Shown piece after piece: positions 1 through 57,824 of a stretch of 57,824 bases of DNA (its first letter is position 1; the number at the start of each line of letters is the position of its first letter). The position numbers were made by a program, and so were the translations under genes. The notes under the pieces are model-generated. The model saw nothing but the letters and a program-made list of their open reading frames with translations. It was not told the origin of the DNA and did not search any database. Source of the stretch: a virus (taxonomy: Duplodnaviria; Heunggongvirae; Uroviricota; Caudoviricetes); IMG/VR virus record IMGVR_UViG_3300042868_014220; one strand, given 5' to 3'.

Positions 1-9444: not shown

Positions 9445-10653
9445 ATGTCTAAAATCAAAGTATTAGTTGTCCCCTCTGACAGAACAGGTGTGGGTAAATT
9501 TAGGTCTGTAGACCCTCACGTCTTTCTGCAAAATCTATATGGGGATGATTTCCATGTTGATATCATATATGATACACCATACGAAGATTTATCGTTTTGG
9601 ACGCAATATCAAATAATTGCTTTTCATAGAAGCATTGGTCCTGATTTTGATAAATCATGTGAATTAATTCAAAAATTAAATGGATTGGGAGTTGTTACAG
9701 TTTGTGATATTGACGATTATTGGATGCCAGGAAAAGAACACCCAATTCACGATATCATTAGAGTTAACAAGATTAACGAAAAAATTACGGCAAACCTTAG
9801 AGTTTCTAAATACGTAACAACAACCACAACTTTATTTGCCGATGAGATTAAAAAGTTAAATAAGAATGTTGTTATATTCCCTAACGCAATTAATCCTAAT
9901 GAACCTCAGTTTAAAGAACCAACATTAGAATCTGATAGATTAAGAGTTGGTTGGTTAGGTGGTTCTTCTCACTTACACGACCTTCAATTATTAAGTTTAG
10001 GAAAAACACTTGACCTTAAAGATAAATTACAATATGTGTTATGTGGTTTTGATACAAGAGGTAGTGTTACTGAAATCAATCAACAAACAGGTGAACAAAA
10101 GAAAAGAGATATTCTACCTCATGAAACTGTTTGGGCTGAGTATGAAAAAATATTCACAAAAAACCTTAGTACCGTATCGGAAGAGTATAAGAAATACCTA
10201 TTGCAATATACTCAAGAAGAATATCCAAATGAGATAAATGAACCTTATATTAGAGTTTGGACAAAACCTGTAACATCTTATGCTAAAAATTATTCAAAAT
10301 TTGATGTATCTTTGGCACCAATAAAAAATCATATGTTTAATAGAATGAAATCTCAATTAAAAGTTATTGAAGCTGGTTTCTATAAGAAAGCGATTATTGC
10401 GTCTGATTTAGGTCCATATACACTTGACTTGAAACATTGTTTACAAAATGGTAACTTTGTAGATGGAAACGCATTGTTAGTTAGTGAGACTAGAAATCAC
10501 TCCGATTGGTCAAAATACATAGATAAATTGGTTAAAAATCCTAACATGGCTAAAGATATGGGTGAAAGATTATATGAGACAGTTAAAGACAAATATGATT
10601 TAAACACTGTAACAAGAGATAGGGCTTCTTTTTATAAATCAATAATTAAATGA
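9445..10653 (+). CDS. Glycosyltransferase, GT-B fold (GT4-like)
   Basis: DIDDYW, VTTTT..FA, VFPNAIN, RVGWLGGSSHLHDL, DVSLAP...KSQLKVIEAG...IIASD. Confidence 0.75.
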   Translation: MSKIKVLVVPSDRTGVGKFRSVDPHVFLQNLYGDDFHVDIIYDTPYEDLSFWTQYQIIAFHRSIGPDFDKSCELIQKLNGLGVVTVCDIDDYWMPGKEHPIHDIIRVNKINEKITANLRVSKYVTTTTTLFADEIKKLNKNVVIFPNAINPNEPQFKEPTLESDRLRVGWLGGSSHLHDLQLLSLGKTLDLKDKLQYVLCGFDTRGSVTEINQQTGEQKKRDILPHETVWAEYEKIFTKNLSTVSEEYKKYLLQYTQEEYPNEINEPYIRVWTKPVTSYAKNYSKFDVSLAPIKNHMFNRMKSQLKVIEAGFYKKAIIASDLGPYTLDLKHCLQNGNFVDGNALLVSETRNHSDWSKYIDKLVKNPNMAKDMGERLYETVKDKYDLNTVTRDRASFYKSIIK

Positions 10654-11351
10654 TAACAACACCTATAACAAAATTATTATTCTTGGACATTGAAACCGTA
10701 GGTATTCAACCTGATTGGGAATCTTTAGAAAAGAATAGACCCGAATTGGCATTCCAATTCCAAAACTACCACGACTGGTTTCAAAAAAGATTTCCTGAAG
10801 ACGCAGACAAACCTGTAGGTGATATGTTTGTTAACAGAGCAGCATTAGTTCCTGAATTTGCAAGAATTGCTTGTATTAGTGTTGCCTTTGTTACCGAAAA
10901 AGGTGATATTAAAATGCAATCATTCAGTGACCCCGACGAAAAGAAACTATTACAAGACGTTCAAAAACTGTTATATAGAGTTGGTGAACTTGGTTTCCAT
11001 TTATGTGGACACAATGTTAAAGGATTTGATATCCCAATGATGGCAAAGAGAATGATTATGAATGGTGTTATGCCACCTAAGATATTACCAGGTCACGATA
11101 CCAAACCTTGGGAGATTAAAGCGTTGGACACCAAAGAAGTTTGGCAATACGGTGGATATGGTTCAATTGCATCCTTAGAGCTTATGTGTGTTTGTTTGGG
11201 TGTTGAGTCCTCAAAGACAATGGAAGTGACTGGTAATAAAGTTCACGACGCTTTTTGGGTTAAAAAAGATATTGAAGGAATTGTAAAATACTGCGAAAAA
11301 GATGTAACAGTATTAATTGAAGTAATAAAAAAATTAAACGAATTAAAGTAA
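10650..11351 (+). CDS. 3'-5' exonuclease, PolB-exo-like (DEDDy)
   Basis: ExoI FLDIETV, ExoII GHNVKGFDIP, ExoIII YCEKDV. Confidence 0.8.
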   Translation: MITTPITKLLFLDIETVGIQPDWESLEKNRPELAFQFQNYHDWFQKRFPEDADKPVGDMFVNRAALVPEFARIACISVAFVTEKGDIKMQSFSDPDEKKLLQDVQKLLYRVGELGFHLCGHNVKGFDIPMMAKRMIMNGVMPPKILPGHDTKPWEIKALDTKEVWQYGGYGSIASLELMCVCLGVESSKTMEVTGNKVHDAFWVKKDIEGIVKYCEKDVTVLIEVIKKLNELK

Positions 11352-11977
11352 TGCAAAATATTAGTGGATTAGATGGTTTATACGACCCAAAACTTAGAGA
11401 AGACATTGAAGCTCAATTTGAGAGAATTAAACAAGAGATGGGGTTTGAACCTGACGAAAATTACGAAAAAGAATTAGAAGAGATGTTAGGACTTTCATTT
11501 GAAGAAATGGAAAATGATATTAATAAATCATTGATGACAAAAACAATTAAAGTTGAGTTAACTGAGGACGATTCTGTTATGCCGTCATACGCATACCCAT
11601 CAGATTCAGGATTTGATTTATATTCAACCAAGGAACTTGAAATTGGTTCATTTGGTAGAGTATTGGTACCGACAGGAATAAAACTTTCTTTCCCTGAAGG
11701 ATATGAAATACAAGTTAGACCCAAAAGTGGTTTAGCCCTAAAACAAGGTTTAACGGTTCTTAACACACCAGGAACTGTTGACCAAGGATATACAGGTGAA
11801 ATACAAGTAATCGTATTCAACACCAACAATTATTCAGTTATGATACCAAAAGGAATGAAAATCGCTCAAGCGGTTCTATGTCCCGTAGTTTCTGGTAAGA
11901 TGGTTGAGTTTGAATTGGTAGGTTCAGTGGAAGATAAAGATAGGGGTGATAACGGATTTGGTTCAACAGGAATTTAA
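11351..11977 (+). CDS. dut: Trimeric dUTPase with acidic N-terminal extension
   Basis: SGFDLY, QVRPKSGLA, NTPGTVDQGYTGEI, KIAQAV, RGDNGFGSTG (all five motifs). Confidence 0.95.
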   Translation: MQNISGLDGLYDPKLREDIEAQFERIKQEMGFEPDENYEKELEEMLGLSFEEMENDINKSLMTKTIKVELTEDDSVMPSYAYPSDSGFDLYSTKELEIGSFGRVLVPTGIKLSFPEGYEIQVRPKSGLALKQGLTVLNTPGTVDQGYTGEIQVIVFNTNNYSVMIPKGMKIAQAVLCPVVSGKMVEFELVGSVEDKDRGDNGFGSTGI

Positions 11978-11978
11978 A

Positions 11979-13604
11979 ATGATAACAATAGGATATTCAA
12001 CAAGAGAACATAACCCAAAATTTATTGAATACTTGAAGAAAAGTTCAGGAAATAAAAAAGTTGAGGTTATTGAGAAAGTTAACAACGGGGAGAAGTCCCT
12101 ATCTCAAGTTTACAATGAAATACTTGAGGAGGCTAGTAACGATATTGTAGTTTTGTGTCACGATGACATTTATTTTGAAACTTCAAGTTGGTATTATAAA
12201 CTTAAATCACATTTTGAAGAAAGTGATTATGGTATTTTAGGTGTTGCAGGAACCACAGAGATGCCAACATCTGGTAGATGGTGGGACTCAAGAAGAAAAA
12301 TGATGGGTACCGTAAACCACGAAAGTGGTGGAAAAAAATGGACATCAAAATATTGTGATGATTTTGGTAAATCAATTAAACAATCAGTAATTGTTGATGG
12401 TCTTTTCATTGCTTTAAGTAAATCAAGAATTAAAAATAATTTTGACGAAGAATTTAAAGGATTCCACTTTTATGATATTGGATTTTGTTTTAAAAATCAT
12501 TTAGATGGAGTTAAAATTGGTGTTATTTCAAATATTAGAATTACTCACAAATCTATTGGTGAAACTAATGAACAATGGGAACAAAACAGAGAATTCTTCG
12601 CCACAAAATATAATGACAGTTTACCAACTAAGATTCCATTTGACCCAAATACAAGATTAAAAGTATTATTATCTTGTATTTCATTTAGGAACTTTACAGG
12701 CTCAGAATTATATGTTTATGAACTTGCCAAAAGTTTAATGAAACTAAATTGTAGTGTTACAGTTCTTTCTCAGGTTGGGGGTCCATTAACTGATATGGCA
12801 AAAAAAATAGGTATTAAATGTCTTTCATTTGAAAATGCGCCAGGATTTAAACTTGGTGATGGACAATGGGGGATGAATACACCTGAAGGATTTAAACCAT
12901 CAACACTTAATGCGTTATATAGAATCTCAGAGGTTGATTTTGATATCGTACATTTCCAACACAAACCTGTGGCAGAAAGGATTCTTAATATGTATCCTGA
13001 ATTACCTAAAATAGCTGCAATTCATTCTGAAGTAATTTCTTTGGAGGACCCAGTTAAAGATAATACAATTAAAAAATACATTGCAATTCGTCCTGAAATA
13101 AAAGAACATATGGTTAATAATTTTGAAATACCTGAAGAAATGATTGAAGTTATTTACAACCCTGTAGATAATGAAAAATTTAAACCTAAAGATGTTTCGG
13201 AAGAAAATTATGTTTTATTTGTAGGAACAATAGATTACTTAAGAAAAGAAACCATTTTAGATTTAATGGAATACACAAGAGAAATTGGAAAAGAATTGTG
13301 GTTAGTCGGTGAAAATAATGGAAATTATTTAGAAAATCTTTTATTTGAAGAACATGTTAAACATTTCCCATCAACTTGGGATGTTGAAGATTTTATTTCA
13401 AAGGCATATGAAACGGCAGGAATTCAACTAGGTAGAACTACGATTGAAAGTTGGATGTGTGGTAAATCAAGTTGGATATATAAAGTAGATAAAGGTGGAT
13501 TTATTTTGTCGAAAGAAAAACACGGACCTCCATCCGATATTGAAAAATACCATACAATGAACGTTGCACAACAAATAAAAGATGAGTACATTAAACTACT
13601 ATGA
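11979..13604 (+). CDS. Fused glycosyltransferase: N-terminal GT-A (GT2-like) and C-terminal GT-B (GT4-like)
   Basis: LSQVYNEIL...VLCHDDI...FHFYDI in the N-half; FTGSELYVYELAKSL, IYNPVD, GRTTIESWMCG in the C-half. Start moved to ATG 11979, just after the dut stop. Confidence 0.75.
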   Translation: MITIGYSTREHNPKFIEYLKKSSGNKKVEVIEKVNNGEKSLSQVYNEILEEASNDIVVLCHDDIYFETSSWYYKLKSHFEESDYGILGVAGTTEMPTSGRWWDSRRKMMGTVNHESGGKKWTSKYCDDFGKSIKQSVIVDGLFIALSKSRIKNNFDEEFKGFHFYDIGFCFKNHLDGVKIGVISNIRITHKSIGETNEQWEQNREFFATKYNDSLPTKIPFDPNTRLKVLLSCISFRNFTGSELYVYELAKSLMKLNCSVTVLSQVGGPLTDMAKKIGIKCLSFENAPGFKLGDGQWGMNTPEGFKPSTLNALYRISEVDFDIVHFQHKPVAERILNMYPELPKIAAIHSEVISLEDPVKDNTIKKYIAIRPEIKEHMVNNFEIPEEMIEVIYNPVDNEKFKPKDVSEENYVLFVGTIDYLRKETILDLMEYTREIGKELWLVGENNGNYLENLLFEEHVKHFPSTWDVEDFISKAYETAGIQLGRTTIESWMCGKSSWIYKVDKGGFILSKEKHGPPSDIEKYHTMNVAQQIKDEYIKLL

Positions 13605-14758
13605 TAATTGGTGTTATAGGTGGTAGTGAAGTAGGTTTATCTTTTGCATTATTATGTGAAAAAATAGGATATGATGTAATTGTTTCGGATGTTGAAGAAG
13701 ATTATATCTATAACCTCAACAATAAAATTTGTTTAATAAATGAACCAATGGTTCAATCAATGTTATTGAGTTCTACTAATTTTAGTGCAACTACAGATAA
13801 CATGGAGTTAATGAAAATTTCCGATATGATTTTTACTTTCATATCAACACCACAATCAATTGAAGGTAATCTTGACACAAAGAATGTTTTTGATGTTATG
13901 TCTAATTTTTATAGTTTATCATCATTAGATGTTCCTCTATACAATAAAAAATTTATTGTGTGTAGTACAACAAATCCTGGTGATGTCGGTCAAATTCAAA
14001 CCAGATTGTATCCTTATAATGTACAAGTCGCATACGTATCAGAATTTACATCTAAAGGTGATATTGTTAAAGGTTTTCAACAATCTGATGTATTATTAAT
14101 AGGGACCGAATACCAAGAGTTTGCAAACGAATTAATAGGACTTTATACTAAGATTCAAACTACACCTCTAAATGCTTATGTAATGTCAATTAAAGCTGCC
14201 GAGATAACTAAAATAGGTATCAATAGTTTAATTGCAACAAAAATAACTTACGCAAATATGTTAGGCGAAACAATGATTAATTCAGGAATTGAAGATGAAA
14301 TCAATATGGTTTTAACTGCAGTTTGTGGTGATTCAAAAATTGACAAAAAACACATAAAATATGGGTTTGGATTCGGTGGACCATCAATACCAAAAGATAA
14401 TAGAGTATTTGGAAATTACTTAAATTCAGTGGGGGTTGACTTTAACTTACCACTAACAATTAACGATTACAATAAAAAACATTCAGAATTTTTAAAGAAT
14501 TATTATACACAAAAAAACCCCGACAGAACAATCCCATTTGTTATGGACGGCATATCTCATAAAAAAGGGTTTGATGTTGTAGAAGAGTCACAACAGTTTC
14601 AATTATGTGTTGATTTATTGGGTGAGGGTTATACTTTATACGTCATAGAAATTAACGAAATTACCAAAAAATTAACTTCTATGAGTGATTCTTATAGTAA
14701 CCGACTTAAATTTTTTAAACCAGGAACAACTCCGCAAGGATACAAAATTACACTATAA
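13601..14758 (+). CDS. UDP-glucose/GDP-mannose dehydrogenase-family protein, divergent (catalytic Cys replaced by Ser)
   Basis: Rossmann-like start IGVIGGSEVG, FISTP, STTNPG, AEITKIGINSLIATKITYAN, GFGFGGPSIPKD. Confidence 0.75.
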   Translation: MIIGVIGGSEVGLSFALLCEKIGYDVIVSDVEEDYIYNLNNKICLINEPMVQSMLLSSTNFSATTDNMELMKISDMIFTFISTPQSIEGNLDTKNVFDVMSNFYSLSSLDVPLYNKKFIVCSTTNPGDVGQIQTRLYPYNVQVAYVSEFTSKGDIVKGFQQSDVLLIGTEYQEFANELIGLYTKIQTTPLNAYVMSIKAAEITKIGINSLIATKITYANMLGETMINSGIEDEINMVLTAVCGDSKIDKKHIKYGFGFGGPSIPKDNRVFGNYLNSVGVDFNLPLTINDYNKKHSEFLKNYYTQKNPDRTIPFVMDGISHKKGFDVVEESQQFQLCVDLLGEGYTLYVIEINEITKKLTSMSDSYSNRLKFFKPGTTPQGYKITL

Positions 14759-14759
14759 A

Positions 14760-15473
14760 ATGATAATATTAACCACAACATATAATTGTGAAAATTATGT
14801 AGAAAAATCTTTATTGAGTATTATGTCTCAAAGATTTAGAGATTTTAAATGTTACATTACTGACGATATGTCAACTGATAATACTGTTGATGTGATAAAA
14901 AAAACCATAAATGGAGATAATCGATTTATATTAATTGAGAATAAAACAAAAATGTTTCAAGCTGGTAACTATGACCAAGTAATTCGTGGTTTAAACGCTC
15001 ACGATGATGAGATATGTATTGAAGTAGATGGTGATGATTGGTTACCAAACCCAAATGTTTTTACTCTAATTAATGAAGTGTATCAAGACCCTGATGTATG
15101 GATTACCAGTGGTTCATTCAAGTACCACGACGGTAGACCAGGGTTTGCAAATCCACCAACTAACTTTACAAACATAAGAAAACAAACTTTCACATTATCT
15201 CATTTAAGAACTTGGAAATCTTGGTTATGGAAAAAAATTAAACCAGAAGATTTAAGAGATAGTAATGGTAACTTATGGGAAATTGCCTGTGATTTAGCAT
15301 TTATGTTTCCAATGGTTGAAATGGCAGGTGAAAAACATTTTAAGTTTTTACCAACAATTAATTACATATATAACGAATTAAACCCATTAAACGAACATAA
15401 AGTTAATTTACCAAAAGTATCCGCCACGGCTAATATTATTAGAAATAAACCATCATATAGTAAAGTAGAATAA
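14760..15473 (+). CDS. Glycosyltransferase family 2
   Basis: TTTYNCENYV..SL.SI..Q, ITDDMSTDNT, EVDGDDWL; start moved to ATG 14760. Confidence 0.85.
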   Translation: MIILTTTYNCENYVEKSLLSIMSQRFRDFKCYITDDMSTDNTVDVIKKTINGDNRFILIENKTKMFQAGNYDQVIRGLNAHDDEICIEVDGDDWLPNPNVFTLINEVYQDPDVWITSGSFKYHDGRPGFANPPTNFTNIRKQTFTLSHLRTWKSWLWKKIKPEDLRDSNGNLWEIACDLAFMFPMVEMAGEKHFKFLPTINYIYNELNPLNEHKVNLPKVSATANIIRNKPSYSKVE

Positions 15474-16162
15474 TGAAAATTTCAATTTGTATTCCAACAT
15501 GGGAACAATATGGTAGAGGTGTTGAATTTTTAAGAAATAACTTTGACCATATTTTAACTCAAACATATAAAAATTTTAATGTAATAATTTCAGACCATAG
15601 TAAAAATAATGATATTGAATTGTTATGTAATTTTTATTCCGATAAATTTGAAATCAAATACTTTAAAAACGAAAATCTTTATGGTAACGGTCCTGCCAAC
15701 ACAAATAACACAATAATTAATGCGGATGGAGACATAGTTAAAATCATTTTTCAAGATGATTTTTTGTATCAAGATAATGCGTTAGAATTAATAGTAAAAG
15801 AATTTGAAAATGATGAGTGTAATTGGTTAGTCAGTGGATGTAACCATACCCATGACGATGGTCAAACTTTTTCAAATTTTATGATTCCTCATTGGAATGA
15901 TAAAATTGTCATGGGAGTTAATACAATTAGTTCTCCATCTGTCTTATCTTTTAGAAATAACAATCCTTGTCTTTTTGATGAAGAATTAACAATGTTAATG
16001 GATTGTGAAATGTATTATCAACTTTACATTAGATACGGATTACCTAAAATTATATCTGATTATTTAATCACAAATAGGATGCATCAACATCAAATTAGTA
16101 GTTTATATAATAAAGATATATGGTCAGAAATAACTTACATAAAAAACAAATATAACATATGA
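15473..16162 (+). CDS. Glycosyltransferase family 2
   Basis: MKISICIPTW, IISDHS, N.G..ANTN, IFQDDF, LMDCEMY. Confidence 0.85.
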   Translation: MKISICIPTWEQYGRGVEFLRNNFDHILTQTYKNFNVIISDHSKNNDIELLCNFYSDKFEIKYFKNENLYGNGPANTNNTIINADGDIVKIIFQDDFLYQDNALELIVKEFENDECNWLVSGCNHTHDDGQTFSNFMIPHWNDKIVMGVNTISSPSVLSFRNNNPCLFDEELTMLMDCEMYYQLYIRYGLPKIISDYLITNRMHQHQISSLYNKDIWSEITYIKNKYNI

Positions 16163-16884
16163 AAACAAAACAACAAATAATTGAAACTATTGGAAATTGT
16201 CATGTTCCATATGTTGATTCTTTTCACTTAAACGGTGTTAATTATGGTAGAAGTTTATTTAATTTAGATTGGATACAATTTTTAATTGAATCTCCAAAAA
16301 TAATTTTTGATATTGGATGTTATGATGGTGGTGATAGTATAAGATTTAAACAAGGATTTCCTATTTCTGAAGTTTATTCATTTGAAGCCTCCCCAACAAG
16401 AATTAATATGTTAAAAAATACTTCAGCGCAATATGGTATTAATGTTGTTGAAAAAGCTGTGTGTGAATATGACGGAACAATTGATTTCTATGAATCTTTA
16501 ATTGATAGGACAAGGGTTGACGCTCAAGGTTCTATTTTTAAACATACCGATTTTTACAAAAACAAATACCCACAAGTTTTTCAAAATTCAGAACATGTTG
16601 AAGTACCTTGTACAACAATTGAATCTTTTTGTCTTCATAATAATATTGAAGAGATAGATTTTGCACACATTGATGTTGAGGGTGCGGAATTAAATGTAAT
16701 TAAAGGTTTTGGTAAATTTCTACCAAAAATGGTTTTTATTGAAACTTTAGGAGATGAGATGTTTCATGGTGGTACAAAAAAAGAAGATGTACATGATTTA
16801 TTATTGTCTTACGGATATTTTTTAGCAAAAGATTTAACTACCGATAGATTATATATACTTGAAACTATTGTTACAAATGATTGA
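16159..16884 (+). CDS. FkbM-family SAM-dependent methyltransferase
   Basis: IFDIGCYDG, VYSFEASP, TTIESF, IDFAHIDVEGAELNVIKG. Confidence 0.85.
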   Translation: MKTKQQIIETIGNCHVPYVDSFHLNGVNYGRSLFNLDWIQFLIESPKIIFDIGCYDGGDSIRFKQGFPISEVYSFEASPTRINMLKNTSAQYGINVVEKAVCEYDGTIDFYESLIDRTRVDAQGSIFKHTDFYKNKYPQVFQNSEHVEVPCTTIESFCLHNNIEEIDFAHIDVEGAELNVIKGFGKFLPKMVFIETLGDEMFHGGTKKEDVHDLLLSYGYFLAKDLTTDRLYILETIVTND

Positions 16885-17584
16885 AACATTTATTACTGTT
16901 CATGACCAAGACATCGTTTTAAAAAACGAAGAATCTCAAAAATATTCTAATTTAACTAAATATAGATATGTTTTTGTAGGAAATAATGATGTCTCTAAGA
17001 TAACCCATTTAGATAATGTTATTTTTGCAAAAAATTATGAAGATAATATTGAACATTTAAATTATTTTCTTGATTTTACTTCATGGTATTTAATCATTAA
17101 AAATGATTTAATAAAAACAGATTTTGTTTCTTTAATTCAATATGATACAGATATAAAAAATTCATTTGAAATTAAAACGATTAACAATTTAAACTCAACC
17201 CCAAACTCAATTATTGGGTATGTACCATATCCTATGGCTTATTGTGATTTTTTAGATTGTTGTAAGGGTACGGAATTATTAGATAATTCATTAACAAATG
17301 TTTATAACTTAAAAGTTTATGATGTTGTTGACGAACATATTAAAAAAACATCTGACACTTTATGGCCGTCGTCAAATAATATAGCGACCACAAAATCAAT
17401 ATTAAAAAAATTGGTAAATTGGTTTGAGCCTATGGTTTACGACATGGGTAATTTGAAATATTCAGGTCACGCATTTGAAAGAGTTATTAAGATATTCTCA
17501 ATCATTAATAACATTGGGAATTCATATGTTAATGATGTTCTTATTCATCATCAAATGGATTCTCATAAAACACAAAAAGGATAA
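16877..17584 (+). CDS. Hypothetical protein, possibly a GT-A-like glycan enzyme
   Basis: 235 aa; FVSLIQYD and GHAFER resemble motifs in polysaccharide-locus proteins. Start moved to ATG 16877. Confidence 0.45.
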   Translation: MIETFITVHDQDIVLKNEESQKYSNLTKYRYVFVGNNDVSKITHLDNVIFAKNYEDNIEHLNYFLDFTSWYLIIKNDLIKTDFVSLIQYDTDIKNSFEIKTINNLNSTPNSIIGYVPYPMAYCDFLDCCKGTELLDNSLTNVYNLKVYDVVDEHIKKTSDTLWPSSNNIATTKSILKKLVNWFEPMVYDMGNLKYSGHAFERVIKIFSIINNIGNSYVNDVLIHHQMDSHKTQKG

Positions 17585-17606
17585 AAAAAAATAAAAAGAA
17601 TAAAAA

Positions 17607-18242
17607 ATGGAAAATTTAAAAATGGATAACGAAATGTTATTCTCAATCGCCTCTATTAGTGAGGGTCATCACAAAGTTAAATATAGAGGTATTAAACTAA
17701 TTAAAGACCCTTTTGATTATTTGTTATACCAAATGATAATAAATGAAGTTAAACCTGATTTAATAATAGAAATTGGAACTAATCATGGAGCGTCGGCATT
17801 ATACATGGCGGATATGTTAGATTTGATTGGTAATAGTGGTGTAATACATACTATAGATATTATGGAATATCCTATGGATAGTTTAGTTTTAAATCATCCA
17901 AGAATTGTTAGATTTTTGGGAGGTTTTCAAAGTTATAATTTAGAAAACGCCAAAGGATTTAATACCATATTGGTCATTGATGATGGTTCTCATTTATATG
18001 GTGATGTTAATGGCGTTATGGATAAATTTAAAGATATTGTTTCCGTTAATTCTTATTTAATAATTGAAGATGGAATGTTAATTCATATTGGACTTGAACA
18101 ACAGTATGATGGGGGTCCATTGAGAGCAATTAGCGAATTTCTACCCAACAACCCTAATTTCCAAATTGATAGAAAATGGTGTGATTTTTTTGGTAAAAAT
18201 GCAACTTTCAATCCAAATGGATTTCTTAAAAAAATATACTAA
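17607..18242 (+). CDS. CmcI/cephalosporin-hydroxylase-like O-methyltransferase
   Basis: KDPFDYLLYQMII.EVKPDLIIEIGT..G.S, VIDDGSH, YLIIEDG, TFNPNGFLKK. Confidence 0.85.
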   Translation: MENLKMDNEMLFSIASISEGHHKVKYRGIKLIKDPFDYLLYQMIINEVKPDLIIEIGTNHGASALYMADMLDLIGNSGVIHTIDIMEYPMDSLVLNHPRIVRFLGGFQSYNLENAKGFNTILVIDDGSHLYGDVNGVMDKFKDIVSVNSYLIIEDGMLIHIGLEQQYDGGPLRAISEFLPNNPNFQIDRKWCDFFGKNATFNPNGFLKKIY

Positions 18243-18251
18243 ATCATTAAT

Positions 18252-19052
18252 ATGTATAACATATCAGTCATTTCAGGATTTGGGTTAGATGTTAATTTTC
18301 AAACTGATAAACCTTGTGAACTATACGTTGACAGAATTCCTATTACCCCAAAAACTTCGGTAAGGGTTTTATGGGTTTTAGAACCAAATGAAATTTCAGG
18401 TTTTAAACAATCAGTAATAAATAATTACGATAAATTTGATTTAATTTTGACTTGGGATAAAAATATTTTATTGTCTTGCCCAAATGCAAAATTATTTCCT
18501 TATGGAACAACTTGGATTAAGGATTTTGAATTCCCTGGTCAAAAAGAATATTGTATTACAACGTTAATTGGTGGAAAAACGATGGTTTCGGGTCATTATT
18601 TAAGACATCAAATACCTGAGATAAGTAAATTAATAACATCAATTCCTGTTCATTTATACAATAGTATAAACACATCTTTTAAACAATTGCCAGAATTAAG
18701 ACAAATGGTAAGTACATCATCGAAAAACGAATTATTTTATTCTCAATTTCATATTGTAATTGAGAATGTCACTTCAGATAATTGGTTTACCGAAAAAATC
18801 GTTGATTGTTTCCAAACAAAAACAATTCCGATTTATATTGGATGTGAAAATATTGGTGATTTTTTTGACATAAAAGGAATATTTCATATTAAATCATTGG
18901 AAGAAATGGTTGAAGTATGTAATAACATCACACCTGAAACATATCAAAATATGTTAGACTATGTTAATATAAACTATGAAAAGTCTATGAACTATCACGA
19001 CCATAAAAAACGTCTTGAAGATGCGGTTAACTTATTTATTTCAAATAACTAA
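18252..19052 (+). CDS. GT10-like (alpha-1,3/4-fucosyltransferase family) glycosyltransferase
   Basis: QFHIVIENV..DNWFTEKIVDCF...TIPIYIG matches the GT10 C-terminal motif. Confidence 0.7.
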   Translation: MYNISVISGFGLDVNFQTDKPCELYVDRIPITPKTSVRVLWVLEPNEISGFKQSVINNYDKFDLILTWDKNILLSCPNAKLFPYGTTWIKDFEFPGQKEYCITTLIGGKTMVSGHYLRHQIPEISKLITSIPVHLYNSINTSFKQLPELRQMVSTSSKNELFYSQFHIVIENVTSDNWFTEKIVDCFQTKTIPIYIGCENIGDFFDIKGIFHIKSLEEMVEVCNNITPETYQNMLDYVNINYEKSMNYHDHKKRLEDAVNLFISNN

Positions 19053-19055
19053 AAT

Positions 19056-19838
19056 ATGGATACAGTCTCAACAAGATTAATGGGTGGTTTAGGAAACATG
19101 ATGTTTCAAATTGCAACGGCATATAGTGTTGCTCTTAGAGATAATAAAGAAATGATTTGTGACACTAGAGATATGGTCATACCTCACAAACCATATACAT
19201 TCTATTCTGATAATATTCTCAGAAAAGTAAAATGTTCTTATACCCCAACGAATCAAAGACATATTGGTGAACAAGGTTTTCAATATTTTCCAATACCAAA
19301 ATTTGACGGAAATGTGAAATTAATTGGTCACTTTCAAAGTGAAAAATATTTTATAAACCATAAAAATGAAATATTAGATTTGTTTGAAATTAATGATAAA
19401 ACTAAAAATAATTTATTAGAAAAGTATGGTGATATTATAGGTAAAGATACTTGTTCAATTCATGTGAGAAGAGGTGATTATCTTGGATTACCGAATCATC
19501 ATCCAACACAATCAATTGACTATTATAAAAATGCAATTAAAATTATCGGTGAAGATAAACATTATCTAATATTTTCGGATGACATTGAATGGTGTAAAGA
19601 AAATTTTGATTTCATTGAGAACAAAACTTTTATTTCTGACAATATAGATTATGAAGACCTATACTTAATGTCTATGTGTAAAAATAACATAATTGCCAAT
19701 TCAACTTTTAGCTGGTGGGGAGCTTGGTTAAATAAAAATGAGAATAAACAGGTAATAATACCTAGTAAATGGTTTGGGGATGCCTACTCATCTTTCAAAA
19801 CTGAAGACCTATATTGTAACAATTGGATTAAACTATGA
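19056..19838 (+). CDS. GT11 alpha-1,2-fucosyl(colitosyl)transferase
   Basis: GGLGNMMFQ, GHFQSEKYF, SIHVRRGDY, IFSDDIEWC, IIANSTFSWWGAWL. Confidence 0.92.
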   Translation: MDTVSTRLMGGLGNMMFQIATAYSVALRDNKEMICDTRDMVIPHKPYTFYSDNILRKVKCSYTPTNQRHIGEQGFQYFPIPKFDGNVKLIGHFQSEKYFINHKNEILDLFEINDKTKNNLLEKYGDIIGKDTCSIHVRRGDYLGLPNHHPTQSIDYYKNAIKIIGEDKHYLIFSDDIEWCKENFDFIENKTFISDNIDYEDLYLMSMCKNNIIANSTFSWWGAWLNKNENKQVIIPSKWFGDAYSSFKTEDLYCNNWIKL

Positions 19839-20758
19839 CTGTATTAGTAACAGGTTCAAACGGATTAGTTGGAAATGCGTTAAAAAAATTATTAGGTGAT
19901 AATCACATCTATCATACAAGAAAAGATGCCGATTTAACTAATGAGATAATTACTAAAGAATATATTACATATCATGTAAAAAATTCTGATGTTGACACAA
20001 TCATACATTGTGCAGCAATGGTAGGAGGGGTTCAAGCTAATTCAATAAACAATGAAACATTTTTTATAGAAAATTATAAAATAAATAACAATGTTATTAG
20101 TTCTGCGTTTGAAAATAAGATTAAAAATTTTGTAAACTTATCCTCTACTTGTATTTTTCCTGATTCTAATATTACTTACCCATTAACTGCAGACCAAATT
20201 GATATTGCACCCCCTCACTCGTCCAATTATGGGTATTCTTATGCTAAACGATTATCAGGATATCAAACAAAAATAATTAGACAATTAACAGGTAATAATT
20301 GGATTACAATTGTACCGACAAATGTATATGGTCCTTACGATAATTTTCATCCTAGTTATAGTCATTTAATCCCTGGAATAATACACAGGGCATATGATTC
20401 TAAGGTAAATAATGAGGACTTTGTAGTATGGGGTGACGGAAGTCCATTAAGACAATTTATACATTCAAAAGATTTAGCTAAAAATATTATGTGGGCAATT
20501 ACTAATTGGAATAGTGATGTTCCATTTATGGCAGTTAACGATAATGAACATTCAGTTATGGATGTTGTTAAAATTGTTATTAAAAAATTTGGTATTGAGG
20601 AAAGTCGATTAATTTTTGACGATACAATGCCAAAAGGTCAATTCAGAAAACCAGCAAAATCTGATATACCTAAAGATTATAACTATATTGATTTAGAAAC
20701 AGGAGTAAACGAAACCATTGATTGGTTTAATAACAATTATAACACACTAAGAAAATGA
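19835..20758 (+). CDS. GDP-L-fucose synthase / GDP-colitose synthase-like SDR (Fcl/ColC family)
   Basis: VTGSNGLVG, HCAAMVGG, SSTCIFP, YSYAK, PTNVYGPYDNF, SHLIPG, WGDGSPLRQF. Confidence 0.9.
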   Translation: MTVLVTGSNGLVGNALKKLLGDNHIYHTRKDADLTNEIITKEYITYHVKNSDVDTIIHCAAMVGGVQANSINNETFFIENYKINNNVISSAFENKIKNFVNLSSTCIFPDSNITYPLTADQIDIAPPHSSNYGYSYAKRLSGYQTKIIRQLTGNNWITIVPTNVYGPYDNFHPSYSHLIPGIIHRAYDSKVNNEDFVVWGDGSPLRQFIHSKDLAKNIMWAITNWNSDVPFMAVNDNEHSVMDVVKIVIKKFGIEESRLIFDDTMPKGQFRKPAKSDIPKDYNYIDLETGVNETIDWFNNNYNTLRK

Positions 20759-21915
20759 AACGAATTGATTTAATTCAAGATACTATTGATAACCAAGACA
20801 TTGATAATTTAATTGAATGGTTAAAAGATTACCCAAGATTAACTAAAGGTCCTAAAACAATTGAATTTGAGAATAAATGGTCTCAATGGTTGGGGTCAAA
20901 ATATTCCGTATTTGTTAATTCAGGGTCTTCTGCAAATTTACTTATGCTATACGCATTAAAAATTCTTAATAAAATGAAGAATACTAAAGTTTGTGTCCCA
21001 ACATTATGTTGGGCAACAGATTTGGCACCCGTACTTCAATTTGATATGGAACCATTATTAATTGATTGTAATTTGGATAATTTATCGGTTGATTTAACTC
21101 ACTTAGAAGAAGTGTTTAAAACAGAACAACCATCGGTATTATTATTAGTCTCGGTTTTAGGTTTATCTCCTGATATGGATTCTATTGTTGAATTATGTAA
21201 AAAATATGATGTAATATTACTTGAAGATAATTGTGAGTCGCAAGGAACTAAATTTAAAGGTATTAAACTTGGTAATTTTGGATTGATGTCATCATTCTCA
21301 ACCTATTTTGGACATACTATGTCAACTATAGAAGGAGGAGTTATTTCAACTAATGATGAAGAAATATATAACACTTTATTACAACTTAGAAGTCATGGAT
21401 GGGATAGAGATTTATCAACAAACAAACAAAAAGAGTTAAGAAGTGAATGGAAAGTAACCGATTTTTCGGCTTTATATACTTTTTATATTCCAGGGTTTAA
21501 CTTAAGAAGTACGGATTTACAAGCACAAATTGGTATCAAACAATTGGATAAAGTTGATGGGATGATTAATAATCGATATGAAAACTTCTTATATTATAAG
21601 TCTAAGTTAGAAGGTAAAACATGGTTCCCAAAAACCTTTAATGATAGTTACACTTCAAATTTTGCAATTCCATTTATAGCCAAAACCATTGAAGATAAAG
21701 AAACTTTAATTAAAGAATTGGATGAAAATAACATTGCTTGTCGACCATTAATTTCAGGTTCAATGGGTATTCAACCATTCTACAAAAAATTATATGGAGA
21801 GAACAAATTACCTAATTGTTCAATAATAGATGATAAAGGAATTTATGTTCCTAATCACGATAAAATGACAAAAGAAGATATTGACAGAGTTTGTAATATC
21901 TTATTAAAATATTAA
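20755..21915 (+). CDS. PLP-dependent DegT/DnrJ-family enzyme, His-type (ColD-like GDP-4-keto-6-deoxymannose 3-dehydratase)
   Basis: FVNSGSSANL, LLEDNCES, SSFSTYFGHTMSTIEGG (His at the usual Schiff-base Lys position), RSHGW, GFNLRSTDLQA. Confidence 0.75.
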   Translation: MKRIDLIQDTIDNQDIDNLIEWLKDYPRLTKGPKTIEFENKWSQWLGSKYSVFVNSGSSANLLMLYALKILNKMKNTKVCVPTLCWATDLAPVLQFDMEPLLIDCNLDNLSVDLTHLEEVFKTEQPSVLLLVSVLGLSPDMDSIVELCKKYDVILLEDNCESQGTKFKGIKLGNFGLMSSFSTYFGHTMSTIEGGVISTNDEEIYNTLLQLRSHGWDRDLSTNKQKELRSEWKVTDFSALYTFYIPGFNLRSTDLQAQIGIKQLDKVDGMINNRYENFLYYKSKLEGKTWFPKTFNDSYTSNFAIPFIAKTIEDKETLIKELDENNIACRPLISGSMGIQPFYKKLYGENKLPNCSIIDDKGIYVPNHDKMTKEDIDRVCNILLKY

Positions 21916-21918
21916 GAT

Positions 21919-22707
21919 ATGTTGAAGTTCTTTAAACCCGCAAGAGGTAATAAAATTCATCAACGAGGATATTTTTCATATATTACCGAAGCGGTCGTCC
22001 ACATACATAATGTATTATTAAATTATCCAAACGAAAAATTAAAGATTTATTATGATTTATCTAATATTGAAGGATATGGTAATCAAAACATTTACGAAGC
22101 GTGTTTTGTTCAAGATGAAAATGATTACTTAAACAACATTAATGAGTATTCTAATATTGAATTAGTTAATTATATATCACAATTAAATGCCTATGAAAAA
22201 GAAACTTTAACGAAAGATAATTTAGAAATGTGTGAATCAATAATTAAAAATAATTTTATATTAAATGATGAGATGAAACAATTGTTTTCATCGAGGCATC
22301 CTCAAATTGATTTTACAAAAACAATTGGATTTCATAGGAGAGCAACTGACATGTCTGCAATACATCACGTCTCAACAATAGATTTATCAAATATCTTTAA
22401 TATCTTAGAAAAAGAAGAATTTGAAAATGTTTTTTTAATGTGTGATAATTTAACCGATTTAGATAAATTTAAAAAAAGATATGGTAATAAGTTAATTACT
22501 TTTGATGAATTTACATCATCAAAATCAGATGACAACCCATTTTTTAAATTAAAAAATGATGATGAGTTAATCAAACAACATATTCAAGAGATTGTTTTTG
22601 GTGCCTACACATTAGGAATGACTAAAAAACTATTTTGCACCAAATCAAACCTATCAACATTTTCAATATTTTCAAACTCAAAATTAAATTTTAACAGACT
22701 TAATTAA
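21919..22707 (+). CDS. NodZ/GT23-like fucosyltransferase-fold protein
   Basis: RGYFSY near the N-terminus, IGFHRRATD, VFLMCDN, SNLSTFS. Confidence 0.6.
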   Translation: MLKFFKPARGNKIHQRGYFSYITEAVVHIHNVLLNYPNEKLKIYYDLSNIEGYGNQNIYEACFVQDENDYLNNINEYSNIELVNYISQLNAYEKETLTKDNLEMCESIIKNNFILNDEMKQLFSSRHPQIDFTKTIGFHRRATDMSAIHHVSTIDLSNIFNILEKEEFENVFLMCDNLTDLDKFKKRYGNKLITFDEFTSSKSDDNPFFKLKNDDELIKQHIQEIVFGAYTLGMTKKLFCTKSNLSTFSIFSNSKLNFNRLN

Positions 22708-22709
22708 CT

Positions 22710-23093
22710 ATGATTACAATCCCTATTAGCATTGGAGAATTGATTGACAAATTATCAATACTTTACATTAAAAAAACAAAAATTTATAACCCCGAAAAAT
22801 TAGAATTTATAAACGAAGAATTTGAATTATTATATAACATATCGTCCTATTATTTAAATGAGGAAAATATTTCAACACTTTACAGTAAATTAGTTGAAAT
22901 TAATTCAAAACTTTGGGAAATTGAAGATGAAATTAGAAATAATGAAAATAGTAAAATTTTTGATTCGCGTTTTATTCATTTAGCAAGACAAGTTTATCAG
23001 ACTAATGATGAAAGATTTTCATTAAAAAATAAAATTAACGAATTAACCAATTCTGAAATTAGAGAGCAAAAAGAACATATTAACTACCAATAA
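22710..23093 (+). CDS. DUF6165-like protein
   Basis: IPISIGELIDKLSIL.IK...LWEIED.IR...AR.VY..NDER..LK..IN. Confidence 0.65.
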   Translation: MITIPISIGELIDKLSILYIKKTKIYNPEKLEFINEEFELLYNISSYYLNEENISTLYSKLVEINSKLWEIEDEIRNNENSKIFDSRFIHLARQVYQTNDERFSLKNKINELTNSEIREQKEHINYQ

Positions 23094-23120
23094 AGTTCTA
23101 TAAAAACAAATATAAATTAA

Positions 23121-23864
23121 ATGGCAAATACAAGACCAAAAAAATCACCAGTATCAACTTCTTCTGAAGAAGAAGGGAATCATAAATCAAAAAAAGAGAT
23201 TATTTGCTCAATTCTAAAAAAGAAAACAAAAGAAAAGTTTTTAACTCAAACACAAAAAAGATATTACGACACACTAATGTCAAATGAGGTAACTATTTGT
23301 TCAGGACCTGCAGGTGTTGGTAAAAGTTATATTACAATGAAAGCGGCCATTGATTTGTTGTCAGACCCAACCACACCTTATGAAAAAATTATAATTGTAA
23401 GACCAGCGGTTGAAGCTGAAGAAAAATTAGGTAGTTTACCTGGTAATGTTGAAGAAAAATTAGACCCGTATATTTTCCCATCATATTATTTATTAAATAA
23501 AATCATCGGAAAAGAAAACAGAGAAAAATTAAAAAATTTGGAAGTTATTGAAGTTTTTGCATTAGCGTTTATGAGAGGAATGAATATTGATAATTCAATA
23601 TTAGTTTTTGAAGAAGGACAAAATGCAACACCTAGTCAAATGAAACTTTTATTAACAAGAATAGGTTTTAATAGTAAATTTTTTATATCGGGTGACGTTG
23701 AACAATCTGATAGATATAAAAACAAAACACATAGTGGATTATGGGATGCTATTGAAAGGTTTAGAGGTGACAAAGACATCTCAACATTTGAATTTACAGA
23801 CAAAAAAGATATTGTTAGAAATCATTTAATTAGTAAAATTTTAGAAAAATACGAAACCGAATGA
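23121..23864 (+). CDS. phoH: PhoH-family ATPase
   Basis: GPAGVGKS, RPAVEAEEKLGSLPG, FMRG, EEGQNAT..QMKLLLTRIG, GDVEQSD. Confidence 0.93.
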   Translation: MANTRPKKSPVSTSSEEEGNHKSKKEIICSILKKKTKEKFLTQTQKRYYDTLMSNEVTICSGPAGVGKSYITMKAAIDLLSDPTTPYEKIIIVRPAVEAEEKLGSLPGNVEEKLDPYIFPSYYLLNKIIGKENREKLKNLEVIEVFALAFMRGMNIDNSILVFEEGQNATPSQMKLLLTRIGFNSKFFISGDVEQSDRYKNKTHSGLWDAIERFRGDKDISTFEFTDKKDIVRNHLISKILEKYETE

Positions 23865-24457
23865 GAATTGCAATAGAGTTAAATGGTGTTTTACGGGACA
23901 CCTTAAAAAAAATACAACAAGAGTACGAAAAATGGTATTTAGAAAATCCATTTAAAGAAGATAACGAAAAATCAGAATATGAAGTAATTTCTGATTTAAC
24001 AACTTTGGAAATCTTAAAACACCTTAAATTTAAAGATGAAGATGAATTATATAAATTTTTGTATACAGAACATACTATGGAGATTTTTGGGCACGCGGGT
24101 TCAGTTGAAACATCAAGTATGATGGACATGAATGAGTTTTATTTGGATAATAGAGATAATCACGACATTCTAATTGTTTCCGATGAAATTGGTAAATCAA
24201 AACCAGCCTCATTATTTTTCATATCAAAGTTTGGGTGTTTGGTAGAAACAATAAAATTTTACAGTGAATCAACAATTAATTCAATGTGGGATTCAATTGA
24301 CGTTTTACTTACAGCAAATCCTACCTTATTATTAAATTATCCAAAAGGAAAAACTGTTATTAAATACGAAACCTCATATAATAAAACTATTGAGGTTAAA
24401 CATTCTATAACCAAATTAAAAGAATTAACTACAAAAATAAAAGAATTACATGATTAA
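23861..24457 (+). CDS. HAD/5'(3')-deoxyribonucleotidase-like fold, degenerate motif I
   Basis: MRIAIELNGVLRD where active members have IAID.DGV..D. Confidence 0.45.
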   Translation: MRIAIELNGVLRDTLKKIQQEYEKWYLENPFKEDNEKSEYEVISDLTTLEILKHLKFKDEDELYKFLYTEHTMEIFGHAGSVETSSMMDMNEFYLDNRDNHDILIVSDEIGKSKPASLFFISKFGCLVETIKFYSESTINSMWDSIDVLLTANPTLLLNYPKGKTVIKYETSYNKTIEVKHSITKLKELTTKIKELHD

Positions 24458-24758
24458 AGTATTAGGAGAACATTATTATTTTGATTTGGACAAAATTGAA
24501 GAATATTTGGATATGTCTGACAAATCAACCGAAAAGTCAACCGACGAAAAATCAACCGACGAAAATGAATTAAGTCTAAATGAAACAAAGATTAACATCA
24601 TAAAATTTGAAATGGTGAAAATGTTAATGGATACTGTACTAACTGAAAATGAAGATACCGACGAAACATTAGGTTCTAAATCAAGTTCTAATACAAGTAT
24701 ACCATTCAGATTAGCTTTCAATAGCTTATTAAACAAAAAACTTATAAATTATTATTAA
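24450..24758 (+). CDS. Hypothetical protein
   Basis: 102-aa ORF containing a 15-bp triplication (KSTE KSTDE KSTDE). Confidence 0.7.
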   Translation: MIKVLGEHYYFDLDKIEEYLDMSDKSTEKSTDEKSTDENELSLNETKINIIKFEMVKMLMDTVLTENEDTDETLGSKSSSNTSIPFRLAFNSLLNKKLINYY

Positions 24759-24759
24759 T

Positions 24760-25812
24760 ATGGACGCATCGTTAAACGAAAAAGTAAAACAGTCGATTCA
24801 AAATCTTAGGGATAAGAAATCAAGAATATATTTCCTTATCCAAGATACCAAAGGAAATGCAAAAGCATCAGTTAGATTAATCTATCAAATGGCAAAATCT
24901 CTTTTGGACGCGGGATTTAACCCGATAATCCTTCACGAGAAAAAAGAATATGCAGGAGTTATTGCATGGTTAGATGAAGAATATATGTCTATTCCTCATA
25001 AAGCAATTGAAGGTGAAAATTTAGAAATCTCACCTGAGGATTTTATTATTGTTCCAGAGTTGTTTGGATATGTTATGGAGCAAGTTAAAAATTTACCTTG
25101 TGGTAAAATAGTTTTAACTCAAAACTATAATCATATTGTCGAAACATTACAACCTGGTCAAAGTTGGGCTCAATATGGTTTCTTAAAGTGTTTAACTACT
25201 ACAACAAAACAACAAGAATATATTGAAACAGTAATGAGACAATCAAGTTTTGATATCATTAAACCTTTAATTACCGACAATTTTTATCCAAAAATTTTAC
25301 CTCCAATGCCAATTATTGGAGTTCATACTAAAGAACAAGAAGATACTATCAATATCATTAAAACTTTTTACTTAAAATTTCCTCAATATAGATGGTTTAC
25401 ATTTAGAGATTTAAGAGGTCTTTCTGAGAAAGAATTTTCAAACTCATTAAGAGATTGTTTTGTTAGTGTTTGGATTGACGATGAGAGTGGATTTGGTACC
25501 TTCCCATTAGAATCTATGGCATCGGGAGTACCTGTTATTGGTAAAGTCCCTAACATTCAACCTGAATGGATGAATGATGACAATGGAGTATGGTTAACAA
25601 ATAAAAATATGATTTGTGATTTTATTGCTGACTATATTCAAAATTGGTTAGAAGACAATATCAAAACAGAACTTTACGAAAACATAAAGAAAACCGTTGA
25701 AACTTATACAAATAAACAAGAATTTGACTCTACTGTAGTTTCATTATTTGAAAACTACTTAAACGTAAGAGCAGAATCATTTGAACAACAAATATCTAAA
25801 ACCGAAGAATAA
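24760..25812 (+). CDS. Glycosyltransferase, GT-B fold (GT4-like)
   Basis: IIVPE, WIDDESGFGTFPLESMASGVPVIG (ExFG..xxEAM acceptor/donor motif). Confidence 0.7.
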   Translation: MDASLNEKVKQSIQNLRDKKSRIYFLIQDTKGNAKASVRLIYQMAKSLLDAGFNPIILHEKKEYAGVIAWLDEEYMSIPHKAIEGENLEISPEDFIIVPELFGYVMEQVKNLPCGKIVLTQNYNHIVETLQPGQSWAQYGFLKCLTTTTKQQEYIETVMRQSSFDIIKPLITDNFYPKILPPMPIIGVHTKEQEDTINIIKTFYLKFPQYRWFTFRDLRGLSEKEFSNSLRDCFVSVWIDDESGFGTFPLESMASGVPVIGKVPNIQPEWMNDDNGVWLTNKNMICDFIADYIQNWLEDNIKTELYENIKKTVETYTNKQEFDSTVVSLFENYLNVRAESFEQQISKTEE

Positions 25813-25813
25813 T

Positions 25814-26620
25814 ATGAACGAAAAATTATCACTATCCATTATACTACCAATCAAATCATCTAAATCTAAAGATTTTAATGATTATTTTGAGAAAGCAATA
25901 ACTTCAATTAAATCACAAACAGTTGAAGTTGAAGAATTATTAATAGTACACACATCTGAAGAGTCGTTAATTAATCACCTAAATGGTTATGACTTTGGAA
26001 CATTAAATGTTACTAAATTATTATGGGATAAAGACCCTAACTATTGTGAACAAATTAACTACGGTATTAAAAACGCCAAAGGTGTTTGGGTTTCTTTATT
26101 TGAATTTGACGATGAATATTCATCAATATGGTTTAAAAATGTTAAAAAATATATTGAAGCATATCCTCAAACACAAGTATTTTTACCTGTTGTTGTTGAG
26201 ACTGATGAAAAAGGTATATTTGCAGGATTTACCAACGAAGCAACATTTGCCGCTAACTTTAGTCAAGAAATGGGATTTTTATCTAATGAAACTCTACAAG
26301 AATATCAAAATTTCCAAACCTCAGGTAGTGTAATTAAAAAAGAAGTTATTGAAGATTTTGGTGGATTTAAGTCCTCCATAAAGTTAACATATGTTTATGA
26401 GTTTTTGTTAAGATTAACTTATAACTCTGTTTCAATTATGACTATACCAAAACTTGGATACAAACACTCAAACATGAGAGAAGGTTCAATTTTTTGGAAC
26501 TATAAGTTTGGTGAACAAAAAATGTTAGAAGATGAAGTTAAGTTTTGGATTCAAACGGCAAAAAAAGAATTTTTCTTTGTTGACGATAGAGTCATAAAAT
26601 ATCAATCAGAGAATGGATAA
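25814..26620 (+). CDS. Glycosyltransferase, GT-A fold (GT2-like)
   Basis: LSIILPI, SI..Q, QINYGI, LFEFDDEY, YEFLLR; start moved to ATG 25814. Confidence 0.7.
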   Translation: MNEKLSLSIILPIKSSKSKDFNDYFEKAITSIKSQTVEVEELLIVHTSEESLINHLNGYDFGTLNVTKLLWDKDPNYCEQINYGIKNAKGVWVSLFEFDDEYSSIWFKNVKKYIEAYPQTQVFLPVVVETDEKGIFAGFTNEATFAANFSQEMGFLSNETLQEYQNFQTSGSVIKKEVIEDFGGFKSSIKLTYVYEFLLRLTYNSVSIMTIPKLGYKHSNMREGSIFWNYKFGEQKMLEDEVKFWIQTAKKEFFFVDDRVIKYQSENG

Positions 26621-27369
26621 TGCAAGAAACTCTATCTGCAAAAACAGAAGATGTTTTGTCCAAAAAAAGAGGTAGGAAAACTGTAAATGTAAATTATTTT
26701 GATGTTAGAGAAGAAAATGCTGTTAGAAATTATCTATTAGCCGAAACTTCAGAAGAGAAAAATAAAATATATAACGAATACTTAAGAGGACCTCTTGATA
26801 AGATGATTTCATCCATAATAAGACGATATAAATTATATCGTAAAGATATGGATTTTACAGAAATTCACTGTGACACACATTCTTTTCTAATGACTAAGGT
26901 TGATAAATTTAAACCTTCAAAAGAAAAGAAAGCATATTCGTATTTCGGTACAATTTGTAAAAATTACTTAATGGGTCAAATAATTAAAGACCAAAAAGAA
27001 ACTAACCGAAAAGTATCATATGAAGATATGTCTGAGAGTATTGAGGAAAGACCTGACATGATATATAGAATTGATGACGATGTCGTTGACACAAGTATAA
27101 TAATTGGTGAATATTTAAAAGAATTAATGGAATTCATTGAGAAAGAAAATTTAAATGATAACGAGAAAAAATTAGGTTATGCCTTGGTTGATTTATTTGA
27201 CAATTACGAATCTATTTTTTCAAGTGCGGATAACAACAAATTTAATAAAAATGTTATTCTTCTTTCATTAAGAGAAATGACAAATTTAAGCACCAAAGAA
27301 ATTCGTAGTTCTATGAAAAGATTTAAGAAATTATATATTTTCATCCAATCAAAAATGAAATCAGATTAA
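26620..27369 (+). CDS. Putative phage RNA polymerase sigma factor (gp55/late-sigma-like)
   Basis: DKFKPSKEKKAYSYFGTICKNYL resembles sigma region 2 of T4-like late sigmas (F.PEK..NPFAYFTQI); C-terminal LREMTNLSTKEI helix-turn-helix-like segment. Confidence 0.55.
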   Translation: MQETLSAKTEDVLSKKRGRKTVNVNYFDVREENAVRNYLLAETSEEKNKIYNEYLRGPLDKMISSIIRRYKLYRKDMDFTEIHCDTHSFLMTKVDKFKPSKEKKAYSYFGTICKNYLMGQIIKDQKETNRKVSYEDMSESIEERPDMIYRIDDDVVDTSIIIGEYLKELMEFIEKENLNDNEKKLGYALVDLFDNYESIFSSADNNKFNKNVILLSLREMTNLSTKEIRSSMKRFKKLYIFIQSKMKSD

Positions 27370-27372
27370 AAG

Positions 27373-27380
27373 TATTTATA
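27373..27380 (+). promoter_or_regulatory. TATTTAT late-type motif, 3 nt upstream of ATG 27384
   Basis: TATTTATA at the start of the baseplate block. Confidence 0.6.
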
Positions 27381-27383
27381 GAT

Positions 27384-27749
27384 ATGCCAAGACCACAACG
27401 TAAAGAAATAAATTTTACTAAAGATTCAATTCTTTCTTTAATGCAAGAAATCTATAATGAACTAGTAGAACAAAGACAAACCGCCATTAGAATTCAAAAT
27501 AAAATGTTAACAATGTTGAAAGACCCTAACGACATGATGACAATTGGACCTGTGATTGAAAAACAACAAAAAATTGTTAATGATTGTGTTGAAAAGAAAA
27601 TAAGTTTATCAAAACTTCAATCTAGTATTTGGGAAAAATCCAATAATAATACAGAATCTTTCTCTTTAGCAGATTTAGATGACGACCTTATTCAAAATTT
27701 AATTGAAAAGGATGTTACTAATGATGAAGAGAATTATAAAATGAAATAA
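27384..27749 (+). CDS. Hypothetical protein (coiled-coil)
   Basis: 121-aa ORF directly after TATTTATA. Confidence 0.7.
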   Translation: MPRPQRKEINFTKDSILSLMQEIYNELVEQRQTAIRIQNKMLTMLKDPNDMMTIGPVIEKQQKIVNDCVEKKISLSKLQSSIWEKSNNNTESFSLADLDDDLIQNLIEKDVTNDEENYKMK

Positions 27750-27754
27750 AATTG

Positions 27755-29863
27755 ATGTCAGATTATAGTTCAGATTTAGGTAAGGCTAAAAGTCAAATAA
27801 GTGCTAACAAAACTTACATTGAGGTTTCAAAATCTGCCAAAAAATTAAAAAGTTCTGCTGGCAACTCTTTTTCTCAAGGTGTTGCACAAACTGCGTCATC
27901 TTTAGATAAAGTGGCTCAAGAACAGAAAAGATTTTTAAGAAATCAACCAACATCCTTTGAGGAGCTTTTAAATTTAATTGGTTTAACTAATGGTAGCGGT
28001 TTAGAAACAACAAAATATCTTAAAAAGAAACTTTTAGAAACCGTTGTTAAGATAGAACCTCAAATTCAAAAAATAATCAGTGAGGAGGCTCTAAAAGCTT
28101 TAGGATGTTCTCAAGAACAAACATTTAAAGGTTATTCAGCTTCTGATTTAAGATTAAATCCAATTTCAACAAGGTTACCTATTACTGATGGAATCTATGT
28201 GCCAGTACAATCCTTAGACATACTTTCAATATTAAAAAGTCCTATTAACAGTAAATTAAGTAAAATTTCTTTAGAATATGTTGACCCAAAGACAACAATA
28301 CAGGACAATTTAAAAACATATAGACCTTATAAGGGAGAAGACCCATTTCCAATGAACAGAGAATTGGCTCTTAGGTTAGAAACAAATAATATTGGTAAAT
28401 CATATTATCAAGAATATGATGTAGACTACCAAGGAATTTCAAATCAAAAAATATTTGATTTTGTGTATTCACCGACAAATCAATATGGTATTGCTCAAGA
28501 TTGTTATAGAATTGCGTTGATTGATAAACCTGTGAATGTATTAACAACTAATGGTGCAACAGTTGGAGAAACCAGTAATAAAGTTGGTGAATTTTTAAAA
28601 GACTACTATTCAACAATAAAAATAATAGATACTGTTGATTTTGTGGTGGCACTTGTAAATATAATTTGCGGTGCGGTAGATATGAGTGCCAAGCCAAGTT
28701 CTGATAAAATTTTAGAAACTACAAAATTTGAATTAATTCTTCAAAGAATATTAGGTCTTTGTTTTGATAGTAGACGTGAGATTGATGTTAGTGGTGTTTC
28801 TAAAATTGCGGAATTGGACGGGGTTAATGATTCATTTTATGAATTAACTGAAGTTGATTTAAGAAATATTGAAAATAGAATTTCAAATATTCAAAACGGT
28901 GTTACTGAATTTGAGGATTGTGGTAACGTAAAACTACCTGTTGACTATGAAACAATAACCGATGAATTACTTAAATTTAGAGATACTGTTGATGTTTTAA
29001 ATGCAGAACAACAAGTTTCGGCTATGAGTGAAATTTTAGACACTATTTATCAAAACCCTGATTGGCAAGTAAGTTTACCGACCAATTTAGATGTTAAGTT
29101 TGCACTTAATAAAGAATTTATAAAACAAATTCCATTAGCGGTTGCATCTGTGGTATTAAGTCCGAAAGTGTTATTACCGATTTTTACTTTACTTCAAGTT
29201 GTTGAAAGTGATGCTACAAGGGCATATAATAAAGCGGTTACTTCTGCAAATACATATACCCAATCGGGAAATACTGTACTTGGAGGTGTTAATAATATTG
29301 TAAATAATTCAACAGATTTTCTTAAAGTATTTCAAAGTTTTAACATACAAGTTGTTTCAAAAATAGGAGCTATTTTTATTGAAGAATTATATAAAGTATT
29401 AAAAAAAGATTTATTAAATTTATTAAGCTTAATCATTAAAGATGTTGTCGTATCGGCAAAATTAAAAAAATACAAAACGATTATAAGATTGGTTAATATT
29501 CTTTTGGTTGTTTCACAATTAGTTCAAGATTATAGAAAATGTAAATCATTAATTAATGATATCTTAACTTTATTAAAAACTATATTTGGTAAACCAGATG
29601 GTAAAATACCTTTACCTTTATTATTGTTGTCTGAATTTTTACCAGGAAGTTCTCCTGAAAGAGCAACAATCGCAACTATTGAATTATTACAATCAGTTGG
29701 AATACCGACAGGTACCCTTCCTGATGGTTCACCAAATTTGATGGCAATATATAATCTTATGGCTAATAAAGGTGCTGATGATGAAGAGACTGAAAATGGT
29801 AAAGTTGAGGGTACTGTAATAACACCAGCAGGAATCTATAGGGTTTTTGGTAAAAAAAGATAA
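27755..29863 (+). CDS. Large hypothetical protein, probably virion/baseplate
   Basis: ~702-aa ORF upstream of the spike gene; helical and hydrophobic C-half. Confidence 0.55.
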   Translation: MSDYSSDLGKAKSQISANKTYIEVSKSAKKLKSSAGNSFSQGVAQTASSLDKVAQEQKRFLRNQPTSFEELLNLIGLTNGSGLETTKYLKKKLLETVVKIEPQIQKIISEEALKALGCSQEQTFKGYSASDLRLNPISTRLPITDGIYVPVQSLDILSILKSPINSKLSKISLEYVDPKTTIQDNLKTYRPYKGEDPFPMNRELALRLETNNIGKSYYQEYDVDYQGISNQKIFDFVYSPTNQYGIAQDCYRIALIDKPVNVLTTNGATVGETSNKVGEFLKDYYSTIKIIDTVDFVVALVNIICGAVDMSAKPSSDKILETTKFELILQRILGLCFDSRREIDVSGVSKIAELDGVNDSFYELTEVDLRNIENRISNIQNGVTEFEDCGNVKLPVDYETITDELLKFRDTVDVLNAEQQVSAMSEILDTIYQNPDWQVSLPTNLDVKFALNKEFIKQIPLAVASVVLSPKVLLPIFTLLQVVESDATRAYNKAVTSANTYTQSGNTVLGGVNNIVNNSTDFLKVFQSFNIQVVSKIGAIFIEELYKVLKKDLLNLLSLIIKDVVVSAKLKKYKTIIRLVNILLVVSQLVQDYRKCKSLINDILTLLKTIFGKPDGKIPLPLLLLSEFLPGSSPERATIATIELLQSVGIPTGTLPDGSPNLMAIYNLMANKGADDEETENGKVEGTVITPAGIYRVFGKKR

Positions 29864-29864
29864 T

Positions 29865-30068
29865 ATGAATAAAGAAGAATTTGAAGATATTGTAAAAGAA
29901 TTAGGTGATTTAAAAAATACGCCAAACGCAAAGTTAATTGAAATCATGGACAAATTGACCTCTGATTTTGATGCAACAAAAAATAACATAATAGGGTTAA
30001 CTTTATATTTGGATAAAGTTGAAGAGATGTATAATAAAACATTAAACGAATACCAGACTAGAACGTAA
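29865..30068 (+). CDS. Small hypothetical protein
   Basis: ATG 29865 follows the previous stop; TAATG coupling to the next gene. Confidence 0.65.
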   Translation: MNKEEFEDIVKELGDLKNTPNAKLIEIMDKLTSDFDATKNNIIGLTLYLDKVEEMYNKTLNEYQTRT

Positions 30069-31879
30069 TGGATAATAACTCAATATTTTTCCAAGTCCAA
30101 ATTTTAGATAACGAAGACCCCCTAATGTTAGGTAGGGTTAGAGCCAGATTATTAATTGATAATTATCAAGATATTATTCGAGGTATTAATGACCCGCCAT
30201 GGAATGAAGAAAAGGATAAATGGACTCCAAGAGACCCATTTGTTTTTAATCCTCTTATGCCGTATTTTATATATCAGGTACCTAAAGTTGATGAGATGGC
30301 ACAAGTCATTTATTTAAATAAAGATTTTAAATACCAAAACCAATATTATATACAAAATACGTTTTCTACCCCAACAGCAACTAAATTTGAATATTACGTT
30401 GGTGGAAACAAATTTACGGGTACAGGTATGCAATTAAAAGCTCCTAAACCTTTAAAAAACCAAGATGGGACATATACCGACCAAGCGGTTCACAAAGGTG
30501 TATTTCCTGAACCAGGTGATAATGGATTGTTAGGTCGTGGTAGTGCGGATGTTGTGGTTAAAGAAAATGAAATTTTAATTAGGGCAGGTAAATTTAGAGG
30601 TAGTTCTTTAGAACCGAATATTCCACCTGTTGCAAATCCACAAAGAGGTTTTTTACAGTTATCAAGATTTAATTTAACAAAAGTTAAACAACCTAATAAA
30701 ATTATATCACAAGTCAACGAACAAACTGTATTAGTAAATTATTTAATTGAATGGACTATAACAAATCCTGAAAATACTCAAGAAAAATTTACAGGTACTG
30801 TTTATTTGTATCGGTTAAAAAATGATTTATCAACTAATTCTAAAAATTTAACAGTTGGTAGTGTTGTTAAGGAAAATTTAAAGTCATTAGTTGCGTCTGA
30901 AACATTTAGTTTACTATCCAAGTTAGAGACTGCTGCCTTTATAAATAATTTTATACAAACTTGTAATAATTCAAATATTACAAAATCAGGCGTTCAATTA
31001 TTTACCGATTCTAATAATAAATTCCCAATTTTTTATAGACCAAACAATTTAACGTATAATATTTTAAAATCATCGGTACCACCAGCACCAACATACAATC
31101 AAAATTATTACTCTATTGGTTACAAAACTTTAGCCCCTATCCCCAGTATTAATTGTAATATTACAATACAAGTTATTGATGTTACTAAAGGGACTGTTGT
31201 TACAACTGGAACTGTTGATGGTGACCGAAATTTTTTAGATGAACTTTATCAAAGTGTTGTCAATCAAGTAACTAATAATTTAATTTCACAAAAAATAGAA
31301 AATGTGTTATTACCTGCTGTCGATGAATTAGATGGTTCAACCATAACCGCACCGACAACAATTACTGTTGCGGAATCTACTGAATCATTTAAGAATGTTA
31401 CAGAAATTTATAATCAAATAAAATTACAACCAGCATTAAAAATTCCTGGATACGGTTTAATTTATGCTAAGGATAAAGTTGGTACTCCAATAAATTTTAC
31501 ATCAACAACTGTCCCACAATCAAAAACCTTTGCAGACCCAACAACATATGGTGCACTTGCAAGTGATTACTTATATCTATTATCACATAATTCGGCAATA
31601 CCAGGTAAAGGTAAAATTAATTTTGACGATACTTTATATGGAATTAATTTGGACCAATTTGTTGATGAAATATTACCAAAGACATCAAGTTTGGTTAGAG
31701 GAGAAGAACTTTTAGAGTTGATTAATTTAATTGTTAGGTTCCTTACAACACATACTCACGCTTACCCTGGATTACCTCCAGTTCCTGTAACACAAGATGG
31801 TTCAAACGTTGCGGACTTGTTAACCGAACTACAAAACGCATATACTAAAATTCTTAATAACAATATTCGACTTAATTGA
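30068..31879 (+). CDS. Baseplate hub/central spike protein (gp5/VgrG-like OB fold)
   Basis: N-terminal QILDNEDPLMLGRVRAR (gp5 OB-fold signature D.DP..lGRVrV); C-terminal LTTHTH metal-binding HxH of spike tips. Confidence 0.7.
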   Translation: MDNNSIFFQVQILDNEDPLMLGRVRARLLIDNYQDIIRGINDPPWNEEKDKWTPRDPFVFNPLMPYFIYQVPKVDEMAQVIYLNKDFKYQNQYYIQNTFSTPTATKFEYYVGGNKFTGTGMQLKAPKPLKNQDGTYTDQAVHKGVFPEPGDNGLLGRGSADVVVKENEILIRAGKFRGSSLEPNIPPVANPQRGFLQLSRFNLTKVKQPNKIISQVNEQTVLVNYLIEWTITNPENTQEKFTGTVYLYRLKNDLSTNSKNLTVGSVVKENLKSLVASETFSLLSKLETAAFINNFIQTCNNSNITKSGVQLFTDSNNKFPIFYRPNNLTYNILKSSVPPAPTYNQNYYSIGYKTLAPIPSINCNITIQVIDVTKGTVVTTGTVDGDRNFLDELYQSVVNQVTNNLISQKIENVLLPAVDELDGSTITAPTTITVAESTESFKNVTEIYNQIKLQPALKIPGYGLIYAKDKVGTPINFTSTTVPQSKTFADPTTYGALASDYLYLLSHNSAIPGKGKINFDDTLYGINLDQFVDEILPKTSSLVRGEELLELINLIVRFLTTHTHAYPGLPPVPVTQDGSNVADLLTELQNAYTKILNNNIRLN

Positions 31880-31887
31880 TATTTATT
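31880..31887 (+). promoter_or_regulatory. TATTTAT late-type motif, 10 nt upstream of ATG 31898
   Basis: TATTTATT. Confidence 0.55.
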
Positions 31888-31897
31888 ATTAAAAATA

Positions 31898-33427
31898 ATG
31901 TCAATTTTAAGGTCATATATAGATAAGAACAATACAATTAGTTCAAACTCATATGTTAATACGGGTAGGAATCCTATTGTTGAGTTAAATTTTGGTGCTT
32001 CGGATTATATAATCCCCAACTATGGTTACACTCGTTATTTATTCAATTTAGATTTAACAGATTTAACCTCAAACATACAAACAGGTGTAATATCAACAGG
32101 TTGTACCACAGGGATAACACACGTCCTTAAAATGACTAATACGTCGTCATTTGATAATGAATTGTTAAATACGTTTATGTCAAATGAAAGAAGAAGAGCA
32201 ACATCATTTGATTTAATATTATTTAGAATACCAAAAACATCAGGAAGTACTGGTGACCCCCAAGATTGGGATGAAGGTGTTGGGTTTGATTATACAGATA
32301 CAAATCGTAATCAAAACAGTCCATACGGAGGTTCTACTCCAATAACTTATGTTGATAGTAGAGCGTACTCAACAAGACCCTCAAATTGGTACCAAACAAC
32401 TACAATAAGTGGATGGTCTCAATCAGGTGTTTATAATAATTCAAATTCATTAACAGGATTAACAGGTTTAAATTATTCGGCATTAACTATTGTTGATAGA
32501 CAACATTTCCAATTAGGTAACGAAGACCTTAATATGGATATGACCAATGAAATTAACGGTATATTAAACGGAACAATTACAGGTGTTACAGGTTGGGGTG
32601 TTGCGTATGTACCACAGATTGAAAACATAACAGGTTTAACTGACAGTTATAGTGTGGCATTCTTTTCAAGACATACTCAAACATTCTACCAACCATATCT
32701 ATTAACAACATACGATGATTTAATTAAGGATGATAGAAATGTCTTCTTAAAAAACCAAACAAACAAATTGTATTTGTATATTTACCAAAATGGTGATTTA
32801 GTTAATTTGGATTCAGACCCATTTGTTAGAATTGAAGACCGAAATGGTGCTGCGGTATCAGGTATGACTTCATTGACAACTTGTTTAAAGACAAGAGGTG
32901 TTTATGAGGTAACCATTCCAAATGGATTTTCAGGTTATCCTACCCCATGTCAATTTTACGATGTATGGTCGGGTTTAACAATTAACGGACAATCTATTCC
33001 AAACGTAACTAATCAATTCACATTACAACAATATAGTGCGGGCATTCAAATCGGCACACTATCTAAAGAACCGACTAATTTTGGATTTAATTTCTATGGT
33101 ATTTTACAAAACGAACAAATTATAAATACCGATATTAGAAAGGTTGGGGTTACAATTAAGAAAGCTTATACAGGTCAAGTTCCATTAGAAAACATATCTG
33201 CATTTTATAGAGTATTTGTTAAAGAAGGAACCACAGAGGTTTTAGTACAAGATTGGACTCCAATCAACAGAACTCCAAATGAATATTATTTTATATTTGA
33301 TACAAGAGATAAAATACCTAATCAATATTATGTAGACATTCAAGTGAATACTTCAGGAGAAAAGAATACTTATAAGAGACAATTAACATTCAACATAGTA
33401 AATAAAAAAAGTAACATTACAACATAA
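31898..33427 (+). CDS. Putative virion structural protein (beta-rich, S/T-G-x-T rich)
   Basis: 509 aa, follows the spike gene, preceded by TATTTATT. Confidence 0.55.
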   Translation: MSILRSYIDKNNTISSNSYVNTGRNPIVELNFGASDYIIPNYGYTRYLFNLDLTDLTSNIQTGVISTGCTTGITHVLKMTNTSSFDNELLNTFMSNERRRATSFDLILFRIPKTSGSTGDPQDWDEGVGFDYTDTNRNQNSPYGGSTPITYVDSRAYSTRPSNWYQTTTISGWSQSGVYNNSNSLTGLTGLNYSALTIVDRQHFQLGNEDLNMDMTNEINGILNGTITGVTGWGVAYVPQIENITGLTDSYSVAFFSRHTQTFYQPYLLTTYDDLIKDDRNVFLKNQTNKLYLYIYQNGDLVNLDSDPFVRIEDRNGAAVSGMTSLTTCLKTRGVYEVTIPNGFSGYPTPCQFYDVWSGLTINGQSIPNVTNQFTLQQYSAGIQIGTLSKEPTNFGFNFYGILQNEQIINTDIRKVGVTIKKAYTGQVPLENISAFYRVFVKEGTTEVLVQDWTPINRTPNEYYFIFDTRDKIPNQYYVDIQVNTSGEKNTYKRQLTFNIVNKKSNITT

Positions 33428-33894
33428 TGAAAACAATTAAATTAACCGAAAACGATATCCAAAGATTAGTAAACAAAGTATTAAAAGAACAAGAAACTGC
33501 TCAAACAAACTATATGTTCTTTTCTAATCTAAAACAAATGAAAAGACAAATCGAAATGATGATGGAGATGGACCCTGATATGATTGACAAGATTATTCAA
33601 AATGGTCACGATTGGGCTGATGACCACATTTCAGAAGCTAAAACCAATATGGACCAAGTATTTGATTTCCTTAAAAATGAGATGGAAAAAGAATCTCAGT
33701 ATGTTGATTATGAAGATATCAACGAAGGTAGAAAAAAAACAGGAACACCACTATGTGCTAGGGGTAAAGCATCAGCTAAGGCTAAATTTAAAATCTACCC
33801 CTCAGCTTATGCAAATGGTCATGCCGTTCAAGTATGTAAAGGTGATATCAAAGGTTTAGATGGTAAGAAACATTGCTCAGGAGCTTATTGTTAA
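33427..33894 (+). CDS. Hypothetical protein with C-terminal Cys/basic PSAYA module
   Basis: N-terminal IKLTENDIQRLVNKVLKEQ; C-terminal LCARGKASAKAKFKIYPSAYANGHAVQVCKG. Confidence 0.65.
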   Translation: MKTIKLTENDIQRLVNKVLKEQETAQTNYMFFSNLKQMKRQIEMMMEMDPDMIDKIIQNGHDWADDHISEAKTNMDQVFDFLKNEMEKESQYVDYEDINEGRKKTGTPLCARGKASAKAKFKIYPSAYANGHAVQVCKGDIKGLDGKKHCSGAYC

Positions 33895-33932
33895 TTTTTT
33901 CACAAATTATTTTTTATTTCGGTAATTTGAAT

Positions 33933-33940
33933 TATCTTTG
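33933..33940 (+). promoter_or_regulatory. Bacteroidota housekeeping-sigma -7 element (TAnnTTTG)
   Basis: TATCTTTG 22 nt upstream of ATG 33963. Confidence 0.55.
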
Positions 33941-33962
33941 TCGTAATCATAAAAAATAAATA

Positions 33963-34367
33963 ATGAGACTAATTTTACATAAATTAAAAAGGTCAATTCA
34001 GAAATGGTATATTTCTTTATCAAGACTTTCAACGCAAGGGGTTCAAAAGTCAAAACACGAAAGAGATTGTATTGCCATCTGTAAGAAACTAATTCTAAAA
34101 GAAGATACAACACTTCTATTCACACCAATTTCAACTAAAAGATATATTAGAAACGAAAAAAATCAAATTTTTGTTATTCTTGAAAATCATACTGTTAAAG
34201 TAATTAATCACGTATATTCTTATACAGTGTTTTTAGAACAAACAACTTGGAATAATATTGTATCTACGTTTGATAATGAACTTGAAAAACGCAGAGATGA
34301 TTTTGAAAAAGAAATTATTTCAAATATCAAACATTCACTTCAAAATATTTTACAAAACATTCAATGA
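33963..34367 (+). CDS. Hypothetical protein
   Basis: 134-aa ORF with a TATCTTTG promoter upstream. Confidence 0.65.
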   Translation: MRLILHKLKRSIQKWYISLSRLSTQGVQKSKHERDCIAICKKLILKEDTTLLFTPISTKRYIRNEKNQIFVILENHTVKVINHVYSYTVFLEQTTWNNIVSTFDNELEKRRDDFEKEIISNIKHSLQNILQNIQ

Positions 34368-34672
34368 GAAACAATTCTTTTAGGCAAACGTTCTATTTAG
34401 GTTTATTAATTCTTATATCATTAAGTGGATTATTAACAATAATTGGTATTAATGTTTATAATTCATTTTCAACAAAACTTAAAAAAACAAATGTTGAAGA
34501 TACTTTTGTTAATTTTGAAGATGTATCAAAAAATATTCACGATACAGTTTATATTGAGAAACCAAATCATAAGGATACTTCTAAAGTAATTCATATAGAT
34601 AGAGTAAAACCAACTACTTCTAATGTTGTTAAAAAATTGGATACTACAAAATCGTTAGATACTATTAATTAA
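34364..34672 (+). CDS. Hypothetical membrane-anchored protein
   Basis: N-terminal hydrophobic segment FYLGLLILISLSGLLTIIGINVY; ATGA overlap. Confidence 0.55.
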   Translation: MRNNSFRQTFYLGLLILISLSGLLTIIGINVYNSFSTKLKKTNVEDTFVNFEDVSKNIHDTVYIEKPNHKDTSKVIHIDRVKPTTSNVVKKLDTTKSLDTIN

Positions 34673-35357
34673 TTTTTTTATATTCGTTAAGGATAGAAAC
34701 TATTGTATCCCTAATTGATTCTTTCTTTGGTTTGTAAGAGACCATCGTTGGTTTATTACCTTTACCAACTTTAGGTTCTTTTTTCTCTTCTCTTCTTTTT
34801 TGGGAACATGCCGCTTTTTTCTGAGAATCGGTCATTTTAGATGCAACTCCAGCCGCTCTACATTTAGGATATCCTTTAGAATCCGATTCAGGTCTACCAC
34901 ACGGAGGATGACCACCACCTTCTTTTTTTCTACAAATATTCACCCAAGGACCGCTAGGTTGTTTTGAACCTTTTGGTTTTTTCTTTGTTCCAAACCAAAC
35001 TGCCAAATCTTCTTTAATTGGTTCAACCGCTCGTTTAATTATGTCTTCAGGATTTTCAACATCACCAATATTACCACCATCTTCATCATTTTGTCCTGTA
35101 TAGAAACTTTTTAGATATTTATCTACTTGAGCGATTCTATCAGTTCTTTTTTCTATTCGAGCTCTTTCTTCAGGTGTTTCTTTAAAATCACCGTCAGCCT
35201 CTTCATATGCCAACTCCGCATTATTATACTTATAAACAGGAGTATTAAATGGTGCTAATTGGTTTTGTTTCCAATCTTGTGGAGCAAGAACAATTGGAAC
35301 TTTAAAATTTCCAGCACTTCCTGAACCTGTGGCTTCACTAATTCTATTTTTTTTCAT
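34665..35357 (-). CDS. Hypothetical protein with Cys/basic module (W..IC...CGR...YPKC)
   Basis: 230 aa; LAVWFG...PWVNIC...PPCGRP...YPKCRA...AACSQKR. Confidence 0.7.
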   Translation of the reverse strand: MKKNRISEATGSGSAGNFKVPIVLAPQDWKQNQLAPFNTPVYKYNNAELAYEEADGDFKETPEERARIEKRTDRIAQVDKYLKSFYTGQNDEDGGNIGDVENPEDIIKRAVEPIKEDLAVWFGTKKKPKGSKQPSGPWVNICRKKEGGGHPPCGRPESDSKGYPKCRAAGVASKMTDSQKKAACSQKRREEKKEPKVGKGNKPTMVSYKPKKESIRDTIVSILNEYKKIN

Positions 35358-35366
35358 ATACTTAAC

Positions 35367-35374
35367 TATAAATA
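35367..35374 (-). promoter_or_regulatory. TATTTAT late-type motif, 9 nt upstream of ATG 35357
   Basis: + strand TATAAATA. Confidence 0.6.
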
Positions 35375-35389
35375 TATCGTTAATACATT

Positions 35390-35596
35390 ATGGAACAACA
35401 AAAACAACCAATAGCATTTCTATTTGAAGAGGTTGCAATATACAAACCTGAAGACATTGATAATTTGATTGATAATTTAACTGAAGAACAATCAAAGTTT
35501 ATGTTAATCAGAGCGGTTCAAATGGCTTATAAAAATGGATTATATTCTTTAACAGAATCCGAACTTGTTTCCAAATCACTTAGAATTTTAAAATAA
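35390..35596 (+). CDS. Small hypothetical protein
   Basis: 68-aa ORF ending just before a bidirectional hairpin. Confidence 0.6.
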   Translation: MEQQKQPIAFLFEEVAIYKPEDIDNLIDNLTEEQSKFMLIRAVQMAYKNGLYSLTESELVSKSLRILK

Positions 35597-35598
35597 AA

Positions 35599-35622
35599 AA
35601 AAGGGTCTCACGGGACCCTTTT
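35599..35622. terminator. Bidirectional intrinsic terminator between convergent genes
   Basis: AAAAGGGTCT-CACG-GGACCCTTTT. Confidence 0.8.
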
Positions 35623-35625
35623 AAT

Positions 35626-36408
35626 TTATATTTTATTTCCACAAGACGGACAAAACTTATATTTTGTTTTTGTCTTGGTTCCACATTCGATACAAAATTG
35701 TTTTATTTCATCCACAGTTTTATTTTTATTATTCAATGGTAATATTTTTAAACTCACTTGGTGAGATACAAAATAATCAAAATTTTCATACGATTGTGTA
35801 AATTTTTGATTTGATTTTTCACCCTTCTCAACTCTACCTGTTTCTATAGATTTTTTACTTCTAATATTTGGACCTTGTGGTGTTGTAGTTGTTTTACCAA
35901 CAACTGATGAATAATTTACATTAGAATCACTTGTAAAAGTTTGAACGCTATCGTGATAATTAAGTGAACCTGTATTATTTGCTGAGAATAGGTTTTGATT
36001 ATATAATGAGGAATTTCCACCAAAATAAGTTACAGTACCATAAAATGGGTTATATGTTTGTTCATTATAGAACTCAATTCTAACATCACCATTTAAATCA
36101 ATTGCCGTCTTGTTTGACGAAGTATCTTTTACCTCATAGGTACCGAACTCAAATTTATTATTTGAGTCAAGGAAACGTTCTAAAAATACTCTCTGACCTG
36201 GTCTGATAATAATCCCTGTTGAAGAGATGTAATCACCATTCAGTTTGATTTTACAAAGAATAGATTTTTGGGTTGGATTATGAATTTCAAATTCAAAATT
36301 GTCTTTATCGTTAAGAAAGACATTGTGTCCATTATAGACTTTTAAACGCGACTTTTTCTTTGTGATGTGCGCAGTCGGTTTGCTCACGTTTGTTGTTGTG
36401 TAATACAT
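35626..36408 (-). CDS. Hypothetical protein with C-terminal zinc ribbon
   Basis: FCIECG...KFCPSCG at the C-terminus. Confidence 0.75.
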   Translation of the reverse strand: MYYTTTNVSKPTAHITKKKSRLKVYNGHNVFLNDKDNFEFEIHNPTQKSILCKIKLNGDYISSTGIIIRPGQRVFLERFLDSNNKFEFGTYEVKDTSSNKTAIDLNGDVRIEFYNEQTYNPFYGTVTYFGGNSSLYNQNLFSANNTGSLNYHDSVQTFTSDSNVNYSSVVGKTTTTPQGPNIRSKKSIETGRVEKGEKSNQKFTQSYENFDYFVSHQVSLKILPLNNKNKTVDEIKQFCIECGTKTKTKYKFCPSCGNKI

Positions 36409-36512
36409 TTTTTTTAATTTTATTATAGTTAATGACTATGTTACCAATACCTTTGTATCCGTGAATACTCTACAGCTTGTTATGGCTGGGGACTAATAAA
36501 CTAAAATCTACA

Positions 36513-36520
36513 TATAAATA
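36513..36520 (-). promoter_or_regulatory. TATTTAT late-type motif, 104 nt upstream of ATG 36408
   Basis: + strand TATAAATA, just downstream of the MCP terminator. Confidence 0.5.
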
Positions 36521-36545
36521 TAAACCACTACACATTTGTGTAAAT

Positions 36546-36574
36546 AAAAAAAGGGACAATTTCTTGTCCCTTTT
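36546..36574 (-). terminator. Intrinsic terminator after the major capsid gene
   Basis: AAAAGGGACAA-TTTC-TTGTCCCTTTT with a U7 tract on the minus strand. Confidence 0.85.
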
Positions 36575-36595
36575 AGTGTATTTGTTAAAGATTGA

Positions 36596-38416
36596 TTATC
36601 TCAATTCTCTTAAATCAAATGTTCTAACACCATCTACTGTAATTCTGCCGTAAAATCTATTATTCACCATTTTCTTAGCGTATCTGGTCATGATACCTTT
36701 GATTGGTGTAAAGTTAAACGGATTGTACATAGTTGGAGTTAATTGTAGGGGTACGTATGGTGCGTAAATGTAACCAGTATCCAATAGAGATGTGCCTTTG
36801 TGACCCATTAACACTTGGTTAGCTGGGAAATAAGGGTCTCTGTATACTTGGTAACGACCTGCCAATGTACCAACTCTTTCAATACCCATGTTGTATTGGT
36901 CTTGCTCAGGAGCTGCGTTTGATACGTGGAAATACTCCAAGTCATCAAAAATTGCACTGATTTCAGAAGAAACAACAATCCAATTTGCTCCACCTCTTAA
37001 GGTAGATTTGTGGATTTGAGCTGAAATTTGGTTGATTGCTGTAATCAAGGTTTGGTTCCAATCTTTTTGAGTGTATGGAACTGCACTTGAACCTAAACGT
37101 TTCCAACCATTATAATCCCATCTTAAGTTCCATGCTGCACCTTTACGTAAATCACGTAAGATTTCTCTGTCGATTTCAGCCGCAACTTGTTCTGATAATA
37201 AAGCTGTTAATTCAGCCTCAGCATCAATGTTGTGGAATGCTGCAACGTCTTGTGCCATTTCTGGAGACCATTGAGCTCTTAATTTTCTTTCAGTCACAGA
37301 AACTGTTACTGACAATAAGTCAAACGATACTTCACCAATTCTATCTTCAAACTCTAAGTTTTTGTAGATTCTGTAAGTTGCACCAAATGCACAACCAGTA
37401 GTTGTTAAATCACTAGATGTTGTTGAAGAGAAAGTTGAACCTGTGTAACCGTCCATAGAACCACCACAAGTGATACATACTGGAACTTGTAAGTCAACTT
37501 CTAAGTAAATTTTACCGTTAACGTCACATATGTTGTCGTATTGACCACCACCTGTTCTAGAGTTAGGGAAAGCTGCAGGGTCGTTAGCTGTACCGTATTC
37601 TACAATACCTTTACCATATTTTTGAGTTACTACTCTAAATAAATAAGGGTTAGTAGCATTTGCAGCTGTTGTTGGATTATTTGCGTTACCGTAGATAGTT
37701 AAATCAGATAAGAAAGATTCGTTATCCATTGGGTTACCATCAGGACCGATTAATTTACCTGCTGCTACAGTAGCAAAACCTTCCATAACGATTAACACTT
37801 TTCTGTAATCGCTTAGTCCATAACCTGAAGCAACTAATGAACTACCTACAGAACTCCACACAACTGTTGTTACTGGTGCAGTAATTGCGGAATATTGTCC
37901 TTTAGAATAGTCAAATAAACCTGGTGGGTCTAATGCTGGTTCGTTACCTTCATAAAATCTGTCATAAAGGTCTTTAGTTAAAGCGTAGTCATAACCTGCG
38001 CCAGGAGTAGCTTGTGTAGCGTTTGGTGAACCATACGGTGCGTAGTGGATACCTGTGTTGTTAGCTCCATCATTTTCGTATTTTTGAATGTTAGGTACGA
38101 AGTAGAATAACTTACCGATTGGTAAGTTCATAGCTTGTACTGAAACGATGTCGTTTGCTAATAGTTTAGAGAATACACGTCTAACAATTGGGAAAACCAC
38201 TGTTTCAAAAGCTCCTGTATCAGAAGTAGATGATGCTTCATTGATTAAGAATGATGCTTGGTTTTCGTATAATTGTGCTACGTTTTCTCTCATGTGACCT
38301 TTAAGACCTTCTAAAAAGCCTAATTTGTCCCATTTGTTGATTGTGTCTTCTTTGATAACTTTAAGGTGCTTAAGACCGATGTTACCGACAAGACCTGATT
38401 CTAATAATGCTCCCAT
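36596..38416 (-). CDS. gp23: Major capsid protein, T4 gp23-like
   Basis: KW...GFLEGL, VFPIVRRV, DIVSVQAM..P.G..FY, RKLRAQWSPE.AQD..A.H.IDAEAELT..LSEQ.AAEIDREI, YAPYVPL, GIMTRY. Confidence 0.95.
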   Translation of the reverse strand: MGALLESGLVGNIGLKHLKVIKEDTINKWDKLGFLEGLKGHMRENVAQLYENQASFLINEASSTSDTGAFETVVFPIVRRVFSKLLANDIVSVQAMNLPIGKLFYFVPNIQKYENDGANNTGIHYAPYGSPNATQATPGAGYDYALTKDLYDRFYEGNEPALDPPGLFDYSKGQYSAITAPVTTVVWSSVGSSLVASGYGLSDYRKVLIVMEGFATVAAGKLIGPDGNPMDNESFLSDLTIYGNANNPTTAANATNPYLFRVVTQKYGKGIVEYGTANDPAAFPNSRTGGGQYDNICDVNGKIYLEVDLQVPVCITCGGSMDGYTGSTFSSTTSSDLTTTGCAFGATYRIYKNLEFEDRIGEVSFDLLSVTVSVTERKLRAQWSPEMAQDVAAFHNIDAEAELTALLSEQVAAEIDREILRDLRKGAAWNLRWDYNGWKRLGSSAVPYTQKDWNQTLITAINQISAQIHKSTLRGGANWIVVSSEISAIFDDLEYFHVSNAAPEQDQYNMGIERVGTLAGRYQVYRDPYFPANQVLMGHKGTSLLDTGYIYAPYVPLQLTPTMYNPFNFTPIKGIMTRYAKKMVNNRFYGRITVDGVRTFDLRELR

Positions 38417-38457
38417 TTTAGTATTTGTTTTGTTTTTTTTAATTTATTTTTATTTTT

Positions 38458-39972
38458 TTATCCAAGTTTACCCATTAAATCTTTCATTCTTAAGAATTGA
38501 GGATTTTCATAGGTTTTTGATTCAATTAAAGTTGCAGATGAACCTGTTGTTACAGTTTTGTTTAATTTAGCACCTACTGATTCGTTAATTGATTTCGTGT
38601 CTACCTTATTTAATTCGTCTTTGATTGACTTATAAAGATTTTTAGATTCTTTTAAAGTTTCAACATCGTCAAATCTTCTAAGGATATTTATTTTTTCTTT
38701 TTTAGTTGTTGAGTGTTCTGTAAACAATCTAGTAGCGTAAGCTAAGTTTGAATTGAAGATAGCAACTTCGTTAAGTTTTTCTCTGAAAACATTTAACGCT
38801 TTTCTATATTCTTCATTTTTTTCTCTCAACATTCTAACTTCTTCTTGAGTAGATTCTGTTTTAACACCACTTTTACCATAAACATAGTTTCTGTTATTAG
38901 TGATACCTTTTCTTAATCCTCTACCTTCTTTAGAACCCATACCATAAGTTCTTGCAGCTTCTTTAGTTTCTATTTTTTCGAATGCCTTTTCTCCTTTAGA
39001 ATTTGTCATACCTTTTTTAGTTGTGTAATCGCCTTCTTTGGTTTCAGCTTTAACAACTTTAGATTTACCTTCCATGTTACCACCTTTTTTGTATTCGAAT
39101 TTAGCTTTACCTGTACCTACTGATTTAGGACCTTGTTTCATGTCTTCTTTAAATCCGCCAGATACTTTATTCTTATAAGAGAATTTTGGTCCTGTACCAA
39201 TTCCAACACCCTTAGGTTTAATGGTTTTCTTAACACTTTTAGATTCATACATTCCCATGTCATCATCATCCATGTTATCATCATCCATGTTGTCTTCTTC
39301 ATCCATTTCTTCTGTGTCGTCTTCATCTAAAGTAATTTCATACATAACTTCGTCTGAATCATCAACATCTGACATATCACTTTCATCAAAAATTGATGCA
39401 ATAACATTATCAAGTGTATCATCATTCATATCTTCAGAATCGTCTTCCATCATTTCGATATCATCGTCTTCCGTCATATCTTCAGAAGAGAAATCATCTT
39501 CCATAGATTCACCAAGCTTAACTAGATATTCTACATCAGAGTTGTCATCGGTTAAATGAATATTATCACCGTCTTTTTTTACGATAATTCCATCATTTTC
39601 ACCCATAGCTTTAAACACTTTCAAAATTTCTTCGTCAGAAGCATCAGTTAAATCTATTGGATTTTCGTCTGAATCCATATCCATGTCCATACCCATTTCA
39701 ACATCGTCCATATCTACATTATCTGTATCTATGTCATCATCTTCAATGTCCATATCCATTTCCATTTCATCATTATCAGCATCCGTATCAACGTCTGCAT
39801 CTATTTCAATCTCACCATCCTCGTCTTGCTCGGTTAGAGATTCTTTTACTAATTGACTGATTTCTTCTTTCATTGTAGATTGAAGTATTCCTTTTGCATT
39901 CTCGGCTATTGCTTCTTCAACTTGTTTCATTTGAATAAGAGCCTCTTGAACTAAAGATTTATTTTCTTTCAT
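38458..39972 (-). CDS. Prohead core/scaffold protein
   Basis: Directly upstream of the MCP; highly acidic, Met-rich; C-terminal coiled coil LNEVAIFNSNLAYATRLF. Confidence 0.75.
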   Translation of the reverse strand: MKENKSLVQEALIQMKQVEEAIAENAKGILQSTMKEEISQLVKESLTEQDEDGEIEIDADVDTDADNDEMEMDMDIEDDDIDTDNVDMDDVEMGMDMDMDSDENPIDLTDASDEEILKVFKAMGENDGIIVKKDGDNIHLTDDNSDVEYLVKLGESMEDDFSSEDMTEDDDIEMMEDDSEDMNDDTLDNVIASIFDESDMSDVDDSDEVMYEITLDEDDTEEMDEEDNMDDDNMDDDDMGMYESKSVKKTIKPKGVGIGTGPKFSYKNKVSGGFKEDMKQGPKSVGTGKAKFEYKKGGNMEGKSKVVKAETKEGDYTTKKGMTNSKGEKAFEKIETKEAARTYGMGSKEGRGLRKGITNNRNYVYGKSGVKTESTQEEVRMLREKNEEYRKALNVFREKLNEVAIFNSNLAYATRLFTEHSTTKKEKINILRRFDDVETLKESKNLYKSIKDELNKVDTKSINESVGAKLNKTVTTGSSATLIESKTYENPQFLRMKDLMGKLG

Positions 39973-39982
39973 TTATTTAACA

Positions 39983-39990
39983 TATAAATA
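39983..39990 (-). promoter_or_regulatory. TATTTAT late-type motif, 10 nt upstream of the scaffold ATG (second copy at 40047-40054)
   Basis: + strand TATAAATA twice. Confidence 0.6.
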
Positions 39991-40065
39991 TGTACCGAAT
40001 TAGAAAAATTCATTTCTAACCTGATATCATGTTTGTTTTTATTTACTATAAATATGTCCAAGCAT

Positions 40066-40089
40066 AAAAAAAGTGGTAATTAACCACTT
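40066..40089 (-). terminator. Second hairpin/terminator upstream of the scaffold gene
   Basis: AAGTGGT-AATTA-ACCACTT with an adjacent A-run (U tract on minus). Confidence 0.55.
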
Positions 40090-40106
40090 CAAATAATTTA
40101 ATAAAC

Positions 40107-40134
40107 AAAAAAAAAGTGGTCCGTAGACCACTTT
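40107..40134 (-). terminator. Intrinsic terminator after the DUF4494-like gene
   Basis: AAAGTGGTC-CGTA-GACCACTTT with a U9 tract on minus. Confidence 0.8.
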
Positions 40135-40137
40135 AAT

Positions 40138-40347
40138 TTATTCAATAACTTCATCAATTTTACTTTCAGAGACTGATGTAATTCTCCAATCATGAGTAAA
40201 CCCTTCATACTTTCCTGTTACCTTGGCTTCTACATCCGTTACAGAAAACCCTTTTACAAGTTTCTCTTCTCTAATTTTCTTAATTTTACCAGTTGTTTCG
40301 TCAGGTAAATCATACTGAACTTTTGCTACAAAAAATTTTTCTTCCAT
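40138..40347 (-). CDS. DUF4494-like small protein
   Basis: FFVAKVQYD...KKIREEKLV...SVTDVEAKV...ITSVSESKIDEV resembles the Bacteroidota DUF4494 family (from memory). Confidence 0.55.
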   Translation of the reverse strand: MEEKFFVAKVQYDLPDETTGKIKKIREEKLVKGFSVTDVEAKVTGKYEGFTHDWRITSVSESKIDEVIE

Positions 40348-40355
40348 ACTGTTAT

Positions 40356-41078
40356 TTATTTTCCCAAATAATCGTTCAATTTTTTCATTAAGTCAATTCC
40401 TTTGGTTTGAAATTCAGAATTTTCAGGTGATTTATATTTTTTTTCTTCTTCAATATTCTCGTCATACTTACTTCTATCCTCAGCATTACTAAATAAATAA
40501 GCCCCAGGAGTTGATGGAGATGATACCAAATCAAAACAAATTAATTCAAAATCATCTTGAACTTCATTTCTTTCACCTACTTTTTTTAAGGAACCTACCC
40601 CTCTTGAAGATACTCCCATTGTTACACCTTGTCTCATTAGATTAGCGGCTTGGTCTCCTTTGGTGGATACAATACCTCTCTCGTGAAATCCTGGTGAGGT
40701 TAACAATTTAAGTTTACCCATCAGAATGTTTGCTTCCCACCATATATCTGTGATAATGTGAGCTACTCGGTCTAAGTCAATTAAGGATGACTCAGGGTGA
40801 TTAAGTTCTGATGTTGATAAACCTTTGGCAATTGCCTTCTTGTAGTTCTCAGCTTCTCTTTTTAATATCCTTTCAGGATAGAATCTTCCATTTCTATTTG
40901 GAGTGTCATATTTTTGTAACACCGCATAAAATTCAAATGGATTTCTATAATCTAAAGTTGCTGCTTCCTTTAACATTATGGAATTACGAACATCTTTAGG
41001 AGAAACCCAACCTGCGTCTGTTTCAATTAATATACCGTGACCAACTTCATTTGCTTCTAAAATTCTTAACTTTTTCAT
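40356..41078 (-). CDS. gp21: Prohead core protein protease, T4 gp21-like
   Basis: PNRNGR.YP..IL, ELNHP, SLIDLDRVAH.I, GVSSRGVGS, FDLVSSPSTPGAY. Confidence 0.92.
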   Translation of the reverse strand: MKKLRILEANEVGHGILIETDAGWVSPKDVRNSIMLKEAATLDYRNPFEFYAVLQKYDTPNRNGRFYPERILKREAENYKKAIAKGLSTSELNHPESSLIDLDRVAHIITDIWWEANILMGKLKLLTSPGFHERGIVSTKGDQAANLMRQGVTMGVSSRGVGSLKKVGERNEVQDDFELICFDLVSSPSTPGAYLFSNAEDRSKYDENIEEEKKYKSPENSEFQTKGIDLMKKLNDYLGK

Positions 41079-41091
41079 TAATACTTTTTAT

Positions 41092-41099
41092 GATAAATA
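41092..41099 (-). promoter_or_regulatory. TATTTAT late-type motif, 13 nt upstream of the protease ATG
   Basis: + strand GATAAATA. Confidence 0.55.
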
Positions 41100-41118
41100 T
41101 ATCAATCAAGTATCTTTG

Positions 41119-41556
41119 TTAAATTTTTTTCTCTTTTGAAAGTGAAAAATCAAAGTATTTATTTTCAATTACATTATCTCTGACAATATTTTTTATAATT
41201 TTTTTAATAGATTCCTTTATTTCTGAAGATTTAAAATCCATTTCTTGATTGGTATATAAATTAACTTCTAAGTTAAAAAATGATTTTTTTCCGTGTAAAA
41301 TACCACTTGTTCTTAAGTCTAAATCTACAATACTTGTTTCTTTAAAAAGATTAGAATCAATTGAGTTAAATACTGAATGTTTAATTTCTCTATTTAGATT
41401 ACCCACGACCCGATTCCAATTGTCGTGTTCAAATTTGGGGGAAACCCAAGATTGGATGTTTATGTACAGGGATTTAAGATTCTTAGAATCTACAGTACCA
41501 TAGACCGATTTTATCGGACTATACAGATTTAACTTTACACTTTTGCCTTTTTTCAT
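41119..41556 (-). CDS. Hypothetical protein
   Basis: 145-aa ORF between the protease and bS21. Confidence 0.7.
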   Translation of the reverse strand: MKKGKSVKLNLYSPIKSVYGTVDSKNLKSLYINIQSWVSPKFEHDNWNRVVGNLNREIKHSVFNSIDSNLFKETSIVDLDLRTSGILHGKKSFFNLEVNLYTNQEMDFKSSEIKESIKKIIKNIVRDNVIENKYFDFSLSKEKKI

Positions 41557-41579
41557 TAAACTTCATTGATATCAATGTT

Positions 41580-41652
41580 TATTTATTTAGTGAAAAAATA
41601 ATACAAAATAATACCATTGTCAAAAAAAATTCAATAAATTAAAGTATTTGTA
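41580..41652 (+). promoter_or_regulatory. TATTTATT (41580-41587) and variant TATTTGTA (41645-41652) upstream of bS21
   Basis: Sequence inspection; no SD before ATG 41657. Confidence 0.4.
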
Positions 41653-41656
41653 TAAT

Positions 41657-41845
41657 ATGTTAGTAGTAAAAATAAATAATGGTGACCTTAGTAAGGCGTT
41701 AAAAACTTTAAAATCTAAAGTTATCAAAACTAAACAGAATCAAATGTTATTTGATAAAAAAGAATTTGTAAAAAAATCTGTTGCAAAAAGAAGCCAAAAA
41801 TTAAAGGCAACTTACATACAAAAAATAAGAACTTCCTTAGATTGA
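41657..41845 (+). CDS. rpsU: Ribosomal protein bS21 (phage-encoded, Bacteroidota type)
   Basis: MLVVKINNGDLSKALKTLKSKV.KT...LFDKKEFVKKSV.KR...KATYIQ follows the bS21 pattern (I..AL+.FK+K..K.G..+.L+.R..F.KPS..+R...KA.YIQ); ATG 41657 preferred over TTG 41648. Confidence 0.85.
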   Translation: MLVVKINNGDLSKALKTLKSKVIKTKQNQMLFDKKEFVKKSVAKRSQKLKATYIQKIRTSLD

Positions 41846-42535
41846 TTCTTCTAAGTTTTTTAACTTAAGAAAATTTAATTGGTCAAACTTTTCGGACTTT
41901 AATCTATCAATAGTTTCAGACAATTTTGTTTTTAACTCAAATTCCTCTTCTTTTTCTAAGATTGAATTAAGTTTACATATTGCACTTTCTCTAATAGTTT
42001 CAAATTTACCCTCAAGAGATTTTGTGTCTTCAGACATTAATTGAATAAATTCTTTTTTTGTTGTTTCATCTAAATTATCCACAAAATTACTTAAAGTTTG
42101 ATTTGCAATACTAACCATAGATTTTAATGGAAGATTAATTGATTCTTTAACAATGCTGGTTTTAGAAACTAAAACACTTGTGATGTTCTTTTTAGAATTA
42201 ATTCTTTCTAATAAGTTTAATTTATTAGTATAAACAAGAGTATCAATGTCAGAATATTTGTTCTCAATGTTTTCCGAAATAGTACTTGGTAATTTAATGT
42301 TCGGTAATAAATTTTGGATTAAACTAATACCTTCCTCTAAGAAATCCTTAGCGTCAGATTCATTTAGTCCTTGAGGAGTATTCAATTGGTCGTATAAAGA
42401 ATACAATTTAGACATATTTTTGTTATTCAAAACATTATGTTTGAATTCTTTTAACAATTTCTTGAATTCCTTTTCATCTTTGTAGGATTCAAAAAGATTA
42501 TTTTCAATTATGGATTTGATTTTTCCGAACGTCAT
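41837..42535 (-). CDS. Hypothetical head-associated protein
   Basis: 232 aa, between portal and bS21, many (I/L)xE(S) motifs. Confidence 0.7.
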   Translation of the reverse strand: MTFGKIKSIIENNLFESYKDEKEFKKLLKEFKHNVLNNKNMSKLYSLYDQLNTPQGLNESDAKDFLEEGISLIQNLLPNIKLPSTISENIENKYSDIDTLVYTNKLNLLERINSKKNITSVLVSKTSIVKESINLPLKSMVSIANQTLSNFVDNLDETTKKEFIQLMSEDTKSLEGKFETIRESAICKLNSILEKEEEFELKTKLSETIDRLKSEKFDQLNFLKLKNLEESI

Positions 42536-42552
42536 TTTAAGTGTGGTTTCAA

Positions 42553-42560
42553 TATAAATA
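42553..42560 (-). promoter_or_regulatory. TATTTAT late-type motif, 17 nt upstream of ATG 42535
   Basis: + strand TATAAATA abutting the portal stop. Confidence 0.6.
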
Positions 42561-44414
42561 TTATGAGTTTAATAACTTATCCAATTCTTTTGAAATTTCT
42601 CCTAAAGAATCTTGTCCTTGTGATAAATTTAAGAATCTTGAGTTCTCACCAAAATTACTTTCTAACAAAATATTCATATTAGCAATCTTAGATTCTGGTG
42701 TTACCTCACCTCCTGCTGGCGGTGGTGGTACCTCTCCTCCTTCAGGTGGTAATGGTGCTTCTCCTCCTGCAGGCGGAGGTGAGCTAAATGCTTCCATTCC
42801 TGTTGCTCCTCCTTCTTCACCTCCTCCTGTGGTTGCAGTTGCGGTTGCAGTACCTCCTGAATTATTACCATATAATTTATCAATATTATCAAATAAACCT
42901 GTTTTGGTGATAACGGTAGGAGTTGCTTTAAGTTCTTCTCCAACAGCTCTTTCAATTCTTTGTTGTTGTAAATCTAATCTGATTTCTTCGTCGGACCAAT
43001 TAAAGATATGTTTTTTAGCCCAAGTTGAAGATGTTGCTTGAATACCGTTTCCTGGGTCGGCAACCAAATCTTTATATAATAACACTTTTTCTTTCCAAAC
43101 GTCAATCTTTAATAAGTCTGCTTGGGTAGATGGATTAGATAATCCTAATGTAAAGTTTTGTAATTCGTCTTCAAACCCTAATAAAAATAAGTGAACAATT
43201 GCAATCTTATTAAGTTCAGCAATCATACTTTTTTGAATTCTGTTAATTGTACGAGCAAAACGAATATCTTGTAATGATAAGTTTTTACCATCACCAACAA
43301 CTTCCTCAAAACCTAAAAATGCTTTAGGAACACGAAGAGCCGTTAATAATTTCTTTTGGATATATTCTATATCAGCAATCTCTGATAGGTTTGTTGCTCC
43401 TGGTAATGTTGTAATTGGGTCTGGTGCTGCTGGGTCACGAACAGGAATAAAATAATCTTGGTCAACAGCCATTTGGTTGAATCTCATATCCACATTACCT
43501 GTCTTTGAATCTACAACTTGTTCTCTTTTAAACTTATTGGCAACACGATTAACATACGCTTCAACATCATCGTCATTCATATTACCTACGAATACTTTGA
43601 ACATTCTTCTTTCAGGTGCTCTTGAAGTTCTATAAATTAACATCGCATCTTCAGATAATAATAATTGTTTCCAAATACGTCTTGCCTTTTCTAACATTGA
43701 AGTACCATAAGGAAGTTTTCTATCGTCACCCAATAATCTAAAGTGACCGACTTCCCACGATTGGAACTCCATATTTCTATTTTTCCAAGTAAAGTGAAGA
43801 GCTTTTTTGTTCTCGTCTTTTTCTAAGGTGATATCTGTGGTAATTCTTGCACTAACACCAATTTCGTGACGTTCAATTTCAATTGTCGGTAATTGTTGAC
43901 AACCAATAATACCTTTTTCAGGGTCTAATTTTAAATAGATAAAATTATCACCATACTTACAAGTATTTCTTGTCCACATCGGTAGGTTGGTATTAATATC
44001 TAAGTTATTGTTAAATAAATCCGCTAATACTGATTTTATACGTTTTGATTCAGAATAAATTTGAAGAATAAAACCATCTTCGTTTGTGGTTGTTGATTCT
44101 TCTGCATAAATGTCTAATGCTGCAGAAATCTCAGGGGTATACTCCATTGATTCGTAATCATATTGAGCGGATAACCTTGACGGTTCATAATAAATCGCTT
44201 GGGAATATAAATTGTTTTCAACCTTTGCCCATTGATTTGTTAAATAAAATGTTTGTTGTGCTTGAAGTTTTTCTCTTTCAAAATCGTCACGATTTGTTGT
44301 ACGTAGAAGTTCAGTTTTGTCAAACTTAAATGTAGGATAATCCTGTTTTAATAATGAGTTTGGTCCAAATGTTTTGGACAACCTCTGCCATACTGTTGAA
44401 TTATTATCGCTCAT
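42561..44414 (-). CDS. gp20: Portal vertex protein, T4 gp20-like
   Basis: PEISAALDIYAEE, KYGDNF, LPYGTSMLE.AR..WKQL.L.EDA.LIYR..RAPERR.F, DYFIP, ITTLPG..NL.EI.DIEY.QKKL..AL.VP. Confidence 0.93.
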   Translation of the reverse strand: MSDNNSTVWQRLSKTFGPNSLLKQDYPTFKFDKTELLRTTNRDDFEREKLQAQQTFYLTNQWAKVENNLYSQAIYYEPSRLSAQYDYESMEYTPEISAALDIYAEESTTTNEDGFILQIYSESKRIKSVLADLFNNNLDINTNLPMWTRNTCKYGDNFIYLKLDPEKGIIGCQQLPTIEIERHEIGVSARITTDITLEKDENKKALHFTWKNRNMEFQSWEVGHFRLLGDDRKLPYGTSMLEKARRIWKQLLLSEDAMLIYRTSRAPERRMFKVFVGNMNDDDVEAYVNRVANKFKREQVVDSKTGNVDMRFNQMAVDQDYFIPVRDPAAPDPITTLPGATNLSEIADIEYIQKKLLTALRVPKAFLGFEEVVGDGKNLSLQDIRFARTINRIQKSMIAELNKIAIVHLFLLGFEDELQNFTLGLSNPSTQADLLKIDVWKEKVLLYKDLVADPGNGIQATSSTWAKKHIFNWSDEEIRLDLQQQRIERAVGEELKATPTVITKTGLFDNIDKLYGNNSGGTATATATTGGGEEGGATGMEAFSSPPPAGGEAPLPPEGGEVPPPPAGGEVTPESKIANMNILLESNFGENSRFLNLSQGQDSLGEISKELDKLLNS

Positions 44415-44442
44415 ACTCTAAATTTACTAATTACCTTGATAA

Positions 44443-44450
44443 TATAAATA
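44443..44450 (-). promoter_or_regulatory. TATTTAT late-type motif, 28 nt upstream of the portal ATG
   Basis: + strand TATAAATA. Confidence 0.6.
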
Positions 44451-44451
44451 G

Positions 44452-46215
44452 TTAGCGAGCACCAAATAACCATCCATATTTTTGGTAATCGGCTTTAGTA
44501 GCTGCACCATTATTGTTCAAAGTATTATCTCTACCCATTTGTGGTATCAATGGGTTAAAGAATTCTGATGAATTTTTATTTTCATTTACCGTAGTCGCCC
44601 AAGAATTTATCATAGCCTTTGTATGATTGGTTACTTTCTCTAAAGATTGAAAAGATTTTTCGGCAACATACAATGCCATTGAAACCCCCATGATACAGTC
44701 GTCGTGATGATTTTTTTGATGGTCAGGTCTTCCGTTAATATAAATGAAAGTATTCATTTCATTATACAATCGGTTTGAATACACTTTAAATCCGTGTCTT
44801 ACATTTTCTTCAAATGCGGATATGATTTGAACTCTTTTTGAGTTAAAGTTAATCCCCGGTATTTTGTCGTTAATTTTTGGGTCCCATTTCCATTTATTCG
44901 TGGTATCAACATTATCAACATATAAACCACCTTGATAACTTAATTCTTGGAGTTTTCTTGCCGTAGAAATACCCATACCCCCCGTGATATCAATAACACA
45001 ATAGGCGTTATACATTGTTCCCCACTTATAAGCAATCTCTGCCAATACATCTGGTGGAACCTTGGCAACATATTCCAATACCTGTTCTCTTTCGTCAAAA
45101 TCGATGATTTGAATACACGAGAAATCCTCAGAGTCACCACGGGATACATCCACACCCATAACATACTTATGTCCGTTTACAGGTTCTTTAAATATCCATA
45201 ACGAACCACCCATCAGTTTAGCTTGGGGGTCACGTAATGTGTTTTTGGCAATATCTTGCATCAATTCAGATTCAAATACGTTATCACCTGAACCTAAGAA
45301 GTCACACTCTAACTCCTGAGCAACCTTTCTCCTATCAAATTTTAACTTTTTAACCATACCCTCAAACCAAGATGAGCATGGTTTATATCCTTGAGCAATA
45401 TAGTCGGTTACAACTGAATGGTCTCTTTCATATGGGTTTTCCATAGATAAATCAATCACATCTTTAGTTGTATATTCTTCTCGATTTAATAGAAAGTGAA
45501 CCAAATCATTAGTTTTAACCATATACAAATCTTTTGTATATCTTGGGTCACGATACCAAAACATCTCAGATATTTTGAAATCGTTCATATTTCTTAATGA
45601 TTGGTCGTAAATCTCATAATAAATTGCATCGTATCCGTTTGGTGTGGATACAACAATAACTTTACCACCCGTAGATAGTGAAGCCATACAGGCAGACCAG
45701 AAATCTCCGTCTGCTTCAATAAACGCCGCCTCGTCAAATATAAGGATTGTTGGAGTATAACCCCTCAAAGCATCCTTTGATGTTGCAACGGCTTTAACTT
45801 CACAATCGTTAGTTAACTTAAAATGTCTTTGTGAATTTTTTTCTTTTGAGAACCCTATTCCGACCCATGGAGGCCATTGTTCTGTAAAGTTTCTAATTTT
45901 GTTAGCCATCTCGACGGATGTATCTAACTTATTGGCAATGATTAGGATTTTTTCGGGTTTGTTCTTTTTGGCAAACACCAATTTTTTTGATGCCCATGCA
46001 GCGGTAACTGTTGTTACACCCGCCTGACGATACTTTAACGCAATATTTTCATTGAATTTATCGTAATCATCTATTAAACTAACTTGGTCGGGGAATAAGT
46101 CCAAAGGGACATATTTGGATACGGTATTATCGTATGTTTGTAAGTAGGTACGAAGTGCATAAGGAGTATTCCTCATACACTTCGTAGCTTCAATTATTAA
46201 TTGTTCTTTATTCAC
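44452..46215 (-). CDS. terL: Terminase large subunit
   Basis: LKYRQAGVTT (Walker A variant), IFDEAAFI, VSTPNG, AQELECDFLGSG, YVMGVDVSRG, HHDDCIM. Confidence 0.93.
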   Translation of the reverse strand: MNKEQLIIEATKCMRNTPYALRTYLQTYDNTVSKYVPLDLFPDQVSLIDDYDKFNENIALKYRQAGVTTVTAAWASKKLVFAKKNKPEKILIIANKLDTSVEMANKIRNFTEQWPPWVGIGFSKEKNSQRHFKLTNDCEVKAVATSKDALRGYTPTILIFDEAAFIEADGDFWSACMASLSTGGKVIVVSTPNGYDAIYYEIYDQSLRNMNDFKISEMFWYRDPRYTKDLYMVKTNDLVHFLLNREEYTTKDVIDLSMENPYERDHSVVTDYIAQGYKPCSSWFEGMVKKLKFDRRKVAQELECDFLGSGDNVFESELMQDIAKNTLRDPQAKLMGGSLWIFKEPVNGHKYVMGVDVSRGDSEDFSCIQIIDFDEREQVLEYVAKVPPDVLAEIAYKWGTMYNAYCVIDITGGMGISTARKLQELSYQGGLYVDNVDTTNKWKWDPKINDKIPGINFNSKRVQIISAFEENVRHGFKVYSNRLYNEMNTFIYINGRPDHQKNHHDDCIMGVSMALYVAEKSFQSLEKVTNHTKAMINSWATTVNENKNSSEFFNPLIPQMGRDNTLNNNGAATKADYQKYGWLFGAR

Positions 46216-46222
46216 AAAGACA

Positions 46223-47524
46223 TTAGTCCTTTGGAGGTAGTATTATGTTTAAAGACCCTAAGAAATCTTCAAAACCATCATCATCATTATCAGAGTTAAT
46301 ATTTTCCTCTTCTTTATAACTCTCAAACTCTTCTTTCATTGTCATAGCTTCTTTCATAATTTCCTTAAATTTTGAAGTTGCTTTGGCAACATTAGATGGA
46401 TTTTTATCGTCAATTGCATTTCCCATAAGTTTCAAAAACTCTTGAGCTGGTATTTGATATAATAAAGTTCTAAAAAAGGGTGATAACCCTTTATTTTTTT
46501 CTTCAAATAATTCATTTGGTAATGCCATTCTGAATTTCTCCACAATTGGAGGTCCAATTCTTAATTGCATTGGTTCATTAGGTAAAGTATCAGTTTGACC
46601 TTTAACTTTTTCACGCATTACTGGGTCTTGTGATTGTCCGTGTCTACCTACAGCGGCTTCAAATCCTTTAACTAATTCATGACATAAAATTGGAAAAATT
46701 AATCCTGTTGCAATAATTTTAGTATCAGGTTGATATTCACCTTCTTCACCACCTTCATCTTCATCGGCGTCGTCCATTTCAGATTTACCTGCAACACCTT
46801 GACCAGTTTGACTCATCATTTCAATCATTTGTTCCATAGTAAAATACATGAAATCATTAATTGCCATAATACCCAAATAATCTCTATATAAAGAAGGGTC
46901 AATTGCATCTAATTGTGCTTTAACTTCAGGTTTTTGGAAAAGGAAATGTCCTTTTTTTGCAAAACCTTGTATCATTGCATTAATAATATTTCTCTTATGT
47001 TTTTCTAATTCAAAAATTTCTTCATCAGTTAAATCTTCAACATCAAATGACGGTATTTCAAAGGAATCTTCTTTTTCTTCATCGTCATCCTCTTCTTCTT
47101 TATCATCTTCAGGTTCAAGTCTAAAATTATCCGCATTTGGCATACCTAAACTAGCCTCAATTTGATACCAATCTCTATCCGCTTCAGTTTCTTCTAAAGA
47201 AGCTTCAATTGCCAATTCAATTAACTCGTCGGTATGAGCACTTTCAATTCTCATTACGTTAGAAAGTTTTCCCATCATTTCTTGATAAACCATTCCTTGT
47301 ACTTGTTTAGAACTAAGGTCTTGAATACCAGTAACTTGTCTTAATTTGTTTGCAACTTCTTGAAACCTACCACTAACTAATCTTTCTACATCAGCAGGAC
47401 CATTTTTCAATGCAGGGTTATTAGCATATATATTCTCAGGACTACCCAATTTTCTTTCTAAATTTGGGTCCATTCTTTCGGGAGTATTCCCGTAATCTAT
47501 TTGTTCATTAAATCTTTTTGCCAT
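46223..47524 (-). CDS. Hypothetical protein (acidic)
   Basis: 433-aa ORF upstream of terL. Confidence 0.7.
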   Translation of the reverse strand: MAKRFNEQIDYGNTPERMDPNLERKLGSPENIYANNPALKNGPADVERLVSGRFQEVANKLRQVTGIQDLSSKQVQGMVYQEMMGKLSNVMRIESAHTDELIELAIEASLEETEADRDWYQIEASLGMPNADNFRLEPEDDKEEEDDDEEKEDSFEIPSFDVEDLTDEEIFELEKHKRNIINAMIQGFAKKGHFLFQKPEVKAQLDAIDPSLYRDYLGIMAINDFMYFTMEQMIEMMSQTGQGVAGKSEMDDADEDEGGEEGEYQPDTKIIATGLIFPILCHELVKGFEAAVGRHGQSQDPVMREKVKGQTDTLPNEPMQLRIGPPIVEKFRMALPNELFEEKNKGLSPFFRTLLYQIPAQEFLKLMGNAIDDKNPSNVAKATSKFKEIMKEAMTMKEEFESYKEEENINSDNDDDGFEDFLGSLNIILPPKD

Positions 47525-47527
47525 ATT

Positions 47528-48355
47528 TTATTTTTCTATTAATTTCATAATTGCATCAATAATATTATCCTTTGCCTGTTCAGGAGAAATTGCTCTTGGT
47601 GCTTCCTTTTCACCTGGATGTGGATTTTGACCTGGATGAGCAGGTCTTGTTCTTGGTTTTGTTGTAGGTTTTGTTATCGGTTCTTTTACAGGAGCAGTTG
47701 TTGATTCTTTAGTTTCACTTTTTTTTGCTCTTGGAGCTTCCTTTTCACCTGGATGTGGATTTTTACCAGGATGAGCGGGTCTTGTTCTTGGTTTTGTTGT
47801 AGGTTTTGTTATTGGTTCTTTTACAGGAGCAGTTGTTGATGTCTCCGAAATAACTTTTAATAAGTCACCTTTTGTAATTCTAGGGGGTAAATGTTTTTCC
47901 ACGATTTTTTCTATTTGAGATTCTAGGAACAAAGATACGGGATTTTTTCCTTCTTTCAATTGTTTTTTTACAGACATTACACATCTTTCCCATTTTCTTG
48001 ATTTTTTAGGACCAACTTGGGCGTGGCAAATAGCCCAAGGATTTGGACCACTTTCATTTTCTTTTTCAAAGATACCCATTCCATCATCTGTTGCATCTGG
48101 GTCTTGGGTTACATTTAATGTGTCATCTTCCTCAAGTTCTTTTTCAGTCATAGTAACATTAACTCCTTGAGAATTTAAATTTTTAGCGATTTGTGATGCC
48201 GCAGGATTTTTACTACTAACCATTGTAGTACCTTTAGATTGTTCCCCCAATAATTTAGAGTGTAATAAATCAACTTGTGATTCGGTTAATTTACTAACTG
48301 TTTTTGAGGATAATCCTTTTTCAATTAGTTGTAATGCTTTTCTATTAATTTTCAT
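47528..48355 (-). CDS. Hypothetical protein with a tandem 38-aa Pro/basic duplication
   Basis: ATG 48355 preferred; two copies of STTAPVKEPITKPTTKPRTRPAHPG(K/Q)NPHPGEKEAPRA. Confidence 0.7.
   Translation of the reverse strand: MKINRKALQLIEKGLSSKTVSKLTESQVDLLHSKLLGEQSKGTTMVSSKNPAASQIAKNLNSQGVNVTMTEKELEEDDTLNVTQDPDATDDGMGIFEKENESGPNPWAICHAQVGPKKSRKWERCVMSVKKQLKEGKNPVSLFLESQIEKIVEKHLPPRITKGDLLKVISETSTTAPVKEPITKPTTKPRTRPAHPGKNPHPGEKEAPRAKKSETKESTTAPVKEPITKPTTKPRTRPAHPGQNPHPGEKEAPRAISPEQAKDNIIDAIMKLIEK
47591..47839. repeat. Direct repeat, 2 x 114 bp, period 135 bp
   Basis: 47591-47704 and 47726-47839 are near-identical, with mostly synonymous differences. Confidence 0.9.
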
Positions 48356-48740
48356 ATACCAATTTTTTTTCAAATTCTAATACCAAATCTCTTTCGTATA
48401 GTTTATCTTTAATTTCTTCTTCAGTGTTTCCAAATCTAAAAACAATTCTTTTTTGTTCTTCAGATTCTTCTGTCTCCCATGCTAATGCGACAACATCATC
48501 CATTGAGTCTATCATACAAAAAAAATCGGAGTTCTGAATTAATTCCAATTTTAAATCGGTATTTCTCAGGACCCCTACTTTCTTAATATATTGTATTTCA
48601 GGTGGAGTTGGATATCCATTGGAAGGTTTGTTATCCCAACTGTCTCCCCAAACATCCAAACTATCTGAAAAAATGAATTCATATAAATTATCTCCCTTAT
48701 AGTTAGGACCTAGTCCATTCACATAAGTTAAATAACTCAT
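48345..48740 (-). CDS. Hypothetical protein
   Basis: 131-aa ORF coupled to its neighbours. Confidence 0.7.
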   Translation of the reverse strand: MSYLTYVNGLGPNYKGDNLYEFIFSDSLDVWGDSWDNKPSNGYPTPPEIQYIKKVGVLRNTDLKLELIQNSDFFCMIDSMDDVVALAWETEESEEQKRIVFRFGNTEEEIKDKLYERDLVLEFEKKLVYEN

Positions 48741-49975
48741 AAAATTTCTCCGTTAGTTGTAATTCTTACTTGACCTGATTTAGTTTCAAAAACTAAATTC
48801 TTTTTATTAGTAACTCCAACAAATTTAGAATTAATATTTTTTTCTAAAAATCTTTTAGCAGCCAATTCTTGTTCAATAGTTTCAGTCATTTTAACAACTG
48901 ATTCCATAATTTGATTAACAACCGCTTTTTTCTTTGAAACTTCTTGAATTTGTTTTTCTTTACCTTCTCTAATTTCTTTTTTTGAAACCTCAAAATATTT
49001 TGAAATTACTTTGTCAACTTTTGATTCACCAAAGATGCTATCAAAGATTGACCCGTTACCGTAATCCATTTCTTCCATTTCAGATTCAACTGGAACGTCC
49101 ATATCTGCTTGAATATCTTCAACTTCAGTATCGTCAGTCATATCTTCACCGCCCATATCATCAGACATATCTTCACCTTCCATGTCATCTTCTTCAAATT
49201 TAGACATAATATCTTCTTTATCTTCTTCTGATAAAGAACTTAACTCTAATGAAGATAATACCATATTGATAACATATTTAATGTCTTCAGATGTCATTCC
49301 TTCTTGAGAATCAAGGGTTCTAATTTTTTGAGTTAGTTTACCTGTAAGTTTTTGAATGGTTTTAAATGTAACTGTATCACCTTCATCTCCTGTTGGCTCT
49401 TCAATTTCAACATCAGTTTCAACGTCCATATCTTCCATTCCCATATCTTCCATTCCCATATCTTCCGTTCCCATATCTTCCATTCCCATATCTTCTCCAC
49501 CTTCAATTGGTGATGGAGGTAATTCAGGACTTGGTACCGCTGGCGGTGCAGCAGGTGGTGCCATAGGAGCCTCCATTTCAGGAGCTGGTGCTGGTTTTGG
49601 AGTTTTTAAGGTAAATCTTTTTTGTTCACCGTATAATGAAACACCTTCCTCATTTTCGTTGAGTCTGTTTAACTCTCCTGCCACAAGGTTTAATCTTTTA
49701 AATGCCTGTGAATATGAAGAATAGTATTTTCTGTTCTTCATTGGTTCAAGATAATCAGTTTCTGATTCAGAAATTGTTTTCTTAATAATATAACCTTGTC
49801 TTTCTTTGACAATTTCATATTTGTTTCCATCAGCAAGAGATATTGAATACTCTGACTTTGCATTTTCATTTATAGTTTGTGGAATTATTTCTTTAAATCG
49901 AGCAATTTCCATAATTCTTTTTATTTTATCATCGCCTGTTAGTTTTTCACTACCAATTGGTTTTAAGTTTGACAT
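48737..49975 (-). CDS. Hypothetical protein (acidic, Met/Pro-rich; putative internal head protein)
   Basis: 412 aa; MGMED-type 15-bp repeats (~49430-49495); many (I/L)xE motifs. Confidence 0.7.
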   Translation of the reverse strand: MSNLKPIGSEKLTGDDKIKRIMEIARFKEIIPQTINENAKSEYSISLADGNKYEIVKERQGYIIKKTISESETDYLEPMKNRKYYSSYSQAFKRLNLVAGELNRLNENEEGVSLYGEQKRFTLKTPKPAPAPEMEAPMAPPAAPPAVPSPELPPSPIEGGEDMGMEDMGTEDMGMEDMGMEDMDVETDVEIEEPTGDEGDTVTFKTIQKLTGKLTQKIRTLDSQEGMTSEDIKYVINMVLSSLELSSLSEEDKEDIMSKFEEDDMEGEDMSDDMGGEDMTDDTEVEDIQADMDVPVESEMEEMDYGNGSIFDSIFGESKVDKVISKYFEVSKKEIREGKEKQIQEVSKKKAVVNQIMESVVKMTETIEQELAAKRFLEKNINSKFVGVTNKKNLVFETKSGQVRITTNGEIL

Positions 49976-49996
49976 ATTATTTGTTATTTTGTTTTT

Positions 49997-51157
49997 TTAA
50001 TTATTTAATCCGTTAAATCCACCTAATGTGATTCCGTTTAATTGTGCATATGGTACTCCATTTGCGTCTGTGAATATTGGGTGAGGTGCTGTCGTACCTG
50101 ATGGATTCATTTCTGTTCCTCCACTAACATTACCTAACATTGCAATAGTATACTCGTATTGTACGTCAACACCAATTCCTGAAAAAGGATATTGTGATGG
50201 TGTAGGTGTTGGGGTTTTAGTGTTAGTTGGAGTTACTGTTGGAGTTACTGTTGGAGTTGAGGTTCTAGTTGGAGTTACAGTTGGAGTCGCCGTTTTAGTT
50301 GGAGTTACTGTTGAAGTTACTGTTGGAGTTGCCGTTTTAGTTGGGGTTATTGTTTGAGTTGGTGTTGTGGTTGTTGTTGGAGTATTTGTTGGCGTTTTAG
50401 TTGGCGTTGTTGTTGTAGTAGGAGTAACCGTCGAAGTTTGAGTTGATGTAACTGTCGGTGTTGCGGTTTTTGTAGGAGTAACTGTTGGTGTTGCGGTTTT
50501 TGTAGGAGTAACTGTTGGTGTTGCGGTTTTTGTAGGAGTTACCGTTGAAGTAACTGTTGGTGTTGGTGTTGGTAATGGACATGTTCCGATTGAAGTATAA
50601 GTTCCATTACCTAATATAATAGTAATTTCTTGACCACAGTTAATTATTGTCTGATAGGCTCCTACTTGAACTTGGTAATTAAAACCATTGCAATCTTTAA
50701 CAATAAAAGTGGTATTACCTGACCCCCCGTATAATTCATATGTTTTACATACATTAGGCGTATTACTTGGAGTTACTGATATTGTTGGAGTAACTGTTGG
50801 TGTAGGTGTTTGTGTTGCAGTTTTTGTTGGTGTAACTGTTGGCGTAGCGGTTTTTGTTGGAGTTGGTGTGGGTGTTTGACTTGATGGTGTAACTGTTGGT
50901 GTTGGAGTCGGTGTTGGTGTTGGATTTGCAGATAAACAAGTAGAACAATCAGTATAATCTATTGACATGGTTGCAACCGTGTCTGCAGCCGTAGCAGGTT
51001 CTGCATTATCAATAATATCATAACATCCTGGTGCTGTTGCTCCATTAAATGTTAAATAATAATTACCATTTACCGCTGGTAATGCTGAACTATTAAAGTC
51101 AACTAATATTGATGCTCCTCCCGAACAAGGACCTATAAGATATGTTACTAATGCCAT
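49997..51157 (-). CDS. Mucin-like Thr/Pro-rich putative virion protein
   Basis: Small Cys-containing modules separated by VTPTKTATPT repeats. Confidence 0.7.
   Translation of the reverse strand: MALVTYLIGPCSGGASILVDFNSSALPAVNGNYYLTFNGATAPGCYDIIDNAEPATAADTVATMSIDYTDCSTCLSANPTPTPTPTPTVTPSSQTPTPTPTKTATPTVTPTKTATQTPTPTVTPTISVTPSNTPNVCKTYELYGGSGNTTFIVKDCNGFNYQVQVGAYQTIINCGQEITIILGNGTYTSIGTCPLPTPTPTVTSTVTPTKTATPTVTPTKTATPTVTPTKTATPTVTSTQTSTVTPTTTTTPTKTPTNTPTTTTTPTQTITPTKTATPTVTSTVTPTKTATPTVTPTRTSTPTVTPTVTPTNTKTPTPTPSQYPFSGIGVDVQYEYTIAMLGNVSGGTEMNPSGTTAPHPIFTDANGVPYAQLNGITLGGFNGLNN
50195..50575 (-). repeat. Thr-Pro 10-aa repeat tract (VTPTKTATPT)
   Basis: 30-bp period, e.g. gttgcggtttttgtaggagtaactgttggt repeated around 50460-50540. 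Confidence 0.85.
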
Positions 51158-51169
51158 TTTATTTTTCTA

Positions 51170-51177
51170 AATAAATA
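51170..51177 (-). promoter_or_regulatory. TATTTAT late-type motif, 12 nt upstream of ATG 51157
   Basis: + strand AATAAATA. Confidence 0.5.
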
Positions 51178-51200
51178 TATGATTTATACGAATAATTTAA

Positions 51201-51944
51201 CTAATCTTGAATTGTTCTTTCAACTGACAATTCTTTATCCTTAATTTTAGTTTTTTCATCAAAAAGTTTTCCGATGTGACCTGACCTTCTTAGATACTTG
51301 AAAACCAAATTTTCATAAGAAAATTCACCATCTTTTTCTAATCCTGATTGTCTATAGTCCTTTAACTTATCTTTTAATTTTTTTAACTTTTTGGTGTCCC
51401 CATCAACTTTAGATTCCTCAATTGCATCATCAATTTTATCTGTCCAACTTTTTATTTTGGTTTTTAAAACAGACATATCAATATTTTTATGAGTTTTTGT
51501 TGGAACGTGTACCCATTCATCATTCATAACGGAATATACTCCATCACTATTTGCCTCATCAGACGCAGGTTGAGCATAAACCTCAACATCGTATCCGAAG
51601 ATTTTGATGTTGTGTTTGTCATTAAAAAGTTTTTTCTTTAAATCAAAAAGTTCTTTATAAAGTTCTTCTTGTTTTCCGTATCTTTCAAAATCAACAATAA
51701 CGTGTAAGTCAAAGTCAGAGAATTCTGACCAATTGAAATTTACTAAAGAACCCATAAAAAAAATATCTTCAACAAAAACATCTTCGCCCAAATCTTCAAT
51801 AAACTCTTCAGCAATACGCATAAGAGCTTTTCTAACCTTTGGAACCATAGTTGCCTTTTTGGGGTCTTCAGAATTTTCCCAAACTTTTGGGTTTAAAGTA
51901 TCCTTTATTGAAAAGCTATCAAGAATTTTTTGAGAATTATTCAT
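51201..51944 (-). CDS. Nucleotidyltransferase, Pol-beta superfamily
   Basis: MGSLVNFNWSEFSDFDLHV (GS...DxD), third carboxylate in YDVEVY. Confidence 0.75.
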   Translation of the reverse strand: MNNSQKILDSFSIKDTLNPKVWENSEDPKKATMVPKVRKALMRIAEEFIEDLGEDVFVEDIFFMGSLVNFNWSEFSDFDLHVIVDFERYGKQEELYKELFDLKKKLFNDKHNIKIFGYDVEVYAQPASDEANSDGVYSVMNDEWVHVPTKTHKNIDMSVLKTKIKSWTDKIDDAIEESKVDGDTKKLKKLKDKLKDYRQSGLEKDGEFSYENLVFKYLRRSGHIGKLFDEKTKIKDKELSVERTIQD

Positions 51945-51948
51945 CCTT

Positions 51949-51956
51949 AATAAATA
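51949..51956 (-). promoter_or_regulatory. TATTTAT late-type motif, 4 nt upstream of the NTase ATG
   Basis: + strand AATAAATA. Confidence 0.5.
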
Positions 51957-51965
51957 GTAGGATGC

Positions 51966-52208
51966 TTACACTTTTTTATATGGATATTTTTTTGCAATAT
52001 CTGTGGTAAAAAATTTACCTTGTGATTCAGACATTCTGAATTTTGTATAAACCTGATGAGGAACATCATCGTATTTGTATTTTATACCATTATTAAATTC
52101 AACAACCAAATCTTTTGTTTCGGTATCATATTCTGTTGCTTTAATGTTTGACGATTTAATTTCGTTTTTAATCTTCGTCCCAACGATTTCTTCTTTTAAT
52201 ATTGCCAT
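51966..52208 (-). CDS. KTSC-domain protein
   Basis: IKSSNIKATEYD.....LVVEF.NG..YKY.DVP..VY......ESQGKFF. Confidence 0.85.
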   Translation of the reverse strand: MAILKEEIVGTKIKNEIKSSNIKATEYDTETKDLVVEFNNGIKYKYDDVPHQVYTKFRMSESQGKFFTTDIAKKYPYKKV

Positions 52209-52506
52209 TTTCTTTTTCTTTAAGTGGTGTTAATTCATCTACCTTTTTCATTAATGGTTGCATGTAATCCATAAACTCAGTAAAAGTAGTATCAAAACCA
52301 TAATCATTAACTCGTTTAAATAAAGCTTTTTGTGAATCACCAAATTTATGAAATAAAGTCATCATCTTTGGAGTATATATTGGTGGTTTTTCTAAATCAC
52401 TTTCACTGAACCCCAACTCTTGGAATTCCTGTCTTAATTCAAGGTAGATTTCAAGTAATTCTTTAGCTCCTAATGTATAGTTTAAAAATTTTTCGAAAGG
52501 TTTCAT
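52168..52506 (-). CDS. Hypothetical protein
   Basis: 112 aa, overlaps the KTSC 5' end by 41 nt; TATTTATA just upstream. Confidence 0.6.
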   Translation of the reverse strand: MKPFEKFLNYTLGAKELLEIYLELRQEFQELGFSESDLEKPPIYTPKMMTLFHKFGDSQKALFKRVNDYGFDTTFTEFMDYMQPLMKKVDELTPLKEKENGNIKRRNRWDED

Positions 52507-52509
52507 ACA

Positions 52510-52517
52510 TATAAATA
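52510..52517 (-). promoter_or_regulatory. TATTTAT late-type motif, 3 nt upstream of ATG 52506
   Basis: + strand TATAAATA. Confidence 0.55.
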
Positions 52518-52518
52518 C

Positions 52519-52546
52519 AAAACCCCCACGATTTAGTGAGGGTTTT
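52519..52546 (-). terminator. Intrinsic terminator after the UVR-motif gene
   Basis: AAAACCC(C)CAC-GATTTA-GTG(A)GGGTTTT. Confidence 0.65.
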
Positions 52547-52549
52547 AAT

Positions 52550-52942
52550 TTAAGACTTTAAATTTTTTAATTCGTCTCTGAGTTCAATCGCTCTTTCAAA
52601 GTTTTGAGTTCTGATTGCTTGGTTTAATTCAAGCTCAAGTTTTTCAACCTCCTTTTGATTTACTTCCAAGTTTTTCAATTCATCTCTCAACTTAACAGCG
52701 TCTTCAAAATTTTCATCTTCAATTGCTTTGTTAAGTTTCATTTTTAACTCATCCTTTTTAGTTAAGGATTTATCAAAAAGTTCTGATAAATCAAACACTT
52801 TTACATAACTGGTTGTTTTATATGAACCATCAGGTGATTCATAACTTTTTTCCGACCAATCGGTTTTATGGAAATCTTCCATCATTTTTTCATAATGAGC
52901 CATTAGCTCGTCTAAATTAAAGTTTCTTCTTCTTCCAAACAT
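52550..52942 (-). CDS. Protein with two UvrB/UvrC (UVR) motifs
   Basis: KLNKAIEDENFEDAVKLRDELK and ELNQAIRTQNFERAIELRDELK. Confidence 0.85.
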   Translation of the reverse strand: MFGRRRNFNLDELMAHYEKMMEDFHKTDWSEKSYESPDGSYKTTSYVKVFDLSELFDKSLTKKDELKMKLNKAIEDENFEDAVKLRDELKNLEVNQKEVEKLELELNQAIRTQNFERAIELRDELKNLKS

Positions 52943-52970
52943 ATTTTTTTGTTTTACTAAGTTTATTGAT

Positions 52971-52978
52971 TATCTTTG
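52971..52978 (+). promoter_or_regulatory. Bacteroidota -7 element upstream of clpC (distal)
   Basis: TATCTTTG. Confidence 0.45.
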
Positions 52979-53033
52979 TAGTCATCAAATCTTATTCCGT
53001 TGATAAATATACGATAAGTTTTTATAAAACATA

Positions 53034-53076
53034 TGTCATATTGTCATAAGAAAAAATATTATCAGACAATTTGACA
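53034..53076. promoter_or_regulatory. Candidate operator: TGTCA-N3-TGTCA-N17-AGACA-N3-TGACA
   Basis: 13-bp arms, 11/13 inverted-complementary, in the divergent UVR/clpC intergenic region. Confidence 0.5.
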
Positions 53077-53077
53077 A

Positions 53078-53085
53078 TATATTTG
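53078..53085 (+). promoter_or_regulatory. Bacteroidota -7 element upstream of clpC (proximal)
   Basis: TATATTTG 51 nt upstream of ATG 53137. Confidence 0.5.
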
Positions 53086-53136
53086 GAAAAGAATAATTTT
53101 TGATGTTATTTTGTAGAATAAAAATTTATATATCAT

Positions 53137-55152
53137 ATGAACGAATTAATGGACGACGACGACAAAGCAATGGGTAAAAAACAAAAATCAACCGCAGAAT
53201 CTAATACACCCGTTTTAGATAATTTTAGCAGAGATTTAAACAAACTAGCAGAAGCTGGTAAACTTGACCCTGTGGTTGGTCGTGATAGAGAGATATTAAG
53301 GATAGCACAAATCCTGTCTCGTAGAAAGAAAAACAACCCAATTATCCTTGGTGAACCTGGTTGTGGTAAAACCGCACTTGTTGAAGGTTTGGCAATTAAG
53401 ATTGTGAATGGGGAATGTCCTCGTAATTTGGTTGACAAACGTATTGTTAACCTTGATTTAACTTCGGTTGTTGCTGGTACAAAGTATCGTGGACAATTTG
53501 AAGAAAGAATGAAGGTGATTATTGAGGAGTTACATGCAAACCCAAACATCATTGTGTTTATTGATGAAATTCACACATTGGTTGGTTCAGGTAATTCTTC
53601 AGGTTCAATGGATGGTTCCAACATCTTCAAACCAGCACTTTCTCGTGGTGAACTTCAATGTATTGGAGCGACCACATTGGACGAGTTCCGTAAGAACATT
53701 GAAAAAGACGGAGCATTGGAACGTAGATTCCAAAAAGTAATTGTTGAACCATCAACTGTGGCAGAGACAATTCAAATTCTTAAGAATGTTCGTGATAAAT
53801 ACGAAAATTTCCACAAGGTGAATTATAGTGATGAGGTTATTGAGACTTGTGTTAAGTTGGCAGACCGTTACATCACCGACAGAGAGTTCCCTGATAAAGC
53901 GTTTGATATCTTGGATGAGGTTGGAGCAAGAATGCAAACCGACTTAAAAGTTCCTGAGGTTATTGAGGAGTTGAAAAAGAAGGCTGCCGAGATTAAAGTC
54001 CAAAAATTAGAAGTAGTTAAAAAACAGAACTACGAACAAGCAGCAGAACTTCGTGATAAGGAAAAGAAATTGTTAATTAAACTTGAACAAGAAAAGTTTA
54101 AGTTTGAAGAACAGATGTCTAAGGAAAAACAAACTATCCTATTGGAACACGTTTATGATGTTGTTTCAAACATGACCAAAATCCCCGTGAATAAGATGAG
54201 TGTTGACGATACCAAAGCATTGTTAGATTTGGATAAAAACTTAATCGGTAAAGTTATTGGTCAAGACGCGGCGGTTATTAAAGTTGCAAAGTCAATCAAA
54301 AGAAATCGTTTAGGTATCAAGGACCCTAACAGACCAATCGGTTCATTCATATTCTTGGGGTCAACAGGTGTTGGTAAAACACTATTGGCTAAACAAATCG
54401 CAAAAGAAATGTTTGGTTCTGAAGATTCACTTATCCGTGTAGATATGAGTGAATACCAAGAGAAACACACAATCTCTAAATTGGTAGGAGCACCTCCAGG
54501 TTATGTGGGTTATGAAGAAGGTGGATTGTTAACTGAGAAAGTTAAAAACAAACCATACTCAGTAATCTTATTTGATGAGGTTGAAAAAGCACACAAAGAT
54601 GTGTTCACCATCTTACTTCAAATCTTGGATGATGGCCACGTAACCGATAGTTTGGGTCGTAAGATTAACTTCAAGAATACCTTGATTATCTTAACTTCAA
54701 ACTTGGGTGTTAAAAAACTACAAGATTTTGGAACAGGTATTGGTTTCTCTTCTAATACATACAGTAATGAGGAAGCTAAGAAACAAATGTTGATGAAGGA
54801 AATGAAGAATTTCTTCTCTCCCGAATTTGTAAACCGTATTGATGATACAATCGTGTTTAATTCACTATCTCAGGATGATATCAAGAAGATTACCGATATT
54901 GAATTGAAGAAGTTGGTGACTCGTCTTGTAGATATGAAATACAACATCAGTTATGATGATACCTTGGTTGAGTATTTGGCTAAGATTGGTTATGATGAAA
55001 TGTATGGAGCTCGTCCACTGAAAAGAGCTATCCAAGATAAGGTTGAAGACTTATTGTCGGAAGAAGTTCTAACAGGTAAGTTGATTGAGGGTAAAAATTA
55101 CCTCATCAAAGTAGTGGATGAAAATGTGATAATTCAAAAGAAAGGACGATAA
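53137..55152 (+). CDS. clpC: ClpC-type AAA+ unfoldase lacking the N-terminal Clp repeat domain
   Basis: GEPGCGKT/VFIDEIH, KYRGQFE, UVR-type M-domain QNYEQAAELRD, GSTGVGKT/ILFDEVEK, GYVG, ClpP-docking IGF loop (GTGIGFS). Confidence 0.92.
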   Translation: MNELMDDDDKAMGKKQKSTAESNTPVLDNFSRDLNKLAEAGKLDPVVGRDREILRIAQILSRRKKNNPIILGEPGCGKTALVEGLAIKIVNGECPRNLVDKRIVNLDLTSVVAGTKYRGQFEERMKVIIEELHANPNIIVFIDEIHTLVGSGNSSGSMDGSNIFKPALSRGELQCIGATTLDEFRKNIEKDGALERRFQKVIVEPSTVAETIQILKNVRDKYENFHKVNYSDEVIETCVKLADRYITDREFPDKAFDILDEVGARMQTDLKVPEVIEELKKKAAEIKVQKLEVVKKQNYEQAAELRDKEKKLLIKLEQEKFKFEEQMSKEKQTILLEHVYDVVSNMTKIPVNKMSVDDTKALLDLDKNLIGKVIGQDAAVIKVAKSIKRNRLGIKDPNRPIGSFIFLGSTGVGKTLLAKQIAKEMFGSEDSLIRVDMSEYQEKHTISKLVGAPPGYVGYEEGGLLTEKVKNKPYSVILFDEVEKAHKDVFTILLQILDDGHVTDSLGRKINFKNTLIILTSNLGVKKLQDFGTGIGFSSNTYSNEEAKKQMLMKEMKNFFSPEFVNRIDDTIVFNSLSQDDIKKITDIELKKLVTRLVDMKYNISYDDTLVEYLAKIGYDEMYGARPLKRAIQDKVEDLLSEEVLTGKLIEGKNYLIKVVDENVIIQKKGR

Positions 55153-55157
55153 TTAAG

Positions 55158-55186
55158 AAAGGGAGAATTTATTTCTCCCTTTTTTT
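55158..55186 (+). terminator. Intrinsic terminator after clpC
   Basis: AAAGGGAGAA-TTTAT-TTCTCCCTTT plus T run. Confidence 0.85.
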
Positions 55187-55187
55187 A

Positions 55188-55195
55188 TATTTATT
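55188..55195 (+). promoter_or_regulatory. TATTTAT late-type motif, 5 nt upstream of ATG 55201
   Basis: TATTTATT right after the clpC terminator. Confidence 0.5.
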
Positions 55196-55200
55196 ATTTG

Positions 55201-55965
55201 ATGAAGGAATTAATTAAAAGAATAATTAAAGAAACCATTAAAGATGGTAAAGTTTTCTGTGACAATTGTCCTTGGTCTTGGGATTTATCTGCAGGTGGTA
55301 AAGACAAATACATTTGTCATGAATGTGGTCACGATAATACACCAAAACAAAAATCTAATTTAAATAGATTATTAGAAAAATTCAAAAATAATTTTCCTGA
55401 AGAACTCTCTCCAAAAGTTGATTTGATTGAGAAATTTGTTGTAGATTATATTCAAGATAATAATTTCACCGTAAAATTTATTAACTCTTGTTCTACAGGT
55501 TTTGGTGGTGTTAGAACTAAAGACCAAATTATTATTTGTGCTCCCAATGGTATGAGTACCCTTGGTGATTTAATATATACCATATTTCATGAAATAAGAC
55601 ATGAAGAACAAGTAGATAAAAATAGGTTGGGATTAGATAATCCGTTAACTGATTATGATTTAGAAGATTTTGAAAAGTTATCTAAAAAATATTGGGAATT
55701 AGAAATGGATGCTGATAGGTTTGGAAAAGAAATGATATCGAAACTTGTTATTAAACTTGGAATACCTATGGAAATTGCTAAAGAACAATTAAAATTGTCA
55801 CCATATATTCAAAATTACCCGTTAGCTTCAAATATGATTATGTCATCTTTAAAACAAATTGTTAACAGTATTAAAGACATAAAAAAATCGGGTGGAGAAT
55901 ATACTGATATTCAAGACCACCCGATGGTAAAAAGACATTTAGATAAATTAGAAAATCTTATCTAA
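55201..55965 (+). CDS. Putative zincin metallopeptidase with N-terminal C4 zinc finger
   Basis: CDNC...CHEC; FHEIRHEEQ (HExxH) followed by ELEMDAD. Confidence 0.6.
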   Translation: MKELIKRIIKETIKDGKVFCDNCPWSWDLSAGGKDKYICHECGHDNTPKQKSNLNRLLEKFKNNFPEELSPKVDLIEKFVVDYIQDNNFTVKFINSCSTGFGGVRTKDQIIICAPNGMSTLGDLIYTIFHEIRHEEQVDKNRLGLDNPLTDYDLEDFEKLSKKYWELEMDADRFGKEMISKLVIKLGIPMEIAKEQLKLSPYIQNYPLASNMIMSSLKQIVNSIKDIKKSGGEYTDIQDHPMVKRHLDKLENLI

Positions 55966-55966
55966 G

Positions 55967-56803
55967 TTATCTTCTTGTTCTCCAATCATATTTGGAGGCT
56001 TTCATATAGTGTAATTTGTTACCAAGAGATTCAATCATTTTTCTACCCATATCAATTCCGTTAAACACATCTTCAACAACAACATATTCGTTTCTTGTGT
56101 GGTAGTCATAATAACCAATTGAAAAGTTAATACAAGAGAAGTCAAATTTACCTCTTAAAGCGTAAACATCGGTGTAGGGGTGAACCATATACTTCATACT
56201 GTTATTATCCATACCTTCAGTCAAAACTTTATCACAAGCATCAAAGAATTCTGTTTCTCTATTAAATAAAACTTGACCAAAACATTTTTCGGTAATCATC
56301 CAATTCTCAGGTGCATCAAATTGGATTCCATATCCAACATTGGTGAAAAATTCTTCACTCGCCTTAAGTGAACCATGACAACCTGTTTCTTCGGATACAA
56401 AAAACGCCGCTTTGATATTTGGTAATTCACTTAATAAGGTTAAACAAGCAAAAACACCACATTTATCATCACCACCAATACCAGTTGGGTCTCCCATATC
56501 ATTGTATGCTTTGTATGATAATTTTACTTGATTTTGAGCATTAAACAACATTTCTTCCATAATGTTAATGGTATCAATATTGTGGACGGTATCTGTGTGA
56601 GAAATAACACACGGGAAATAAAAATCTTCAGGTAATTCTGAGGATTCTTGTTTTGTTGCATATACGTTGTTGTGTTCGTCAACAAAGTGTTGAATTTTGT
56701 TTTCGGTTAACCAATTAACCAAAAACTCAACCATTCTTTCTTCTTGGTATGTCTTTGTCGGAACACTTAATACTTCCTTAAGTAATTCTAAATTTTTATT
56801 CAT
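55967..56803 (-). CDS. M28/M42/M20-clan Zn peptidase
   Basis: SHTDTVH, GIGGDDKCG, FFVSEETG..GS, FDAP, YHT.NE. Confidence 0.85.
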   Translation of the reverse strand: MNKNLELLKEVLSVPTKTYQEERMVEFLVNWLTENKIQHFVDEHNNVYATKQESSELPEDFYFPCVISHTDTVHNIDTINIMEEMLFNAQNQVKLSYKAYNDMGDPTGIGGDDKCGVFACLTLLSELPNIKAAFFVSEETGCHGSLKASEEFFTNVGYGIQFDAPENWMITEKCFGQVLFNRETEFFDACDKVLTEGMDNNSMKYMVHPYTDVYALRGKFDFSCINFSIGYYDYHTRNEYVVVEDVFNGIDMGRKMIESLGNKLHYMKASKYDWRTRR

Positions 56804-56807
56804 GGGA

Positions 56808-56815
56808 CAAAGATA
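56808..56815 (-). promoter_or_regulatory. Bacteroidota -7 element 4 nt upstream of the peptidase ATG (possible leaderless mRNA)
   Basis: Minus strand TATCTTTG-TCCC-ATG. Confidence 0.5.
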
Positions 56816-56839
56816 ATAAAATTATCTTTAATTCCAAAA

Positions 56840-57824
56840 TTAATCAAACAATTCTGGTTGATATAATAAATTGTGGAAATTTTCTTCAGATAATTTTAAG
56901 ACTTTATTGTTACTTTTATCTGGTCCACTAACTCTAACGATAATTTTCATATCCTCTCTATCAAATCCTTCAATTCTAAACCTATTATTTTTTTTCTTTG
57001 GTAAAACATACCAAGTATTTAAATCAAAATTCTTAATAATTCTATTTCTAAATAATATAAAATCACCAATTGTATTTCCCTCCTCTTCGGCCGAGTTTTC
57101 TAAAATTTCTAAAATATCGTCAAATTGTCTACTAACACTATTATTAAAACTTGTATTATCGAAATATTCTGGGTCTTGAAACTCGTATGAATTTTCCATC
57201 CAACCACCAATTCTACTGTTAGAGTTATGTTCAACAATTTGTTTAATTAATGAGTTCGCATCTATTTTATAGATTTCCAATCTTGTTGCCCACATTAATA
57301 AATTTGCTACAGTTGTTTTAACCTCGTCATATTGTCTATAAACTTCAATTCCTGATTTTTCTAACACTTCATCAATTTCCTTTGAGACGGTATCTTTTGC
57401 CACTGAAAACATTTCAGAATTTTTTTCACTATGATAATCACTCAATATCCAATCCATTTGTTTTGGGAATAAATCAAGAAGATTTTTATTTAGATTTTCT
57501 CTATAATCTTCGCTTTCTAAATCAAATTCAAAGTTAGGATATACCACTTCTGCAATGTCTTTAAGTTTATCCATATTTTCCTTATCTAAGTCACTAAAAA
57601 TAATATACCCATTTTTAAAATCTTCTTCTACAGTATATGAATCCATAAACTCATAATCACTATATGACGATGTTATCATTTTTAAAAACCAAACATCATC
57701 ATCATCTAAATCCAAAAATGATAAAAACTCTTCATCGTTATCAAATTCAATAATAAGTTCACTTTGACCTGGAGGTTTATTGGTTAATATTCTTTTGATT
57801 GACGGTTCTGAATTTAACAATGCC
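56840..57824 (-). CDS. Hypothetical acidic protein (5' end outside the window)
   Basis: The frame stays open to the right edge (GCA TTG TTA...), so the track's TTG start at 57820 is probably internal. Confidence 0.7.
   Translation of the reverse strand, partial: ALLNSEPSIKRILTNKPPGQSELIIEFDNDEEFLSFLDLDDDDVWFLKMITSSYSDYEFMDSYTVEEDFKNGYIIFSDLDKENMDKLKDIAEVVYPNFEFDLESEDYRENLNKNLLDLFPKQMDWILSDYHSEKNSEMFSVAKDTVSKEIDEVLEKSGIEVYRQYDEVKTTVANLLMWATRLEIYKIDANSLIKQIVEHNSNSRIGGWMENSYEFQDPEYFDNTSFNNSVSRQFDDILEILENSAEEEGNTIGDFILFRNRIIKNFDLNTWYVLPKKKNNRFRIEGFDREDMKIIVRVSGPDKSNNKVLKLSEENFHNLLYQPELFD

What the first reader, a model, noticed from the sequence alone, without database searches (positions are those of the whole stretch)
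19056..21915. GT11 + Fcl/ColC-like + His-type ColD-like trio: probable GDP-L-colitose pathway in a phage
Seen: the PLP enzyme has SSFSTYFGHTMSTIEGG, with His where DegT-family aminotransferases have the Schiff-base Lys. It is translationally coupled (ATGA) to a GDP-fucose-synthase-family SDR, which is coupled to a GT11. Established: ColD (His-type 3-dehydratase) plus ColC (an Fcl homologue) make GDP-L-colitose from GDP-4-keto-6-deoxy-D-mannose, and the E. coli O55 colitosyltransferase WbgN is GT11. No Gmd is in this window, so the precursor would come from the host fucose pathway or elsewhere in the genome. Inference: the phage diverts host GDP-fucose precursor to a 3,6-dideoxy sugar.
Basis: partly seen in the sequence, partly recalled or inferred. 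Interest (0 to 1): 0.7.

Follow-up and report, generated by a model that had tools for sequence, protein, structure and literature searches.

The report
Phage GDP-colitose module lacking gmd
A large uncultured freshwater phage carries the two enzymes that turn a fucose precursor into the rare bacterial sugar colitose, flanked by three fucosyltransferase-type enzymes, but has lost the first-step gene (gmd) that most relatives keep; the chemistry is known from bacteria and the cassette recurs in many phages.

Summary
Three intact, ATGA-overlapping genes lie at 19056-21915: GT11, a GDP-fucose-synthase-family SDR, and a DegT enzyme with His187 where aminotransferases have the Schiff-base Lys. They sit in a T4-like phage fragment.

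- The DegT protein scores 212 bits against ColD structures, against about 115 for PerA and E1.
- It falls inside the ColD clade, apart from true E1/RfbH and PerA.
- It lacks three of E1's four Fe-S cysteines.
- E. coli O55 has the same ColC-ColD order, the same 4-nt overlap and almost the same lengths.

New points:
- Twelve of 14 informative related phage loci carry gmd just downstream. In this phage gmd is cleanly absent, yet the trio is under strong purifying selection (dN/dS 0.04-0.17).
- The flanking genes 18252-19052 and 21919-22707 are GT10-like and GT23-like fucosyltransferases.
- The SDR is not an orthologue of ColC. It is nearer to eukaryotic fucose synthases, so GDP-fucose may also be made.

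The same cassette sits under generic annotation in cultured cyanophages (ACG-2014f, S-CAM7). This scan has already reported it on many other phage genomes. I class it as a new member of a known kind. No enzyme activity was tested.

The parts
18252..19052 (+). GT10-like (alpha-1,3-fucosyltransferase-like) glycosyltransferase, 266 aa
   Evidence: Pfam Glyco_transf_10 C-terminal domain, E 8.9e-6, 25.9 bits against a cut-off of 23.9. H. pylori alpha-1,3-FucT 2nzw at E 5.5e-6, aligned across the donor-binding ...ENxxxxxxxTEKI... stretch. Conserved at this position in relatives. The assignment is weak.
19056..19838 (+). GT11 glycosyltransferase (alpha-1,2-fucosyl/colitosyltransferase type), 260 aa
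   Evidence: Pfam Glyco_transf_11, 102.4 bits against a cut-off of 23.9. PHROG 2644 glycosyltransferase. 31% identity, E 2e-37, to the GT11 of the E. coli O55 O-antigen cluster, with HVRRGDY matching HIRRGDY.
19835..20758 (+). GDP-L-fucose-synthase-family SDR (epimerase/4-reductase), the likely ColC-equivalent, 307 aa
   Evidence: PDB: human GDP-fucose synthase 212 bits, E. coli Fcl 134 bits. NCBIfam GDPFucSynFcl 172 bits, below its cut-off of 500. Ser107, Cys109, Tyr136, Lys140 and His179 (E. coli numbering) and GxxGxxG are all kept. ATGA overlap with both neighbours.
20755..21915 (+). ColD-type PMP/PLP-dependent GDP-4-keto-6-deoxy-D-mannose 3-dehydratase, 386 aa; His187 codon at 21313-21315
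   Evidence: ColD structures 212 bits against PerA 116 and E1 115. His187 is invariant in phage homologues and E. coli ColD. Inside the ColD clade, SH-aLRT 98. Three of four E1 Fe-S cysteines are absent.
21919..22707 (+). GT23-like (FUT8/NodZ-fold) fucosyltransferase-superfamily protein, 262 aa, with an HRRATD motif
   Evidence: No direct Pfam, PHROG or NCBIfam hit. Of 38 homologues, 10 hit FUT8_N_cat and 9 hit NodZ. The family profile hits FUT8 at 2.6e-14 and NodZ at 6e-11 in the PDB. The AF2 model has pLDDT 92.8. Best folds are FUT8, NodZ, POFUT2 and POFUT1.
22707..22728 (.). Junction where gmd is missing compared with relatives
   Evidence: The window is collinear with L004 up to 22707 (L004 11955) and again from 22728 (L004 12960). 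The 326-aa gmd of L004 (11956-12936) has no counterpart here. Only 2 nt separate the two flanking genes in the window.

Best explanation
The trio is the late part of a GDP-L-colitose (3-deoxy-L-fucose) pathway plus a transferase, carried by a large T4-like freshwater phage.

The inferred steps are:
1. Gmd makes GDP-4-keto-6-deoxy-D-mannose from GDP-mannose. In this phage Gmd is not encoded nearby, so the host enzyme most likely does this.
2. The ColD-type enzyme uses PMP and His187 as the catalytic base to remove the 3-OH, giving GDP-4-keto-3,6-dideoxy-D-mannose. PMP is regenerated from L-glutamate.
3. The fucose-synthase-family SDR epimerises C5 and reduces C4 with NADPH to give GDP-L-colitose. 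It can probably also convert untouched precursor into GDP-L-fucose.
4. GT11, and probably the flanking GT10-like and GT23-like enzymes, transfer the L-sugar onto a glycan built by the surrounding island of about 10 glycosyltransferases and two O-methyltransferases.

Shown here: gene structure, family and clade placement, catalytic residues, conserved synteny with gmd in relatives, and purifying selection. Inferred: substrates, products, the host supply of precursor, and the acceptor.
For: - ColD placement: 212 bits against ColD, compared with 116 for PerA and 115 for E1.
- His187 aligns with ColD His188.
- The ColD clade that includes E. coli O55 ColD is separated from true RfbH/E1 (736 and 548 bits to NF011936) and from PerA.
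- E1's C-X57-C-X1-C-X7-C pattern is reduced to its first Cys.
- E. coli O55 has ColC (307 aa) overlapping ColD (388 aa) by 4 nt, in the same order, with a GT11 in the same cluster.
- In 12 of 14 informative IMG/VR relatives, gmd (400-410 bits to TIGR01472) lies directly after ColD or one gene later.
- Many bacterial and archaeal ColD-like loci have Gmd and an Fcl-type SDR alongside.
- The SDR keeps all GFS catalytic residues.
- WbgN and human FUT2, both GT11, accept GDP-Col as well as GDP-Fuc, so the donor supply decides which sugar is transferred (PMC11987014).
- dN/dS is 0.04-0.07 for ColD, 0.05-0.12 for the SDR and 0.12-0.17 for GT11, including the gmd-less pair window versus L002.
- Host supply is plausible. 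115 of 201 sampled Bacteroidota genomes have gmd over the cut-off. All 5 genomes checked that have a stand-alone ColD-like gene keep gmd elsewhere.
Against: - No activity was measured.
- The SDR is no closer to E. coli ColC (31% identity, 146 bits) than to E. coli Fcl (28%, 141 bits). Its best structural relatives are bona fide eukaryotic GDP-fucose synthases. Its ColC role therefore rests on context alone.
- E. coli ColD is only 33% identical and sits on a long basal branch of the clade.
- ColD Ser187 is Gly in the phage. A preprint reports that this site is not conserved among characterised dehydratases (10.1101/2021.09.04.459008).
- ColD-family enzymes of C. jejuni act on a GDP-heptose (PMC10440746), so clade membership does not fix the sugar.
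- No gmd or manC is found in the record, but CheckV rates the record at only 25% complete.
- The host is unknown.
Confidence: 0.7

Rival explanations
1. The module makes only GDP-L-fucose. The SDR would be an ordinary fucose synthase serving three fucosyltransferases, and the His-type DegT enzyme would act on some other nucleotide sugar made elsewhere.
For: The SDR is most similar to true GDP-fucose synthases, at 212 bits to the human enzyme. It is not specifically ColC-like. All three flanking transferases are fucosyltransferase types. Cyanophage S-SCSM1 has a published Gmd + Fcl + FucT set read as a fucose pathway (PMC9602691).
Against: SDR and ColD overlap by ATGA and stay adjacent in all 14 related phage loci where both positions are on the contig, even where the SDR has diverged to 29-34% identity. 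The same SDR-ColD or ColD-SDR pairing with Gmd recurs in bacteria, archaea, a cyanophage and a megaphage. No other 4,6-dehydratase that could feed ColD lies beside it.
Confidence: 0.1
2. The product is a different 3,6-dideoxy sugar. One option is a GDP-3,6-dideoxyheptose, as in Campylobacter jejuni HS:5. Another is a 3,6-dideoxyhexose with different C4/C5 stereochemistry.
For: The C. jejuni GDP-heptose C3-dehydratases are 62-67% identical to characterised ColD (PMC10440746), so this family accepts more than one GDP-sugar. The phage SDR and ColD belong to untested lineages.
Against: The C. jejuni route uses a separate cupin C5-epimerase and a longer reductase. The phage SDR matches those reductases only weakly (62-95 bits over residues 3-195) and keeps the Cys/His epimerase pair of bifunctional fucose synthases. 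The 4,6-dehydratase of the relatives scores 400-410 bits to the gmd model. No heptose-nucleotide genes were seen in the window.
Confidence: 0.1
3. In this particular phage the module is a remnant that no longer works, because gmd has been deleted.
For: gmd is precisely absent here. Neither gmd nor manC is found in the 74-kb record.
Against: All five genes are intact. dN/dS is 0.04-0.17, including between the two gmd-less genotypes. The exact ColD protein is recorded on 17 metagenome contigs. Cellular genomes also keep ColD-like genes far from gmd, and E. coli O55 has gmd about 11 kb from colD.
Confidence: 0.07

Closest known systems
GDP-L-colitose pathway of E. coli O55:H7 (Gmd, ColD/WbdK, ColC/WbdJ) with the GT11 colitosyltransferase WbgN
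   Same: A His-type DegT 3-dehydratase without an Fe-S motif. An Fcl-family SDR of 307 aa lies immediately upstream and overlaps it by 4 nt. A GT11 transferase with HxRRGDY is in the same gene set.
   Different: Sequence identity is low: 33% for ColD, 31% for ColC and 31% for GT11. The phage SDR belongs to another, eukaryote-like branch of the family. There is no gmd, manB or manC here. The genes sit in a lytic-type T4-like phage, not an O-antigen locus, and no Wzx/Wzy-like membrane protein lies in the island.
Gmd-SDR-ColD-GT11 cassette of cultured T4-like cyanophages (Synechococcus phage ACG-2014f, S-CAM7), annotated only as epimerase, aminotransferase or CDP-sugar dehydrase
   Same: The same four families in one run. 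The ColD-like protein is His-type and lies in the same ColD clade.
   Different: Only 34-35% (ColD), 27% (SDR) and 36% (GT11) identity. The cyanophage SDR is the bacterial Fcl type, 49% identical to E. coli Fcl. The cyanophage keeps its own gmd.
GDP-fucose auxiliary genes of cyanophage S-SCSM1 (Gmd, Fcl, several fucosyltransferases; PMC9602691)
   Same: A phage-borne GDP-6-deoxy-L-hexose supply plus alpha-1,2-, NodZ- and O-FucT-type transferases, read as cell-surface modification genes.
   Different: That paper describes no ColD-type dehydratase. Here the dehydratase is the conserved core and gmd is the dispensable part.
E1 (RfbH/DdhC/AscC), CDP-6-deoxy-L-threo-D-glycero-4-hexulose 3-dehydrase
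   Same: His replaces the Schiff-base Lys. It is the sister clade to ColD. JGI's automatic names for close relatives of the phage protein use this label.
   Different: E1 is about 437 aa with four Fe-S cysteines and needs the reductase E3. The phage protein has 386 aa and keeps only the first Cys. It scores 115 bits against E1 structures compared with 212 against ColD, and 199 bits against the RfbH model whose cut-off is 423.
GDP-3,6-dideoxyheptose pathway of Campylobacter jejuni HS:5/HS:11 (PMC10440746)
   Same: A ColD-family PLP C3-dehydratase acting on a GDP-4-keto-6-deoxy sugar, followed by C5 epimerisation and C4 reduction.
   Different: It uses a separate cupin epimerase and a distinct reductase, and starts from GDP-heptose. 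The phage has one bifunctional-type SDR.

Membership tests
ColD (GDP-4-keto-6-deoxy-D-mannose 3-dehydratase) | DegT/DnrJ/EryC1-type fold-type I PLP/PMP enzyme | tested here: met
   Pfam PF01041, 223.7 bits, covering residues 14-383.
ColD (GDP-4-keto-6-deoxy-D-mannose 3-dehydratase) | Histidine in place of the Schiff-base lysine (His188 of E. coli ColD) | tested here: met
   His187 aligns with the column that is His, Asn or Lys in wild-type, H188N and H188K ColD chains. It is invariant in 7 sequences. All 84 members of the clade have His, and all 17 outgroup proteins have Lys.
ColD (GDP-4-keto-6-deoxy-D-mannose 3-dehydratase) | No [2Fe-2S] cysteine motif (this distinguishes ColD from E1 and SpnQ; PMC8987622) | tested here: met
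   The true E1 proteins share C195, C253, C255 and C263. At those columns the window protein has C, L, T and a gap, as does E. coli ColD (C, L, K, gap).
ColD (GDP-4-keto-6-deoxy-D-mannose 3-dehydratase) | Groups with characterised ColD rather than with E1 or perosamine synthase | tested here: met
   Quick IQ-TREE run with 63 rows. The ColD clade including E. coli O55 ColD and the window has SH-aLRT 98. E1/RfbH is its sister, and PerA lies outside with the Lys-type enzymes. The careful bootstrap run did not finish. E. coli ColD sits on a long basal branch.
ColD (GDP-4-keto-6-deoxy-D-mannose 3-dehydratase) | Genomic association with Gmd and an Fcl/ColC-type SDR (GDP-sugar context) | tested here: met
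   The SDR overlaps it in the window. gmd lies within one gene in 12 of 14 informative relatives. In the window itself gmd is absent.
ColD (GDP-4-keto-6-deoxy-D-mannose 3-dehydratase) | Catalyses C3 deoxygenation of GDP-4-keto-6-deoxy-D-mannose with glutamate-dependent PMP regeneration | not testable with these tools
   Needs an enzyme assay.
ColC (GDP-L-colitose synthase) / GDP-L-fucose synthase family | Extended SDR with GxxGxxG, the Ser-Tyr-Lys triad, and the Cys109/His179 acid-base pair for epimerisation | tested here: met
   All are conserved in the alignment with E. coli Fcl and O55 ColC. The roles of Cys109 and His179 come from my own knowledge of E. coli GFS.
ColC (GDP-L-colitose synthase) / GDP-L-fucose synthase family | Orthology to characterised ColC rather than to Fcl | tested here: not met
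   31% identity and 146 bits to O55 ColC, against 28% and 141 bits to K-12 Fcl. ColC and Fcl are 39% identical to each other. The best PDB hit is human GFS at 212 bits. It is therefore filed as an Fcl-family enzyme that probably works as ColC, not as a ColC orthologue.
GT11 (alpha-1,2-fucosyl/colitosyltransferases) | Match to the family model and the HxRRGD donor-binding motif | tested here: met
   PF01531 at 102.4 bits against a cut-off of 23.9. HVRRGDY aligns with HIRRGDY of the O55 enzyme. Donor choice between Fuc and Col cannot be read from sequence, because both WbgN and FUT2 take both donors (PMC11987014).
E1 / RfbH (CDP-sugar 3-dehydrase) | Score above the RfbH equivalog cut-off, about 437 aa, and four Fe-S cysteines | tested here: not met
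   199 bits against a cut-off of 423. 386 aa. Three of four cysteines are missing. It lies outside the E1 clade.

The most novel reading that the evidence does not exclude
The colitose/fucose module may cap a phage-made, O-methylated glycan that the roughly 20-kb island assembles in the cytoplasm directly on the phage's own virion proteins. All enzymes of the island appear soluble. One candidate acceptor is the 1351-aa collagen-like fibre next to the island. This would be autonomous rare-sugar virion glycosylation in a bacteriophage, comparable to giant-virus fibril glycosylation, rather than remodelling of the host's surface polysaccharide.
Probability: 0.25. Interest if true: 0.75.

Novelty: new member of a known kind. 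Interest (0 to 1): 0.42.

Why it matters
Colitose is known as an O-antigen sugar of a few Gram-negative bacteria. I found no paper in the held library that reports its pathway in a virus. If the module works as inferred, large aquatic phages make a 3,6-dideoxy sugar during infection and attach it to something, either the host surface or the virion. That would bear on phage-host recognition and superinfection exclusion.

The gmd presence/absence polymorphism gives a natural test of how far a phage pathway can lean on host enzymes.

In practice, many database entries for these genes are named as aminotransferase, epimerase or CDP-sugar E1 dehydrase and should be re-read. Cultured carriers such as ACG-2014f and S-CAM7 make the idea testable.

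Tried and rejected
The 157-kb contig that carries the identical ColD protein could therefore not be searched for gmd.
- NCBIfam has no ColD model. Its best hit, RfbH at 199 bits, is far below the cut-off and would mislead.
- The Cook, Thoden and Holden ColD structure paper I tried by DOI is not held, and a search for ColD structural papers found only the review. The GDP-contact roles of Arg219 and Arg331 therefore rest on my memory only. Both are invariant, as R218 and R330 of the phage protein, in alignment A1.
- A direct 'of' search from a locus failed. True E1 sequences were obtained through handles instead.
- Pfam, PHROGs and NCBIfam gave nothing for 21919-22707. A first AlphaFold model from 6 close homologues was useless, with pLDDT 42.8. 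A 38-sequence alignment solved it.
- The careful bootstrap tree did not finish in time. The quick tree with SH-aLRT support is reported.
- Rejected readings: E1-type dehydrase, aminotransferase or perosamine synthase, and a Bacteroidota origin of the SDR (best 34% identity in 201 genomes).
- The Flavobacterium phage 'immuto', which has one of the capsids nearest to this phage's, carries only a distant Lys-class aminotransferase hit (21% identity). It is not a cultured model for this module.
Full report
**What is there.** The window is a fragment of a T4-like myovirus.
- It encodes a gp23-type capsid protein, a gp20 portal, a gp21 prohead protease, PhoH and dUTPase.
- It belongs to an IMG/VR virus record of 73,954 bases that CheckV rates as 25% complete, which implies a genome of about 300 kb.
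- G+C is about 29% across a 25-kb block of tightly packed + strand genes.
- The capsid protein is nearest (42-46% identity) to those of an uncultured 484-kb phage, Microcystis phage Mel-JY01 and Flavobacterium phage immuto.
- Between 9445 and 26620 lie about ten glycosyltransferases, a nucleotide-sugar dehydrogenase, and FkbM-type and CmcI-type O-methyltransferases.

**The observation.** The three ORFs are exactly as described: 19056-19838 (260 aa), 19835-20758 (307 aa) and 20755-21915 (386 aa).
- Both junctions read ATGA.
- The quoted peptide is encoded at 21289-21339, with the His codon at 21313-21315.
- Pfam assigns GT11 (102 bits), NAD-dependent epimerase/dehydratase with GDP_Man_Dehyd, and DegT/DnrJ/EryC1 (224 bits).

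**The PLP enzyme is ColD-type.**
- Against all PDB sequences it scores 212 bits (E 9.5e-62) on E. coli ColD/WbdK. It scores 116 bits on perosamine synthase and 115 on the CDP-sugar dehydrase E1.
- Its His187 falls in the column that carries His, Asn or Lys in the wild-type, H188N and H188K ColD chains.
- His187 is invariant among divergent phage homologues and E. coli O55 ColD. So are the PLP-site LLEDxCES stretch, R218 and R330. From memory, not from a paper read here, the last two correspond to the pyrophosphate-binding Arg219 and Arg331 of ColD.
- I fetched ColD and ColC from E. coli O55:H7 CB9615, PerA from O157 Sakai, ArnB and WecE, and two proteins that pass NCBI's RfbH equivalog cut-off at 736 and 548 bits.
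- In a 63-row tree, the Lys-type enzymes including PerA lie outside. True E1 forms a small clade. Its sister, with SH-aLRT 98, is a 52-row His-type clade that contains E. coli ColD at its base and the window protein well inside (a 101-row tree agrees).
- Other members of that clade also score about 200 bits on ColD against 113-131 on E1.
- The true E1 proteins share the C-X57-C-X1-C-X7-C iron-sulfur pattern. The window protein keeps only the first Cys, as ColD does.
- JGI's automatic names for close metagenomic relatives ('CDP-6-deoxy-D-xylo-4-hexulose-3-dehydrase', 'E1') are probably wrong.

**The SDR is a fucose-synthase-family enzyme, but not a ColC orthologue.**
- It keeps GxxGxxG, Ser107, Cys109, Tyr136, Lys140 and His179 (E. 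coli Fcl numbering).
- It is 31% identical to O55 ColC and 28% to K-12 Fcl, which are 39% identical to each other.
- Its best structural relatives are human and Naegleria GDP-fucose synthases (212 and 195 bits, against 134 for E. coli Fcl).
- The best match in 201 sampled Bacteroidota genomes is 34%.
- Colitose is 3-deoxy-L-fucose. A fucose synthase given the 3-deoxy intermediate only has to epimerise C5 and reduce C4. This is inference from established chemistry.
- Context supports that role. E. coli O55 has ColC (307 aa) immediately upstream of ColD (388 aa) with a 4-nt overlap, the same arrangement as here.
- In related phages the SDR-ColD pair stays adjacent even where the SDR has drifted or been replaced (29-34% identity) while ColD is still 50-52% identical.
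- The enzyme may also make GDP-fucose from precursor that ColD has not touched.

**gmd.**
- Sixteen IMG/VR loci encode a relative of the DegT protein. One of them (L016) is a Lys-type aminotransferase, and in another (L013) the contig ends right after ColD.
- Of the 14 informative loci, 12 have a gmd (400-410 bits to TIGR01472, 45% identical to E. coli Gmd) directly after ColD or after one intervening gene. Several of these loci are near-identical to each other.
- DNA alignment shows that the window matches relative L004 up to the stop codon of 21919-22707 and again from the start of the next gene. The 326-aa gmd is precisely missing.
- A second genotype (L001/L002, in a 107-kb record) lacks gmd as well.
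- The module is not decaying. dN/dS is 0.04-0.07 for ColD, 0.05-0.12 for the SDR and 0.12-0.17 for GT11, including between the two gmd-less genotypes.
- Reliance on host Gmd is plausible. 115 of 201 sampled Bacteroidota genomes carry gmd above the cut-off.
- All five cellular genomes that I checked with a stand-alone ColD-like gene have gmd elsewhere. E. coli O55 itself keeps gmd about 11 kb from colD.
- A gmd elsewhere in the unsequenced three quarters of the phage genome cannot be excluded.

**The transferases.**
- The GT11 is 31% identical (E 2e-37) to the O55 GT11 and keeps HxRRGDY.
- WbgN and human FUT2 both accept GDP-Col and GDP-Fuc (PMC11987014). The donor pool, not the transferase, decides which sugar is added.
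- The upstream gene 18252-19052 is a weak but consistent GT10 alpha-1,3-fucosyltransferase relative.
- The downstream gene 21919-22707 had no family hit. It carries an HRRATD motif.
- Its wider family hits FUT8_N_cat and NodZ, and the family profile finds FUT8 (2.6e-14) and NodZ in the PDB.
- A confident model (pLDDT 92.8) superposes best on FUT8, NodZ and the protein O-fucosyltransferases.
- The pathway genes are thus bracketed by three fucosyltransferase-type enzymes.
- A hydropathy scan found no multi-pass membrane protein (Wzx, Wzy or WecA type) in the island. That is compatible with cytoplasmic glycosylation of proteins, or with action on host lipid-linked intermediates. It does not decide between them.

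**How common and how new.**
- The same set (Gmd, Fcl-type SDR, His-type ColD-like, GT11) lies in cultured Synechococcus phage ACG-2014f, annotated as 'nucleotide-sugar epimerase', 'aminotransferase' and 'glycosyltransferase'.
- S-CAM7 has a ColD-like gene annotated as a CDP-sugar dehydrase, and a 642-kb uncultured phage has the SDR-ColD pair.
- Dozens of bacterial and archaeal MAG loci show ColD-like genes next to Gmd and Fcl-type SDRs.
- Full-text searches found no paper that reports colitose synthesis in a virus. The closest is the GDP-fucose gene set of cyanophage S-SCSM1 (PMC9602691).
- This scan has already reported phage colitose-type cassettes on many other genomes. I reached the points above independently and list those notes as agreeing.
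- What is specific to this window is the gmd-less genotype and the eukaryote-like SDR.

**Caveats.**
- Nothing here measures activity.
- C. jejuni enzymes 62-67% identical to ColD act on a GDP-heptose (PMC10440746), so the sugar could differ.
- The SDR's role rests on context.
- The trees use SH-aLRT support from quick searches.
- The host and the acceptor are unknown.

Noticed in passing
window 1-4053 (- strand, runs off the window): An ORF of at least 1351 aa with 12 collagen triple-helix repeat stretches (Pfam Collagen, 340 bits). It is followed by an 892-aa ORF with no family hit and lies next to the glycan island. It is a possible fibre and a possible glycosylation target.
   Followed up: no
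window 36596-38416 (- strand): The gp23-type major capsid protein is 606 aa. The best Pfam stretch covers only residues 350-591, and phage hits cover about half the query in two pieces. The protein therefore carries a large extra region.
   Followed up: no
window 22710-23093: A small DUF6165/DUF4254 protein sits between the sugar module and PhoH. Among relatives it is present or absent independently of gmd and of 21919-22707. The 3' end of the module is a mosaic of three optional genes.
   Followed up: partly
window 10650-11977: A PolB-exonuclease-like 3'-5' exonuclease and a dUTPase with an N-terminal extension of about 70 aa are embedded among the glycosyltransferase genes.
   Followed up: no
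L012, L013, L014 (IMG/VR relatives); L028, L032, L033 (MAG contigs): The SDR next to ColD comes in two kinds. One is an 'STC' type, as in human fucose synthase and the window. The other is a 'SSC' type, as in E. coli Fcl/ColC, the cyanophage and the megaphage. The partner enzyme has been exchanged within the family while its position was kept.
   Followed up: partly
L043, L044, L054, L059 and about 20 other genome-contig loci: A tight clade of nearly identical His-type ColD-like proteins is labelled variously as Opitutae, Akkermansia muciniphila, Klebsiella and Enterobacteriaceae MAGs (L043 and L044 are identical). The taxon labels of some of these MAG contigs look unreliable. This clade has no Gmd or Fcl gene within 3 kb, but gmd lies elsewhere in all 5 genomes checked, about 37 kb away on the same contig in two of them.
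   Followed up: partly
L060 / L109 (Candidatus Fonsibacter MAG, one contig): A true RfbH/E1 gene (736 bits) and a ColD-like gene with Gmd and an Fcl-type SDR lie about 12 kb apart. One freshwater SAR11 genome seems to encode both the CDP and the GDP routes to 3,6-dideoxyhexoses.
   Followed up: no
L027, L028 (MAG contigs of 11 and 16 kb): The closest 'cellular' relatives of the phage ColD (64% identity) sit on short contigs binned as Verrucomicrobia and Deltaproteobacteria, with GT11, SDR and Gmd alongside. They may be mis-binned phage contigs.
   Followed up: no
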